A DNA stretch of 64,000 nt from an uncultured Gemmatimonadaceae bacterium (GCA_963761305.1 CAVXGK010000001.1:448001-512000), one strand, 5' to 3'; counted from the first letter of the stretch, positions 1 to 64,000 are shown. Notes: a model not told the origin generated them from the sequence alone. Numbers and translations are program-made.

Positions 1-1
1 C

Positions 2-229
2 TTCGTCTTCGAGCGATTGCGATCGAGTCGCGGCAGCGTGCCGAGTGACTGGACTGTGCCGGCGCGGACGTCGATGCCGGTCGGCAGGCCATCGCTGACG
101 ATCGCCGACCTCGATACCTTCGACGCAAAGACCTACGCCGAGCGTCTCGACGCGTGGTGTCGGGCGACGCTGGGGATGTGGGGCGCGCACGAACCCTCCG
201 CGCTTCCAGCGGAGGGAGCCCGGCCGTGA
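2..229 (+). CDS. 3' end of a hypothetical protein (DUF5946-like C-terminus), cut by the window edge
   Basis: Open frame from the window edge ending ...LTIADLDTFDAKTYAERLDAWCRATLGMW; its stop overlaps the next start (GTGA). Confidence 0.5.
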   Translation, partial: FVFERLRSSRGSVPSDWTVPARTSMPVGRPSLTIADLDTFDAKTYAERLDAWCRATLGMWGAHEPSALPAEGARP

Positions 230-651
230 CCGAATACACAACGATGGTCGTCATCGACGCGCCGCCGGAGCGCGTGTGGCAGATCTTGACCGACGCGAGC
301 GGATATCAAGAGTGGAATCCGGAGATCATCGGCGTCGAAGGACGCATGGCACTTGGCGAGCGAATCGTCGCCCGTGTGCGGCTGGGCGACGGAGCGCTGC
401 GACGGGTGCCAATGAAGGTGACGCGATTCGAGACGCCGTCGCGCATGGAATGGGTCGGCGGGATGCCGCTCGGACTGTTCGTTGGGCGGCGGACGTTCAC
501 GGTGACGCCGCGTGCCGGCGGTTGCGAGTTTCGGCTGCATCTCGAGATGAGCGGATTGCTATCGGGGCTCGTCGTCAAGTCGGTTGGAGATCGACAGCCG
601 GAAGTAGACAGTTTTTCGGCAGCGCTCAAGCGCCGAGCTGAGGCTGGCTGA
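226..651 (+). CDS. SRPBCC/polyketide cyclase-like domain protein
   Basis: IDAPPERVWQILTD...YQEWNP is the SRPBCC N-terminal signature; GTG at 226 is coupled to the upstream stop. Confidence 0.85.
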   Translation: MTEYTTMVVIDAPPERVWQILTDASGYQEWNPEIIGVEGRMALGERIVARVRLGDGALRRVPMKVTRFETPSRMEWVGGMPLGLFVGRRTFTVTPRAGGCEFRLHLEMSGLLSGLVVKSVGDRQPEVDSFSAALKRRAEAG

Positions 652-667
652 CTGCGCGCTTTCCGCT

Positions 668-2272
668 CTACCTGAGCCGGACTCTCGCGAGGTGAATCCC
701 CTTCGCGTCGCGCATCGAGAGATACACGACTTTCCCTTTCCCGAATCCGACGAGAGTGTAGCCGGGCGGAACTTGAAGACGATCGCTCAAGTCGCCTTGC
801 TTGTTGATCACATCGTACACGGGACCGCCGGGCACCGGCTTCGCGGGATTCGTGCGAACCCAGAGGTTGCCGTCGGCATCGGCGCGCGCGGCGCCGGCGA
901 CGAACGGCGGGCGATAGTCTGGGAGCTCGTCGGGCGGAACGACGAATAGCTCGCGAATCGTCGGCGGTGGTGGTGCGACGCCGCCGGTCACGACGATCGG
1001 CGACGGAATGCACGACGGCGTTCCACCCTGTGGTCCGGGCGCACCCGGGAAAGCCGGACCGCCAGCCAGAATCGGTGCGCCCGCTACCGGCGCCGCGCCG
1101 GGAGCGGGAGTCGACGACGCGATCATCTTCGGCTCTTCACCGGCGGCGCACGAATAGATGTAGTTCGGGGGGAACGTCACGCCGGGTGGAAGCTTCCAAT
1201 CCTTCGACAGCCCGTTCTGCGGCACGAACTTGTCGGGAACCTTGAAATCCTTCGGGTAGGGTTTCTCGTACATGTTCGTCCAGCGGATCATCGCCGCGAC
1301 GTAGGTGCCCATCTGCGAGCGACGATTGGCGTCCTTCACCGAGTCGACGAATTTCTGCTTGTCGTCGTCGCCGAGACGCTGCCAGTCGAATGGCACCTTG
1401 GGCGACGACGTCCACGAGCCGTCGGGCTGGTGATAGTCGATCCGATAGTCTCGGCCGCGCAGGAAGGCGACCGAGCCGGTGGGCAGCACGGCCCACTCGT
1501 CGGTCGTCGGCAGCGGGTTCGTCATCACCGTGAGGGACAGGAACCCTTCAGCCGATTGATGAATCTGATAGTCGACTTTTGGAATCTTGACGGCGCCGAG
1601 CGTGTCGAGCTTGCGGGTGTCGAGATCGATGGCGACGATGAAGGCCGAGTCCGGGGGCGACGGGAAGTACGGGACGCCCGCCGGCGGCGCGACCTTCGGC
1701 GGCCCCGGACGCGCCGAGATGCGGTAGATGACGCGACCGCGCCCGTCGGTCGCCGGCCAGCCGAAGTTGCCGGTCGTGTTGGTGTACGAGAAGATGTCGT
1801 CCGGGCTCCACGCCGAGCGGACGCGGACGATGTGGGCGGTCGGGTCGAGAATGAGCGCGGCGTACGACGCGGGGTCGACGAACAGCATCGAGTCGGCGCG
1901 ATACGGGATGAGCATTCCGGGCCGCGTGCCGTACGTGTTGGCGACTTCGGCCAGCGAGTCGAGCACGACCTCGACCGTCTTGAGCGTCGTGTCCATCAAC
2001 ACGAGCCGGCGACGGACGCCGTCGTTCACCAGCACGCGCCCGTCGGCGAGCTCCAACACGCTGGTGATGGCGCCGATGTCTTCGGTGGAGACGGCGGACG
2101 CGGTCGAGATGCGTCGGACCGGCGGGCCGATCATCGCCCTGTGCGTCGTGTCGGGCGGCGGCGCGATGGCCGGTTTACGCGCTGAGTCAGATTGGGCGGC
2201 GAGGAACGACGGCGCCGTGAGCGTGGCGGCGATGGCGATGGCCGCAATGCGCGACGAGTGTGTCGTGTTCAT
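668..2272 (-). CDS. Secreted hypothetical protein, beta-propeller-like, with Pro-rich insert
   Basis: Signal peptide MNTTHSSRIAAIAIAATLTAPSFLAAQ; blade-like motifs (ELADGRVLVND, DADGNLWVRT); ATGA overlap with the upstream receptor gene. The ORF-track start at 3928 is a spurious extension. Confidence 0.8.
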   Translation of the reverse strand: MNTTHSSRIAAIAIAATLTAPSFLAAQSDSARKPAIAPPPDTTHRAMIGPPVRRISTASAVSTEDIGAITSVLELADGRVLVNDGVRRRLVLMDTTLKTVEVVLDSLAEVANTYGTRPGMLIPYRADSMLFVDPASYAALILDPTAHIVRVRSAWSPDDIFSYTNTTGNFGWPATDGRGRVIYRISARPGPPKVAPPAGVPYFPSPPDSAFIVAIDLDTRKLDTLGAVKIPKVDYQIHQSAEGFLSLTVMTNPLPTTDEWAVLPTGSVAFLRGRDYRIDYHQPDGSWTSSPKVPFDWQRLGDDDKQKFVDSVKDANRRSQMGTYVAAMIRWTNMYEKPYPKDFKVPDKFVPQNGLSKDWKLPPGVTFPPNYIYSCAAGEEPKMIASSTPAPGAAPVAGAPILAGGPAFPGAPGPQGGTPSCIPSPIVVTGGVAPPPPTIRELFVVPPDELPDYRPPFVAGAARADADGNLWVRTNPAKPVPGGPVYDVINKQGDLSDRLQVPPGYTLVGFGKGKVVYLSMRDAKGIHLARVRLR

Positions 2273-5200
2273 CGTGAAATACTCACGGCGACAAAGTCCG
2301 CTCCGCCGCCGCCGACAAAGATCGGCGCGCCGAAGATGGGCGAAATCCCTCCCACGTACAGCGAGGTGCCATCGCGCACCGAGGCGAGATACAGTGGGTC
2401 GAGCGAGTTGAGTGTGAGTTGCGGGAGCTTTCGCAGCTGGTCCGGCGTGAGCAGTCCACGAATCGTCGGCGCGAGAGAGGAGATCATCCCGATTTGGGCG
2501 CGACGCGCGAAGATGAAGCGATCGAACGCCTCGCCTTCGTTGTAGCGCTCGGGAAGACGGGCGAGATAGCGCGCGACGGGCGCCCACAGCGAATCGCAGC
2601 GATAGGTGTAGCGGCGGTTCATCGCCGCCAGGCTGTCCGCCTGCACGACGGTGAGATGCAGCGAATCCTGCTGCCGGATGATGACCGACATCGGATTCGA
2701 GATGCTGTTCACGCCGACGAGCCGAAAGAGCTGCTCCGGCGTGCGCGAGCCGGGCAGCGTACGGCCGACGCCGAGCTGCATGCCGAGCGTCTGCCGCTCG
2801 CGCATCTCGCCGACGTCCACGCGAACCTGCGTCGTGAACACGACCGGCGAACGCAGCACGACGAGCGCCGGGCTCGTGGCTCCGAAGCGCTGGTTCACCT
2901 GGTAGTTGTACCGATTGGTCGTCGGGTCGAAACCATGGACGTAGAGCAGGCTCGGGTCCGGCGCGTACGTCTGTCCCCATCCCTTGAGGTGACCCGAACC
3001 GTTGAGCGCGAGGTCCGCCGCACCCAGCGGATTGTTGAGCGAGAACGAGACGTTGGCGCGCTGCGGCATGCGGAACTTGGCGCGGTCGAGCTGCAGCTGA
3101 ATGTTCGCCGTGGAGCTCCACGGAGTGCCGCAGCTGTTGCGCGACGCGATGTGGCCGAGCTGTGCCTCGAGACAATCGCGCGTCCCGCCGGTGGCGTTGT
3201 CGAGCAACTGCCGCATCCCGTTCGACAGCGCCGTGTCGGCGACCGTGTTGGGATTGTAGATGAACGCGCGGTCGTTGCTGTAGCCGTCGCCGTTCACGTC
3301 GCCGGCGATCATGGGCGTGAACTTGTTTCCCGAACGGAATTGCCCATTCCACGTGATCGCCGCGGCGTTGAACAAGTTGTAGCGAAGGTTGTAGCTGATC
3401 TGGTGCGGACCGGCGCCGTTCGTCGCCCAGACGACGTCGAGCGGATTGCCCGCCGTGTTCGAGAAGCCGGAGACCTGCTCTCGCGTGTGGAGATAGGTGT
3501 ACGTCGCCGACCAGGTGAACTTGGTGGGGCCGTGCGGCACGGGCGCGAACGACACCTGGATCTGCGACGAGCGCGACTGGAGATCCGAGCGGATCTCGTT
3601 CACGTGCGTGTAGGACGACGTGACGCGCGCGTCGCCCGGGGCGATCGTGCCGGTGGTCGGCACGATGTCGGCCGCCTGCGCGTATACGGGCCGCCCGTCG
3701 TCGAGCGTGAACTGTTGCGCCGGTTTGAAGTTGAGGTCGAACGTGCGCTGCTGATTCAGGTTGAGCGAGTACGTGCCCGCGAGCCCGAGCGAGTAGCGGC
3801 CGTCGAGGATGCTGCCGTTCCACGAGGTGTTGGCGCGCACCGAGCGCGGCGCGTGATAGTCGTGCGAGATGAGGTAGACGTTCGGCGCCGTGACGGCGAA
3901 CGGAGTGCCCAGCGTACCGTCGGCGCACGTGGTCGGGACGGAGCCGGGGTCGTTCTCATACGCTGACCAATTCGGAATCGGTGCCGCCGGTCCGACGCAC
4001 GTGATCTGCTGCGCACCCGAGGCGAGTCCCGTGTTGTCGAGCGCCGAGCCGATGAGACCGACGCTCGGATTGTTGCTGTATACGCCGATGTTGGCCCGCA
4101 GCACTGCGCGCGGGGCCCGCTGCGCGCCGGTAAAGGCGAAGATCTCCGGCGCCTCGCCAAGTGTTTTCTGGAAGCCGATGCGCGGACTGATGGCGATCGG
4201 CGACGGGACATGGTCGTTGCGCACGCCGAACACGCGGTCGACGTCGGGGTTGTAGAGCGGCGTCGTGGCGTAGTGGGCGCCGTCGACGCGCAGGCCGTAT
4301 TGAATCTGAAGATCCTGCGTGCGCCGGTATGAATCGCCTAGCGACGCGCCGGCCAGGAACAGATTGATCGAGCGGTCGTACGCCGTGAGGTTGCGCGTGA
4401 ACGACGCCGGCGCACCGTTGGCGAGATCGGAGAGCGAATTGAACGTGAACGTGCCCAGCCGGTTGGCCGACTGGTTGATCGACGACCCGTTGTAGTTGAA
4501 CTCCGTCTCCAGCTTGAGCCGGTGCTTGTTCGCGTTGTCGAACCAGGAAAGTACGTTCTGGACGCCGGCGTTGGTGGATTGCGACGTGGAGCTGAGCGAC
4601 TGGCTGCCGCCGAACGTGAGGTTCGACACGCCGCTGGCGCCGTCGGGAAGGTCGGAGCTGACGCGCACGTTGCCGGCCGGCAGCGTCAGGTAGGGCGTCC
4701 CGTAGTTGCGCGACACGCTCATCGTCGCCTGCGACTCGCTGAGCGTGTTGCCGATGTATCCGCTGTGGCGGCCTTGCAGGCCGCCGGTCCAACTGATTCG
4801 GTCGCCGCTCGCCGACGCCAGCGACGTCGCGCCGCCGAACGCCGGATTCTGCCGCGACCAATTCGCGTTGTAGGTGAGACCGACCGACTGCCCGCTGCTG
4901 GACGTCGGCGGTGAAAACGTCACATTGCCGAAGAGCGAGCCGTTGTCGCTGAGCCGCGTCGGGTGCAGACCGCCAGCGGTCGTCGACAGCCCGCGCTGCG
5001 CCAGAATGCCGAGCAGATTCTTCACCGAATCAGCGGCGACGCCGGCAGTGAGGAATCCCAGCGGCGTCGTATTGAGCAGGGTCGCGTTGTCGCGCATCTG
5101 GCGGCCAAGTTGATACGACAAACTATAGAACGACCGGTTGTAGCTGATCGGCCCGGAGAACACGCCGCCCAACGAGAGATTCGTGTACTCGGTGCCGATC

Positions 5201-6036
5201 GCCTGCGCCGCACGATCCGTCCACTCGAGCGTGGGCGAGTTGAACACGAAGCTCGTGCCGCGCGTGCGGAAGTTCGACCCTGACGAGGCGGTGAGATTGA
5301 AATTCCCGCCGCTGAACCCGCCGCGAGACACGTCGAGCGTGGACGTCGACAGCGACGACGAGACCTGCGCGTCGCGTGGCAGGTTGCTCGAGTTGAACGA
5401 CTGCCCGTTCATCGTCGTCGTGTTTTGATCGGCGCCGAGTCCGAGGACGGAGAACCCGTCGGGCTGTCCGTCGAGTCCGGGGATGAGCGTCACGCCGGGG
5501 AGCGATGCGGCCATCGACGCCAGGTCGCCCTGGAGTTCGGGCGGCAGGTTGGAGTTGGTGACCGTCTGCTCGCTGCCGCTCACATCGGGCGTCTGGTTGT
5601 TGCGATTTATGCGTTGCTGATTCGACGCGGTGGCCACGACGGTGTCCAACTGCACGACGGCGAGTCGAGCGTCGGCGATCAAGACATCCTCGTCGGCCAC
5701 CTGCTTGATCTCGAACTGCTTGAACGCGTAGCCGATGAGCGAGAAGCCCATGATATAGTCGTGCGGGCCGCCGGCGAACGCGATCTGGTAGCCCCCATCC
5801 CGGTTCGTCCGCGCCTCGCGCGTGACGTTGCCGGGGATCGACGTGGCGGTGACGCGCACGTTCAGGAGCGGCAGGCCTTCCACCGTGAGCACGCGTCCGC
5901 GAATGACGTCGGTCTGCGCGGCGGCGTGCGACGCGCTGACGCCGAGTCCGGCCGCAGCGAAGAACGCACAAGACAAAAGGCGACGGGTGCAGCGAGCAAC
6001 GACCATCGGGATCCGACGCATCGAGCCCCCGGACAT
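2269..6036 (-). CDS. Oar/TonB-dependent-receptor-like outer-membrane protein with N-terminal carboxypeptidase-regulatory-like domain
   Basis: Signal peptide; VIRGRV...VRVTA...RTNRDGGYQI domain; plug-like region (SVLGLGADQNTTTMNG, SRGGFSGG); amphipathic beta strands; GDVNGDGYSNDRAFI motif. Start may be 6021. Confidence 0.85.
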   Translation of the reverse strand: MSGGSMRRIPMVVARCTRRLLSCAFFAAAGLGVSASHAAAQTDVIRGRVLTVEGLPLLNVRVTATSIPGNVTREARTNRDGGYQIAFAGGPHDYIMGFSLIGYAFKQFEIKQVADEDVLIADARLAVVQLDTVVATASNQQRINRNNQTPDVSGSEQTVTNSNLPPELQGDLASMAASLPGVTLIPGLDGQPDGFSVLGLGADQNTTTMNGQSFNSSNLPRDAQVSSSLSTSTLDVSRGGFSGGNFNLTASSGSNFRTRGTSFVFNSPTLEWTDRAAQAIGTEYTNLSLGGVFSGPISYNRSFYSLSYQLGRQMRDNATLLNTTPLGFLTAGVAADSVKNLLGILAQRGLSTTAGGLHPTRLSDNGSLFGNVTFSPPTSSSGQSVGLTYNANWSRQNPAFGGATSLASASGDRISWTGGLQGRHSGYIGNTLSESQATMSVSRNYGTPYLTLPAGNVRVSSDLPDGASGVSNLTFGGSQSLSSTSQSTNAGVQNVLSWFDNANKHRLKLETEFNYNGSSINQSANRLGTFTFNSLSDLANGAPASFTRNLTAYDRSINLFLAGASLGDSYRRTQDLQIQYGLRVDGAHYATTPLYNPDVDRVFGVRNDHVPSPIAISPRIGFQKTLGEAPEIFAFTGAQRAPRAVLRANIGVYSNNPSVGLIGSALDNTGLASGAQQITCVGPAAPIPNWSAYENDPGSVPTTCADGTLGTPFAVTAPNVYLISHDYHAPRSVRANTSWNGSILDGRYSLGLAGTYSLNLNQQRTFDLNFKPAQQFTLDDGRPVYAQAADIVPTTGTIAPGDARVTSSYTHVNEIRSDLQSRSSQIQVSFAPVPHGPTKFTWSATYTYLHTREQVSGFSNTAGNPLDVVWATNGAGPHQISYNLRYNLFNAAAITWNGQFRSGNKFTPMIAGDVNGDGYSNDRAFIYNPNTVADTALSNGMRQLLDNATGGTRDCLEAQLGHIASRNSCGTPWSSTANIQLQLDRAKFRMPQRANVSFSLNNPLGAADLALNGSGHLKGWGQTYAPDPSLLYVHGFDPTTNRYNYQVNQRFGATSPALVVLRSPVVFTTQVRVDVGEMRERQTLGMQLGVGRTLPGSRTPEQLFRLVGVNSISNPMSVIIRQQDSLHLTVVQADSLAAMNRRYTYRCDSLWAPVARYLARLPERYNEGEAFDRFIFARRAQIGMISSLAPTIRGLLTPDQLRKLPQLTLNSLDPLYLASVRDGTSLYVGGISPIFGAPIFVGGGGADFVAVSISR

Positions 6037-6223
6037 TTCAGGGTGGGTGAGCCACGCTACGAACGCCCGGCGAGCGGGTCAAGGCGTTCGTTCAGTCGTC
6101 GGCCCATCTTTAATCAAGTGCTAATGCGAGGTCCCTATGGCCGGGGTCGTCGCATGTCACTTGATAGCGTTGGACACGTGGCGACGGAGTTTCGTTGCTC
6201 CGTCGCGCGATCGACTCGGCCTC

Positions 6224-7435
6224 TTACGGCCAGCGAATGGGGGCGGGTGTCAGGTGCGGGACGATCGTGCCGTCGCCGAGTCCGCCGTCGGAGTTGTCGC
6301 CCCAGCAGTAGACGGCGTGGCCCGTAACGACGCCGCAGGTGTACCCGGTGCCGCTGGAAATGCTGAGGAAGGTCAGGCCGCCGGCGACGGCCGTGGGCGC
6401 GGAGCGGTGGTCCGTGCTTCCGTCTCCGATCGCGCCGAAGTTGTAGCCCCAGCAGTAGCCGGCGCCGGACACGGTTACGCCACACATCGTCTCGTACCCG
6501 GCCGAGAGACTCTGAAACGTCAGGTCACCGGAGACGGCCACCGGCGACGGTCGGCGTATCAGGCCGTCGGACGTGCCGCTCGAGCCGTCGCCGACGGTGC
6601 CGTAGAAGTTGTCGCCCCAACAGTAGGCTTTGCCGGCCGACGTGAGACCGCAGACTGTATGACCGCCGCCGACGAGGCTCTCGAACGTGAGGTCCCCTGA
6701 AACGGCGACGGGCGTCTGGCTCGTCCTGCTGTTGCCATCGCCGAGCTGGCCGGAGTTGCCGAGCCCCCAGCAAAACGCGGAGCCGGTGGTGGCGAGGCCG
6801 CAGGTGTAATCGGCGCCGGCGACGATGCTCTGGAAGCTGAGGCTCGGGGCAGCGGCAGTCGGAACGAGATGGCCGCCCGTCGAGCCGTCGCCGAACGCCC
6901 CGTTGGCGCTGAATCCCCAGCAGTAGGCCGCGCCGCCCGTCGTGACGCCGCACGTGTGACCGTCGCCGATGGCGAGGTCCTTGAACGCGAGGCCGCCGGC
7001 CACCGGCGTCGGGTTCGTGTGGTCCGTCGTCGTGCCATCGCCCAACTGTCCTCGGTCGTTCTCACCCCAGCAGTACGCCGCGCCGGTGGTGGACAACGCG
7101 CAGGAAATCTCAGCGGCTTTGGAGACGAAGACTCGCTGGAACGTGACGTTGGTTCCGGCCGAGATCGGCGTCGGCGCCAGGATCGGCGTGTCGCCGGTCT
7201 GCGGCTGGCCGGCGACGATGTACCCCCAGCAGTACGCCGCGCCGGTCGTCGAGACCGCGCACGTGTGCTCCGCCGCCGTTATCGACGCGATCGCCGGCGG
7301 AGTGCCGTCCCCCGTCTGCGGTTGCGACGGATTCAGATCCGTCGCCGTCGGACTGCACGCCGGTGAGAGAACACCGAGCGTCAGTGCCAGGACCGCCGAC
7401 TTTCGGCGGAACGAGTGCAACAAAGAGTAAACCAT
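6224..7435 (-). CDS. RCC1-repeat lipoprotein
   Basis: About seven HTC/TCGxTxxGxAYCWGxNxxGQLGDG repeats; lipobox-like LSPAC after a basic/hydrophobic leader. Confidence 0.9.
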   Translation of the reverse strand: MVYSLLHSFRRKSAVLALTLGVLSPACSPTATDLNPSQPQTGDGTPPAIASITAAEHTCAVSTTGAAYCWGYIVAGQPQTGDTPILAPTPISAGTNVTFQRVFVSKAAEISCALSTTGAAYCWGENDRGQLGDGTTTDHTNPTPVAGGLAFKDLAIGDGHTCGVTTGGAAYCWGFSANGAFGDGSTGGHLVPTAAAPSLSFQSIVAGADYTCGLATTGSAFCWGLGNSGQLGDGNSRTSQTPVAVSGDLTFESLVGGGHTVCGLTSAGKAYCWGDNFYGTVGDGSSGTSDGLIRRPSPVAVSGDLTFQSLSAGYETMCGVTVSGAGYCWGYNFGAIGDGSTDHRSAPTAVAGGLTFLSISSGTGYTCGVVTGHAVYCWGDNSDGGLGDGTIVPHLTPAPIRWP

Positions 7436-7438
7436 TGT

Positions 7439-7497
7439 CTGCGTTTTCAGCCTGAGCCGAGGTCTAGGGCAGACCTCCGCCCAGACTGAATACGCAG
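7439..7497 (-). promoter_or_regulatory. 59-nt near-perfect hairpin immediately upstream of the RCC1 start codon
   Basis: On the minus strand CTGCGT/ACGCAG, TTCAG/CTGAA, TCTGGGC/GCTCAGG and GAGGTCT/AGACCTC pair around a GCCCT loop. Confidence 0.55.
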
Positions 7498-7647
7498 CCA
7501 CTCTAGTGAGCTGGACATCCTCCGCAGTTTCCCGGTCCACCGGTTCACCCGTTCGCCGCGGCGTCGGGCCGTGGCGCGCCTTCGTGCCGGACGATCTACG
7601 TCACGTGCGGTAGATTCGCGGCCTCGTGCTCGTCAAGGTCGACACGC

Positions 7648-8337
7648 TCACGCCGTAGCCACTCCACGAAACACGGCGTCGTACTCGGCCAAATGACGGT
7701 CGAGGTGGCGCCGGCGGTATTGCATGATCGACCGCGGATGCTCGACGCACCGCACTTCGCGGAAGAACTCGTGGCGAGCGTTGAGCTCTTCCATCACGCG
7801 AAAATTCTTGCCCTTGCCGATTACTATCGCGCGATCGGTGCGCCCGCCAATCGCGATCTGCCGCCGGATCGACGCCACGATGAACGGCTCCGTCGCGCGC
7901 ACGAGGGCCGGCACGTCGTAGTAGTTGAGGTTCACGCCGCCGCGCGTGAAGCCGAGCGGGCACATGGCGGTGAGAAAGAAGCGGCGATAGAACTCGCGCA
8001 CGCCGAACGAGCGGTTGATGAAGTCGTAGATGAAGATCGACGACAGCTCCCGTTTGCGCTGCAAGTCGTTGGCGACGCCGCAGAAGTCGGCGAGCGCCAC
8101 GGGGTCGGTGAAGGTGATGCCGGTGATGCCGGCGCCGAAGCGGCCGGGATTGATCCCGAAGACGAGCGTACGCGGATGGTTGTCGGCGAAGTAGTCGTCG
8201 AGGAAGGCGCGGACGTACGCCATCACTCGCTGATTCTTGTAGGGATTCATCACGACGACGCCGCGCGGCACCTTCGGCGCGTCGAGATCGCGATAGAAGC
8301 GCAGCGCGCGCGACGCGAACGTCGTGGCGCTTTTCAT
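7648..8337 (-). CDS. SMUG2-like (DUF4918) uracil-DNA glycosylase family protein
   Basis: GINPGRFGAGITGITFTDP, CPLGF...NLNYYD and EHPR.IMQYRRR motifs; ATG at 8337 overlaps the upstream stop. Confidence 0.85.
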   Translation of the reverse strand: MKSATTFASRALRFYRDLDAPKVPRGVVVMNPYKNQRVMAYVRAFLDDYFADNHPRTLVFGINPGRFGAGITGITFTDPVALADFCGVANDLQRKRELSSIFIYDFINRSFGVREFYRRFFLTAMCPLGFTRGGVNLNYYDVPALVRATEPFIVASIRRQIAIGGRTDRAIVIGKGKNFRVMEELNARHEFFREVRCVEHPRSIMQYRRRHLDRHLAEYDAVFRGVATA

Positions 8338-9431
8338 CCCGCGCTGAGTCGCTTGGCCAATCGGTCGCGCAAAATCCGGAAAAACGTCTGCAGGTCGGCG
8401 AACGTCACGTGCGGATCGTTGTTGTAGTCGACGAGTGGGGCGTCGTAGTGCTTCTTGGCGAGTGAATCGACGAGCTGCCGTGCTTCGCGCATCGCCGGCC
8501 CCGTTTTGTTCCATTCGCCGATCATTTCCTCCGACGCGCGCTTGAATGCACAGAAGATGCCGACGGTTTTCTGATCTGCAGGGCACTTCTGGCCGTCCGC
8601 CTTGTTCCATTTGTCGGGAGCGCCGAGGATGTCGCGGGCTCGATCAACGATCTGGATATCGACGGCCGTGAGCGGATCCGGCACCGGCGGACACACGGGC
8701 AGCGGCGGAAGCGGCTTGTCCGGACCGCCGGTCATTCTCGACAACGCCTCGGCGAAGATCGAACGGACGTCGGAGAGTTTCGTCGTCGAGTCGTTGTTGT
8801 AGCCCATCAGCCGGTGCTCGTAGTTGCGTCCGACCGTTCGCCCCTCGATCACGACGCGGACGGTTTCCATGGCGGGGCGACGATGGTGAGCGCCGCACGC
8901 CGCCAGCTCGGAGGCTCTCTGCAGGGCGCAGTAGATGCTCCACGTCTCCTCCGACGCGGGACATCGCCGGTTGTCGGCGCGGTTCCACACGTCCACCGAC
9001 GACAGCAATGCGTCCGCGCGGCGCACGATCTCTCGATCGAGGTCGTTGGGCGGAACCGTCGCTGAGGTGTCGACGTCGAACGCGAGCAAGGTTGGCGTGG
9101 CGCGATACGCGCTCACGGCGTACCAACCATCCGCGGTGCGGAGAACGCCTGTCGCGGACGGCGCATATGACTCCAACTCGACGTCGCGGGTCGAGCTGTC
9201 TTCGCCAGTGATGTTGCCAGCCCATACCGCCGTCGGATCAGCGTCTTTGCGCCAGCGCCCACTGGTGATCGCCTTCGTCGGTTTGAGACGGAGCTTGGAC
9301 GGCTGGCCGAGCAAGCGGCAGGATCCTTCCCACCGGTGGACGAGCTTGTTTGCCTCGTGAAGCTCGCAGTGGGCCGGGGGCGCCGATGCGCTCACGGCCA
9401 CGAGGACGACCATCATGGCACTGGCTAGCAT
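8334..9431 (-). CDS. Secreted hypothetical protein with two tandem copies of a ~100-aa helical domain (DUF6197-like)
   Basis: Signal peptide; internal duplication IVRRA...WNRADNRRCP...IYCAL...LMGYNND versus IVDRA...WNKADGQKCP...IFCAF...LVDYNND. Confidence 0.7.
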   Translation of the reverse strand: MLASAMMVVLVAVSASAPPAHCELHEANKLVHRWEGSCRLLGQPSKLRLKPTKAITSGRWRKDADPTAVWAGNITGEDSSTRDVELESYAPSATGVLRTADGWYAVSAYRATPTLLAFDVDTSATVPPNDLDREIVRRADALLSSVDVWNRADNRRCPASEETWSIYCALQRASELAACGAHHRRPAMETVRVVIEGRTVGRNYEHRLMGYNNDSTTKLSDVRSIFAEALSRMTGGPDKPLPPLPVCPPVPDPLTAVDIQIVDRARDILGAPDKWNKADGQKCPADQKTVGIFCAFKRASEEMIGEWNKTGPAMREARQLVDSLAKKHYDAPLVDYNNDPHVTFADLQTFFRILRDRLAKRLSAG

Positions 9432-9732
9432 GTTGACTCGCAGGGAGATAGTCCGAGTACCAGAGACACGCTAGTCGGCCAGTTCGTTCGCCCCCCCGCC
9501 GATCACGCGTCCGAAATCGCCAGCAAGAGTCCGGCGATTTGGGCGGCGCCGGAGATCAACTCGATCAACGTAATTCTCTCGTTCGACGTCGTGAACGGGA
9601 AGACCAGCGGGTCTACGGAGACTGCGCGGGATCGCCGTACGGAACTGCGGCCAAACGGCTAGTCGTGGTCGCGACGAAAGCGGTTTGACGCGGCGGCGTT
9701 GACTCGGACGGGCGCAGGTTCGAAGTTGGCGC

Positions 9733-10167
9733 GTGCCCGCCGAGCTTACGTTTCGCTTCCTGATCGACGGCCCGCCCGCGTCGCATGACTTCGTCGACGC
9801 AACGGTGGGTGTGTCGTGCCGAGGATTTGCCGGCGCGTCGCGGTTCACGATCGCCCGCCGCGACCTCGCCGCGTTTTCACGCGACGTGACCGCGCTAGCG
9901 CAGGGCGACGCCGACATCGCGCAGCTCCTCGGCGGCTGGGACGCGGCCGCCGAGCGCTTGCGGTTGCGCGTGATGCGTGCGGGGACGACGGGATCGTTCG
10001 CGGTGAGCATCCGCATCGCGAACACCGGACCGCGCGGCGATCAGTGGGATCGCGTCGAGACGCAGTTCATCTGCGCGGGCGACGCGCTGGCGTCGTTCGC
10101 CGACACTCTCGCGTCCGGCGAACACACCTCCGTCCAGCTACTCGGTGACGCTGAATCGGCGGCGTGA
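9733..10167 (+). CDS. Hypothetical protein (possibly WapI/immunity-protein-like)
   Basis: 144-aa ORF with normal composition; GFAGASRFTI...DLAAF pattern weakly recalls WapI-like proteins. Confidence 0.5.
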   Translation: MPAELTFRFLIDGPPASHDFVDATVGVSCRGFAGASRFTIARRDLAAFSRDVTALAQGDADIAQLLGGWDAAAERLRLRVMRAGTTGSFAVSIRIANTGPRGDQWDRVETQFICAGDALASFADTLASGEHTSVQLLGDAESAA

Positions 10168-10196
10168 CGCCGAGTCGCTCCGCGTTCACGACACGT

Positions 10197-10940
10197 TCAC
10201 GACACGAGCGTTTTCTCGAACAGATTCAACAGCGTGCGCCAGTGCCGCTCGGTCTGCGCTTGGTCGTGCACGGGCGTGTCGGCCGGCACCCAGCCGTGTC
10301 GCGCCGGATACGTCTCGACGACATGATCGACGCCCGCGTCGGTGAGCGCTTGGCCCAGGCGTTCCTTCTGCGCGTCGTCGAACCCCGTGTCCTCGATCGC
10401 GCCGGCAACGTACACCCGCGCCTTCATGTCCGGAGCCAGAAGGTGCGGGCTGTTCGGATCGTCGTTGGCAAGACCGCTGGCGTGATACGACGCCGCCGCG
10501 GCGATCGAACCGGGGAACGTCCCGGCCGCGGCGAGTGACAGACGGCCGCCCATGCAGTATCCCGTGGTCCCGATCTTCGCGTCGCGCACTTTGGGATGGC
10601 TCGACAGATGCGCAAGGAACGCCTTCGTATCGCGCATGATGTTCGGAATGCTGGCCGCCGGCAGGACGCGAGTCATCAAGTCCTTTCGCATGTCGGGATC
10701 CGAAAAGAGCAGCCTCGGATCGACCGGCGTGAAGTCCACGCGATAGAACAGGTTCGGCAGCAGCACGACATATCCCGCGTCGGCGAGTGTCTGCGCCATG
10801 TCGAACATCGCCGGCCGATACCCGATGCCGTCCATGTACATCAACACGCCCGGCCACGGCCCCGCGCCCGCCGACGGCTCGAACACGCTCGCCGGACAAC
10901 TCCCGTCTTCGGTCTCGATCTGAACTTCACGCCTGTTCAT
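10197..10940 (-). CDS. Dienelactone hydrolase family protein
   Basis: GYCMGG nucleophile motif, GYVVLLPNLFYR, C-terminal YPARHGW. Confidence 0.92.
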   Translation of the reverse strand: MNRREVQIETEDGSCPASVFEPSAGAGPWPGVLMYMDGIGYRPAMFDMAQTLADAGYVVLLPNLFYRVDFTPVDPRLLFSDPDMRKDLMTRVLPAASIPNIMRDTKAFLAHLSSHPKVRDAKIGTTGYCMGGRLSLAAAGTFPGSIAAAASYHASGLANDDPNSPHLLAPDMKARVYVAGAIEDTGFDDAQKERLGQALTDAGVDHVVETYPARHGWVPADTPVHDQAQTERHWRTLLNLFEKTLVS

Positions 10941-10984
10941 CTAGGATTCCTCGTCGTTGTCGTTCCGGTCCACTGGGCCACTCG

Positions 10985-12595
10985 TCATTCCACCATCACT
11001 TCCACCTCACCCGCTGGCGTCCCGCGTCGCAACAGAATTACGAGCGGCAATCCCATCACGAACAGCGCGGTGACCAGCAGGAACACATGGTTGTACGCGA
11101 GCACCGCCGCCTGACGACCGATCAAACCGTCCATGAGATGTATCGCTTGCTGCGTCGCCGTGTAGTGGTCGGCCCCTTTGCTCTGCATCGCGCTCGTGAG
11201 ACCGTGCATCCACGCAGCCCCCATCTTCGACGCGCCGGCGTCCTCGGAGAGCATCGCGTGATAGCGCACCGTGCTCGTGTTGAGCGTCGTCGCCGCGATG
11301 GCGATGCCGACGCTTCCCATCACCTGACGCACGACGTTGTATAGTCCCGCCGCCGCGGTCATTCGCGCGTTCGGGATCGTCGACAGCGCCGCGGTGCTCA
11401 GCGCGACGAAGACGAGACTGAATCCGACCCCCTGCCACACTTGCGGCCAGAAAAGATCCCAATAGCCGACCTGCGTCGTGAGCTTCGCCATGCCGTGAAA
11501 TCCGAAAGCCGCCACGACCAGTCCACTCCCGACGAGTATGCGAGGTCCGAGACGATTGTAGAATCGACCGCCGATCGGCATCAACACGGCCATCGCCAGA
11601 CTGCGCGGCATCAGGGTGAATCCCGATTGCATCGCGTTGTATCCCAGGAGCCGCTGTAGAAACACCGGCAGCAGAAACAAGCTCCCGTTGAGCGCCAGAC
11701 CGAGCACTCCGCCGATGGCCGTGGCCGAGCTGAACGAGAGGTTGGCGAGGATGCGGAGGTTGACCGCCGGTTTTTCCACCGTGAGTTCGCGCCAGAGAAA
11801 CAGAATCATCCCGAACGTGGCGATCAGCGCCAGCCGAATGACGTAACCGGATTGAAACCAGTCGTGTCGTTCTCCTTCCTCGAGCAGCAGTTGCAGCGAG
11901 CCGAGCCCGACGACGAGCAGCCCGAGCCCCGGCCAATCGATGTACCCCTTTTCCCGCACGAGGTACGGCGGGTCCTCGATGTATCGCGACAGCAGAATCA
12001 ACGTGACGACGCCGACCGGCACGTTGATGTAGAAGATCCATGGCCACGAATATTGGTCCGTAATCCAACCGCCGAGCGTCGGGCCGAACGCGGGCGCGAG
12101 CACGGCGCCGAGTCCGTAGAGGCCCATCGCCATGCCCTGCTCTTCCGCCGGAAAGCTCTCGCGAAGAATCGCCTGTGAGACGGTCAGTAGCACGCCACCG
12201 CCGAATCCCTGCACGATGCGAAAGACGATCATCGTCGGCAGCGTCCGCGCGAGACCGCAGGCCATGGAGGCGAGCGTGAAAATGACGACGCTCGCCATGT
12301 AGAAGTTCTTGCGGCCAAAGCGCGACGAGAGCAATCCGGTGATCGGCATGACGATCACCTGCGCGAGGATGTACGCGGTGACGACCCACGTGATCTCCTC
12401 GATCGTCGCGCCGAGGTTGCCGGACATGTCCGGCAGCGCGACGTTGACGATGCTCGAATCGAGAACCGCCATGATCGTGGCGGTGAGGACGGCGCCCGCG
12501 ATGACCCATTTGTGCGGTGGAACGCGTGCCCCTTCGTCGCGCACGGCGCGCGGGCGCGTGTAGGCGCCGACGACGGGCCGAGATGCGGTGGTCAT
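10985..12595 (-). CDS. DHA2 (EmrB/QacA) MFS efflux permease
   Basis: MAVLDSSIVNVALP, RIVQGFGGG, GPTLGGWITD..SWPWIFYINVPVG motifs; many TM segments. Confidence 0.93.
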   Translation of the reverse strand: MTTASRPVVGAYTRPRAVRDEGARVPPHKWVIAGAVLTATIMAVLDSSIVNVALPDMSGNLGATIEEITWVVTAYILAQVIVMPITGLLSSRFGRKNFYMASVVIFTLASMACGLARTLPTMIVFRIVQGFGGGVLLTVSQAILRESFPAEEQGMAMGLYGLGAVLAPAFGPTLGGWITDQYSWPWIFYINVPVGVVTLILLSRYIEDPPYLVREKGYIDWPGLGLLVVGLGSLQLLLEEGERHDWFQSGYVIRLALIATFGMILFLWRELTVEKPAVNLRILANLSFSSATAIGGVLGLALNGSLFLLPVFLQRLLGYNAMQSGFTLMPRSLAMAVLMPIGGRFYNRLGPRILVGSGLVVAAFGFHGMAKLTTQVGYWDLFWPQVWQGVGFSLVFVALSTAALSTIPNARMTAAAGLYNVVRQVMGSVGIAIAATTLNTSTVRYHAMLSEDAGASKMGAAWMHGLTSAMQSKGADHYTATQQAIHLMDGLIGRQAAVLAYNHVFLLVTALFVMGLPLVILLRRGTPAGEVEVMVE

Positions 12596-13257
12596 CGGCG
12601 CTCCGTGGGGCCGCGTGCCGGTTTGGCGGGTCGGAGGCTGGCGATCAGCATGTCCACGGCCGCGTCGATCAGTCGCTCACGGTCGATCGCCACACCGGGC
12701 ACCGATTCGGCGTAACGCTGCCACGCGAACTGCGCGAGCACCCCAACCAGCGCCACGCGCGCTGTGACTTCGGCGTCCGCATCTCGGCGAAACTCACCGC
12801 TCTCCTGCCCTTCGACGATGAGCGACTCGACGACATTCCACCACCGCATTGGACCGGTGGCGACCCAGCGGCGATAGACCTCGGGCGCTTCGTGCGCGAT
12901 CGAGTGCAGGAGCAGGAGCACGTCGCGCCGCACGGAATCGTCGCCGCCGAACGCGCTGTGAAAGAGCACGCGCAGCCGCGCCGACGACGACCCGTGCTCG
13001 TTCTCGAGCGCCGCCTCGAGCCGTCCGAACGCGCGGAGCTGGTGATGCTCGAGCGCGCTCGACAAAAGATCTTCCTTGTTCGTGAAGTAGTGATAGACCG
13101 CGCCCTTGGTCACCCCGGCCGCCGCCGCGACTTCTTCGATGCTGGCGTTGCGGTACCCGCGCGCCGCGAAGACGCGGAGTGCGGCATCGAGCAGCTCGCC
13201 GGGTCGTTCAGCGGGGCGGCGTTCCCAACGGATGTGCTTGGTCTTGGTACCGGGCAT
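12592..13257 (-). CDS. TetR/AcrR family transcriptional regulator
   Basis: LLDAALRVFAARGYRNASIEEVAAAAGVTKGAVYHYFTNKEDL HTH; ATGA-coupled to the MFS gene. Confidence 0.93.
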   Translation of the reverse strand: MPGTKTKHIRWERRPAERPGELLDAALRVFAARGYRNASIEEVAAAAGVTKGAVYHYFTNKEDLLSSALEHHQLRAFGRLEAALENEHGSSSARLRVLFHSAFGGDDSVRRDVLLLLHSIAHEAPEVYRRWVATGPMRWWNVVESLIVEGQESGEFRRDADAEVTARVALVGVLAQFAWQRYAESVPGVAIDRERLIDAAVDMLIASLRPAKPARGPTERR

Positions 13258-13285
13258 CAAACGGTGACTTTAAGGGCTCGCCAAG

Positions 13286-13307
13286 TAATATACTCGCCAG
13301 TATGTAA
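13286..13307. promoter_or_regulatory. Putative TetR operator
   Basis: AT-rich dyad ATACT-CGCC-AGTAT (13290-13303) about 30 bp upstream of the TetR gene. Confidence 0.55.
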
Positions 13308-13504
13308 TTCCGCGACGAGCGAACCTGGCTCCCTTTTCGAGTCCGACTTCTACCTCTCAGCCCTCGAAGTCGGTGGCGCGTATCCAATCGGGTCGCGAAA
13401 CGCAACCCCTTCTCACCACGACAAATCCAGCGTCGGCGCTAGGCTAATCGCGGCCCACGTGATAAGCTTGGCGCCACCCACTCATATGAAGAGGGTTCGC
13501 CCAG

Positions 13505-14809
13505 GTGACTGAGGCAGCACGGGTCGTCCAACGCGAAGTCCGCTATGCCCCGCCGGAGAAACAACCCTCCGTCAAATCGGGTCGCTGGTGGCAGTTGACG
13601 CTTGGAATCATTTGCATGTCAATGATCGCCAACCTGCAGTACGGTTGGACGCTCTTCGTCAATCCGATCCACGACAAACACGGGTGGAGCATTTCCGAGA
13701 TCCAATTCGCGTTCTCGGTATTCGTCGTCGTTGAGACCTGGCTCGTGCCCTTCGAGGGTTACCTCGTCGACAAGATCGGCCCCAAGATGGTGGGTGTTGT
13801 CGCCGGGGTGATGGTCGCGCTGGCGTGGGTGATCAACGCCTACGCCACTTCTCTCGGGATGCTGTATCTCGGTGCGGCCGTCGGCGGCGTCGGCGCAGGC
13901 GCGGTCTACGGCGCGTGCGTCGGCAACGCGCTCAAGTGGTTCCCGGACCGGCGCGGGTTGGCGTCCGGTCTCACCGCGATGGGCTTCGGTGCCGGCTCGG
14001 CGCTGACGGTCTTTCCGATCGCCAACATGATCAAGTCGGAAGGCTACGAGGCGACCTTCTTCAAGTTCGGCATCGCGCAGGGCGTTGTCGTGTTCTTGGT
14101 GAGCTGGTTCCTCAAGTCGCCCGACGCGGCGACCCAGGCGTCGCTCCCGGCGGCGCCGAGTACCGGAAAGTTCAAGGCGGCCGCGCGCGAATTCACGCCG
14201 ATGGAAACGCTTCGCACCCCGGTGTTCTGGGTGCTGTACCTGATGTTCATGCTCACGGCGACGGGCGGATTGATCTGGACTGCGCAACTCGCGCCGATCG
14301 CCAGAGACATGGGCGTCGACAAAGCGCCGGTCGCGCTCATGGGTATCACGCTCGCCGCGCTGCCGTTCGCGCTGGCGATGAACCGCGTGCTCAACGGCGT
14401 GAGCCGACCGTTCTTCGGCTGGATGTCCGATCACCTCGGCCGCGAACGCACGATGTTCATGGCGTTCGCGCTCGAGGCCGTGTTCATCGTGCTTCTCAGC
14501 CCGTTCGGTTCGAACCCCGTGCTGTTCGTGATTCTGAGCGGGCTCGTCTTCTTCGCGTACGGCGAGATCTACAGTCTCTTTCCGGCGATCTGCGGCGACA
14601 TCTACGGCCGCACGTTCGCGTCGGCGAACGCGGGTCTCCTCTACACGGCCAAGGGTGCGGCGTCGCTGCTCGTGTTCGTGGCGAGCATCGTCGCCGCGCG
14701 CATGGGCGACTGGCACATCGTGTTCATCGCGTGCGGCGTCATGAACCTCGTCGCGGCGATCCTCGCGGGTGGCGTTCTCAAACGCCTCCGCGAACGCACC
14801 ATCAAGTGA
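13505..14809 (+). CDS. oxlT: Oxalate/formate antiporter (OFA family MFS)
   Basis: RWWQL.LGIICM.MIANLQYGWTLFVNPI, GNALKWFPDRRGLA, GEIYSLFPA and NAGLLYTAKG are characteristic OxlT-family motifs. Confidence 0.88.
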   Translation: MTEAARVVQREVRYAPPEKQPSVKSGRWWQLTLGIICMSMIANLQYGWTLFVNPIHDKHGWSISEIQFAFSVFVVVETWLVPFEGYLVDKIGPKMVGVVAGVMVALAWVINAYATSLGMLYLGAAVGGVGAGAVYGACVGNALKWFPDRRGLASGLTAMGFGAGSALTVFPIANMIKSEGYEATFFKFGIAQGVVVFLVSWFLKSPDAATQASLPAAPSTGKFKAAAREFTPMETLRTPVFWVLYLMFMLTATGGLIWTAQLAPIARDMGVDKAPVALMGITLAALPFALAMNRVLNGVSRPFFGWMSDHLGRERTMFMAFALEAVFIVLLSPFGSNPVLFVILSGLVFFAYGEIYSLFPAICGDIYGRTFASANAGLLYTAKGAASLLVFVASIVAARMGDWHIVFIACGVMNLVAAILAGGVLKRLRERTIK

Positions 14810-14828
14810 GCTCGCGAGGCACGCGCAC

Positions 14829-15836
14829 GTGAAGATCGCGGTCGTCGGCGCCGGAGCAATCGGCGGATACGTGGGCGGATGGCTCGCCGCGGCCGGCGAG
14901 GACGTGACCTTCATCGCGCGCGGCGCCAATCTCGACGCGATTCGCAAGTGCGGCATGCGCGTCATCGGCGAAGACGGACTCGAAATCGTCGCCAGCACGG
15001 TCGCCGCGCATCAAAGAACAGCCGACGCCGGTGTGCAGGATCTCGTCATCCTCGCCGTGAAGGCGCATCAAGTCGCGGCCATCGCCGGCGATCTCTACGC
15101 GCTCTGCGGTGACGACACGACGATCCTCACGATGCAGAATGGGATTCCGTGGTGGTACTTCCACAAACAGGGCGGACCGTTCGAGGGCCGTCCCGTGAAC
15201 TCCGCCGATCCCGACGGCTCGATCGGCCAGACGATCAACCCCGGTCGCGTCGTCGGCTCGATCGTCTACCCAGCCGCGGTGCTCCAGTCGCCCGGCGTTG
15301 TGCGCGTCGTCGAAGGCAAGCGCTTCACACTCGGCGAGCCCGACGGATCGACGTCCGACCGCGCGCTCGCGATCTCCGCCGCGTTCACGCGCGCCGGCTT
15401 CAAGGCGCCGATCACGAGCGACATCCGCGGCGAGATCTGGCTCAAGGTGTGGGGCAACCTGAGCTTCAATCCGATCAGCGCGCTGTCGCACGCGACGCTC
15501 ATCGATCTGCTCCAGTTTCCGCTCACGCGCCAACTGAGCATCGACATGATGCGCGAGGCGGAGACGATCGCCAACAAACTCGGCGTCACGCTGCGCGTGA
15601 GCATCGACAAGCGGATCGCCGGCGCCGAAAAAGTCGGCGCGCACAAGACGTCGATGTTGCAGGACGTGGAGGCCGGCCGCGCGCTCGAGCTCGAGGCGCT
15701 GGTCGGTGCGATCGTCGAGCTCGGCCGTCTCACCGACACGCCGACGCCGCACATCGACGCCGTATACGCGTGCGCGAGCCTGCTCGGCAAGACATTGTCG
15801 GACCAGCGCGGACGTCTTGCCGTCGCTAGGATGTGA
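14829..15836 (+). CDS. Ketopantoate-reductase-family protein (candidate oxalyl-CoA reductase, PanE2-like)
   Basis: KIAVVGAGAIGG, MQNGIPWWYF, IWLKVWGNLSFNPISAL, HKTSMLQDVEAGR; lies between oxlT and an acyl-CoA ligase. Confidence 0.85.
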   Translation: MKIAVVGAGAIGGYVGGWLAAAGEDVTFIARGANLDAIRKCGMRVIGEDGLEIVASTVAAHQRTADAGVQDLVILAVKAHQVAAIAGDLYALCGDDTTILTMQNGIPWWYFHKQGGPFEGRPVNSADPDGSIGQTINPGRVVGSIVYPAAVLQSPGVVRVVEGKRFTLGEPDGSTSDRALAISAAFTRAGFKAPITSDIRGEIWLKVWGNLSFNPISALSHATLIDLLQFPLTRQLSIDMMREAETIANKLGVTLRVSIDKRIAGAEKVGAHKTSMLQDVEAGRALELEALVGAIVELGRLTDTPTPHIDAVYACASLLGKTLSDQRGRLAVARM

Positions 15837-15870
15837 AAGAGTCGAGTCACAACGAGGGAGTGAAAGAGGA

Positions 15871-17416
15871 ATGAGTTCGACGATTCAGGATCTATTGAAG
15901 GCTGGCCGTGACGACGCGACGGCGCTGAGCTCGCCGGGTGGAGTGCCGCTGACGTATCGCGCGCTGCGCGCGCACGTCGCCGAGATCGGCCGAGCGCTGA
16001 ATGCGCACGGCATCGGCGCCGGCGATCGCGTCGCCATCGTGCTCGACAACGGGCCGGAGATGGCCGCCGCGTTTCTGAGCATCGGCTCGGCCGCGACCGC
16101 GGCGCCGCTCAACCCGACCTACCGCGCGGAGGAATTCGAGTTCTACCTCACGGATCTCAACGCCAAGCTGTTGATCGTGGCCGAGGGCAAGGACTCGCCG
16201 GCGGTTGGCGTGGCGGAGAAGCTGGGCGTTCCGATCGCGCGACTCGTGCCCCAGCCGGAGAAAGGCGCCGGCACATTTTCGCTTGAATTTGAGGACGCCG
16301 CGCCCCGCAGACCGCACTCGTCCCAGGTCTCCGCACCCCGCACCCCGCGCTCCGCCACTCCGGACGACATCGCGTTGGTTCTGCATACGTCGGGCACGAC
16401 CTCTCGTCCGAAAATCGTACCGCTCGCGCACAAGAACATCGCGGCCTCGGCGTCGAACATTCGGAATACGCTCGCGCTGACGTCCGAAGATCGCGGCCTC
16501 GTCATCATGCCGCTCTTCCACATCCACGGCCTGATCGCCGCGCTTTCGGCGCCGCTCTCCGCCGGCGGCGAAGTCTGTTGCTCGCCCGGATTCAACGCGC
16601 TCAAATTTTTCTCGTGGTTCAGCGAGGTGCGGCCGACGTGGTACACCGGCGTGCCGACGATGCACCAGGCGATTCTCCTCCGCGCCGCGAACAATCCCGA
16701 TTCGCTGCGCGCGCCATCGCCTGCGTCTCATCCGTTCGTCGTCGTCCGCGCTACCACTGACCGTAATCGCCGAGTTGGAGCGGGTGTTCGCGGTGCCGGT
16801 GATCGAGGCGTATGGGATGACTGAAGCGACGCATCAGATGGCGAGCAATCCGCTGCCGCCGAACACGCGCAAGCCCGGCACGGTGGGTCCGTCGGGCGGC
16901 CCCGAGATTCGCGTCGTCGACACGACCGGCACGTCGGTGCCGCCCGGCACGCCGGGCGAGATCGTGATTCGCGGACCGAACGTCATGCGCGAGTACGAGA
17001 ACAATCCCAGGGCGAACGCCGACGCGTTTTATGACGGCTGGTTTCGCACCGGCGATCAGGGCGTGATGGACGAGGATGGGTACGTCGCCATCACCGGGCG
17101 CTTGAAGGAGATCATCAACCGCGGCGGTGAGAAGATTTCGCCGCGCGAGGTGGACGAGATCATCATGGAGCATCCCGCCGTGCACCAGTGCGTGACGTTC
17201 GCGATGCCGCACGAGATGCTCGGCGAAGAGGTGGCGGCGGCGATCGTGCTGAAGCAGGGGAAGGAAGCGACCGACCGCGAGCTGCGCGATTTCGCGTCGT
17301 CGCGGTTGGCGCCGTTCAAGGTGCCGAAGAAGATTCTCATTCTCACGGAGATTCCGGTGGGCGCAACGGGCAAGTTGCAGCGCATCGGTCTCGCACAGAA
17401 ACTGGGGTTGTCGTGA
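15871..17416 (+). pseudogene. Acyl-CoA synthetase (oxalate-CoA ligase-like), split by a frameshift near 16714
   Basis: HTSGTTSRPK and MPLFHIHGL in one frame; [43 protein letters not shown] and GKLQR in the next frame. May be a sequencing error in an intact gene. Confidence 0.85.
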
Positions 17417-18600
17417 TGGCGACTGCACAGAAGACACAGGCGGCCGGCGCGGCCGGCGCGGCCAGCGCGCCGGCTCCTATAGATCCGCCTGAGCGCCTGC
17501 TCATGGGTCCGGGTCCGAGCAATCCGGATCCGCGCGTGCTCGAGGCGATGACCGCGAATCCCGTCGGCCATCTCGATCCATATTTCGTCAAGGTGATGGA
17601 CGAGACGATGGACGCGTTGCGCAAGGTCTATCGCACGACCAACCATCACACGATTCCGATTTCCGCCACCGGCTCGGCGGGCTTGGAGTCGATCACGCTC
17701 AACTTGCTCGAGCCGGGCGACGAGGCGATCGTCGTCGTCAACGGCTATTTCGGCGCGCGACTGGCCGAGATGGCGCGGCGCGCCGGAGCGAACGTGCGAG
17801 TGCTCGAGTCGCCGCCGGGCGAGGTCGCCGATCCCGCGGCGGTGGACAAGCTCCTGCGCGAGAAAGCGGCCAATCTCGTCGCCTTCGTTCACGTCGAGAC
17901 GACCACGGGCGCGCGCCAGCCGATCGAGCCGATGGTCGAAGTCGCGCGCAAGCACGGCGCACTCGTCGCCATGGATTGCGTGACGTCGCTCGGTGGTCTC
18001 CCGCTCGACATCGACACGCTCGGTGTGGATGCGGCAGGCAGCTGCAGCCAGAAATGCATCGGCGCACCGCCGGGACTCGCGCCGATCACCGTCGGCCCGC
18101 GCGCCATGGCCAAGGTCCGCGCGCGAAAGGCCAAGCCGCAGACCTGGTACTTCGACTACGCGTTGCTCTTTCAGTACTGGGGCGAGGAAAGCGCGTCGCG
18201 CACGCGCGCATTCCACCACACCGCGCCCATCGCGAGTATCTACGGCTTTCACGAAGCGCTGCGGATCGTTCTCGAGGAAGGACTCGACGCGCGCCACGCG
18301 CGGCACGAGTCGGCGCACGATGTGTTGGTGCGCGGCCTCGAGCGCCTCGGCCTGTCGCTCTTCACACCGGCCGCGAATCGCTGCGCGACGATCAACCTGG
18401 TTTCGGCCCCGGCTGGAATCGACGAAGCCAAGCTCCGTCGCCGGCTGCTCGACATGGGCGTCGAGATGGGCGGCGGCCTCGGCACACTGGCCGGCAAAGT
18501 GTGGCGTATCGGCGTGATGGGCTACAACGCGGTGCCGGCGCGCGTCGAGAAATTCCTGGGCGCGTTGGAAGAGGCGTTGCGCACGGAGGGTTGGAAATAG
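17416..18600 (+). CDS. Alanine/serine-glyoxylate aminotransferase (class V PLP enzyme)
   Basis: RLLMGPGPSN, VHVETTTG, DCVTSLGG, SCSQKCIGAPPGL (PLP lysine), WRIGVMG; TGATG coupling to the ligase. Confidence 0.92.
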   Translation: MATAQKTQAAGAAGAASAPAPIDPPERLLMGPGPSNPDPRVLEAMTANPVGHLDPYFVKVMDETMDALRKVYRTTNHHTIPISATGSAGLESITLNLLEPGDEAIVVVNGYFGARLAEMARRAGANVRVLESPPGEVADPAAVDKLLREKAANLVAFVHVETTTGARQPIEPMVEVARKHGALVAMDCVTSLGGLPLDIDTLGVDAAGSCSQKCIGAPPGLAPITVGPRAMAKVRARKAKPQTWYFDYALLFQYWGEESASRTRAFHHTAPIASIYGFHEALRIVLEEGLDARHARHESAHDVLVRGLERLGLSLFTPAANRCATINLVSAPAGIDEAKLRRRLLDMGVEMGGGLGTLAGKVWRIGVMGYNAVPARVEKFLGALEEALRTEGWK

Positions 18601-18660
18601 TCTGTACCGGGCGCGTGAAAACGGCGATGGAGATGTAGCGACGCGGGATGAGATTGGAGC

Positions 18661-18760
18661 ATGCTCCCTCTCGTCCCGCAGTCGCATCTGGACGCCTCGC
18701 CCGATCCGGCGAAATCGCTCCGACTGATGGAGATCGTGCGGCGCGCGATGCGAGAACGCG
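18661..18760 (+). pseudogene. Probable N-terminal stub of an integron integrase
   Basis: GGAG-ATG then MLPLVPQSHLDASPDPAKSLRLMEIVRRAMRER, resembling the IntI N-terminus (RLLDQVR...R.RHYS..TE.AY); similarity stops where the YS motif should begin; attC-like remnants lie downstream. Confidence 0.6.
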
Positions 18761-18769
18761 CAACGACCT

Positions 18770-18985
18770 CTAGCCGGAAGCCAGCTGCGGCGCGGCAGCG
18801 CCGATCATGCGCGCCAACCCCTTCTCCGCAATCTTCGCCCATTGCCAGCTGACCGTCAGCCGCAGCGGGGCGCGCAAGCCAGCCGTCGTACATACGAGGC
18901 TCACGTCGCATCCCGGCGCTTCCTCAGTCTCCGCCCTACACTCCCAAACTCGACCTTCTTCGTCAGTCACTCGGCGCGATGACAT
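18770..18985 (-). CDS. Small hypothetical protein (71 aa)
   Basis: MSSRRVTDEEGRVWEC...LVC...LRLTVSWQW; GGAG upstream of the ATG at 18985. Confidence 0.6.
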   Translation of the reverse strand: MSSRRVTDEEGRVWECRAETEEAPGCDVSLVCTTAGLRAPLRLTVSWQWAKIAEKGLARMIGAAAPQLASG

Positions 18986-19309
18986 CGTCGGCGTCTCCAT
19001 AGGTTGGGCCGCGAACCGCGGCACAGTAGATGGATGGCGCGAACCGTATGGACGTAACCGATCATCGACATCATGTGAGAGGCGTTGCTGGTCCCAGGTG
19101 AGCTTCGTCACGCCCCGGCTGCGCGCCATCACGGCGGTCGTTGCCAAACCCGCCGAAGGTGCCATCTGGTTCTCTGCCGTTGGGCGATTGGGCGGTCGGC
19201 CGGCCGTACAAAGACTGAATCATTCGCCGGCTCCAAGCGTCGAGTGGCGCTTGCCCGACCATCGGCTATCATCCAACCTTCGGCTCCAGACTCTTTCTGA
19301 TTCTCGCAC

Positions 19310-19340
19310 CACAACGTCGCTGTAGAACGTGGCGTTAGGT
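19310..19340 (+). mobile_element. Candidate attI or first integron crossover core
   Basis: GTTAGGT (19334-19340) matches GTTRRRY; it lies between the integrase stub and the first cassette-like ORF, and no matching inverse core was seen. Confidence 0.4.
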
Positions 19341-19429
19341 CGCACTCTGACGGGAGCGGTCGTGAAGGTCACTGTGGCTTGCATTCTCGCCGGTACAAAG
19401 TCGTGGCGTTCGTTCTTGGTCGCACCGTG

Positions 19430-19978
19430 ATGGCAAGCCTCACCGCCGCATCCCGCGTCATCGTCTGCGGCGGCCTACTCGCGTGCGCGTCGTCAGACCT
19501 TCCGACCGGTCTCGGGCCGGTGCCCGACGGTTCGCTCGTGACCGATGCCACAGCGTATGTGGCCGAACCGATCGCCGGGGCTGGCCAACCCGTTCAATAT
19601 CAGTTCGCGGTGATCGCGCGGTTCGAGAATCGCAGTGCGTCCCCCGTGTACCTCGGCCGCTGCTTCCCGAATTCTCCTCAACCGATGTATTCGATCATTG
19701 CGGCCGACAGCTCGGCGATCGTGTCCGCATACGAGCCGTACTGGGGATGCGTGGCTCACAACAACCAGTTCGAGATCCTACCGGGCGCTGTCCGCGTCGA
19801 CACCTTTCTGGTTCACGGGCCGAATGCGTTCGACGAAGTCAAACAGCAAGGGATCGGCGTGACGAATGGAGTGTTCCGGCTGTTCCTCTTTGTCGGCGCT
19901 GCTCCAGGAGACGTGCCTCCGCCTGCTCCCGGCTCATTGGGAATCTCGAACGCGTTCATCGTCCGTACGGCGAACTAG
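19430..19978 (+). CDS. Hypothetical lipoprotein
   Basis: Lipobox-like GLLAC; globular composition. Confidence 0.65.
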   Translation: MASLTAASRVIVCGGLLACASSDLPTGLGPVPDGSLVTDATAYVAEPIAGAGQPVQYQFAVIARFENRSASPVYLGRCFPNSPQPMYSIIAADSSAIVSAYEPYWGCVAHNNQFEILPGAVRVDTFLVHGPNAFDEVKQQGIGVTNGVFRLFLFVGAAPGDVPPPAPGSLGISNAFIVRTAN

Positions 19979-20017
19979 CTCGCGCGACGATGCCGACAGG
20001 GTCCGCAACCTGACAAG

Positions 20018-20776
20018 TTGACACAGGATTTCTACGACCAGCTCGCGCCGTACTACCACCTCCTGTATCCCGACTGGGAGGCGAGTATCGTGCGCCAGAG
20101 CCGCGGCCTCGCTGCCGTGCTCAGTGAGTTCGGTGTCCCGACCGGGAGCGTGATCCTCGATGCCGCGTGTGGCATCGGGACGCAGGCGCTGGGCCTCGCG
20201 CAACTTGGCTATCGAGTCACCGCGTCCGATCTGTCTCCTGGGGCGATCGCTCGGGCGCGAGTGGAAGCGAGCGAACGCCGGCTCCCGATTTCGTTCGCGG
20301 TCGCCGATCTGCGGCGTCTCTCGCAACGACTCCCGCCTGGTTTCGCCGCCGTCCTTGCCTGCGACAACGCGATTCCGCATTTGCTGTCCGATGATGAGAT
20401 TCGTACCGCGTTCACCGAGTGCCGGCGCGTGCTCGCGCCGGGCGGAGTCTTCCTCGTTTCAGTGCGCGACTATGCGGCGATCGAGCGCCGAACGCCCGAT
20501 CGCCGACCCTATGGAGCCCGCACGGAGGGCGGCTGCGAGTACACCGCAGAGCAAATCTGGACGTGGGACGGCGATCAGTACGATCTCGCGCTGCGTCTCA
20601 CCGAACGATGCGGCGCAACGGCGCCGATCGTGCACGAATTTCATAGTCGTTACTATGCCGTAGCGTTGCCCACGTTGGAGCGGCTGCTCGGTGAGGCAGG
20701 GTTTGGCTCCGTGGTGCGACGCGACGAGCACTTCTTTCAACCGTTGCTCGTTTGCAAGGACCGCGGCTCGGGATAG
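20018..20776 (+). CDS. Class I SAM-dependent methyltransferase
   Basis: VILDAACGIGTQ motif I, VTASDLS, DNAIPHL, VLAPGGVFL. Confidence 0.9.
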   Translation: MTQDFYDQLAPYYHLLYPDWEASIVRQSRGLAAVLSEFGVPTGSVILDAACGIGTQALGLAQLGYRVTASDLSPGAIARARVEASERRLPISFAVADLRRLSQRLPPGFAAVLACDNAIPHLLSDDEIRTAFTECRRVLAPGGVFLVSVRDYAAIERRTPDRRPYGARTEGGCEYTAEQIWTWDGDQYDLALRLTERCGATAPIVHEFHSRYYAVALPTLERLLGEAGFGSVVRRDEHFFQPLLVCKDRGSG

Positions 20777-20887
20777 GTTCTTCGCCGTGCGATCGGCGCG
20801 AGAACGAGTCGGCTTCGCGCCAGCCCGCGCGTTGAGACCGTTGACAGGGCGTTTCGCGTTCTAGCATCTCGTTGATCGGAGGCGTGC

Positions 20888-21421
20888 ATGTTCGTCCGGG
20901 TGCTTTCGCTCGCGATCGCAGCCTTTGCTCCAGCCACATCGCGCCCTCTCGTGCGCTGCGAAATCGGCACCGGCGCCACTACTCCGCTGCCGCCGGACTC
21001 CGTCCTTGCCTCCCGCCTCATCGCCGATGCGGCCGTCATCGTTCGTGCCCGAGCTGTCGAGGCGGACAGCTCAGCCTCATTCGGCGCGACCGTCTCGGCG
21101 GCACGCGTGCGTTTCGAGCGCCTCGAGATCCTCAAGGCGACCGACTCGCTCCCGCGCTTCCTCATGGTGAATCCTGCCGCTCTCATCGATGAGGATGAAT
21201 TCAATCCGCAGCCGGTGCCATACGCGACCGTTCGCCCTTCGGGGCGCCGGGGAACGTGCTACGCGACCACGTATCGGCGAGGCGCTGAATACCTCCTGTT
21301 CATGAGTCGCCAGCCGGACGGAATCCTGACACCGTATTGGGCGCCGTTGATGCCCACCAATGAACAGCTTCACGGCGGCGCGGACCCGTGGCTGCTGTGG
21401 GTGCGCGCGCATCGGCGCTAA
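20888..21421 (+). CDS. Secreted hypothetical protein
   Basis: GGAGG SD, signal peptide, YRRGAEYLLF; its stop lies within CTAAC. Confidence 0.7.
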   Translation: MFVRVLSLAIAAFAPATSRPLVRCEIGTGATTPLPPDSVLASRLIADAAVIVRARAVEADSSASFGATVSAARVRFERLEILKATDSLPRFLMVNPAALIDEDEFNPQPVPYATVRPSGRRGTCYATTYRRGAEYLLFMSRQPDGILTPYWAPLMPTNEQLHGGADPWLLWVRAHRR

Positions 21422-21643
21422 CGAGCGATCGGTCGGGCCCGGGCGCGCGAGTGCCTTGGCGCATACCTGTTCACGTACAGTTTCCAGGCTCGCCCGTTCT
21501 ACGAACGCGCCGGGTATCGGGCGTTCGGCGAACTTCCCGACCATCCGCCCGGCCAGACGAAGTACTATCTCGCCAAGCGGTTCGTGGAGGGAGTCCCGCC
21601 TGCGGCATCGAACGCTCGAGCTGCCAGGCGCCGCATCCAGTAG
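21422..21643 (+). pseudogene. Headless C-terminal fragment of a GNAT acetyltransferase
   Basis: Translates ARARECLGAYLFTYSFQARPFYERAGYRAFGELPDHPPGQTKYYLAKRF; no start codon, so it is absent from the ORF track. Confidence 0.8.
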
Positions 21644-21770
21644 TCGCGGTCGCCTACGCTGGCGCTCGAGCCACGTCTGCCGCCGCCCGAGCGAACATGT
21701 TGCATATCCGAGTCACTGCGGCTAACGCCACGCCGCTGCGAAACAAGCGCTGCAGAGACGGGAGTCGTCA

Positions 21771-22217
21771 ATGAGCAACGTCCAAATCGAACAGAAGAGC
21801 TACGAGATGCCCCCGCGAGACGGGATCAGCATTGCGCATTTTCTCACCGTGAAGGACATCGAGCGATCGGCTCGCTACTACGAGACAGTCTTCGGCGCTC
21901 GGATTCTGAGCCTCGGCGACGGCAACGCGCCTGCGTATCTTCAGCTCGCCAATATCTGGATGATTCTGAACGTCGGCGGCGGGCCGACGCCGGATAAGCC
22001 CACGGTAACGCTCGGCGTCCCCGATCCGGATCACATAAGCAGCTTCATGAATTTCCGGGTTGCGGATATTCAAAGCTGTTATGAGTTATGGAAGAGCCGA
22101 GGGGCCGAGTTCATCACGGAACCGATCCCCAAGTACGGCGAGACGCGCTGCTACATCCGCGATCCCGACGGGTATCTGATCGAGGTCGGACAGAGCACCG
22201 ACCTCACGTACGGCTGA
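21771..22217 (+). CDS. VOC/glyoxalase family protein
   Basis: LTVKDIERSARYYETVFG and YIRDPDGYLIEV. Confidence 0.9.
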   Translation: MSNVQIEQKSYEMPPRDGISIAHFLTVKDIERSARYYETVFGARILSLGDGNAPAYLQLANIWMILNVGGGPTPDKPTVTLGVPDPDHISSFMNFRVADIQSCYELWKSRGAEFITEPIPKYGETRCYIRDPDGYLIEVGQSTDLTYG

Positions 22218-22698
22218 CGCCCGAGCCCCCCGACTGGTTCCGCTTCTCGCGGTCGGTGAGCTCGGCCTTGGCGGTGTCCCCGCGGATCTCCGGCACTTCT
22301 CGCCTTGCCGCTCGCCTGGCCACCGCGAGCGAACCAGAGGCGCAGGCCGCGGAAGCAAGGGCGAGCGTGGGGGCAACCGCCAGCACGTCTCCCCAACCAA
22401 GCGACGCGAGTTTGGCGAAGAGGGCCGACAGCAGAAGACCGCCCATGGCACCCCACGCCGCAAAGCGCGGGAGCGACATCTGATCGAATCTTCGACGGCC
22501 CTCGGTCAGCACGAGAACTCCGGAGAATGTGACTCCGGCAATGAGGCCAAGTACACCGAAGATGAGCGGGAATGGGGCGTCGGCATTGAAGCCAAACACC
22601 CAACGCGGCACGAGGCCCACGGCGGACCATGCTGCTGCCCACGTGACACCCATCCCGAATGCCCCGCGAATGCGTCGCAGCCAATCCCGCACCGTCAC
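22204..22698 (-). CDS. Hypothetical membrane protein
   Basis: WLRRIRGAFGMGVTWAAAW followed by about four TM segments; start uncertain (22692 or 22698). Confidence 0.65.
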   Translation of the reverse strand: MTVRDWLRRIRGAFGMGVTWAAAWSAVGLVPRWVFGFNADAPFPLIFGVLGLIAGVTFSGVLVLTEGRRRFDQMSLPRFAAWGAMGGLLLSALFAKLASLGWGDVLAVAPTLALASAACASGSLAVARRAARREVPEIRGDTAKAELTDREKRNQSGGSGVSRT

Positions 22699-22787
22699 CC
22701 CGACCGTAGCGCCCAGTCTCTGCAAGCGCTGGGCGTCAAGTTCTTTGTGACGTAAAGTACCCTCTCAGGCGGTCGGGATTCAAGCGC

Positions 22788-22885
22788 GAACATCGAAACG
22801 CTGAAGCTGGCGTGGGACCTTTATTGATTGCTCGCCGCGCCGGATTTTATTTTGACTCGTGGGGAGCCTCGCTCGGGGTAGCCCG
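22788..22885 (+). mobile_element. Degenerate attC-like site
   Basis: Shares CTG(A/G)AGCTGG and TATTT(T)GACTCG with the element at 23346-23448, and CATCGAA(A)CGCT..AGCTG with 21606-21623. Confidence 0.55.
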
Positions 22886-22897
22886 CAACATCTGGCT

Positions 22898-23335
22898 ATG
22901 TACACCATTCGTCCCGCGACCACCGCCGACGCGGCCTTCCTCTACGAACTGCATGTCTCCGCCATGCGCGCCGTCATTACCGCGACGTGGGGATGGGACG
23001 AGCCCTGGCAACAGCGGCATTTCGCCGCGCGATTCGCGCCGGAGACGATCCAAATCATCCAGGTTGCCGGCGAGTCCGCGGGCATGCTCGAACTCGAGAA
23101 CAGCCAGACGGAGTTCTTCGTTGGCAACTTGAAGCTCCTGCCGGCTGTACAAGGCCGTGGGCTTGGAACTGCCGTATTGCGCGACGTCCTCGCCATCGCG
23201 ACTCAGGAGAACCTGCGTGTATGACTGCAGGTCCTCGAGGCCAACCTACGTGCGCGGCGCTTCTACGAGCGGCTCGGCTTCGTCGTCACAGGCGGCGTCT
23301 CGCCCCACATCCAGATGTCGGCTTCGGTGCGCTGA
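22898..23335 (+). pseudogene. GNAT acetyltransferase with an in-frame TGA at 23222-23224
   Basis: QGRGLGTAVL motif A before the stop; LQVLEANLRARRFYERLGF continues in the same frame after it. Confidence 0.85.
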
Positions 23336-23345
23336 ACAGCGCGGC

Positions 23346-23448
23346 GCCTAAACGAGCTCTGGAGCTGGAAAGCGATCTGCGGTTGTTGCGCGGCCTCAGG
23401 CCGCGCTTCTTATTTGACTCGCTTGCAGCCCAGCTGACGCGTCGTGCC
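23346..23448 (+). mobile_element. attC-like site (best preserved; right core eroded)
   Basis: Begins GCCTAAAC; nested inverted repeats CTGGAGCTG/CAGCCCAG, AAGCGA/TCGCTT and GCGCGGCC/GGCCGCGC; ends GTCGTGC where GTTAGGC is expected. Confidence 0.65.
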
Positions 23449-23474
23449 GGGCCCCGTCTCGACGGAGAAATGAC

Positions 23475-23960
23475 ATGGTCAAGCCGTCAAAGAACACGAT
23501 TTGCCTCTGGTACAATGGCGGCGCCGAGGAAGCGGCGAGGTTTTACGCCAAGACGTTTCCCGATTCGTCCGTTGGCGCCGTGCACCGTGCGCCGGGCGAC
23601 TTTCCGTCGGGAAAGAAAGGGGACGTGTTGACCGTCGAGTTTACCGTGATGGGCATACCGTGTCTCGGACTCAACGGGGGGCCGGCGTTCAAGCACAACG
23701 AAGCGTTCTCGTTCCAGGTCGCAACCGCTGACCAGGCCGAAACGGATCGCTATTGGAACGCGATTGTCGGTAACGGCGGCGAGGAAAGCGCGTGCGGCTG
23801 GTGCAAGGACAGATGGGGCTTGTCGTGGCAGATCACGCCGATCGCGCTGACGAAAGCGATCACCGATCCCAATCCCGCTGCCGCCAAGCGCGCGTTCGAC
23901 GCGATGATGCCGATGAAAAAGATCGACATCGCCGTAATCGAAGCGGCGCGTCGCGGCTGA
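23475..23960 (+). CDS. VOC family protein (PhnB/3-demethylubiquinone-9 3-methyltransferase-like)
   Basis: KNTICLWY...AEEAARFY, LNGGPAFKHNEAFSFQV, CGWCKDRWGLSWQI. Confidence 0.92.
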   Translation: MVKPSKNTICLWYNGGAEEAARFYAKTFPDSSVGAVHRAPGDFPSGKKGDVLTVEFTVMGIPCLGLNGGPAFKHNEAFSFQVATADQAETDRYWNAIVGNGGEESACGWCKDRWGLSWQITPIALTKAITDPNPAAAKRAFDAMMPMKKIDIAVIEAARRG

Positions 23961-24007
23961 ATGTGCGAACGTTGTGCGCTCGCGTCAGGCCGATGCATTT
24001 GGCTTCG

Positions 24008-24421
24008 ATGAGAATCGCAGTCTTAGGTAGCTTCCTCGCTGCCACGGGCGGTGCGTTGGCGTGCACGCGCCACGTTCCGCTCTCCAGTCCCTCGACCAGC
24101 CTGGCGCTTCGGATCGTCGACTCGAGCCGTACCGGCGCGGCGCTTGTCGCGGTACGCCTCCGGTTGATCGGGCCCCTCCCGCTGACGGACACCGTTGCCT
24201 GCAGCGACTCGACCAGACAAGCCGTTCTGTGGTTGGCAAGCGTGCGGCCCGGGCGCTACCAGCTCGTCCTGAACCGGATCGGATACGAAGGTCGGTCGGT
24301 ACTGGTCGACGTGGCCCAACGACAGACCGACACGGTCACCGTCGGCTTGAGGTTTCTCACGCGTGATCTCGAAGAAAGAGTTCGAACGTCGCCGACCAGC
24401 CCTCGCTGCCGCACGGCCTAG
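24008..24421 (+). CDS. Hypothetical lipoprotein with carboxypeptidase-regulatory-like domain
   Basis: ALAC lipobox; IVDSSRTGAAL...VRPGRYQLVLNRIGYE pattern; start 23993 or 24008. Confidence 0.6.
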   Translation: MRIAVLGSFLAATGGALACTRHVPLSSPSTSLALRIVDSSRTGAALVAVRLRLIGPLPLTDTVACSDSTRQAVLWLASVRPGRYQLVLNRIGYEGRSVLVDVAQRQTDTVTVGLRFLTRDLEERVRTSPTSPRCRTA

Positions 24422-24472
24422 CGAACGTTGACGCCGCTAAACGAACGATTGGGGGATGATCCCCGACCTTCA

Positions 24473-25360
24473 ATGCGCACTTCACCGGCGAACGCGGTGC
24501 TCGTCACAGGGGCGACGGGGCGTGTGGGACGCCTCGTCGTCGACGAGCTTCTCCGTGCCGGCGTGCCCGTGCGCGCGCTCACGCGTCGGCCGGAACTGGC
24601 GGCACTTCCCGCCGGCGTCGAAGTCGTAGCGGGAGATCTCACCGTTCCCGCGTCGCTCGATGCCGCCTTGCACGGAGTTGAATCAGCATTCCTCGTCTGG
24701 ACTGCGCCGCTGGCCAGCGCCGCGGCGGCCGTCGCGCGGTTCGCGGCGCATCACTCAGAACAGCCTCGGCGCGTGGTCTATCTCTCGGCGCCACACCAAA
24801 CGCCGCACCCGTTCTTCCAACAACCGAACCCGTTGCGCGATCTTCACGCCGGGGTCGAGCGCTTGCTCGCCGACGCCACGCTCGACACCGTTGTCCTCCG
24901 GCCGGGGATGTTCGCCTCGAACGCGCTTCACTGGTGGGCACCGCAGATTCGGAATGGCGACGTGGTGCGCTGGCCGTACGGTGCCGCCGAGACGGCACCG
25001 GTCGATGAGCGCGACATCGCCGCCGTGGCCGCGCGCGCGCTGCTCGACGTGCGACACGCCGGCGGCGACTACGTGCTGACGGGCCCAGAGTCTCTCAGCC
25101 AGGCGGCACAGGTACATGCGATCGGCGACGCCATCGGCCGACCATTGCGATTCGATGAGCGGACGCCAGACGAGTTCCGTAAAACGGCTGCGGCGTGGCC
25201 GGCCGCCGCGGAGATGCTGCTGTCCGCGTGGCAGGCGACGCTCGCACATCCGGCGTTCGTGACATCCGCGATTCAAGAGATTCTCGAATCACCTCCACGA
25301 ACCTTCTTCCAATGGGCCGCCGACAACGCGGCAGCATTCAGCGGCCCCGCGCGCAGCTAA
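24473..25360 (+). CDS. NmrA-like NAD(P)H-binding protein
   Basis: VLVTGATGRVG, LRPGMFASN, PVDERDIAAVAA, YVLTGPESLS. Confidence 0.9.
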   Translation: MRTSPANAVLVTGATGRVGRLVVDELLRAGVPVRALTRRPELAALPAGVEVVAGDLTVPASLDAALHGVESAFLVWTAPLASAAAAVARFAAHHSEQPRRVVYLSAPHQTPHPFFQQPNPLRDLHAGVERLLADATLDTVVLRPGMFASNALHWWAPQIRNGDVVRWPYGAAETAPVDERDIAAVAARALLDVRHAGGDYVLTGPESLSQAAQVHAIGDAIGRPLRFDERTPDEFRKTAAAWPAAAEMLLSAWQATLAHPAFVTSAIQEILESPPRTFFQWAADNAAAFSGPARS

Positions 25361-25375
25361 CGATCGTTGCAATTC

Positions 25376-25406
25376 GTCTACCGGTCTACCGGTCTACCGG
25401 TCCACC
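25376..25406. repeat. 8-bp tandem repeat (GTCTACCG)x3 plus a variant
   Basis: Directly visible between convergent genes. Confidence 0.85.
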
Positions 25407-25413
25407 ACCGGAC

Positions 25414-26493
25414 TCAGGGCGATCGGTACGTCAACGCCAGAACGGCAAAGCCGGTCGCGGCGTCGCTCATGAAATTCGCCGCGGCGGTCGTAGGATCACG
25501 TTGGCGATTGAGCGACGTCGCGGTCCACTTCCCGGTTGCGCGATCCTGGTGTTCTGTGAGCCACACGAGTGCACGCGCGAGATGCGGCTCGTTGATCGCT
25601 GAGCCGGCGCGTTGCAGCGCGAACGCCGCGACGCCGGTCGCGTACCCGTCGCTGAGCGTATCCAGGGTCGTTCCGTCGGTTCGTTTCCAATCGCCGAGCC
25701 GACCGAGCGCCCACCCACCGTCGGCATTCTGCGTGGCGAGCAGTGAAGCCACGATCGCACGGCGTTCATCAGTCGTGAGCAGGTCGGGCAGCGCCGAGCC
25801 GGCCCAGAGCAGCACCGCGCGATTGAACACGCTCTGCGACGCGACGTCCTGACGGAGAAACGTGCGCAGCGCGCCGACGCGATCTTGAATGTCCGAGCGT
25901 GACGCGTAGCCGCCGGGCTCGGTTCCGACGGCGACCGCGGCCAGTGTCGCGCCGAAGTACGCTGCGTCGTCGGCTTCCCAGGGCTCGAGATGGAAGTTGA
26001 GCCACGCCCACGAACCCGCCGGCTTTCCGCGCCGGAACTGCAACGCCCACAAGTTGTCGAACGCGGTGCGCGCCTCGTCGCTCGGTTTGCCGGCGGCGGC
26101 GTCGCGGGTCGCGAGGACCAGCGCATTCAATACCGCCTCGGTGCCGCGCGACTCGCTCGTCTTCGGCAGGCCGTTGGTCTGATCCGGATAGAAGGGCTCG
26201 ACGTCGCGCCACATCACCACACGCTTCACGACGTCGTCCATGAGTTTGTGTTCGGGGCTCGTCGGCTCGGGTTCGCCGAGCGCAGCCCGCAGCGACGGAC
26301 GGGCGAGCGCGTACGGCAGCGCGGTGTGACACGACACGCAAGCGGTCTGATGATCACGCGCCGCGTTGGGCCACGCCGACCACCACGTCTGGCGCGCGTC
26401 GAGATACGCCGCGGCGCCGCGCATGTCCCATCCCTGCGCAGTCGCGGCGCGAGCGATCACAGTTAGCGCAAGAATGCCGGCGGTAGGTCGCAT
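25414..26493 (-). CDS. Secreted prenyltransferase/squalene-hopene-cyclase-repeat protein with a CxxCH motif
   Basis: Signal peptide, CVSCHT, QW-like repeats (TQNADGGW, EHQDRATGKW), SDGYATG. Confidence 0.75.
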   Translation of the reverse strand: MRPTAGILALTVIARAATAQGWDMRGAAAYLDARQTWWSAWPNAARDHQTACVSCHTALPYALARPSLRAALGEPEPTSPEHKLMDDVVKRVVMWRDVEPFYPDQTNGLPKTSESRGTEAVLNALVLATRDAAAGKPSDEARTAFDNLWALQFRRGKPAGSWAWLNFHLEPWEADDAAYFGATLAAVAVGTEPGGYASRSDIQDRVGALRTFLRQDVASQSVFNRAVLLWAGSALPDLLTTDERRAIVASLLATQNADGGWALGRLGDWKRTDGTTLDTLSDGYATGVAAFALQRAGSAINEPHLARALVWLTEHQDRATGKWTATSLNRQRDPTTAAANFMSDAATGFAVLALTYRSP

Positions 26494-26606
26494 GGCTGCA
26501 TAGCATGCGCGACCCGCGTTCGCTCGACAAGGCCCTCACAACACGAAATTGTGACACGGCCCGCGGCGGGCTTTCTGCGGAGGACTACATTCAGTGATGC
26601 GTCGAC

Positions 26607-27428
26607 GTGAGCCTCGGGGGGGGCGTGTCTGACCACTTGAACCCGTCGCACCAGGAGGCAGGGTCGTCGCGCGCTCGCGCCACCGTTACGCAGCGGATTC
26701 GCGCGTGGCTCGGCCGGCGCCTGGTCGACCGGCTGCGCTGGACCGACGGTCCCGTGCACGTCGCCTACCACCCCGACGTCGCGTACGAGAGAGACGAGCT
26801 CCCGGAGTTCCGCGCGCTGTACGAGTCGTGGATCGCCGGCAACCGGCGGTGCAACGGCGGCGATCTCACGCGCCTGTACGCCTTCATCCTCAACATCAAG
26901 CAATGCCTCGCCGACGGCGTGGCGGGCGACTTCGCCGAGGTCGGCGTGTGGCGCGGCAACTCGGCCGCGACGCTCGCGCACTTCGCCGCGCGACACGACC
27001 GGCATCTCTATCTCTTCGACACGTTCACCGGGTTCGACGCGCGCGATCTTCGCGACATCGACGGCCATCGCGCGGCCGAGTTCGAGAACACGTCGCTCGA
27101 CGCCGTGCGGCGAGTCGTCGGCAACGACGCGCACACCACGTACGTGCCCGGGTATTTTCCTGAGTCGGTGACACAGGCCGCGGAGCGCGCTACCTACGCC
27201 ATCGTGCACGTCGACTGCGATCTGTATGCGCCGACCAAGGCGGCGCTTGATTTCTTCTATCCTCGCATGCCGCGCGGCGGGATCTTCTTTCTCCACGACT
27301 ACGCGTCGGGAGTCTGGCCCGGCGTGACGTGCGCGATCGACGAGTTTCGCGCCGCGACCGGTGAGTCGCTCGTGCTCTTGCCGGACAAATCCGGCACGAC
27401 GATCATCCGCAAGACGCGATCGACATGA
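26607..27428 (+). CDS. TylF/MycF/NovP-type O-methyltransferase
   Basis: GDFAEVGVWRGNS, YLFDTFTGF, VHVDCDLY, LHDY; start uncertain. Confidence 0.88.
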   Translation: MSLGGGVSDHLNPSHQEAGSSRARATVTQRIRAWLGRRLVDRLRWTDGPVHVAYHPDVAYERDELPEFRALYESWIAGNRRCNGGDLTRLYAFILNIKQCLADGVAGDFAEVGVWRGNSAATLAHFAARHDRHLYLFDTFTGFDARDLRDIDGHRAAEFENTSLDAVRRVVGNDAHTTYVPGYFPESVTQAAERATYAIVHVDCDLYAPTKAALDFFYPRMPRGGIFFLHDYASGVWPGVTCAIDEFRAATGESLVLLPDKSGTTIIRKTRST

Positions 27429-27489
27429 CGACACGCCGTCGAACGTGTCACCCAATGAACGCTGATGCGTTGACCGTTCAGGAGTGCAG

Positions 27490-27840
27490 ATGATTTGTCG
27501 CGTGTGGCACGGATGGACCAGTCATGCAAATGCCGACAAATATGAGAGCCTTCTGCGCGAGGAAGTCTTCCGCGGAATCGCCGGCCGCTCGATCGCCGGC
27601 TATCACGGCATCGAGCTGCTTCGGCGAGCGTCGGGCGACGAAGTGGAGTTCGTGACGATGATGTGGTTCGAGTCGCTCGACGCGGTGCGGACGTTTGCGG
27701 GGCCAACGTACGAGCAAGCGGTCGTGCCACCGGCCGCCCGTGCCGTTCTGAGCCGCTTCGATGCACGATCGGCCCACTACGAAGTCAGAGTCCCGCGCGA
27801 AGCGCCGGCACCGATCGCGCGAGAGGCTGCCGGACCGTGA
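27490..27840 (+). CDS. Antibiotic biosynthesis monooxygenase-like (dimeric alpha-beta barrel) protein
   Basis: MICRVWHGWT...ADKYE...WFESLDAVRTFAG..YEQAVVP. Confidence 0.85.
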   Translation: MICRVWHGWTSHANADKYESLLREEVFRGIAGRSIAGYHGIELLRRASGDEVEFVTMMWFESLDAVRTFAGPTYEQAVVPPAARAVLSRFDARSAHYEVRVPREAPAPIAREAAGP

Positions 27841-27873
27841 CCACTATTGGGCCGGCCACTTCGGCGCAGCGCC

Positions 27874-29496
27874 TCAAGAGGTCTGCTCCCGCTGCCGCTC
27901 CGCCTCTTCCAGCCACTGCACCATTTTCTCGTCCTTCGCCGCGTACCGTGCCCACCCCTTCGCGGTGGCGTTCCAACGATAGTCTTTGATGCTCATGTCG
28001 ATGCCGCGGTCGATGAGGAATCGCATCGACTCGTAGTTCCCCGGATTTTCGCCGGTCCCGACCTGTCCCACCAGCTCGTGCAGGATGCTCGCCGGCTCGT
28101 GCGAACTCCACCTGGTGTTGATGTCCGCCCCGTGCGCGAGGAGGAAGTCCGCCACCTCGAACTGGCGGTTGATGACGGACCACGCGAGCGCCGTGTCGAG
28201 AACCGCCTGCACACGCGACGTGCTCCACGCGTAGTCAATTCCCGTGTGTGTGTTGTAGGGGAAGTGATGGTCGAGATCGCCCAGCGCCGGCGAACCTGAT
28301 TTATCGAACCACTGTTTCACGCGCGCGAGGTTCCCCATGGCTGCCGCATGCGGCAGATCGTCCGGCAATGGCCAGATGCGAGTGAGGAGCGGGATGAGGT
28401 GCAGCCTCGCGTAGGTGATCGCGAATTCGATGGCCCCCGACGGCTGCGGCGGCTGGCGTCTGCCAACCGCGGGATCGAGATCGAGAAGGGCCTCGATGAA
28501 TTCGCCGCGATCCCGCATCGTGGCCCGCTCAATGAGTCCCGCTTGAAACGGCGCATTCGCTTCGCCAAGCAGCCACGTCTCGCGTTTCAGCCGGCTGACG
28601 AACGCCGTCAGATCGCCATCCTCGATCGCGCGCATGACCTGGTCCATGAGTAAGGCCTGCCATGGTCCGTTCGGCGCCGCGTGCGCGAAGTCGAGCGTTC
28701 GGTTTCCGATGAAGTACCTGACGAATGCGGGGCGTCCAACGCTTTCGTCGACGTGCGTGCCGAGCTCGGGATCGAGAGCGATGGCCCGGTCGAGGAGGAG
28801 GGACGCGACGGTCTCATGGTGAAATCGGCACGCGCACACGAACGCGTCGTTGACGACGGTCAAATCGCTTCCCTCTCGAGCGAGAGATGCGCGAACCGCG
28901 TCGAGATCACCAAGCGCCGAAAAGAATTTGAGCGTGTGCGGAAGCAAACCCTTCCGGCGAAACAGCTCGAGCATTCCCCTGGCGCGCGATGCGAGAATTC
29001 CGTCGCAGACGACGGGCATCACTACCGCGCCGGCGCCGATCAACAGTTCCGCGCACGCCGCGCGCGTGAACGCCTGTTCTCTGTTCGCGTCGAACGCATC
29101 GCCGTACGCACCCGTGGCCATTCCCAGCAGACCGCCGTCGCCGGCCTGACCGGTCCACGAAAGCAGCGCCGGATGTTCGGCCAGCAGTTGCTTCATGCCC
29201 TCGACATCGTTGTCGTGAATGGCGCGTCGAGCCTGTGCGACCGCCGACTCCAGACCGCTGCCGAGTCGTTCGCTCACCGCGGCCTGGAGATCTTGCCATC
29301 CGGGGTAGCCGTACTCACGCGCGATCACCAGTTGCGCGTTGCGCTGCGTGAGCGGCAGGCCGAGGGTTGGCAGATGCGCCCGGGCACGCGCGAGCGCACC
29401 GGCGTCACCGGCCGCGATGTCTCGCGCGAGTTTCTTCGCTTGTTTCTTGAGGGACTCGAGCGACGGGCGAGCGGGGAGCGACTTCGACGCACTCAT
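27874..29496 (-). CDS. Ankyrin-repeat protein with N-terminal LPARP/AREYG helical domain
   Basis: LPARPSLESLKKQAKKL...AQLVIAREYGYPGW; ankyrin-like FLLAHGADIN and FLIDRGIDM; strong SD AAAGGAGG. Confidence 0.85.
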   Translation of the reverse strand: MSASKSLPARPSLESLKKQAKKLARDIAAGDAGALARARAHLPTLGLPLTQRNAQLVIAREYGYPGWQDLQAAVSERLGSGLESAVAQARRAIHDNDVEGMKQLLAEHPALLSWTGQAGDGGLLGMATGAYGDAFDANREQAFTRAACAELLIGAGAVVMPVVCDGILASRARGMLELFRRKGLLPHTLKFFSALGDLDAVRASLAREGSDLTVVNDAFVCACRFHHETVASLLLDRAIALDPELGTHVDESVGRPAFVRYFIGNRTLDFAHAAPNGPWQALLMDQVMRAIEDGDLTAFVSRLKRETWLLGEANAPFQAGLIERATMRDRGEFIEALLDLDPAVGRRQPPQPSGAIEFAITYARLHLIPLLTRIWPLPDDLPHAAAMGNLARVKQWFDKSGSPALGDLDHHFPYNTHTGIDYAWSTSRVQAVLDTALAWSVINRQFEVADFLLAHGADINTRWSSHEPASILHELVGQVGTGENPGNYESMRFLIDRGIDMSIKDYRWNATAKGWARYAAKDEKMVQWLEEAERQREQTS

Positions 29497-29635
29497 GGCA
29501 GCCTCCTTTCATGAATCGCCTGTGCCCCGCTGAAGCCAGGCTGAAAGAAGGTGCACAACGCACGCGACTTTGAAACCAATCAGGTGGGAATTATTCCCTT
29601 GCCGCGGGTTGGTGGCGCCCTGTCAGCGCGCTGCC
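29497..29635 (-). ncRNA. Candidate structured cis-regulatory 5' leader
   Basis: Anti-SD CCUUCUUUCA can pair with UGAAAGGAGG, enclosing GCCUG/CAGGC and GCUUC/GGGGC; separate GGGAA/UUCCC hairpin at 29586-29598. Confidence 0.6.
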
Positions 29636-29638
29636 CGC

Positions 29639-29667
29639 AGTATCGAACGACGCGGCTTCGATGTCAA
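29639..29667 (-). promoter_or_regulatory. Sigma70-type promoter for the ankyrin gene
   Basis: TTGACA (29667-29662), 17-bp spacer, GATACT (29644-29639). Confidence 0.65.
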
Positions 29668-29817
29668 CGCCGGCCGCGCGCGGCGACCAAGGCTGAGCCG
29701 GCAAGCCGTGCTCGACGCGTTGCGCGGTCTGCGGCTGCGCATCCTAATTGTAGGTCGCTCGCACGTCAGCTCGCGGCGGCAACACCGATCGGTGAACGTC
29801 GAACGGGGGATGACAGA

Positions 29818-30198
29818 GTGCTAACATCCGAAAAGCTTGTCGCGTTTGGCGCCACGACCGACGGAGCTCGGGCCATCGCGTTCTACGGCGACGTGCTCGG
29901 CCTGGCGATCCGGTCCGACGATGAATTCGCCGTGGTCTTCGATGCCGGCGGCACCGAGCTGCGTCTGCAAAAGGTGGAGCGCTTCTCTCCCCATCCCTTC
30001 ACCGCCCTGGGTTGGCAAGTCGCGGACATCGGTCAGGTGGTCAGTCGCCTCGTCGCGGCAGGGGTCGAGCCGGAACGGTACGCATGGATGGAACAGGACG
30101 CGCGCGGGATCTGGTCGGCACCGAGCGGCGCGCGCGTGGCGTGGTTCACGGATCCGGATGGCAACTTGCTCTCCGTCGCGCAATACCCGTCTGGCTAA
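29818..30198 (+). CDS. VOC/glyoxalase family protein
   Basis: AFYGDVLGL, FTALGWQVADI, VAWFTDPDGNLLSV; its stop lies within CTAAC. Confidence 0.9.
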   Translation: MLTSEKLVAFGATTDGARAIAFYGDVLGLAIRSDDEFAVVFDAGGTELRLQKVERFSPHPFTALGWQVADIGQVVSRLVAAGVEPERYAWMEQDARGIWSAPSGARVAWFTDPDGNLLSVAQYPSG

Positions 30199-30257
30199 CG
30201 ACGCTGGACGTCACAGAGACCGATCAATACAGCGCAGTCAAGCGAGGTACATCGCAA

Positions 30258-30644
30258 ATGGCCAGCCTCAAGACGCATCCTCGAGTGACATCGTTCGCTC
30301 CCCAGTTCCTGGTCGATGACCTGGCGCGTTCGATGGACTACTACCGGAAGCTCGGGTTCACGTTCGGCGAGCCATGGGAAGGGTTCTACGCGATTGGAGA
30401 GCTGGACGGCTTGGAACTTCATCTGAAGGAAGCACCGAAGAACGACGCCGACCGCCGCTGGAGTCGCGAACATGAACATCTCGACGCCGCGGGCGGCGTG
30501 GATGGCATCGGCGCCTTCTACGAGCGCTGTGTGGCGAAGGGCGTGGCGATTCTCAGACCGCTCACCGCGACGGAGTGGGGCACCAAGGACTTCTACATCG
30601 AGGATCCGGACGGCTATGTCATCTCGTTCGGCGGCCGTGAGTAG
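30258..30644 (+). CDS. VOC/bleomycin-resistance family protein
   Basis: PQFLVDDLARSMDYYRKLGF, EWGTKDFYIEDPDGYVISFG. Confidence 0.9.
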   Translation: MASLKTHPRVTSFAPQFLVDDLARSMDYYRKLGFTFGEPWEGFYAIGELDGLELHLKEAPKNDADRRWSREHEHLDAAGGVDGIGAFYERCVAKGVAILRPLTATEWGTKDFYIEDPDGYVISFGGRE

Positions 30645-30704
30645 CGTTCGTTAAACCCCGTACTCTTTTTCGCTCCGCGACCTGCCCTGAGGGGCGAACG
30701 AGCG

Positions 30705-32021
30705 TCAGCTCATCCGCACGACTGATTTCGGGGTTGAGAGCGAGCGTTGCCGAACGGCGGGCTGGCGAGTCGCGGCGGCCTGCTGGAGCGACGCCTCCCA
30801 CACGTCCGTCACGCGGTCCCAGGTGTAACGCGAGAGCACTTTGGCGCGCCCTCGCGCGCCGAACTTCGCGCGCTTCGCCGGATCGGCGAGCAGATCGAGA
30901 ATCTTCGCGGCGAGATCCGGCGCGTCGAATGGCTTCGCCGTCCATCCGTCGACGCCGGAATCGATGATGCAGCGCGTCGACGCGATGTCGGCGCCGATCA
31001 CCGGCTTGCCGCACATCCACGCCTCGATCATCACGAGCCCGAAGGCTTCCTCCGACGACGGCAGCGCGAGCAGGTCGCACGCGTCCATGATCGACGGGCC
31101 GTCCGCGTCCGGAAAATCGTCGATCAGCACGACCCTGGACCGTTCGTCCTCGGAGAGGGCCGCCAGCATCGCGGTAACGTTCGCGTCACGATGCGCGCTC
31201 TGGCCGGCCATCAGTAGGACGGCGTTGGGCGCGTGGCGCCACACCGTTGGCATCGCTTCGATCAGTGTGGGCACGCCCTTCATCGAGTCCTGCCGGCCGA
31301 CGAAACCGACGACTGGTCGGTCGCCGATGTCGTAGCGCGCGCGAATGCTCTCTCCATTGCGGCCTTCGAACCGCCCCGGATCAACGCCGGCGCCGGCAAC
31401 GGCAACGTCGCGTCCGCCGCGCGCTTCGACGAAATCGCGCTCAGCCTCCGTGCAAACGATCACACCGTCACAGTCGCCGAGCATGCGCTTGTACGTGTGA
31501 TTGAACGCCCACTCTCGTTCGATGTGGAGAATCGGAACCGCCACGCGCGGCGTGCGACGCAGGAATCGCGGCGGGCACACCCAATACGACAGGGCAAAGA
31601 CCCAATTCACGGCCGTGATCACGTCGACCTCGAGCTTGGCCAGCGGAGGCACCATGCCCAATCCGCTCGGCGGTTGCATCGGCCAAAGATCTCTTCCGAA
31701 GAACCAGGAAGACGTGCGCCATCCGCCGGGGCGATCGAGCCACCAGCGATGCAGACGGTGAAGACGCGAGTTCATCGGCCTCACGCGGACGATGCGCACA
31801 CCGTTCAATGTCTCGGTCGGCGGCAGCCCTGCGCCGCGGGGCGAGAGGAAGTCACGCATCGTCGCGCAATCGAATGTGAGCACGGTCACGTCGTGCCCGC
31901 GCGCCGCCAACCGCTCGGAGACGGATTGCAGCATTCGCTCGGCGCCGCCGACGAGTGGTGCGTACGCCGGAGAGACATGTGCGATGCTCAACGGGCGCGC
32001 TGGAATCGATGGTTTCTGCAT
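30705..32021 (-). CDS. Glycosyltransferase family 4
   Basis: VGGAE, FVGRQDSMKG, EAFGLVMIEAWMCGKPVI. Confidence 0.9.
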   Translation of the reverse strand: MQKPSIPARPLSIAHVSPAYAPLVGGAERMLQSVSERLAARGHDVTVLTFDCATMRDFLSPRGAGLPPTETLNGVRIVRVRPMNSRLHRLHRWWLDRPGGWRTSSWFFGRDLWPMQPPSGLGMVPPLAKLEVDVITAVNWVFALSYWVCPPRFLRRTPRVAVPILHIEREWAFNHTYKRMLGDCDGVIVCTEAERDFVEARGGRDVAVAGAGVDPGRFEGRNGESIRARYDIGDRPVVGFVGRQDSMKGVPTLIEAMPTVWRHAPNAVLLMAGQSAHRDANVTAMLAALSEDERSRVVLIDDFPDADGPSIMDACDLLALPSSEEAFGLVMIEAWMCGKPVIGADIASTRCIIDSGVDGWTAKPFDAPDLAAKILDLLADPAKRAKFGARGRAKVLSRYTWDRVTDVWEASLQQAAATRQPAVRQRSLSTPKSVVRMS

Positions 32022-32032
32022 GGCCCGGCCTC

Positions 32033-32899
32033 CTAGCGAAGTCGCGCGGGACTGCGCCCCGGCCCGGCGAGGATGCCGGCGACTTCACCGGCCGCGTGAC
32101 AGCAGGAGAGCAAGAACACCAGGGGCATGGTGGCGCCAATCGATGGCGTCGAGCGCGCGCCCGAACTGAACACTCGCACGGTATCGCGGAACAGGTTCCA
32201 CGGCAGTTGCCGCCCAGAGATCGGAATGTGGTGCAGGCCGGTGGTCGAGCGACCGTTGTCGAAATGCATGAGCATCGTGCCCCAGAAACCGTGTGATTGC
32301 ACGTGTGTGACCGTCATGCCGTCGTGGACGCAAATGAGCCGATCATTGAACAGCCGCGGGGTGACCTCGAGCTCGATGCGGCCTGCAGGAATCGGTCCCG
32401 GACCTATGGCGCTGCGCCGAAAGGCGAGGTTCGCCGGAGGCGGACATCGCTCGCGCTGCGATTTGTTCATCGGTGGGCAGCAGCTGCCGAACGTGTGCAG
32501 ATAGTTGGCCCGGTCAATCCGATGATTGTTGGATCCGTTCAACACCGGTCCTGTGACGCCCATCGCTGCGGGGTTGAGTCGGAATCCGTGGAGGATCTGT
32601 TGGCACCAGTCGTCGGCGACGATGCAGTGATCCTCGGTGAGGGCAACGATCTCTCCGCGCGCCTGCTCGACCGCGTGTGCGCGAAGCTCGAACACCGAGG
32701 CGCCCGGGAGCCGCACCCACGACAATCGATCCGATGCGGCGACGGTGGCCGAGTCCAAGGCCTCCCCATGCCCGTCGCCGACGATGATCTCGCCACCGAC
32801 GGCAGCCACCTGAGGTCCGAGCACGTTCAGGCAGTTGGCCAGATCCGGCCAGGGATCGGTCGTCGCGAGAATGACGGAGAGCGGAATTCGGTCAGCCAT
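32033..32899 (-). CDS. Glycosyltransferase family 2-like protein
   Basis: LSVILAT, EIIVGD, ARGEIVALTEDHC, ANLAFRR. Confidence 0.8.
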   Translation of the reverse strand: MADRIPLSVILATTDPWPDLANCLNVLGPQVAAVGGEIIVGDGHGEALDSATVAASDRLSWVRLPGASVFELRAHAVEQARGEIVALTEDHCIVADDWCQQILHGFRLNPAAMGVTGPVLNGSNNHRIDRANYLHTFGSCCPPMNKSQRERCPPPANLAFRRSAIGPGPIPAGRIELEVTPRLFNDRLICVHDGMTVTHVQSHGFWGTMLMHFDNGRSTTGLHHIPISGRQLPWNLFRDTVRVFSSGARSTPSIGATMPLVFLLSCCHAAGEVAGILAGPGRSPARLR

Positions 32900-33238
32900 G
32901 GGCCTCCAATAGTAGCCGACCCGGGAAACCGACAACAGTACGGTCCACCATTCGCGTGCGGACGGAGCACAGGCGGTTCGGCCGCGGGATCAGCGAATCT
33001 TAATTTGCATTCGCTCGCCTATCCGAACCGACGAAAGCACGACGTCGAGGCGAGCGCGCATCGGCTCAACGCGCCAAACCCTCCCCGCTTGGGGCGTGAT
33101 GGCGCGCGCTGCGCGGGTAGCACGCTTTGTTGCAGGTGATCCATCTCACCATTTCCGACGACCCCTTCCGCTAACAACGGTCCGTTGAGTGCGTCATACG
33201 GATAGGAAGGCAATTCAGTCACGAACGGAGGAACTGAG

Positions 33239-33559
33239 ATGAGCAAATCGTTACTGGTCCGCGTGACGGCCGGCGTGATCGCGGCGAGCGCATTGGGCGC
33301 CTGCTACGTGAATCCGCGGCCGCGCGTCGGCGTCGAATATGCGCTGCGGCAACCGCCCGTCGAGCGAGTCGAAGTGATCCCGACGTCGCCGGGTGTCGAG
33401 TACGTGTGGGTGACGGGCCATTGGGGTTGGCAACGCAACGACTACGCGTGGATCCCCGGACGCTGGGTGGTCCCGGAGCGTGGCTATCGCGAGTGGGTGG
33501 CCGGCCGGTGGGAACGTGATCGCGCCGGTTGGTTCTACGTCGAAGGGCATTGGCGGTAA
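33239..33559 (+). CDS. YXWGXW/WXXGXW-repeat lipoprotein
   Basis: LGAC lipobox; YVWVTGHWGW, WIPGRW, WVAGRW, YVEGHW. Confidence 0.88.
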   Translation: MSKSLLVRVTAGVIAASALGACYVNPRPRVGVEYALRQPPVERVEVIPTSPGVEYVWVTGHWGWQRNDYAWIPGRWVVPERGYREWVAGRWERDRAGWFYVEGHWR

Positions 33560-33585
33560 GGCGTCGCCGACGCAGGAGCAATCGC

Positions 33586-33650
33586 AGTGAACGAAGCGCA
33601 CCGACGTGCGAGGCCTCAGCGCCCGGCGTCGGTGCGCCTTGTCGTTTAGC
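33586..33650 (+). mobile_element. Short attC-like palindrome (or intergenic hairpin)
   Basis: Perfect 11-bp arms GCGCACCGACG (33596-33606) and CGTCGGTGCGC (33627-33637), flanked by AACGA and TCGTTTAGC, just before a VOC gene. Confidence 0.45.
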
Positions 33651-33659
33651 TTGAGCGGC

Positions 33660-34091
33660 ATGACGAATGAATCATCCGGCGCCACGAGCCATCCGCCGTT
33701 CATCGCCGAGAGCCTGCAAGCGTCGCTGACCGTCGCCGACGTGCGGCGGAGCCGCGACTGGTATCGCGACGTCCTCGGGTTCACGATCGACCGTGAGCAC
33801 GAACGTGACGGCCGATTGTTCGCCGTCTCGCTCAGCGCCGGCACCGTTCGAATTCTCGTAACACAGGACGATGGCGCGAAGGGTGAGCGCGTGAAGGGAC
33901 AAGGCTTCTCGCTCCAATTCACGACGCCGCAAAACATCGACGCGGTTGCCGACCACGCCAAACGCGCCGGCGCCACGTTCGACACCGAACCCATGGACGC
34001 TTTCGGCGCCCGCGTCTTCCGCCTGCGCGACCCGGATGGGTTCCGCCTGGTGATCTCGTCGCCGCGCGACGCCACCCCTCGCCGGGGTTAG
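33660..34091 (+). CDS. VOC/glyoxalase family protein
   Basis: LTVADVRRSRDWYRDVLGF, FGARVFRLRDPDGFRLVI. Confidence 0.9.
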   Translation: MTNESSGATSHPPFIAESLQASLTVADVRRSRDWYRDVLGFTIDREHERDGRLFAVSLSAGTVRILVTQDDGAKGERVKGQGFSLQFTTPQNIDAVADHAKRAGATFDTEPMDAFGARVFRLRDPDGFRLVISSPRDATPRRG

Positions 34092-34096
34092 CTGAA

Positions 34097-34576
34097 TTGC
34101 TGCCAGCCGTCCAACTACTCGACACGATGGCCGAGCAGATGTGGACCCTGCTGCAGCGGAACCTCACGGGCATCACGGAGGCGGAAGCCGATTGGCGCCC
34201 GCATCCGGCCGCGAATCCCGTGCGCTGGATGGTCGGCCACCTCGCGTGGTTCGAGGAGTGGGCGCACGACGCCTTGCACCGCGATGGTCGCTACCTCGTC
34301 GATCGCGATCCGACCGCCTACCTCGACGGAACGATCCCGGAGTTGCTCGCCCGGTTCAGCGCCGCGCGAGCGCGGTACCGCGCGTGCGTCGCCGAGCTCG
34401 ATCAGAATGCCCTCGATGCAACGCTGAGCTACCTCGGCCGCTACGACGTCTCGGGTCTCGATCTCCTCAAGACGCACGCGCTCCACGTGGCCGGCCACCG
34501 ATTTCAGGTGCGATACGTTCGCGGGACCTACAGCCGCGCGCACGGCACGTCCAAGACGGACTTTGATCCGTGGTAG
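34097..34576 (+). CDS. DinB family protein
   Basis: WRPHPAANPVRWMVGHLAWFE and C-terminal HALHVAGHRFQ. Confidence 0.8.
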   Translation: MLPAVQLLDTMAEQMWTLLQRNLTGITEAEADWRPHPAANPVRWMVGHLAWFEEWAHDALHRDGRYLVDRDPTAYLDGTIPELLARFSAARARYRACVAELDQNALDATLSYLGRYDVSGLDLLKTHALHVAGHRFQVRYVRGTYSRAHGTSKTDFDPW

Positions 34577-34625
34577 ACGCGACCGGCGCGTGACAACGGT
34601 GCGTCGCCCGCGGTAACGTTGTGCC

Positions 34626-35072
34626 GTGCGAAAGACGACGCTTCTCTTCGGCCTGCTCGGCGGCGCGCTCATCGCGCTGCTCAAGCTCATCGAGTATCGA
34701 TATCTGGTCGTCGAACACTCGGTCGAGATCTACGGCGGCCTTGTGGCGCTCGTCTTCTCGATACTCGGTATTTGGCTCGGTCTTCGGTTGACTCGCGGTC
34801 GGCCGGCCCCGGGTCCTCCGGCCCCCGTCCAACCGGCACGTGGACCGTTTGTCGTCGATCGGGCACGGCTCGACGCGTTGGGGATCACGCCGCGCGAGCA
34901 CGAGATCCTCGAGCTCATCGCCGCGGGCCTCAGCAACCGCGAGATCGCCGAAAAGCTGTTTGTGAGCGAGAACACCGTGAAGACGCACTCGAGCCGACTG
35001 TTCGACAAGCTGAACGCGAAGCGGCGGACGCAGGCCGTGCAGCTCGCCAAAGAGGCCGGATTGATCGCCTGA
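34626..35072 (+). CDS. Membrane-anchored LuxR-type HTH transcription factor
   Basis: Two N-terminal TM helices then ITPREHEILELIAAGLSNREIAEKLFVSENTVKTH; no receiver domain. Confidence 0.9.
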   Translation: MRKTTLLFGLLGGALIALLKLIEYRYLVVEHSVEIYGGLVALVFSILGIWLGLRLTRGRPAPGPPAPVQPARGPFVVDRARLDALGITPREHEILELIAAGLSNREIAEKLFVSENTVKTHSSRLFDKLNAKRRTQAVQLAKEAGLIA

Positions 35073-35118
35073 AAGGATGATTTTGGTGGTTCTGCGCGAA
35101 AATCACCCTTTCGGGTGA
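35065..35118. promoter_or_regulatory. Two related dyads, candidate LuxR-type operators
   Basis: TCGCCT-GAAA-GGATGA (35065-35080) and TCACCC-TTTC-GGGTGA (35103-35118). Confidence 0.55.
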
Positions 35119-35196
35119 CGCGCGAAACGGGCCTTGGACCTAGGCTGTGGCGCGATTCCAAATCGACCCTCTATCCGCGCCGGGAGCGCACGACCA

Positions 35197-35748
35197 ATGC
35201 AGAAGACCGTCTGGACCTTTGGGCTGATCTCTGGAGCAATCATCTCGCTGTTGATGCTCCTCGTTCTCCCGTTCCACGACGCCATCGGGTACGACCGGAG
35301 CTTAGTCCTCGGCTACACGACGATGGTGCTGGCGTTCCTGCTCATCTACTTCGGGATCCGGTCGTACCGCGACAACGTCGCCAACGGGTCGATCGGATTC
35401 GGACGCGCCCTGGCCGTCGGAACGCTCATCGCCGTGATCTCGAGCGTCTGCTATACCGCGACCTGGGAACTGATCTACCCGCGAATCGCGACGGATTTCA
35501 CGGCCAAGTATCAGGCCCACGAGATCAGCAAAGCGAAGGCGAGCGGTGCGAGCCAGGCAGAGATCGACCAACGCGCCGCCGACCTGAAGCGATTCTCCGA
35601 GTTGTACAAGAACCCCGTCGTGAACGCGGCCCTCACGTTCATCGAGCCGCTGCCCGTGGGTCTCGTGATCGCGCTGGTCTCGGCCGGCGTGCTGAGGCGC
35701 CGACGGCCGGCTAGTTCGTCGCAGCCCGAAATCGCCGCCGCCGGCTAA
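35197..35748 (+). CDS. DUF4199-like membrane protein
   Basis: KTVWTFGLISG, GYTTMVLAFLLIYFGIRSYRDN..NGSIGFGRA, TFIEPLPVGL. Confidence 0.82.
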   Translation: MQKTVWTFGLISGAIISLLMLLVLPFHDAIGYDRSLVLGYTTMVLAFLLIYFGIRSYRDNVANGSIGFGRALAVGTLIAVISSVCYTATWELIYPRIATDFTAKYQAHEISKAKASGASQAEIDQRAADLKRFSELYKNPVVNAALTFIEPLPVGLVIALVSAGVLRRRRPASSSQPEIAAAG

Positions 35749-35881
35749 GCATCTCGTCCGCGGTCATTCTATTTTCGCCCCGGCGGGCGGCACATTAACG
35801 GTCATGCGACCGCCGCCGGGCCGCCTTCGACCGCAGTTCACGTATATCGTCTGACTCCATTCATCTACTCGTCATCTACTC

Positions 35882-36394
35882 GTGCAGATCGACAACGAAC
35901 CCCGCGTGCCGTCTCGATTCGGCGATCGCTACGCGAAAGAATTCCTCGTCGGCTGGCGAGCCATGGACTTCAACGGTCACATGGGAAATACGGCATACCT
36001 GGATCTCGCCGCCGACGTTCGTCTGGCGTTTCTCGCCGACCATGGATGTCCGGTGACCGAACTGAAGGGGCTGGCGATCGGCCCGGTGATCCGCAAGGAA
36101 GAGCTCGAGTACTTCCGCGAGGTCGGGCTCCATGAGACCGTAACCGTCACCTACGCGGCTCTGGCGATGACGCCCGACGGCGCGCGGTTCGTCGTCGAGA
36201 ACGAGGTCTGGTCGGAGCGCGGCGAACGCGCGGCGACGATTCGATCGACCGGCGGCTGGCTGGACCTGCGCACCCGAAAGCTTATCGCGCCGCCGCCGCT
36301 GTTGGTCGCCGCCCTTTCCCAGTTGCCGCGCGCGCCGGGCTTCGTCGAGCTACCGTTGCCGCGCAAGAAGGACGGCGACGAATCGAGTCCGTAA
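35882..36394 (+). CDS. Acyl-CoA thioesterase (hotdog fold)
   Basis: WRAMDFNGHMGNTAYLD, YFREV, GGWLDLRTRKL. Confidence 0.85.
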   Translation: MQIDNEPRVPSRFGDRYAKEFLVGWRAMDFNGHMGNTAYLDLAADVRLAFLADHGCPVTELKGLAIGPVIRKEELEYFREVGLHETVTVTYAALAMTPDGARFVVENEVWSERGERAATIRSTGGWLDLRTRKLIAPPPLLVAALSQLPRAPGFVELPLPRKKDGDESSP

Positions 36395-36512
36395 ACCGGA
36401 CTCGGCAGCGGGCGAACGGGCATCCGCCCTCACGGGCGCATCGGCCCACGATTTGCTGAGGCCGCCCGTGTGGACGACGTTTCCCAACCTTCGATGAGGA
36501 AGGCAACAGGGA

Positions 36513-39182
36513 GTGGCAACTCAAGCGGCGGGCACGTTCGACGACGCTGACTCGACTCAATCGATCGCGCTCTCCGAGATGCCGAGGACCAGTGACAGCG
36601 ACGTCCTCTCCGGCGGCGGAGAGATGGGTGCGCTCATGCGCACGATCGATTGGTCCGCCACGGCACTTGGCCCCGTCGACAGCTGGTCGCCCACGCTGCG
36701 GACGATGGTCAGCTTTCTCCTGGCCAATCGTTTTCCCCTGTTGCTCTGGTGGGGCCCGGACTACATCCAGCTCTACAACGACGCGTACCGCCCCATCCTC
36801 GGCGCGAAACATCCGCGGGCACTGGGACAGCCCGTGCGCGAGTGTTGGTGGGAGATCTATGACGTCATCGGACCGCTCATCGACACGCCGTTCAACGGTG
36901 GGCCGGCGACGTGGATGGACGACATCCTCCTCGAGGTGAAGCGGCACGGGTTCGTCGAAGAAACCCACTTCACGATCGCCTATAGTCCCGTGCCCGACGC
37001 GACCGCCGAGCGAGGGATCGGCGGCGTCTTGGCCACGGTGCACGAGACGACCGAACAAATCATCGGCGAGCGACGTGTGCTCGCGCTGCGCGACCTCGGC
37101 ACCCGCTCGATCGCCGAGGCGAGGACGGCCGAGCAGTCGTGTGCTGCGGCGGCCGAGATTCTGGCGCAGCACTCGAAGGACATCCCGTTCGCGTTGCTCT
37201 ACCTCCTCGACGCGGACGGCACCCACGTTCGCCTCGCCGGTGCGGCCGGCGCGACCGCCGGTCAATCGATCAGCCCTCGAGTTGTCGCGCTCGAGAACGA
37301 CGGGACCGATCCGCTCGGCTGGCCGATTCGCGAAGCGCTCGAGAGCGAAGCGCTCCACGTGGTGGAGCATCTCGGGTCGCGGTTCGCCGAGGTACCGGCC
37401 GGTCCGTGGTCGGACCCGCCGACCACGGGCGTCGTGGTGCCGATCGCATCGAACATCGCGCATCGCCCGGCGGGCGTGCTCGTGGCGGGCGTGAGTCCTC
37501 GGCACGGGTTCGACGAGCAGTATGCCACCTTCTTCGAACTGGTCGCTCGACAGGTGTCGACCGCGGTGGCGAATGCCCGGGCCTACGAGGACGAGAAGAA
37601 ACGGGCCGAGGCGCTCGCCGAGTTGGACCGCGCCAAGACGGCTTTCTTCTCGAACGTCAGCCACGAGTTTCGTACGCCGCTCACGTTGCTCCTCGGTCCG
37701 GCGCAGGAGGCGATCGCCGACGCGCAGACGTCGCCCGAGCAGCGAGCGCGGCTCGAGGTGATCAATCGGAACGCGCTGCGGATGCAGCGCCTCGTCAACA
37801 CGCTGCTCGACTTCTCGCGCATCGAAGCGGGACGCATCGAGGCCGCGTTCGAGGCGACGGATCTGTCGGCGTACACCGCGGAGCTGGCGTCGACTTTTCG
37901 CTCGGCGATCGATGCGGCCGGCCTGGCGTTCGTCGTCGACACACAGCCGCTCGGCGAACCGGCGTACGTCGACCGCGACATGTGGGAGAAGATCGTGTTG
38001 AATCTTCTCTCGAACGCGTTCAAGCATACGTTCGAAGGCGAGATCGCGGTGTCGGTGCGCGCGTCGTCAGGCCACGTCGAGCTCGTGGTGCGCGATACGG
38101 GCGTGGGAATACCGGCCGATCAGGTCCCGAACTTGTTCAAGCGCTTTTATCGCGTGCCCAATTCGCGCTCTCGCACGCACGAGGGCACGGGCATCGGTTT
38201 GGCGTTCGTGCAAGAGTTGGTGAGCCTGCACGGCGGACGCGTCGAGGTCACGAGCGAAGAGGGTAAGGGCTCGTCGTTCATCGTTCGCATTCCGCTGGGC
38301 GACTCGCATCTTCCGTCGGAGCGCGTGGGCGCCGTCGAACGGCACGCGTCCGCGTCGCTCGATGCGGCCCCGTTCGTCGAAGAGGCGCTGCGCTGGTTGC
38401 CGAGCGGCGGCACCGACGTCGAGTCGGCCGCCGGCGCGACGGTCGACGCCCCCGAGGCGCCGCGCAGGGAAGCATGCCGCGAGAGAATACTCATCGCCGA
38501 CGACAACGCCGACATGCGGGACTACGTCGCCCGGCTGCTTCGCGCCCGAGGCTGGAAGGTCGACACGGCGGCCGATGGTTTGACGGCACGCGAGGTGGCG
38601 CGCCGCGAGACGCCGGATCTCGTTTTGAGCGACGTGATGATGCCCGGTCTCGACGGGTTCGCGCTGCTGGGCGAACTGCGGCGCGACCCGGCAACGGCGG
38701 ACATCCCGGTCATCCTGTTGTCAGCGCGCGCCGGCGAGGAAGCGCGAGTCGAAGGGCTTGGCGCGGGTGCCGACGACTATCTCGTGAAGCCGTTCTCGGC
38801 GCGCGAGCTCGTGGCGCGAGTAAACAGTACGCTTCGGCTGTCGCAGATGCGGCGCGCCGTCGGGCAGCGCACCGCACAGTTCGAGACGCTGCTCAACGCG
38901 GCACCGCTCGGCGTATACCTCGTGGACAACGATCTCCGCATTCTCGCCGCGAACCCCACGGCGCGCCCCGTGTTGGGCGACACGCCGGACCTGATCGGGC
39001 GGGATTTCGACGAGGTCATTCACCATCTCCGACCGAAGGCTCGCGCCGATGCAATCGTGCGACTCTTTCGACGAACGTTGGAGACGGGCAGTATGGCCGC
39101 GATCCGAACATCGTCTTCCCGATCGGCCCGTACGAGCCGACCAACAGCTCGAAGGCCGGGGCGAACTACGGTACCGACGTGA
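36513..39182 (+). CDS. Hybrid sensor histidine kinase (PAS-GAF-HisKA-HATPase-REC-partial PAS), 3'-truncated near 39088
   Basis: FFSNVSHEFRTPL, NLLSNAFK, DTGVGI, GTGIGL, IADDNAD, SDVMMP, DDYLVKPF; the last PAS breaks off after RRTLETG. Confidence 0.9.
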   Translation: MATQAAGTFDDADSTQSIALSEMPRTSDSDVLSGGGEMGALMRTIDWSATALGPVDSWSPTLRTMVSFLLANRFPLLLWWGPDYIQLYNDAYRPILGAKHPRALGQPVRECWWEIYDVIGPLIDTPFNGGPATWMDDILLEVKRHGFVEETHFTIAYSPVPDATAERGIGGVLATVHETTEQIIGERRVLALRDLGTRSIAEARTAEQSCAAAAEILAQHSKDIPFALLYLLDADGTHVRLAGAAGATAGQSISPRVVALENDGTDPLGWPIREALESEALHVVEHLGSRFAEVPAGPWSDPPTTGVVVPIASNIAHRPAGVLVAGVSPRHGFDEQYATFFELVARQVSTAVANARAYEDEKKRAEALAELDRAKTAFFSNVSHEFRTPLTLLLGPAQEAIADAQTSPEQRARLEVINRNALRMQRLVNTLLDFSRIEAGRIEAAFEATDLSAYTAELASTFRSAIDAAGLAFVVDTQPLGEPAYVDRDMWEKIVLNLLSNAFKHTFEGEIAVSVRASSGHVELVVRDTGVGIPADQVPNLFKRFYRVPNSRSRTHEGTGIGLAFVQELVSLHGGRVEVTSEEGKGSSFIVRIPLGDSHLPSERVGAVERHASASLDAAPFVEEALRWLPSGGTDVESAAGATVDAPEAPRREACRERILIADDNADMRDYVARLLRARGWKVDTAADGLTAREVARRETPDLVLSDVMMPGLDGFALLGELRRDPATADIPVILLSARAGEEARVEGLGAGADDYLVKPFSARELVARVNSTLRLSQMRRAVGQRTAQFETLLNAAPLGVYLVDNDLRILAANPTARPVLGDTPDLIGRDFDEVIHHLRPKARADAIVRLFRRTLETGSMAAIRTSSSRSARTSRPTARRPGRTTVPT

Positions 39183-39274
39183 ACTTCCCGATTCCAAACG
39201 AAGAGTCGAATAACCCCCTGTTCCTGAAGGCGAACTCGTCCTGTCTCGACCGGTCGGCCGGCATCGGCTCCTAA
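39089..39274 (+). pseudogene. Orphan C-terminal fragment of a RagB/SusD-like lipoprotein
   Basis: QYGRDPNIVFPIGPY...YGTDVNFPIPNEESNNPLF...CLDR; FPIP..E..NP is a SusD-type C-terminal motif; different frame from the kinase, with no start of its own. Confidence 0.7.
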
Positions 39275-39300
39275 GCGATCGGCGGCACGGATTGGACGAA

Positions 39301-39338
39301 TCGACGCCCTCATTCCAGATTTGGGATGAGGGCGTCGA
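39301..39338. terminator. Strong intergenic hairpin (terminator-like, no U-tract)
   Basis: TCGACGCCCTCAT/ATGAGGGCGTCGA perfect 13-bp arms. Confidence 0.45.
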
Positions 39339-39362
39339 GTGTTGTCCACCCGGAGAATCGCC

Positions 39363-39734
39363 ATGTCGAGCAACACGCACGGCAAGATCTGCTATCTCGA
39401 GCTACCGGCATCGAGCGTGTCACAGTCAGCGTCGTTCTACTCCAAGACGTTCGGCTGGCAGATGCGCACGCGGAGCAATGGTTCGCAAGCGTTCGACGAC
39501 GCGACCGGTCAAGTGAGCGGCTCGTTCGTTCTCAACCGAGGCGCCGCCGCGTCGCCGGGACTCTTGGTCTACATCATGGTCGACAGCGTCGCCGATGCGT
39601 GCCGCGCCGTAGAGGCCAACGGCGGAACGATCGTGCAACCACTCGGAGCGGATGCGCCCGAGCTCACGGCGCGATTCAAAGACCCGGGTGGCAACGTGAT
39701 CGGCTTGTATCAAGAGCCGCCGAGAACTCCATGA
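39363..39734 (+). CDS. VOC/glyoxalase family protein
   Basis: GKICYLELPA, FYSKTFGW, ARFKDPGGNVIGLYQ. Confidence 0.9.
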   Translation: MSSNTHGKICYLELPASSVSQSASFYSKTFGWQMRTRSNGSQAFDDATGQVSGSFVLNRGAAASPGLLVYIMVDSVADACRAVEANGGTIVQPLGADAPELTARFKDPGGNVIGLYQEPPRTP

Positions 39735-40273
39735 CCACCAAACAGATCGCCGCGGGCGTCGTTGGAATCATCGCCCTCGGCGTCGCGGCGCGATACACGT
39801 TTGGCGGTGTGTTGATCGCACCGCTCGGCATGACGATCGCGTCGTGGTTCGCGCGCCGGCGTGGCCGCCAGTTGTCGCGGAGCGCGAGCTGGGTTGCTGC
39901 GGTCGTGGCACCCGGTGTCGTGATGCTCGTCCTCGCCGGCTTTGCGGCGACACAGATGCCCGCCGGCTCGTGGTCGAAAATCCAAAAGGTTGCCGACTCC
40001 ACGAAGGTTCATCGACAGCCTCCGCCGGCGTGGCTGGAGCGAATCGCGCCCGGTTCGACGGCTCGCGCGAACGCACAGCAAGTGAGCCTCGGGCCGGCTG
40101 CAACTGTGTGGTTCGCGCTGGTGGGCGCGATGTTCGGAGTCGGAATGGTGTCGGGGCTGGTGGGAACGGCCGGTTGGCTGGCCACCATGCCGCTCGCGTA
40201 CGCGATCACGGGGCGATGGATCGGCTCCCGGCCCCGCGATCCACCGCTCTTCGAGGACGCAGTGATGGCGTGA
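39731..40273 (+). CDS. Hypothetical membrane protein
   Basis: ATGA-coupled start; several hydrophobic segments. Confidence 0.65.
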   Translation: MTTKQIAAGVVGIIALGVAARYTFGGVLIAPLGMTIASWFARRRGRQLSRSASWVAAVVAPGVVMLVLAGFAATQMPAGSWSKIQKVADSTKVHRQPPPAWLERIAPGSTARANAQQVSLGPAATVWFALVGAMFGVGMVSGLVGTAGWLATMPLAYAITGRWIGSRPRDPPLFEDAVMA

Positions 40274-40276
40274 CCT

Positions 40277-40321
40277 CGCGCTGCTAAGCGGGGGTCGGTT
40301 GTTCAACTCTACCCAGGCCCA
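40277..40321 (+). other. Degenerate 3' half of a tRNA (Ile-GAT-like), att-site-like remnant
   Basis: CTGCTAAGCG-GGGGTCGGTTGTTCAACTCTACCCAGGCCCA follows the anticodon arm, T arm and acceptor strand of tRNA-Ile with a few substitutions; 5' half absent. Confidence 0.65.
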
Positions 40322-40475
40322 TTTGTAGAGCCCTGTTTCCAGTGAGTTACGCGCTCGCTGGGACTTCTTTTCACCTTTATACCGGCCATGTCGATGCCAA
40401 CGGCCTGACCCCACCCGACGAGGACTACTCGCATCGGTGGATTGTCGGCGTCTACGTCCCCTAGACTTCCGCCGA

Positions 40476-40730
40476 CTACAAGCGGATTTTCAGCGCTCCA
40501 CGGCAAGCCCACGTCAGAACGACGACGAGGAGCAGCTGGCCACCGAGTTGAGCGGCGCCGGGCACGGCCCTCGGCGCGAAGCGCGCAATCTCGTCCCGTC
40601 GCACATCTCGGCTCGATTGGGGCGGCCCCTTTGCGCCGAGCATGAGCACGGCGACCAGCAGCATAGCCCCGAGCAGCAAGAGCGACCGCGCGGCGGCGGC
40701 GAGCCAGTTCGGCGCGAGAACAACCCTCAC
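40476..40730 (-). CDS. Small membrane protein
   Basis: GTGA-coupled to the upstream gene; two hydrophobic segments. Confidence 0.55.
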   Translation of the reverse strand: MRVVLAPNWLAAAARSLLLLGAMLLVAVLMLGAKGPPQSSRDVRRDEIARFAPRAVPGAAQLGGQLLLVVVLTWACRGALKIRL

Positions 40731-41221
40731 AGCGCCTCCTTCAGCCAGCGCGGCAGGTACGCGTCGGCAACCCTCACGATCCACCGAAAATTCATGGCAA
40801 CGTGGGCGGCGACGCTTACGAGCATCGCATCGGTCCAGTTGTTGTGCGTGTTGCGCCACACTCGATCATCGATCGTGGCGATCCCGAGTTCCGGCAACGC
40901 GACCTGCGAGATCAGGAGGCCCGACACCACCACGCCGGCCGTTGTGATGAACAGTGACGCGTTCAGCAGCAGGTTGACTACGTCGCGGGGGCGTGCCGGA
41001 GATAGCGTCCGCCTTATCGCCGTCAAGATCCACCGCCACGACAGCAGCAGATGCGCGAGCGTCGGCAACAGGAACACGACGCCGAGCCACTCGTGCCACG
41101 CAAGTCCCGTCAGCGTCGGCGTTCGCAGTAGGGCGAAGAGTGTGAAGAGAGTAGCATCGAGCCAGAAGGCGAAGACGGTGCTTGCCGATCGTCTCGATTG
41201 GGCGCTTCCAGGCCGAGTCAT
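40727..41221 (-). CDS. DUF4405-like (cytochrome b-type) membrane protein
   Basis: TGLAWHEWLG...HLLLSWRW and WRNTHN...HVAMNFRWI, with four TM-associated histidines. Confidence 0.78.
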   Translation of the reverse strand: MTRPGSAQSRRSASTVFAFWLDATLFTLFALLRTPTLTGLAWHEWLGVVFLLPTLAHLLLSWRWILTAIRRTLSPARPRDVVNLLLNASLFITTAGVVVSGLLISQVALPELGIATIDDRVWRNTHNNWTDAMLVSVAAHVAMNFRWIVRVADAYLPRWLKEAL

Positions 41222-41447
41222 TGACACGAAACGGTGCGCGGCCGTTGCGGCGATCACAAGCTCATTCCTCCCGACCAACCATTAGATGTTGATTAAGAGT
41301 TGGCGGGGGCGATCGTGCAGCGCGGTGCTTAGTCAACGCGGACGTCGATGGCGGTGCAGCGATGCCGGAGTATCGTCTCCCGTCGAGAGCCGAGCGTTCC
41401 AGGCGCCCGTTCGCTCTGATCGTTGGCGGCGAATCAGCCGTGAGCCC

Positions 41448-42767
41448 TTATTTGAATAGCTCCACACTCTCGTACGGCTGCGTCGCCCACGGGCGGTATC
41501 GGTTGAGCGTGAACCTGGTCCGTTCGCCTGGTCGTACACTCACCAACAGATAGTTGTACTCCTCTTTCGGCGCCGCACCCTGCCAGTACTGATCTGGCGG
41601 ATAATTCGCGGGAACCTTGACATGTGTTCGTCCTGGCAGGATGGGGTCTTGCTCGGCACCGCCGCCGCCCAGGACGAGATACTTCACTCCGTCCACGTCG
41701 TACGCCTCCGTCGTGTGCACGTGCCCGGTGAAGACGACGATGTCGAGGTCCTTGGCGTACGAGGCGAGCAGCTTGTGCGGATTCTGCGCTTCAGGGATCG
41801 GGCCCATGCCGGACCGACAGAAGACCGGAGCGTGAAAGGAGATGAATACGTTCTTGATCCCGGCGGCCTTGGCCTCGTCCAGCCACGCCCGTAGCTCCTT
41901 CATCTGTTGAGCGTACGCGGGTTGAGTCGCGTTCCAACCGCTGGGGTCACGAGGATCATATCCACCTGTCCACAGCGAGATGAACCTCGCGCCGGCGTAG
42001 TCGAACTTGTACGTGAACTGGTTGTCGGTCATGCCGAGCTTCGTCACGTAGGGAAAGGCGGCCCGGAATCCTTCGGCCGTCGAGTCTCCCCAGACTTCGT
42101 GATTGCCGAGCGCGCCGAAGACACGTCCTTCCAATCCTGCTTGCGTCAATCGATTGTCAGGCGGCGGCAGCTGCCTTAGAAAACGCTCATCGACCCGTTG
42201 CCAATAAGGGTTGTCGGACGGTGACGACCCTTGTTTTCCCCACCACACCCAGTCGCCGGTATGCAGCGCGAAGTCAGCCTGACCGCCCGTGAGGGCCTTC
42301 AGCACTCCGGCCGTCACCCAGTCACCGCCCTTGATGCGGTACATCGTATAGTGAACCCCGGGCTGCAGCTTCACGTCTTCCACCGACGCTTCGGTTGCCC
42401 ACCCGCTGTCCACAGTGACAGTCATGACTTCGCTCTTGGTCATGAATGGCATCACGATTTTTTTGAGCTCGCCGCTCGCCGGGTCGTAGTCGAGCTTCAC
42501 GTATTTCTCGACGACTTCTTTCGCCTCTTTCGGCGGCATCTCCAGCTCGAGCATCTCGGCGATGAGGTTTACCGCCTCGGCTTTTTGCTCGGATCGATGC
42601 GGCAAGTACATCATCGTTCGCGAGTCGCCGAATACCGCGAATGAGAATGGGAAGCTCGCTGTGGGTGCGCTCTGACGCGCGGCGCTGTCCCGGGCGCATC
42701 CGCTCAAGACAACAGCAAAAAGGCCGACGCAGACTAGCGCGACCGGTGTCGGCTCTCGTCCCCTCAT
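41448..42767 (-). CDS. Metallophosphoesterase lipoprotein
   Basis: LSGC lipobox; GDSR, HTGD, LGNHE, HAP, GHVH motifs. Confidence 0.88.
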   Translation of the reverse strand: MRGREPTPVALVCVGLFAVVLSGCARDSAARQSAPTASFPFSFAVFGDSRTMMYLPHRSEQKAEAVNLIAEMLELEMPPKEAKEVVEKYVKLDYDPASGELKKIVMPFMTKSEVMTVTVDSGWATEASVEDVKLQPGVHYTMYRIKGGDWVTAGVLKALTGGQADFALHTGDWVWWGKQGSSPSDNPYWQRVDERFLRQLPPPDNRLTQAGLEGRVFGALGNHEVWGDSTAEGFRAAFPYVTKLGMTDNQFTYKFDYAGARFISLWTGGYDPRDPSGWNATQPAYAQQMKELRAWLDEAKAAGIKNVFISFHAPVFCRSGMGPIPEAQNPHKLLASYAKDLDIVVFTGHVHTTEAYDVDGVKYLVLGGGGAEQDPILPGRTHVKVPANYPPDQYWQGAAPKEEYNYLLVSVRPGERTRFTLNRYRPWATQPYESVELFK

Positions 42768-43031
42768 GAGACTGCTCCCGTTCTACACGCTTGGTGTCGT
42801 TGGCGTCTTGCGCCGGAACCAGCCTAGTCCGGCCCTGACACCACAGGAGTTGGACGTTGTGCCAACTGATCGCGGGAGCCGCTATTCGTTGGCGAACGAG
42901 GGGCTGCCACCGGGCGCGAGTGCCCCAGTCTCGGGGAACGGCGATCGGGGCGAGCGCTTGGCGAGAGAAACCGCCGCCACCGCTTCCACTTCTATAACAT
43001 TCCGCCGGGACCAACCATTGGACGAGGAGGA

Positions 43032-44831
43032 TCAGCGCCGCCTCGTGATCGTGGCCACGAGGCGCGTGTCGTTCACGTGGTAATAGTCGGCGCGCTCACC
43101 GTGGGCGACACGCACCGGCTTTCCCTGGTACTCGCCAACGTCATCCCAGCCCACCACGACGTCCTCGACGATCCAGCGATAGTCGTCGGAGAAACGAAGA
43201 CACACGGTGCCGGCCGGCCGCGTCGAACAGTCCGGAGGAGGATCCTGCTCCTTCCATTGAATGGTCGCCGGATCCGGCGCGGGCGTGCCGAATGAGAACG
43301 GCTGGTTCACCAGCTGCTTCACCTTCTTCCCACCGATTTCCGCTGGGATGTATCGCATCTCGGGGACCGCGCCTCGCACTGCGTCCACGAGCAGCGGGTT
43401 CGGGGCCTTCACGACCCTGAACGACGCGAGGTCGGCCACTCCAGTCGTGTCCACGACGAACGAGACGATCACGTCACCGCCAATGCCGAGTCTCGCGATC
43501 GAATCTGGAAAGACTGGAAGGAGCACACCGGGCGCCATGCGTACGGGTCGATCGACCTGAGAGTCGAAATACACCTGTCCGGGCACGTAGGGCGCGGCCC
43601 GGGTCACGCGGGTCCCCGCAACCGTGGCGCGAAGCTTCCCAGCGTCACTTGCCTCGCTCACGCGCACTGGCGTCGCGCTCGCCTTCGTCGTCGCGTCGCC
43701 TAACTGGCCGTCGCTATTGTCTCCCCAGCAATAGACGGCGCCGTCTGCGGTGAGGCCACACGCGTGGTAAGTCCCCGCGCTCACCGTTGTGAAGCGTTGA
43801 TCGCCTGCGACGCGAATGGGCGGTTCGCGACCGTCGTCGTCGCGCCCGGGCCGATTTTTGTACGACTGACTCGAGAGAATGCTGGCTCCCGCGAGCCGGT
43901 TGTAGCGCGCGTCGCGCCAGCAGTAAGCCGTTCCATCTGTCGCCGACGCGCAGGCGTAGAGCAGACCAACCCCAATCGACGTGAACGAGACGCCTGCGGG
44001 CATCGGCACTGGAGCCGCGATGCCGCCAACGCTGACGTTGCCGTACCGGCGCAACGAGTCGGGCCCCCAGCAGTAGGCCTTCCCCGCTGCCGTGAGGCCG
44101 CATGTGAGATCCCATCCAGCGCTCACGGTCACGAACTTCTGACCGCCCTGAACCGCCGTCGGCCTCCTGAGAACCACGCCATTGACCATCTGTCCGGGGT
44201 ATCCGAGTCCCCAACAGTGCGCGTCGCCCTGCGCTGTAACCCCGCACGAGTAAGTGTTCCCCGCGCTCAACTGCGTGAACGTCAGACCGCCAGACAGGGC
44301 GGTCGGCCCTCCCTCCATTGGCGCTCCACCGCCGAGTTGGCCGGCGCCGTTTTGACCCCAACACCATGCGGCGCCCGTGGTCGTGAGCCCGCACGCGTGG
44401 TCGGAGGCAGCCGCGATCGCGGAAAGACGAAGGTTGCCAGCGAAACGCGAGGGAACCGAGTCTCCGGGTAAGACCGCGGATCGTCCGGGCGGAATGGGCA
44501 GGTTCACGATTCCCCAGCAGTACCCGTCCCCGTTTTCGGCGGTCGCACAGGTTTGTTCTGTGCCGGCGGAGAGCGTGGTGAATCGTGTGTCGCCGACGAC
44601 GCGCAGTGGCGTCGTGCTCGAGCCGCCGGTGAAGCCGACTCCCAGCTCACCGATGCGATTCGCGCCCCAGCAGACCGCCGAGCCGCGGCTCGTGAGCGCG
44701 CAGCTGTGACTCGTTCCTGCCGTAACCGCGACGAACCGCTCCTGAGCGTCCGGAGCCGGCGGCCGACTGGACGGGCTGGCGCCGGAACAGGCACCCAGCG
44801 TTGCGGTGATGAGTACGGCACGCGGCTTCAT
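43032..44831 (-). CDS. Lipoprotein with RCC1 repeats fused to a TonB C-terminal domain and a short unknown tail
   Basis: LGAC lipobox; repeated CGLT..G.AYCWG; GDVIVSFVVDTTG...MRYIPAEIGGKKVKQLVNQPFSF. Confidence 0.85.
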   Translation of the reverse strand: MKPRAVLITATLGACSGASPSSRPPAPDAQERFVAVTAGTSHSCALTSRGSAVCWGANRIGELGVGFTGGSSTTPLRVVGDTRFTTLSAGTEQTCATAENGDGYCWGIVNLPIPPGRSAVLPGDSVPSRFAGNLRLSAIAAASDHACGLTTTGAAWCWGQNGAGQLGGGAPMEGGPTALSGGLTFTQLSAGNTYSCGVTAQGDAHCWGLGYPGQMVNGVVLRRPTAVQGGQKFVTVSAGWDLTCGLTAAGKAYCWGPDSLRRYGNVSVGGIAAPVPMPAGVSFTSIGVGLLYACASATDGTAYCWRDARYNRLAGASILSSQSYKNRPGRDDDGREPPIRVAGDQRFTTVSAGTYHACGLTADGAVYCWGDNSDGQLGDATTKASATPVRVSEASDAGKLRATVAGTRVTRAAPYVPGQVYFDSQVDRPVRMAPGVLLPVFPDSIARLGIGGDVIVSFVVDTTGVADLASFRVVKAPNPLLVDAVRGAVPEMRYIPAEIGGKKVKQLVNQPFSFGTPAPDPATIQWKEQDPPPDCSTRPAGTVCLRFSDDYRWIVEDVVVGWDDVGEYQGKPVRVAHGERADYYHVNDTRLVATITRRR

Positions 44832-45099
44832 GCTGCGAGCCTCCGATCGAGCAGTGGCCCAAGCTACCTGACCGGCGCAGCATTGGGGAGGACGTCAGGA
44901 GTTAAATCTCGGGATAAACGTGGCCCGCTGCATCCCGGGTCTCGTTGCGTGTTCATGGTGCGTACTAGAATGCTCGCGACCAATACGTAACTCGACGTAT
45001 GCGAAACCGCCCTGAGCGAGACGGTAGCTACACGTCGATGGCTGCCGGGACACAAGGCTCAAAATCGAAGGCCGCTCGCCCAACCACCGAAAACAGACG

Positions 45100-45933
45100 A
45101 TGAGCACATTGATCGACGAGAACACGACCATCACGCGCGGGTACGCCCCCGTGAACGGTCTCGAGATGTATTACGAAGTCGAGGGCCCGCCGGGGGGCGC
45201 CCCGCTCGTCTACATCCCGAACGCATTCGGATTTGCTGGCCTGATTTCGTTTCCCGGTCTGCTCGAGAACTACTCGGTCATCACGATGGATCTCCAGGGG
45301 CACGGTCGCACCGCGGACATACCGGAGCGTCCGCTCACGATCGAGCAATACGCCGAAGACGTCGTCGGATTGCTGAAGCATCTCGGCGTCGCGAGAGCCG
45401 ACTTCTTCGGCTTCAGCTTCGGCGGCAACACGGCGACGATGATCGCGCTTCGCTACCCCGCGTTGGTCCGTCGTGTGGCGACATGGGGGGCGACGTTCGG
45501 TCCACCGCAGGTCGCCCACAACGCCGACATGCTGCGCTTCGACCATCCGCCGACGGCCGAAGACACGGCCTTCGCGTTCAAGCGAGAGAGGTACAAACAG
45601 GTGGCTCCCGATCCCGACCACTGGCCGCGGATCTGGGAGAAGGTCGCGAACCTTCGATGGAATGGATTCTCAAACGACGAGTTGGCGTCGATCAAGGCGC
45701 CGCTGCTGGTGGGACTTGGCGATCGCGACTTCGTGCGGCTCGAGCACGCGGTCAGCGTGTCGAGACTCGTCCCGAACGCCGAGCTCGCGGTAGTGCCGGA
45801 TGCCGGGCACTTTGCTCCGATGTCGGAACCGGAGCGCGTGATTCCGATCGTGAAGCATTTTCTCGAAAAGCCGGTGACCAGAGCCCCGGTGGCAACCGCG
45901 GGGATGGGCTACCACCCCGGCGAAACGCGCTGA
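45100..45933 (+). CDS. Alpha/beta hydrolase
   Basis: VNGLEMYYE, DLQGHGRT, GFSFGG, GDRD, DAGH. Confidence 0.9.
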   Translation: MSTLIDENTTITRGYAPVNGLEMYYEVEGPPGGAPLVYIPNAFGFAGLISFPGLLENYSVITMDLQGHGRTADIPERPLTIEQYAEDVVGLLKHLGVARADFFGFSFGGNTATMIALRYPALVRRVATWGATFGPPQVAHNADMLRFDHPPTAEDTAFAFKRERYKQVAPDPDHWPRIWEKVANLRWNGFSNDELASIKAPLLVGLGDRDFVRLEHAVSVSRLVPNAELAVVPDAGHFAPMSEPERVIPIVKHFLEKPVTRAPVATAGMGYHPGETR

Positions 45934-46130
45934 TGGCAAGCGGCTACGGGCGGAGGGCGTTTGGCGCGGCGAACGCGGCTACTGTGCTTTATTTGGTGTT
46001 GTTGATAGCCACCGTCGTGGCCGTCGACGTCGTGTTTTTCAGAAATCGCTTCTGGGGACGCCTGACCGTGAATGTCGGGATAGTCTTAGTCTTTACAGCC
46101 TTCTACTTCCGATTCCTCAAACGCCCATGA
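45933..46130 (+). CDS. Small two-TM membrane protein
   Basis: TGATG coupling; VVAVDVVFFRNRFWGRLTVNVGIVLVF.AFYFRF. Confidence 0.7.
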   Translation: MASGYGRRAFGAANAATVLYLVLLIATVVAVDVVFFRNRFWGRLTVNVGIVLVFTAFYFRFLKRP

Positions 46131-46419
46131 GCCAGCCCGGCGGGCGAGGTCGAGCGCGCCGGCAACACGGGCGATAGCGCCCGGACCACGGGATGTGGCG
46201 GGCGCGAGCTCGGCGCGCGGCGTCGCGCCGAACGCTGAAGGGGACGGACGGGAGTCTTCCGTCCCGGTGAGGGTGGATGTGGCAGACGTCAGTCGCGCCG
46301 AACGCAATTCGAAGCGGGACTCGGGGATCCCAACTTCGTCTGACGCGTCCTGCGAGTCGTCACGTCGCAACTCAGCGCGGTCCACCGCTAAGTGCGCGTC
46401 GGCTGGAGCGAGGTGCGTG

Positions 46420-46824
46420 CGGTCCGAACGCGATTTCATCCGGTCCGAACGCGACTTCATCCGGTCCGGACGCAGCTTCATGTGGTCCGGACGCGACTCG
46501 ATCCGGTCTGCGGTCGTCGTGATGCGGTCCGATCGAGCCTGAGCGCGAGCTCGCGCGAGACGATCGCGGGATCGTGCGAACTGACTCTGGACAGAGGTGG
46601 AGAGACTCTCGAACGAAGGCGAGTGAATCTCGGATGGAACCGAGTGAACCTCGGATGGAGCTGAGTGAATCTCCGATGGAGCTGTGTGAATCTCGGATGG
46701 AGCTGAGTGAATCTCGGATAGAGCTGAGTGAATCTCGGATGGAGAGTCAGCGATCCGCAACGCTTCGGGCGAAGAGGCGGCTGCCTGCGAGTTGCTCTCG
46801 GCTACGGACGAGTTGCTCTCGGCT
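46420..46824. repeat. Three blocks of different 21-bp tandem repeats
   Basis: CGGTCCGAACGCGACTTCATC-type x~5 (46420-46535); GAGTGAATCTCGGATGGAGCT-type x6 (46621-46746); CGAGTTGCTCTCGGCT x2 at 21-bp spacing (46788-46824). Confidence 0.92.
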
Positions 46825-46956
46825 GCCCCGAAGTTCAATAGCGCTTAGCGCGCCTTCGTGGCCGGCGGGAGCGATTTCACGTGCATCGCGCGCGGGTGAA
46901 TCGGCGCGTGGGCGAACGCGTTCGGCCATCGCCGCGCCGCAACCGCGGTCCTCGTG

Positions 46957-47150
46957 CCTCCTACTTAGTAAGTGGGAGCCGACCGGGATTTGCTACCAAA
47001 TGTCCTCTTTAGGAGACGCCGATTTGCGAGGTGCTGACGAACGGCTGACAATCGGCGGCTATTATGCCACGCAAATGAGTGTTTTCAATCGCTGCAACGT
47101 TTCGTTGCGGTAGTAAAATCGCGTCGGCTCCCACTTCTATTAGTAGGGGG
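46957..47150. other. ~195-bp element bounded by ~40-bp imperfect inverted repeats
   Basis: Perfect core AAGTGGGAGCCGAC (46970-46983) and GTCGGCTCCCACTT (47123-47136), extending imperfectly both ways; internal hairpins and promoter-like hexamers. Confidence 0.8.
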
Positions 47151-47308
47151 GCGAAGTCCGCCGAAGCCGATCGGGGTCTGCCCGTACAACTCACGTTTCA
47201 CTTGGACGCGCTTATTTGATCGAGTCGGCGGACGACGTCGGCAATCCAGCCTGCCCCTGGTGCCCGGTTGAAACGCTTGCTTCGCGCGCTATCTTCGCGA
47301 CGGACCCC

Positions 47309-48847
47309 ATGGAACACACGGACACGACCGTCACGCGACGGACGCTTCTGAAGAGCGGTCTCGCCGCCGCCGCCGGGCTCGCATTGCCGGGTGCCGCAGG
47401 CGGAGCGACCTCTTCCTCGCGCGAAACCATCGCGGAACCAGGCACGCCGCCCGAAAGCGTCATGCCGGCGCTCGTCTCTTACATGAGCGAGGCACAAACG
47501 CGCCCCCTGCCGGCCGAGACGGCGGAGCATACACGTCTGCACGTGCTCGACACGTTCGCCGCCATGGTCTCGGGGAGCGAACTCCCACCGGGCCGGGCCG
47601 CGCTTCGTTTCGTCGACGCGTACGATGCCGGCGGGGGCGGGGGGGGCGGGGGGGGCGGGGGCGGCGGCGGCGCCACGGTCGTGCGATCGAAGCGTCTCGC
47701 CGGTCCGATCGAAGCGGCGCTGGCCAACGCGATGATGGCCCACGCCGACGAGACCGACGACTCGCACGCGCCGTCGCAATCGCATCCGGGGTGTTCGATC
47801 GTGCCGGCGGCTCTTGCCGCCGCCGAGCGGTTCGAGACCGACGGCGCGCGTTTCCTGCGGGCCGTGGCGCTCGGCTACGACATCGGGACGCGGGTCAACA
47901 TGGCGCTGCGCGTCTCGAACTTCGAGGTCGCCTCGCATCTCAGCAGCCACGCCATGGCCGCGGTCTGGGGTTCGTCGGCGGCAGCCGGATGCGCGGCCGG
48001 CCTGTCGACTGAACAGCTACCGTGGCTTCTTGCCTACGCCGCCGACCAATCCAGCGGGCTGACTGTATGGCAGCGCGATTCCGACCACATTCAAAAGGCG
48101 TTCGCGTTCGCCGGCCTCGGCGCACGCAACGGCGTGACGGCGGCGATCGTCGTCCACGCCGGGTGGACCGGCGTGAACGACGTCCTCGCCGGCGCATACA
48201 ACTTCTTCAATGCGTACGCGCCCGCCTCCGGCCCCGACCTTGGGGTGCTCGTGGACAAGCTGGGAGAGCGCTATGAAGTCGTCCGAACGAACGTCAAGAA
48301 GTGGACGGTGGGCTCACCGATCCAGGCGCCGCTCGACGCCATCGAACGCATGCGACGGGATCATCCGTTCACGGCGGATCAAGTGCAGCGAGTCGTCGTG
48401 CGCACGGCGACGAGCGAGGCGAAGCTGGTGGACAACCGCGACATGCCGGACATCTGCATGCAGCACATGGTCGCGGTGATGCTGCTGGACAAGACGGCGT
48501 CGTTCGCGTCGGCGCACGACAAGCCACGAATGCAGGACCCGGCGGTCCTCGAGCAGCGGGCGAAAGTCACGCTCATCCAGGACGAGGAATTGGAGAAGCT
48601 GCTCCCGAAGCGAGTGGCGATCGTCGACGTCACGCTGACGGACGGGACCAAGCTGACACAACGAGTGGACGCCGTCCGAGGCACGGTGCAGAATCCGATG
48701 ACGCGGGCGGAGATCGTGGCCAAGGCGCGAGACCTCGTGGCGCCGGTGCTCGGTGCCGCTTCGGCGTCGCGCCTCATCGACAAGGTGCTCGCGCTCGACA
48801 CGGTGCGCGACATCCGCGAGCTCAGGCCGTTGCTACAGGGGGATTGA
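47309..48847 (+). CDS. MmgE/PrpD family protein with a Tat-like signal peptide
   Basis: TRRTLLK leader; AALANAMMAHADETDDSH, HPGCSIVPAALA, ARNGVTAA; 14-Gly insert. Confidence 0.9.
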   Translation: MEHTDTTVTRRTLLKSGLAAAAGLALPGAAGGATSSSRETIAEPGTPPESVMPALVSYMSEAQTRPLPAETAEHTRLHVLDTFAAMVSGSELPPGRAALRFVDAYDAGGGGGGGGGGGGGGATVVRSKRLAGPIEAALANAMMAHADETDDSHAPSQSHPGCSIVPAALAAAERFETDGARFLRAVALGYDIGTRVNMALRVSNFEVASHLSSHAMAAVWGSSAAAGCAAGLSTEQLPWLLAYAADQSSGLTVWQRDSDHIQKAFAFAGLGARNGVTAAIVVHAGWTGVNDVLAGAYNFFNAYAPASGPDLGVLVDKLGERYEVVRTNVKKWTVGSPIQAPLDAIERMRRDHPFTADQVQRVVVRTATSEAKLVDNRDMPDICMQHMVAVMLLDKTASFASAHDKPRMQDPAVLEQRAKVTLIQDEELEKLLPKRVAIVDVTLTDGTKLTQRVDAVRGTVQNPMTRAEIVAKARDLVAPVLGAASASRLIDKVLALDTVRDIRELRPLLQGD

Positions 48848-48888
48848 GCCGTCGGTTGTGATACTTCGTCTCGATCGTCCATGACTAA

Positions 48889-49917
48889 ATGCTCAATGGA
48901 CGAATGGCAGCGGGCCTCGTCGCCCTCGCACCAGCGCTGTGCAGCTGCGTGCCGACCCACTACTCGCCGGTGGCCGCATGTCCGACGCTCGCCGACGGCA
49001 CGCATCCGTCGAGCGGGTCGTTGCAGGTATTGCCATCCGAAGTTCCAGAGGTCCAACTCGACTCCATGCGTTGGTACGTACACACCGGCCACGAGGGAGA
49101 AGAGTTCGGGACCTGGACGTCCGTGTCGGCGCTCGGGCGAATCGTCAGCACGAAGGAGACGTCCCTCGTCGGTGTCGGTGTGCTGGTCGAAGGGATGCGG
49201 GACACCGTCGTCGTTCATCGCATGATCGACAGCAATTTCTACGACGTGCGACGCGTGCCGTGGTCCTCGCAAGCATACATGACGATCGGGCGCGAGACGG
49301 TGCGTCCGGATCGTCCAGTTCAAGTGCGGGCGGGCGAGAAGGATCTCAGTCGCTCGCCGCCGACCCGATGGGGGTGTCCGACACGCGCCCGCATCATTCG
49401 CCTCTCCCCGCCGGGCACGGCGCTTCGCGCGCCACGCCCTCCTGAAGACGAGCGGCCCGGCTCTGATTTCTACGCGTGGGACCCGTGGAGGTTCAGCGTA
49501 GACACGGCAATGCAGCAACGGTCGAGCCTCGCGCTGCTTCGCGGTCCTCGAGGAGACACGGCACGGACGGACGTGGTTGTCGTACGTTCGAAGTTCTTGT
49601 ATCGCCGGTTTGAAGCGAGCGGTATTCGGGCCGACTCGACGAGATTCACGACACTCGATGTCGGCGTATCCGGCGCCCAGATCGACTCGGCCGAGGCCCA
49701 CGCGAGACGGCTGGACGTGGAACGGGACCGTACGACACCGACGCCAACGCCGAACGCGGGCGAATCGATTCTCATGATCGGCTTGGGCGGTAGGCGCTAC
49801 GAATGGCGCTTTCCGACGGCGAGCCCGCCGTCTGACCTCGTCCCGATCGTTCGCGCCATGTCGCGAATCGGTGACCGGATGGCGCCGACGGCGCGCGGGT
49901 ACGCGCCGACCCCATGA
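48889..49917 (+). CDS. Hypothetical lipoprotein
   Basis: Lipobox-like LCSC; 342-aa ORF filling the gap between neighbours. Confidence 0.55.
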   Translation: MLNGRMAAGLVALAPALCSCVPTHYSPVAACPTLADGTHPSSGSLQVLPSEVPEVQLDSMRWYVHTGHEGEEFGTWTSVSALGRIVSTKETSLVGVGVLVEGMRDTVVVHRMIDSNFYDVRRVPWSSQAYMTIGRETVRPDRPVQVRAGEKDLSRSPPTRWGCPTRARIIRLSPPGTALRAPRPPEDERPGSDFYAWDPWRFSVDTAMQQRSSLALLRGPRGDTARTDVVVVRSKFLYRRFEASGIRADSTRFTTLDVGVSGAQIDSAEAHARRLDVERDRTTPTPTPNAGESILMIGLGGRRYEWRFPTASPPSDLVPIVRAMSRIGDRMAPTARGYAPTP

Positions 49918-50101
49918 GGATGAGGCGTGAGGCACGCCCATTCGCTCAATGCGACGTCGTAAGCCCCGTCACGAAGCAGGTCGCGATTCCGCGCAGGCGA
50001 CTGGGTACACACACAGCCGCTCGCACGAGGGTTGGATTCGTGATATACAATCCGTTGTCGGGCCCGGTCTTGGCGAATACCTTTCGGGGCCCGAGCGGCC
50101 T

Positions 50102-50812
50102 GTGCCAAGAGCAATAAGAACACCTGAAATCGCTGAGGGACCCAACGACCGGCAAGCCTCGGCGTTGGTCTCGTTGTTTCGGGCTATCGCGGCCGGCGAC
50201 ACCGCGCGAGTCTCGCGCCTGCTCCGAGCGTCGCCCGAGCTTGCCCGCCAGTCGATCCGCATTGGCGTCACGCGAGCCGACGCGGGGCGATGGTTCATCG
50301 CCGATGCCGGGCGATACATCCTGACCGGCGATACAGCGCTGCACTTCGCCGCGGCGTCGTTTCGTCCCGGTCTGTGCAAGAGACTTCTCGCGCTCGGCGC
50401 GGACGTGCACGCGAAGAATCGGCGCGGCGCCGAGGCGTTGCACGCGGCGGCGGCGGCCGCTCCAGGCTCGCGTCGGTGGAATCCACGGATGCAATCGAAG
50501 ACGATCGCACTGTTGATCGACGCCGGCGCCGACCCGAACTGCGTCGACGCCGAAGGCGCAACGCCACTGCACCGTGCGGTGCGAACCCGGTGCGCGGCCG
50601 CGGTTCGCGTTCTGCTCGAGCGGGGCGCGAATCCGCGGGCGAAGAACAAGGGCGGGTCGACGCCGGCGCGCCTGGCTGTATTGACCACCGGCCGAGGTGG
50701 ATCCGGAACGCCGGCGGCGAAGGCGCAGCAGGCGCTCATCGTCCGCTCGTTCCTGGATCGAGGCGTGCGCGTGCCCGCCTCGTCTTCCTTCATCGACCAA
50801 CTCGCCCCGTGA
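50102..50812 (+). CDS. Ankyrin-repeat protein
   Basis: GDTALHFAAA, GADVHAKNRRGAEALH, GATPLHRAV; start uncertain. Confidence 0.82.
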   Translation: MPRAIRTPEIAEGPNDRQASALVSLFRAIAAGDTARVSRLLRASPELARQSIRIGVTRADAGRWFIADAGRYILTGDTALHFAAASFRPGLCKRLLALGADVHAKNRRGAEALHAAAAAAPGSRRWNPRMQSKTIALLIDAGADPNCVDAEGATPLHRAVRTRCAAAVRVLLERGANPRAKNKGGSTPARLAVLTTGRGGSGTPAAKAQQALIVRSFLDRGVRVPASSSFIDQLAP

Positions 50813-51411
50813 TCCATCCTCGCCCCGTCGTGCTCGACGGCAACGGCATTCGACTCGAGCCGCTCACGCCGGATCATCGTGCTGGTCTCGCCACCGCCGC
50901 GACCGACGGCCGGCTGTGGGAGATCTGGTACACGTCGGTGCCGGCGCCCGATCAGGCGGCGGCGTACATCGAGAGTGCGCTCGCCGGGCAGCGCGACGGA
51001 CACATGCTGGCATGGGCGGTGCGCGACCTGCGAAGCGGCGAGATCATCGGCACGACGCGATATCACGACATCGTCGCTCCGATCGACCGGGTGGAGATCG
51101 GTTGGACGTGGTACGCGGCGCGGTATCAGCGCACGCACGTGAACACGACGTGCAAGCTGCTGCTTCTGACGCACGCGTTCGAGTCCTTGAAGTGCGCTGT
51201 CGTCGGTCTGAGAACCGACAACTTCAACTTCGCGTCACAGCGGGCGATCGAGCGCCTCGGGGCCAGGAAGGACGGCGTGCTTCGCCATCACATGGCGCGT
51301 CGCGACGGAACGGCGCGCGACACGCATCAGTACAGCATCATCGCGTCGGAGTGGACGGACGTGAAGCGCCACCTCGAGCTCCGGCTGGCCCGGAACGCGG
51401 CATCGACCTAG
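50809..51411 (+). CDS. GNAT acetyltransferase (RimJ/RimL-like)
   Basis: IRLEPL, RVEIGWTW, RTHVNTTCKLLLL.HAFE, NFASQRAIERLGA. Confidence 0.9.
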   Translation: MIHPRPVVLDGNGIRLEPLTPDHRAGLATAATDGRLWEIWYTSVPAPDQAAAYIESALAGQRDGHMLAWAVRDLRSGEIIGTTRYHDIVAPIDRVEIGWTWYAARYQRTHVNTTCKLLLLTHAFESLKCAVVGLRTDNFNFASQRAIERLGARKDGVLRHHMARRDGTARDTHQYSIIASEWTDVKRHLELRLARNAAST

Positions 51412-51889
51412 CCGCGGGTCTTCTCGGCAGCGAGAAGCTTGGCGACTTCGTCGCCGTGTCCTTCCGGCTTCACCTTTTCGAAGACCTTGGTCACCGTGCC
51501 GCGGGGATCAATGAGGAACGTCGTGCGCAAAATGCCCATGTACTTGCGCCCGTACAGCGACTTCTCGCCCCACACGCCGTACTTCACCGCAATCGCGTGG
51601 TCGACGTCGGCGATGAGGGTGTACGGAAGGTCGTACTTCTTCTTGAATTTCTGATGTGACTTCGGCGAGTCCGGGCTCACGCCGATCACCACTGCGTCGA
51701 GTCCCGTGAACCGAGGGAGGGTGTCGCGCAAGGAACACGCTTCAGTGGTGCACCCGGAGGTGTCGTCCTTGGGATAGAAAAACAGGACGACCGTTTTTCC
51801 GCGCAGCGACGAGAATTTGAGCGTCTCACCGGTATCGGTGGTGCCAGAGAAGTCGGGCGCCCGTCCGCCCTCGAGATCGCCGGGCGCGG

Positions 51890-51893
<4 letters not shown>
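51408..51893 (-). CDS. bcp: Thioredoxin-dependent peroxiredoxin Bcp
   Basis: FYPKDDTSGCTTEAC, GVSPDS, RTTFLID. Confidence 0.93.
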
Positions 51894-52810
<917 letters not shown>

Positions 52811-52851
52811 GCGCGGAAATTAACGCGCACCGGTAGCGGCGTTTGGGCTTC

Positions 52852-54390
52852 CTATGGGTTCTCCTTCCGCTCGGACGGGATCTTGACCTTTCCCGCCGCC
52901 CGGATCGCGACGGACCAGAGGAAATCCGTCTTGAGGAGCGGCACGCGCGTCGGTAATCCCGGCACCTTCTGGGTAAAGACGACCGTGTTGCCGGCGTATA
53001 CGTTCATGTCATTGCCGTAGAGCGCTCCGGTCGCGGCCACGGTGTCGGTGTCGGCTGACGGAGCAAGATAGAACGCGACGGACGCCCGGCGATGGCAGGC
53101 CATGCAATTCGTCGTCACGCCGGTCCACTGAATCGAGTCGGCGGCCTTCCCTCCCGGCTTGGGAAGCGAGCCGGACAAGCTCGACTCGAGGTACGGATTG
53201 TACGCGATGTTGGAGCCGCCGGTCGGCGTCAGCATCGAGTACGCCACCGTCATGTTGTAGTGATTCCACGGCGGTGGAATCGTCTTGGGCCGGTCGGCGC
53301 CGAACTGCGGGTCGTTCGGATTGTAGCCCCACCAGAACGACTGCCACGTCCAGTTCGGAATCTCCTTTCCCGTCGTGTGCATCGCCATCAGCAGGCCGAT
53401 GTTCCCCGGACGCACGGCCTGCAAGACGGCTTCCCAACTCGTGTCGTTCGCGACGCCGATGAAATCGCCGTTCGCCGCGCCGAACTGGCTGAAGTTGATC
53501 GAATCCTCCACCGTGATGCGTTGCCAGTAGAACGCCGAGAGCGGAACGACTTTGCACCACTTGTAGCCCTCGTCGTTCACGGGCAGCAGAATCGAATCGC
53601 CGGGCTGTAGCTTGCCCGTCGGATCCACCGCCACTGCCTGGCGCCACGTGGACGCGATCGGGTTCGCCGAGTCGGTCGTGGCGGCGCTGCTGTCGCCGTT
53701 CCAGTACGGGACTGCGGTGACTTCGCTCCCCGAGATGAACTGGTAGACGGGCTTGAGCACGAACGAGCTCGAGTCAGTCGAGTCTTTCGACGTCAGAATC
53801 GCGCGCGAGACGAGCGGCGTGTTGTTCTTCGTGAACGCCGCGTTCGTATCGGCGAGCGTCTGGGCGTAGTTCAGCCTGTTCTTCCAGATGAACTGCGCGG
53901 TCGACGCGGTGAAGCGGTTGAACGCGAAGACACGCTCCGCCGGATCGAACGGGATGCCGTTCGCCGCGCGCTTGGCGATCATCGACGGGTGCATCGCGTT
54001 GCGCCGAATCCCGAATTGCACGACACCGTGCTTCGCCCGCGCCAGCACGTGCGTCTCGTTCGTCTCCTCGAACAGCTCGTGGCCGGAGAACCAGGTCTGC
54101 CAGACCGGGCGATTGTAAGGCGTGGCCGAGGTGATCGATTGCCAGATGTCCCATCCGTGGAATCGAATGGCCTTGGTATTTCCGTTGGCGATCCAGTTCT
54201 GGATGATGGCGTTCTTCGACGGATAGGTCCGCACGCGCGGCGCCGGCACGTAGCTGTATGAATCGGCCGGCACGGCGGCGGCCTCCGACGCGGGCGGGGT
54301 CGCAGCCGAGCCGCGGTCGCACGCGGCGATGGCGACGACGAACAGCGAGAGTACGACGACGATGGGGAGTCCTGCGCGTCTGATGTTCAT
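52852..54390 (-). CDS. Large lipoprotein with a single C-terminal CxxCH (putative cytochrome c)
   Basis: IAAC lipobox; TNCMACH; Trp-rich motifs KEIPNWTWQSFWW and DFLWS. Confidence 0.75.
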   Translation of the reverse strand: MNIRRAGLPIVVVLSLFVVAIAACDRGSAATPPASEAAAVPADSYSYVPAPRVRTYPSKNAIIQNWIANGNTKAIRFHGWDIWQSITSATPYNRPVWQTWFSGHELFEETNETHVLARAKHGVVQFGIRRNAMHPSMIAKRAANGIPFDPAERVFAFNRFTASTAQFIWKNRLNYAQTLADTNAAFTKNNTPLVSRAILTSKDSTDSSSFVLKPVYQFISGSEVTAVPYWNGDSSAATTDSANPIASTWRQAVAVDPTGKLQPGDSILLPVNDEGYKWCKVVPLSAFYWQRITVEDSINFSQFGAANGDFIGVANDTSWEAVLQAVRPGNIGLLMAMHTTGKEIPNWTWQSFWWGYNPNDPQFGADRPKTIPPPWNHYNMTVAYSMLTPTGGSNIAYNPYLESSLSGSLPKPGGKAADSIQWTGVTTNCMACHRRASVAFYLAPSADTDTVAATGALYGNDMNVYAGNTVVFTQKVPGLPTRVPLLKTDFLWSVAIRAAGKVKIPSERKENP

Positions 54391-54391
54391 C

Positions 54392-54423
54392 GGTGGACCG
54401 GTGGACGGGTGGACGGGTGGACC
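54392..54423. repeat. 8-bp tandem repeat GGTGGAC(C/G) x4
   Basis: Directly visible; abuts the start codon at 54390. Confidence 0.85.
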
Positions 54424-54434
54424 GCGGATCGGTG

Positions 54435-56828
54435 CTACTTCAGACCGACTTGCTTCAGCAGGCGGGAAAAGCGCGGATCGTGGGCGATGAACGGGAAACT
54501 GTCGAAGTAGAGAAGCTGCGAGAGCTGCCCCTCGCCGGCTTTCACCGCATAGTCGATCCAGTGAAACGCGCGGTCGCCGTCGTGAAGACGATCGTAGATG
54601 CGCGCCGTGTAGACGCCGCAGACGGGACGCGTCTTGGAGATCGAATCGAGGCGGGTGCCGATTTCATAGGCGGACTTTCGGTCGCCGGTCACGGCGTACA
54701 CCTCGCCGAGATACGCGAGCACGAGCGTGCTCGACGGATTCAACTCGACGGCGCGTTTCGCCTCGGCGACTGCCTCGGCGGGCTGCCCGGCGTGGGCGAG
54801 CGCCACCGAGAGCCAGGCGTGAGGAAAATAGTATTCCGGATCCAGCGCGATCGCGGATCGCAGTGGAGCGATCGCGTCGGCGTAGTGTCCGGCTCCGACG
54901 CGAACCATCCCCACCGACTGCGCGATCGGCGGCGAGAGCGGGTCGAGATGCTGGGCCCGTTTCGCTTCCAGTTCCGCCCGTGCGGTGTCGGTGCGAATGA
55001 GCATCAGCGCATAGAAGTAGTGCGCCAGCGGGTACGACGGATCGAGCGCGATCGCGCGGTCGAACTCGGCGGCGGCGCCGGCGAAGTCCACGTCGTGCAG
55101 GAACCGTACGCTTCCGAGCGACGTATGCGCTTCGGCGAGCGACGAGTCGAGCGCGAGAGCGCGGCGCGCGGCCGCCTCGCCCTTGTCGAACGTCTCCCTC
55201 GGCGGCGCGTAGAGGTTCAGCGCCTCGAGGATGTAGACGTCGGCCAGTCCAGCCCAGGCGCGTGCGTACGCCGGGTCTCGATCGACCGCCTTGTGAAACC
55301 AGCTCGCCGCTTCGTCCAGCGACCGGGGTGTCCGCGTGTCGACGGCGTGTCGTCCGCGCATGTACATCTCGTAGGCCGCGACGTCTTCCGTGGAGCGTCG
55401 CACGATGGCGCGCTGCCCGCCTAGTTGCAGCTTGATCGCCGAGACGATTGCTTCGGCGATCTGCTCCTGCATGACGAACACGTCGCTCAGGTTCCGGTCG
55501 TACGTGTTGTTCCAAATGATGCCGCCGTTGGCGACGTTCACGAGATCGACCGACACGCGCACGTGGTCGCCCGCTTTGCGAACCGTACCCTCGAGCACCG
55601 CGTCGACGTCGAGCGCGTGGCCCATCTTCTTGATGTCGGTGCCCTGTGACTTCACGGCGTACGACGACGCGCGCGCAGCGACGCGAAGCTGCTTGAGCGC
55701 GGCGAGCGCGCCCATCAACTCGTCGGTCATGCCGGCGCTGAAGTACTCCTGATCCTTGTCGTTGCTCTCGTTCGTGAACGGCAGCACGGCGATCGATCGC
55801 GGCGGCGCGGCGGCGGCCGCCTTCGAGCGATAGTTCCGGGCCGCTTGGGTCGTCACGACCGCCGCGACGAAAATGGCCACGAACGCGGCGACGCGTCGCC
55901 TTCGTGCGCGCGTCTTCACCGCCGAGGACGACGCAGCGGTCGCCGACATCGGTGCCGTCGTCGACAGCGCGGGATCGCTCGAAACGGACGCTTGCCCCAG
56001 CGCCGCCGCGAACGCCGCCGCGGTCGGGAATCGGTCGTTGGGATTCTTCGCCAGCGCGCGCTGGACCACTGCGTCAAGGTCCGGAGAGACAGTCGACCGG
56101 AGCCGGCGCGCGCTCGGAACCGGATCGGTGAATCGCTTGGCGATCACTGCTTGAAGCGACTTGCCGACGTAGGGCGGCTCGCCGGTCAGCATCTCATATA
56201 AGACGGAGCCGAGGCTGTAGACGTCGGTGCGCGCGTCGAGGTGCTCGCCCGTGGACTGCTCGGGGCTCATGTAGAGCGCGGTGCCGACCGTGACACCCGT
56301 GCGCGTGAGCGACTCGGCGCCCGCCGCCGCTTCGGTACTCTTGGCCAGCCCGAAGTCGGTGACGACTGCGCTGCCGCCGCTGAACAGGATGTTTTCGGGC
56401 TTGATGTCGCGGTGAATGACGCCCTTTGCGTGGGCGTAGGCCAAGGCGCCGGCGACCTCGCCGGCGATTCGGATGGCCTCGTCGATCGGCAACGTGTGCT
56501 CCCGCTCGAGACGGTCGCGGAGCGAGTGCCCGTCGAGGACGGGCATGGCGAACCAGAGCGCGCCGTCGTGCTCGCCCGAGTCCAGCAGCGGCACGATGTG
56601 CGGGTGCGTCAGCTTGGCCGCGACGGCGATCTCGCGCTGGAAGCGATCCGTCCCGACGCCGTGCGAGATCTCCGGACTGATTACTTTGATCGCGACGTCG
56701 CGATGGTAGCGCTCGTCCCGGGCGAGGTAGACCGTCGCCATACCGCCATGCCCGAGCTCACGTCCGAGGACGTATCGCTCCGAGAAGTAGTCCGGGACCG
56801 GCCCGCCCTCGTCGGCGTGGTCGATCAT
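54435..56828 (-). CDS. Ser/Thr protein kinase with TM segment, TolB-like domain and TPR repeats
   Basis: LGHGGMATVY, VAIK, HRDIKPEN, DFG, YMSPE, SIAVLPF, TPR-like helices. Confidence 0.93.
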   Translation of the reverse strand: MIDHADEGGPVPDYFSERYVLGRELGHGGMATVYLARDERYHRDVAIKVISPEISHGVGTDRFQREIAVAAKLTHPHIVPLLDSGEHDGALWFAMPVLDGHSLRDRLEREHTLPIDEAIRIAGEVAGALAYAHAKGVIHRDIKPENILFSGGSAVVTDFGLAKSTEAAAGAESLTRTGVTVGTALYMSPEQSTGEHLDARTDVYSLGSVLYEMLTGEPPYVGKSLQAVIAKRFTDPVPSARRLRSTVSPDLDAVVQRALAKNPNDRFPTAAAFAAALGQASVSSDPALSTTAPMSATAASSSAVKTRARRRRVAAFVAIFVAAVVTTQAARNYRSKAAAAAPPRSIAVLPFTNESNDKDQEYFSAGMTDELMGALAALKQLRVAARASSYAVKSQGTDIKKMGHALDVDAVLEGTVRKAGDHVRVSVDLVNVANGGIIWNNTYDRNLSDVFVMQEQIAEAIVSAIKLQLGGQRAIVRRSTEDVAAYEMYMRGRHAVDTRTPRSLDEAASWFHKAVDRDPAYARAWAGLADVYILEALNLYAPPRETFDKGEAAARRALALDSSLAEAHTSLGSVRFLHDVDFAGAAAEFDRAIALDPSYPLAHYFYALMLIRTDTARAELEAKRAQHLDPLSPPIAQSVGMVRVGAGHYADAIAPLRSAIALDPEYYFPHAWLSVALAHAGQPAEAVAEAKRAVELNPSSTLVLAYLGEVYAVTGDRKSAYEIGTRLDSISKTRPVCGVYTARIYDRLHDGDRAFHWIDYAVKAGEGQLSQLLYFDSFPFIAHDPRFSRLLKQVGLK

Positions 56829-57241
56829 GCCTTCGCCGGACCCGGCGAGTATCCGTGAATCTCGACCTCCCCGCGATTGGTCGGCGACGGCAAGTCGGCG
56901 GCGTGGAGCGTGACGATCAGCCTGGCGTCGGGCGGCATGGGAAGCCAGAACGCCTGCGAGTTGCAGATGACGCTCGACCCAGTCGGGTCACCGGCGATCA
57001 TCAGCGAAAAGAAATCCCGCTGGCCCGACGCCGCCTCCGACGCCACGTGCCAATAGGCCAGCGGCGAGTTCTTTCCGGACAATGCGGCCCACGCGAAAAC
57101 GAGAATGTTCGTCGCCGTCGAGGGGACCACCGCCGTCGGAATCGGGAGCGCGACGGTCTTGATGCGAAACGGGAGGGGGCCCAGGATGGCGGCGGGGATC
57201 TTGTTCGGCTCGACCGGAATCCAGGAGGAGGGAGACGCCAA
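56825..57241 (-). CDS. Hypothetical protein
   Basis: Globular beta-rich ORF with its stop overlapping the kinase ATG; start uncertain (TTG 57241). Confidence 0.55.
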   Translation of the reverse strand: MASPSSWIPVEPNKIPAAILGPLPFRIKTVALPIPTAVVPSTATNILVFAWAALSGKNSPLAYWHVASEAASGQRDFFSLMIAGDPTGSSVICNSQAFWLPMPPDARLIVTLHAADLPSPTNRGEVEIHGYSPGPAKA

Positions 57242-57269
57242 GCGGGACTCGGAGAGGCGGAGGGATGAA

Positions 57270-57457
57270 GACAAAGAGCGAAGGTGACAAACACCGAAGG
57301 TAACAAAACGCGAAACTAACAAACAGCGAAGCTAACAAACAGCGAAGCTAACAAACAGCGAAGCTAACAAACAGCGAAACTAACAAACAAAGGAACTAAC
57401 AAACAAAGAAACTAACAAACAAAGAAACTAACAAACAGCGACACTAACAAACAGCGA
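57270..57457. repeat. 16-bp VNTR, consensus AACAAACAGCGAA(G/A)CT, about 12 copies
   Basis: Contiguous units with no spacers, just downstream of hslU. Confidence 0.95.
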
Positions 57458-57475
57458 GAAGAGCGATCTGGAGTT

Positions 57476-59005
57476 CTAGAGGATGTATCTCCGAAGATCC
57501 TCGTCGTCGACGATCGTCTTCAACCGCTCCCTCACCACGACGGCGTCGACGAAAATCGTGTCCTTCCCTCGGTCCGGCAGGTCGAACAACACGTCCTCGA
57601 GGAGCGTCGTCATCACGGTGTGCAGACGCCTGGCGCCGATGTTCTCCATCCGTTCGTTCACCATCGCGGCGATGCGTGCGATCTCGGCGATGCCGCTCTC
57701 GGCGAATTCGAGCGTCGCGCCTTCGGCTTCGACGAGCGCGGCGTACTGTTTTGTAAGCGCGTTTTCCGGCTCGGTCATGATGCGCACGAAATCCTTCTCC
57801 GTGAGCGGCTTGAGCTCGACGCGGATCGGGAACCGGCCCTGTAGCTCTGGAATCAGATCGCTCGGCTTCGACACGTGGAACGCGCCGGCGGCGATGAAGA
57901 GCACGTGATCGGTCTTCACCATGCCGTATTTCGTCTGCACGTTCGAGCCTTCGACGATCGGCAGGAGGTCGCGCTGCACGCCTTCGCGTGACACGTCGGG
58001 GCCGCCCATCTGCGAGCGCTCGCCGGCGATCTTGTCGATCTCGTCGAGGAAGATGATGCCGAGCTTCTCGACGCGATCCAGCGCGTCGGCCGTCACGTCC
58101 TCCAAGTCGATCAACTTCTCGAGCTCCTGCTCGAACAGGATGCGCCGAGCCTCGGCAACCTTCACCGTGCGCTTCTTCTTGCGCTTGGGCAGCATCTCCT
58201 TGAGCATGTCGGCGAAGTTGTCCATCCCCTCCGGCGCGCCTTGCGACGCGAGCACGTCGAACATCGGGCTCGCCTGTGGCGTCACCTCGACTTCCACCTC
58301 GCGCTCCTCGAGCCGGCCGTCGAGCAGGAGCTGGCGAAGCTTGTCGCGCGTCCGCTTGTAACGCTCCTGCGCTACGTCGACCGTCTCTTTCGTGACCGTG
58401 CCGGCGCCGGAGACGAGGAAGACGCCCAATGCATCGTCGTCCGTCGGCGTGACTCGCGGCGGCGCCGCGGGAGGCGGCGGCTCGTGGGCCGCGCCGTCGG
58501 TCGGCGCCGGAGAGGTGGCGTTGCCAGCGCCGGGGTGCGGCCCCTGCGCGCTGGGCGGCGGAAGCAAAAGATCGAGCAGGCGTTCGTCGACGCGTTCGTG
58601 AGCCAGATCCTCGACCTCCGACTCGCGCTCGCTGCGCACCATGTCGATCGCGCTCTCGACGAGGTCGCGCACCATCGACTCGACGTCGCGGCCGACGTAG
58701 CCGACCTCGGTGAACTTCGACGCTTCGACCTTGATGAACGGCGCGCCGGCCAGCTTGGCGAGGCGTCGCGCGATCTCGGTCTTCCCGACGCCGGTCGGTC
58801 CGATGAGGATGATGTTGTTCGGCGAGATCTCCTCGCGAATCGAATCGGGCGCGCGCTGGCGGCGCCACCTGTTCCGGAGCGCGATCGCAACGGCCTTCTT
58901 GGCTTCCGCCTGGCCGACGATGTACCGATCGAGCTCCGCGGCGATCTGGCGCGGGGTGAGGTCGGCGAGACGGGCGAGCGTTTGTTGCGTGCGGCTGGAC
59001 GGCAT
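57476..59005 (-). CDS. hslU: ATP-dependent protease ATPase subunit HslU
   Basis: LTPRQI..ELDRYIVGQ, GPTGVGKTEIARR, DEIDKI, GVQRDLLP, NIGARRL, DLRRYIL. Confidence 0.97.
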   Translation of the reverse strand: MPSSRTQQTLARLADLTPRQIAAELDRYIVGQAEAKKAVAIALRNRWRRQRAPDSIREEISPNNIILIGPTGVGKTEIARRLAKLAGAPFIKVEASKFTEVGYVGRDVESMVRDLVESAIDMVRSERESEVEDLAHERVDERLLDLLLPPPSAQGPHPGAGNATSPAPTDGAAHEPPPPAAPPRVTPTDDDALGVFLVSGAGTVTKETVDVAQERYKRTRDKLRQLLLDGRLEEREVEVEVTPQASPMFDVLASQGAPEGMDNFADMLKEMLPKRKKKRTVKVAEARRILFEQELEKLIDLEDVTADALDRVEKLGIIFLDEIDKIAGERSQMGGPDVSREGVQRDLLPIVEGSNVQTKYGMVKTDHVLFIAAGAFHVSKPSDLIPELQGRFPIRVELKPLTEKDFVRIMTEPENALTKQYAALVEAEGATLEFAESGIAEIARIAAMVNERMENIGARRLHTVMTTLLEDVLFDLPDRGKDTIFVDAVVVRERLKTIVDDEDLRRYIL

Positions 59006-59009
59006 GCGG

Positions 59010-59570
59010 TCAGGACGATTCCAGAACTGTAATATTCGTGTTCGTGTAGATGCAGATCTCGCCGGCGATGTTCATCGCCCGCTTGACGATCTCGTTCGCG
59101 TCGAGCGGCGTCGTGCCGGCGAGCGCTCGGGCGGCGGCGAGCGCGTACGACCCGCCCGACCCGATCGCCAGGATGCCGTCGTCCGGCTCGATGAGCTCGC
59201 CCGTCCCCGACACGATGAATCCGTGGTCCTTGTCGGCGATGATCAACATCGCCTCGAGCCGCCGCAGCACGCGGTCGCTCCGCCAATCCTTGGCGAGCTC
59301 CACCGCGGCGCGCGGCAGGTTTCCCGGATAGCGCTCGAGCTTCTCCTCGAATTTCTCGAACAGCGTCATCGCGTCGGCGGCCGCGCCAGCGAAGCCCGCG
59401 ACCACCTTCCCGCCGCGAAGGACCCGCACCTTCTGCGCGTGCGACTTCATCACGGTCTCGCCGACCGTCACCTGCCCGTCGCCGCCGATGGCGACCTTGC
59501 CGTCGCGCCGCACGGCCAGAATCGTCGTGGCACGGATGCGCGGCAGACTCCCGTCGTTCTCGTTCGACAT
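59010..59570 (-). CDS. hslV: ATP-dependent protease subunit HslV
   Basis: TTILAVR, GDGQVT, AGFAG..ADA.TLFEKFE, AIGSGG.YA, ICIYTN. Confidence 0.97.
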
Positions 59571-59614
59571 ATCACGTAACCTAGCGCGGGCGGCGAGTGC
59601 TCCCGGGGCGCCCG

Positions 59615-60568
59615 TCAGGCGCGCGGGTGGGCCTTCTGGTACACCTGTTTGAGCCGCTCGACGCTCGTGTGGGTGTAAATCTGAGTCGTCGAGACGGATG
59701 CGTGGCCGAGCAGCTCCTGCACCGCCCGCAGGTCGGCGCCCGCGTCGAGCAGATGGGTGGCGAACGTGTGACGAAGCGAGTGGACGCTGAGCCCGGCGTC
59801 CTCGTCGATCCGACGCAGGAAGCCCGTTACCACCTTCTGCACAGCGCGAACGCCGATGCGACGGCCCGTCCGCGTGAGGAACACCGCGCTTCGGTCGCCA
59901 CCTCGGCCAACCGACCGCAACAGCTCGTCTCGCGCACGCTCGTAGTTGCGGAGAGCGAGAATCGCGTGGTCGCCCACCGGCACGATGCGCTCCTTGCGCC
60001 CCTTGCCGCGCACCTTCGCCTGCTGTGTCACCATGTCGAGATCGCCGCGGCCGAGTCCTTGGAGCTCGGACAAGCGAATGCCGGTCGAGTAGAAGAGCTC
60101 CAGGATCGCCAGGTTGCGGACGTCGACGAACCGTCCTTCCCACGCGCGCACTTCGGCCATCTGAAACAGCAAGTCGATCTGCGCGCGGTCGAGATACGCC
60201 GGCAAGTGCTTCTCCAGCCTCGGCGCGCCGACCGCTCGCGCAGGATTGGCGTCGACGATCTCGCTGCGATGGAGATAGCGATAGAAGCTGCGCACCCCCG
60301 ACAGCGTTCTCGCCATGGACCGCTTCGATAGATTCCGCCGCGCGAGGTGGCCGAGGAATCCGCGCATCGCGATCCGGTCGACGCCCTGCCAGGTCCACGC
60401 GGCCTCCGAGTAGTATTTGCCGAGGAAGCGTACGAACTCGCTGAGATCGCGATCGTAGGCGCGGACGGTGTTCGGCGACACGTCTCGCTCCTTCGCGAGA
60501 TGGTCGAGAAAGTCGCGGACTTCGTTTCGACGCGGTTCGTCGTGCACGGCGTCGGACGTGCCGCTCAC
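59615..60568 (-). CDS. xerC: Tyrosine recombinase XerC
   Basis: [37 protein letters not shown]...TTQIYTH; trmFO-xerC-hslVU context; GTGA coupling. Confidence 0.9.
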
Positions 60569-61923
60569 GCCGACGCTCGTTCCGGTGCCGCGAGCCCCGT
60601 GAGCGTGATCGACTCGCGCCATTCCGCCATCGCGGTGAGCGCACGCTCGGCGAACCGCTCTCGTTTGACGCGCTTGTCCTTGATGCGCTCAGTCAGATCG
60701 TCCAGCAGACCGAAGTTGGCGTTCATCGGCTGGAAGTGCGCCGGCTCGGCCTCGCGCAGATACCGGTACAGCGCGCCGATCATCGTCGTGGGCGGCGGAA
60801 TCACCGGCGCGTCGCCCGCGAGCATGCGCGAGAGATTGATCGCGGCGAGCAAGCCGGTGGCGGTGCTCTCGGTGTAGCCCTCGACGCCGGTGAGTTGTCC
60901 GGCGAAGAGCGTCATCGGATCGTCGCGCAGCGACAGATGCGGCGTGAGCGACGCCGGCGAATTCACGTAGGCGTTTCGGTGGATCGATCCGAAGCGGAGG
61001 AATTCGGCGTTCTCGAGCCCCGGCAGCAGTCGAAACACTCGCTGCTGCTCCGGAATGCGGAGCCGAGTCTGGAAGCCGACGATGTTCCACATCCGTCCGC
61101 CGCGATCTTCCATGCGGAGTTGGGCAACGGCATACGCGTCGCGACCGGTGCGCGGATCGCGAAGACCGACGGGCTTCATTGGCCCGAAGCGAAGCGTCTC
61201 GCGGCCGCGGCGCGCCATCTCCTCGACGGGCATGCAGCCCTCGAAGTACGGCACCTCGTCGAACTCGTGGCCGTGGTGCTGATCGGCGGCGACGAGCGCG
61301 TCGACAAATGTTTCATACTGTTCGCGCGTGAACGGACAGTTGATGTACGCGCCACCCTCGGCGTCGTCCATCGTCTCCTTGCCGTACCGTGACGCCCGAA
61401 AGACGATCGACTCGTCGATCGACTCGTGGGCGACGATCGGCGCGATCGAGTCGTAGAACGCGAGCGATTCGACACCGAGCCGCGCACGAATGGACTCGGC
61501 GAGCGCGTCGGAGGTGAGCGGCCCCGTGGCGACGATGCCCGGGCTGGGCAGATCGGCGACTTCTTCGCGCACGATGGTGATTCTGGGATGCGACGTAACG
61601 CGCTCGTGCACCGTCGACGAGAACACGTCGCGATCGACGGCGAGCGCGGTACCGCCGGGAACGCGCGCCTGGTCGGCACCCCACAACACGACCGATCCGA
61701 GCAGCCGCATCTCGGCTTTGAGCAATCCGTGCGCGTTGGTCGTCTCGGTGCTCTTGAACGTGTTCGAGCAGACCAGCTCGGCGAGCCGGTCGGTCTTGTG
61801 CGCGGGAGTTCCGCGCACGCCGCGCATCTCGTGCACGACCACGTCGTGCCCGCGCTCGGCGAGCTGCCACGCGGCCTCGCTCCCGGCGAGGCCGCCGCCA
61901 ACGATGTGAATCGGTCCCGTCAT
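60565..61923 (-). CDS. trmFO: FADH2/methylenetetrahydrofolate-dependent tRNA (uracil-54)-methyltransferase
   Basis: [54 protein letters not shown]. Confidence 0.96.
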
Positions 61924-61953
61924 TCGGCCAGAGCGGCAGGACGCGAAACAGCG

Positions 61954-61991
61954 AGACGTCTGACGTCAGATGTCAGACGTCTGACGTCAGA
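61954..61991. repeat. 7-bp tandem repeat (A/T)GA(C/T)GTC x5, self-complementary
   Basis: AGACGTC TGACGTC AGATGTC AGACGTC TGACGTC AGA upstream of trmFO. Confidence 0.85.
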
Positions 61992-62003
61992 TTTCTCGAT
62001 CAT

Positions 62004-63170
62004 TTACTTGGACATCTGGATGACGTCGCCGTAGTACTGAACTTTGCCCGCGTCGAACGCCTTGAGCAGATCCTGAATGCCCGACGTCACCGACGCGAGG
62101 CGGCCGCCGTATCGCATTTGCGGCGTCGTGCCCGCCGCCCCGAAGCCGCCGCGAAAGCCGCCGCCGATCGAACGAATGAACGAGCTGTTCGCGTCGAGCG
62201 GCAGCGTCGCGACATTCTTATAGAAGCGCGACCACTCGTCGTCCTGCTGAAACAGATACTGCTCGACGTTGGACGTGTAGAAGGCGGACACGACCGCGTG
62301 ATGGTCCTTGAGGTACTGCGCGACGGCGCGGATCGCTTTCGGTCCGGCGAAGTTGCCGACGACCGGCACCAGCAGGTTCTTCGTCTCGAAATCTTTGAGC
62401 CAGCGGTAATTCGCCTCGGTGGCGAGGTAGGCCCAGTTCTTCCCCGACGTGTCGGTGGCCTGCTGCAGCGTGGCGTAGGTCGGCATGCCGCCGCGTCCAA
62501 AGCCGCCACCGCCGCCGCTCGAGAAGTTGTAGTTGATCTGCGGACCGGCGTCGTAGAACTGCGAGTAGATGTACTCGAGCGTCTTGACGTCGCTGTCGCC
62601 CATCACGAAGCCGTGTGACGCCAGGTGCTCCTTGATCGCGGCGAAGTTGCGCTTCCACATGTTCGAGTCTGGCGCCGTGGTGGCGTACGCCTCGAACAGC
62701 TTCTGCGGCGTCGAGTTCGTGTCGAGTCCCGCCGGCCGCGGACGGCTGAACAGTTTCGAGAGGAAATCGGCGCGGTCGGCCGACGTCTCGAGGAGCGCCT
62801 TGTACATCAGGTGCTCGACCATGTTGCCGCGCCTGATGTCGAAGATGAACGCGATCTTCGGCTGCAGCGACACGATGTACGTGAAATTCTGTTCGGGGCC
62901 GACGCCGAGGTAGACGCCGCCGGGCTTGATGACGCTGCGGAGATACGGAATCACCGCCTGAAAGCCCGTCTCGTTCGACAGCAGGTTGTCGGAACGGAAG
63001 TAGCCGCCGGCTTCGGAGAAATCCGCGTTGAGCTGCCAGATCTCTTTGTCGCTGAGGCGCGCTGGAATCGTGCTCTGCGCCGTCGCGACCCGCGGAACGG
63101 CGAAAAGGGCCGCGGCCGCCAGGAGCGACGCCGGGCGTCGCCAGACGTTCGTGCGTGTGTGGGTATGCAT
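62004..63170 (-). CDS. Secreted hypothetical protein (possibly methyltransferase-like fold)
   Basis: Signal peptide; FSEAGGYFRSDNLLSNE, YLGVGPEQNFTYI, FYTSNVEQYL. Confidence 0.75.
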   Translation of the reverse strand: MHTHTRTNVWRRPASLLAAAALFAVPRVATAQSTIPARLSDKEIWQLNADFSEAGGYFRSDNLLSNETGFQAVIPYLRSVIKPGGVYLGVGPEQNFTYIVSLQPKIAFIFDIRRGNMVEHLMYKALLETSADRADFLSKLFSRPRPAGLDTNSTPQKLFEAYATTAPDSNMWKRNFAAIKEHLASHGFVMGDSDVKTLEYIYSQFYDAGPQINYNFSSGGGGGFGRGGMPTYATLQQATDTSGKNWAYLATEANYRWLKDFETKNLLVPVVGNFAGPKAIRAVAQYLKDHHAVVSAFYTSNVEQYLFQQDDEWSRFYKNVATLPLDANSSFIRSIGGGFRGGFGAAGTTPQMRYGGRLASVTSGIQDLLKAFDAGKVQYYGDVIQMSK

Positions 63171-63402
63171 GTCCGTTTCTCTCGCGTTGGGCCTCACCGG
63201 GCTCCCTGCATAATGCACCGTCGCGCCCTGCACGTCACCTCCGGGGGACGGTGGCCCTCAGCGGCGGCACCGAAACCGGTCGGAAATCCGATTTGCCGCG
63301 GCGAGCGTACCCCCGGCACTTGGTCGCCAACGGCCGAGCGAACTGCTTGGGGCCGTCGCACCTCGGCCGCGTGCCCCGGCGCACATCCCGACAGGAGGCT
63401 TC

Positions 63403-64000
63403 ATGCGGTTCCGTTCTCTCACGCCAGGGGCGCGCTTGGCGGCCGCCATCGCGACGGTCGCAGTGATCGCCGGCGCCGGCATCGGCGTCGCACGCGCGTC
63501 GGACCACCAGGACAATCCACTCGTCGAACTCAATCCGGCGATGGACATGACCGACGTCTACGCGTTTCCTGGCTCGTCCCCCGACAGGATCGCCCTGGTC
63601 CTGAACAGCTGGGCATTCCTCACGCCGGCGCAGACGCCGTCCACGTCGTTCGATCCGAATCTCCTCTACCAGTTCAAGATCGACAACACGGGCGACGCCA
63701 AAGAGGACAAGGTCATTCAGATCGTCTTCAAGGGCACGGGCGCGAATCAGACGGTCGAAGTGCGCGGACCCGTCGCGCCCCCGGTGCTCGGCGCGATGAA
63801 CAACCAGCTCGCCAGCGGCGACCCCGCCGTCTCCGGCCCGCTGAACCAGGTCCTCGGGTCGGCGAGCGGCATTCAGGTGTTTGCCGGCCCGCGCGAAGAG
63901 CCGTTCTTCATCGACCTCGAGCAGTTCTTCCGCATCCTCCCCGACCGCAAGCCGTCGACCGGCGTGCTCTCCGCGCTGCCCGACACGGCGACCGCGGGCT
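63403..64000 (+). CDS. DUF4331-like secreted protein, cut by the window edge
   Basis: Signal peptide then ASDHQD.P...DMTDVYAF, FDPNLLYQFKIDNTGDA.ED, VFAGPREEPFFIDL; absent from the ORF track because it has no stop in the window. Confidence 0.85.
   Translation, partial: MRFRSLTPGARLAAAIATVAVIAGAGIGVARASDHQDNPLVELNPAMDMTDVYAFPGSSPDRIALVLNSWAFLTPAQTPSTSFDPNLLYQFKIDNTGDAKEDKVIQIVFKGTGANQTVEVRGPVAPPVLGAMNNQLASGDPAVSGPLNQVLGSASGIQVFAGPREEPFFIDLEQFFRILPDRKPSTGVLSALPDTATAG

Follow-up and report, generated by a model that had tools for sequence, protein, structure and literature searches.

A conserved leader RNA with two predicted pseudoknots over the ribosome binding site precedes genes that share a small basic N-terminal domain

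The leader of an ankyrin-repeat gene from an uncultured Gemmatimonadaceae bacterium belongs to a conserved RNA family that, from comparison of homologous sequences, is predicted to form a double pseudoknot hiding the Shine-Dalgarno (SD) sequence; its seven helices are supported by covariation. The only protein feature common to the downstream genes is a small N-terminal domain. On the sequence comparisons described here, we put the chances at about even that this small basic domain binds its own leader and represses its own translation, and that occupancy of the C-terminal part of the protein would release the RNA. The leader and gene lie on the minus strand of a 64,000-nucleotide stretch of DNA (the window), and all the elements named in a previous sequence-only reading were found in place. 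The features are as follows.

29639..29667, minus strand: sigma-70-type promoter, TTGACA (29667-29662), 17 nt, GATACT (29644-29639); predicted +1 near A29632.
29497..29632, minus strand: whole leader RNA, long form, about 136 nt; CM R1 gives 92 bits over 29494-29638, with the window copy in the CM training set.
29615..29629, minus strand: hairpin P1, GCGC 29629-29626 with GCGC 29618-29615; 95% of cells paired (82 sequences), little double-sided change.
29581..29622, minus strand: pseudoknot PK1, which closes the 5' core by pairing CAGG 29622-29619 in the P1 loop with CCUG 29584-29581; two of its pairs rank first and third in de novo covariation, z 23 and 19.
29602..29612, minus strand: short hairpin P1b, CC 29612-29611 with GG 29603-29602, presenting a 7-nt loop; C25-G35 pair, z 10, 100% canonical.
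29586..29600, minus strand: conserved AA 29600-29599 and hairpin P2 (GGGAA 29598-29594 with UUCCC 29590-29586), then bulged A29585; A42-U48 pair, z 21.
29526..29608, minus strand: kissing pseudoknot PK2, CCCGC 29608-29604 (P1b loop) with GCGGG 29530-29526 (P4 loop); 99% of cells paired.
29552..29580, minus strand: variable linker without conserved fold; mean z -0.07 (82 linkers).
29502..29551, minus strand: P3, anti-SD CCUUCUUUCA 29551-29542 with UGAAAGGAGG 29511-29502, holding the SD; 87% of cells paired, double-sided change at 6 of 10 pairs.
29518..29541, minus strand: P4, GCCUG 29541-29537 with CAGGC 29522-29518, whose loop bears the kissing strand; U99-A116 pair, z 11; 96% paired.
27874..29496, minus strand: gene for a 540-aa protein with the small N-terminal domain and helical and ankyrin repeats (ORF, Pfam).
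29266..29478, minus strand: four-helix domain at the N-terminus (about residues 7-77; AlphaFold2 model), its basic patch formed by K17, K18, K21, and R25.
27985..28197, minus strand: ankyrin repeats, residues 434-504 (Pfam).

The near-consensus promoter that had been read from the sequence is present at 29667-29639. Taken alone, the TTGACA-17-GATACT pattern is weak evidence (1 found versus 0.4 expected). A -35-like hexamer at the matching position occurred in 50 of 87 homologues versus 6 of 87 in a control window, and in 45 of the 87 it lay 44 to 48 bases 5' of the motif, as it does in the window copy (47 bases). This shared position indicates that the RNA fold begins at about +1. Conservation among relatives runs from just 3' of the -10 box to the start codon. 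The neighborhood of the gene (window 21771-36394) holds many small accessory genes, including a divergent VOC gene at 29815-30198, an ABM-like gene at 27484-27840, and a TylF-type methyltransferase gene at 26607-27428. Others there look like additional VOC, GNAT, and NmrA-like genes. Distant homologues do not share this setting. In the window protein, Pfam reported a sub-threshold Glyoxalase_8 match at residues 10-78 beside the ankyrin matches. Identity as a Legionella ankyrin effector was rejected, since the weak NCBIfam matches fell far under the cut-off and were due to the ankyrin repeats only.

Covariation was assessed in 91 leaders of less than 85% identity (108 before thinning), aligned by sequence only, with a tree-free G-test with APC. 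The five strongest covarying column pairs were Watson-Crick (79 to 100% canonical) and define PK1 (A29621-U29582 and C29622-G29581), P2, P4, and P1b; a PK2 pair ranked eighth. Across 82 leaders, 91.8% of the cells of the seven-helix structure were paired and 17 of its 36 pairs showed double-sided change, versus 42 to 53% paired when the structure was slid by 1 to 3 columns. Several columns were fixed by the search pattern, so that invariance at those columns carries no meaning. The variable PK1 pair was A-U in 43 of the 82, G-C in 34, C-G in 2, and G-U in 2. For PK2, 21 long leaders were selected via the protein, and the model that aligned them did not contain this helix. Each of the 21 showed 6 to 8 bp of loop-loop complementarity with compensatory changes (for example, GUCCAU/AUGGAC and GACCCGC/GCGGGUC), and the G-C pairs of PK1 and P2 also changed in step. 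Folding of the window leader as a single sequence was only modestly better than that of shuffles (z -1.65; 12 of 200 shuffles were as good), so the evidence for structure is comparative.

The sequence-only reading had proposed most of these helices. The 10-bp pairing of CCUUCUUUCA with UGAAAGGAGG is P3 and is supported by covariation, and the upstream GGGAA/UUCCC and GCGC/GCGC hairpins are P2 and P1. The nested stem stood in its outer part, GCCUG/CAGGC (P4), while the inner GCUUC/GGGGC stem was rejected because it is not kept in the 82 homologues; the GCGGG strand of that inner stem pairs long-range with CCCGC at 29608-29604 instead. Both pseudoknots had been missed. Among other candidates, a GG/CC extension of P2 gave way to PK1 on de novo covariation, a conserved hairpin in the linker was rejected on the mean z of the 82 linkers, and an anti-anti-SD formed by the conserved AAGGG was rejected at 7 of 90. 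A terminator-like call at 29551-29563 (a hairpin and then the U-rich anti-SD) was at chance level, and the linker fold there is not conserved.

Two of the checks suggested along with those proposals were a comparison with Rfam and a search for covariation upstream of homologues. The second gave the seven covarying helices, and the first gave no match to a known family: Rfam 15 produced no match at the gathering threshold anywhere in the window, only two chance lncRNA matches (E 0.48 and 4.3) at E up to 10 on 29400-29850, and, for 20 homologous loci, no match with an E of 1 or less. The surmise of an undescribed pair of RNA motif and protein domain is thus upheld by covariation, by the coupling described next, and by the lack of an Rfam match, with the qualification that Rfam already lists a distant cousin, COG3860 RNA.

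Coupling of the RNA to the N-terminal domain was evident within the genome itself. The N-terminal 80 residues of the window protein found three further genes, all with a recognizable leader, and the domains of these paralogs are only 34 to 38% identical to that of the window. Searches with CM R1 and domain profile A4 gave four RNA matches and four domain genes, one to one. Starting from the RNA, we scanned a species-level genome set with a 20-base pattern taken from the 5' core. Four of the 64 parts yielded 120 loci, with an estimate of about 2300 stretches for the whole set; the loci come from Acidobacteriota, Actinomycetota, Gemmatimonadota, alpha-, beta-, and gammaproteobacteria, and others, and culturable carriers include Rhizobium, Ensifer, and Streptomyces. 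The domain begins the next ORF in 108 of the 120 hits. Five of the 12 exceptions score 20 CM bits or less or give no CM score and are chance-like, three end less than 220 bases from the motif, one has a 21-codon domain start followed by a stop, and the last three are partial leaders with no domain gene.

Each set of genomes was then searched with both the profile and the CM, and the matches were paired by eye from their coordinates. In 101 genomes of the phylum, the RNA lies directly upstream at 47 of 52 domain loci, a count that leaves out four internal domain copies, and 47 of 50 RNA matches precede the domain. Of the five loci without it, two are weak and apparently spurious matches of about 19 bits, one has an internally deleted leader, one lies within an operon, and one has lost the basic residues of the domain. 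In 101 genomes of the actinomycete class of Streptomyces, the RNA was present at 9 of 10 domain loci, two internal copies and two weak, stop-containing matches having been dropped; the tenth locus (L326) keeps the basic patch and has no leader match, and L175 has no leader match either. One strong actinomycete RNA match, a full leader (L331:1374-1516), precedes a broken gene without the domain. For the Rhizobium order (121 genomes, two internal copies dropped), 21 of 28 domain loci had a CM match, and all 21 RNA matches adjoin the domain. Because kin are not independent, these counts from genome samples are descriptions and not statistics. No intact domain-less gene was found behind the RNA, the exceptions inspected being remnants or broken genes. 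Decayed cases include a 5' half-leader directly next to a pilC-like reading frame (L158:375-452), an orphan half-leader (L157:319-439), and a leader with an internal deletion (L154). Among 121 viral pattern hits, no domain match was found and the 97 scored by CM gave 21 bits or less; among plasmids, there was one record only. Upstream neighbors recur only in close Rhizobiaceae and in one three-locus cluster, and no recurring neighbor family was found beyond close relatives. This is a complex, widespread RNA, absent from Rfam, for which a specific candidate partner, about 75 residues long, can be named.

The AlphaFold2 model of the domain (pLDDT 83.6) has helices at residues 13-28, 32-41, 51-61, and 67-79. 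Positions 17 and 21, in helix 1, are K/R in 69 of 69 thinned N-terminal copies, versus 1 of 20 (position 17) and 3 of 20 (position 21) thinned internal copies. The internal copies keep the structural A20, A59, G63, and W67 and turn acidic, with E at position 17 in 15 of 20 and D/E at position 25 in 15 of 20; most belong to one LRR subfamily, so that they are not independent. Such internal acidic copies might mask the basic copy. A paralog (L033, G000:C2:178127 onward) lies in a frame of 1221 codons that encodes ankyrin and LRR parts together with an internal acidic domain copy. Foldseek with the domain model gave no match at E up to 0.001, the best VIA-align Z was 4.1, a PDB sequence search with the domain gave no credible match, and ESM Atlas matches were only unnamed clusters below 0.9. 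Clear structural matches are absent, yet novelty of the fold does not follow.

The partners of the domain were surveyed in 70 full-length proteins (long-flank loci, ORFs of more than 90 aa): ankyrin in 57, two of them with TPR; LRR in 4; VOC in 1; Clp_N in 1; and no Pfam match in 7. A word-based protein search scored 3168 longer proteins among 8000 candidates, and DUF1835 and ankyrin-plus-VOC fusions also carry the domain. The diversity of partners is thus real but skewed, since 57 of 70 are ankyrin. The earlier suggestion of a module fused to varied effectors behind similar leaders was borne out by these ankyrin, LRR, VOC, DUF1835, and Clp_N fusions and by the near one-to-one coupling.

A shorter leader, of about 75 nt, precedes genes of domain-plus-VOC proteins of about 210 aa (L162:602-686, L163, L183, L189, L191, and L197-L316). 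It retains PK1, P1b, the purine pair, and P2, and it is without PK2, P3, and P4. In a metagenome scan the domain follows it in 115 of 120 loci; four of the five exceptions have a truncated or frame-shifted domain-like ORF, and one is at a contig edge. Among 59 thinned copies, the first variable PK1 pair was A-U 44 times and G-C 15 times. An SD-like word was present in only 18 of the 59, and the bases immediately 5' of the AUG pair with the G-rich 5' strand. This pairing was stronger than in shuffled sequences (-11.7 versus -6.9 kcal/mol in 47 copies and -8.9 versus -4.4 kcal/mol in 12), and native pairing was favored over swapped pairing in 40 of 47 and 8 of 12. By these predictions, one 5' core serves two platforms, both over the translation start. 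Since the short form keeps the core, exchanges the SD platform, and still precedes the domain, the 5' core appears to be the recognized part.

A working mechanism can be outlined from these results. Comparison of the homologues places the start of the RNA at the promoter-predicted +1 and shows a compact 5' core (P1, PK1, P1b, and P2) joined by the kissing loop to the SD-holding hairpin. The K/R patch of helix 1 would contact the 5' core. When bound, the core would stay folded, long-range pairing would be limited to the kiss, and the SD helix would be locked; when unbound, the 5' strand would invade P4 and the SD helix would loosen. The interchangeable C-terminal part (ankyrin, LRR, TPR, VOC, DUF1835, or Clp_N) would be the working or sensing part, and its occupancy would cause the protein to leave the RNA, so that more protein is made. 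In a nested-only model, the ligand-free cost of opening the SD had a median of 9.2 kcal/mol over 91 leaders and was 13.4 kcal/mol in the window; the native 5' core lowered this cost more than shuffled cores did in only 50 of 91, and the invading ON helix occurred in only 45 of 90 ensembles.

An SD that is costly to open without ligand, together with a native core that behaves much like shuffled cores, means that the protein could instead be an activator. The RNA and domain would then be the same pair with the opposite sign: the leader would be OFF by default, and the domain, or its ligand-loaded form, would open the SD helix in positive feedback. The 9- to 10-bp SD helix with its high median opening cost is in keeping with this, as are the COG3860 RNA, where a long-range 6-mer competes with a local hairpin within the SD-hiding arm, and the short form, where pairing of the start-proximal strand can reach the G pair that PK1 uses. 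However, the seven helices of the long form are mutually compatible and covary together, so that it is the fully folded state that hides the SD, and self-binding leaders described so far are mostly repressive. We regard activation as unlikely, though it deserves serious consideration.

The leader might also act without any protein, as a riboswitch that responds to an ion or small molecule; the domain would then be a co-inherited sensing or oligomerization module. Two pseudoknots, conserved unpaired purines, an SD-sequestering platform, and a start at +1 would suit such an RNA, and one core with two platforms is typical of aptamers; a covarying aptamer-like core with an expression platform is indeed present in the family. 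Against this, the downstream genes share the domain and not a pathway or transporter class, no metabolic or transport theme being found among the 70 proteins and no recurring neighbors. In addition, few unpaired positions of the leader are conserved, and intact domain-less genes behind the RNA were not found. This comparative evidence favors autoregulation by the domain over a small-molecule riboswitch, which we judge improbable while granting it a real, if small, chance.

It is a slim prospect that the RNA is itself a functional partner, with leader and protein forming a ribonucleoprotein (a sensor or defense system) in which the SD helix only keeps expression low. Repeat partners such as ankyrin, LRR, and TPR are typical of sensors, and tandem basic and acidic domain copies occur in LRR proteins. 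A terminator or processing signal that would free the RNA was not found, the sole weak candidate being the chance-level call at 29563-29551; the 121 viral pattern hits included no true copies, with one plasmid record only, and conserved partner genes are absent. Finally, it is very improbable that promoter, leader, and first domain merely move as one 5' cassette in gene fusion without physical contact, as their adjacency, the varying C-terminal part, and some domain genes without a leader might suggest, since fusion breaks at the start codon should leave intact leader-only genes and none were found, N-terminal copies alone have an invariant basic patch, and sister domains keep sister leaders across large distances.

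The four paralogous RNA-domain pairs in one genome permit a comparison of specificity, and cognate pairs could act as compact orthogonal translational switches.

Several known systems resemble the window RNA. Translational riboswitches with a pseudoknot or kissing loop at the ribosome binding site include the cobalamin, SAM-II, and preQ1-II classes. Like these, the window family couples a folded core to SD occlusion through long-range loop pairing; unlike them, it has no Rfam match or metabolic theme downstream. Autoregulatory protein-binding leaders (for example, that of S15) likewise are structured 5' UTRs over the ribosome binding site that are tied to one protein family. In contrast to these, the partner here is an uncharacterized four-helix domain placed before unrelated C-terminal domains, with several paralogs per genome, and the window leader had no sequence match to any autoregulatory-leader family in Rfam. 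A "protein binding candidate" class of leaders is defined in the available text of PMC11109978, and in that of PMC2864571 structured 5' UTRs (the msiK and Chlorobi-RRM motifs) are proposed to bind their own gene products. No description of this RNA or domain was found in the accessible portions of these two papers or of PMC1564403, and the motif was not found in the main text of PMC5737381 or in PMC8632094 including one supplementary file. The full-text literature as far as available likewise held no description of the RNA or domain; survey supplements and the COMPASS database may hold the motif. COMPASS nominates 20,149 motif clusters according to its text (bioRxiv 10.64898/2026.10.21.760802), among them cluster #630,527, an unnamed leader motif before glyoxalase, flavin monooxygenase, and NmrA-like genes. 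Judged by this text description, the cluster may be the same motif, above all its short form; unlike in the window family, ankyrin is not mentioned in the portion of the text that describes it.

The domain itself is homologous to the N-terminal 58 positions of PF20066 (Glyoxalase_8), with a hhalign probability of 96.7% (E 3.4e-10). It differs in an extra helix and in its sub-cut-off score: residues 1-80 of the window protein reach 22.6 bits, below the cut-off of 23.7, the whole protein 16.4 bits, and PF20066 matches weakly in 16 of 78 domain members. The name Glyoxalase_8 implies no glyoxalase activity for the N-terminal part. Canonical PF20066 genes have a different conserved leader without an Rfam match (L455-L470, L186, and L187; the 170 nt upstream of the start), with a covarying GCUCGC/GCGAGC pairing; this 6-mer pairing was present in 11 of the 12 copies that could be parsed (of 18) versus 2 of 58 swaps. 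A more distant relative (L185, 190 nt upstream of 1650, minus strand) joins the domain to a DnaB_C/KaiC-like ATPase, and its GC-rich leader has pyrimidine tracts complementary to its SD region.

The closest comparison is with COG3860 RNA (RF02940, cis-regulatory), to which, to our knowledge, no function has been assigned. Like the window RNA, it is the 5' leader of genes that start with a Glyoxalase_8-like helical domain. RF02940 had no match in the window at its gathering threshold of 42.5 bits and none at E up to 10 on 29400-29850, and true copies of COG3860 RNA score 71 bits with the same library. The genes behind COG3860 RNA have a PF20066-like N-terminus followed by DUF2087 (E about 1e-21), unlike the window gene, whose protein matches only ankyrin and, weakly, Glyoxalase_8; 2 of 3 scanned pass the PF20066 cut-off, and two weak PF20066 matches lie behind that RNA. 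Their N-terminus matched the PF20066 set with a profile probability of 95.7% and the window family directly with only 16.9% (4 of 8 ORFs parsed), so that the two domains are linked only through PF20066. COG3860 RNA runs about 90 to 115 nt past its 54-nt Rfam model to the start codon (L473-L479 and L481, 1500-1700); this extension contains an SD-hiding arm and a covarying 6-mer to the core, and the P1 loop can pair with CCUGC at the 3' end of the model.

In structure the two RNAs agree in outline. In both, the loop of the first hairpin can pair 3' of a GGG/CCC-type hairpin (in COG3860 RNA, by complementarity only), and a long-range 6-mer reaches into the SD-hiding arm, a combination that was worked out as a criterion in this analysis and is absent from the Rfam model. 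The COG3860 core 6-mer had its exact complement in that arm in 8 of 8 above-cut-off copies versus 0 of 46 swaps, and it follows the outline of the GUCCGC/GCGGAC pairing in the window family; its partner lies in a local hairpin strand in most copies, whereas the partner in the window lies in a loop. The window RNA is thus not a member of RF02940 and is likely a structural cousin, which offers a hypothesis for the orphan COG3860 motif and for the misleadingly named Glyoxalase_8 domain. In its widest form, which we put forward tentatively and consider rather doubtful, the Glyoxalase_8-like domain would be an RNA-binding module not yet recognized as such, diversified together with four or more cognate leaders (long, short, PF20066-type, and COG3860), and promoter, leader, and domain would make up a portable one-component regulator at the RNA level, through which the fused part sets its own translation and its occupancy releases the RNA.
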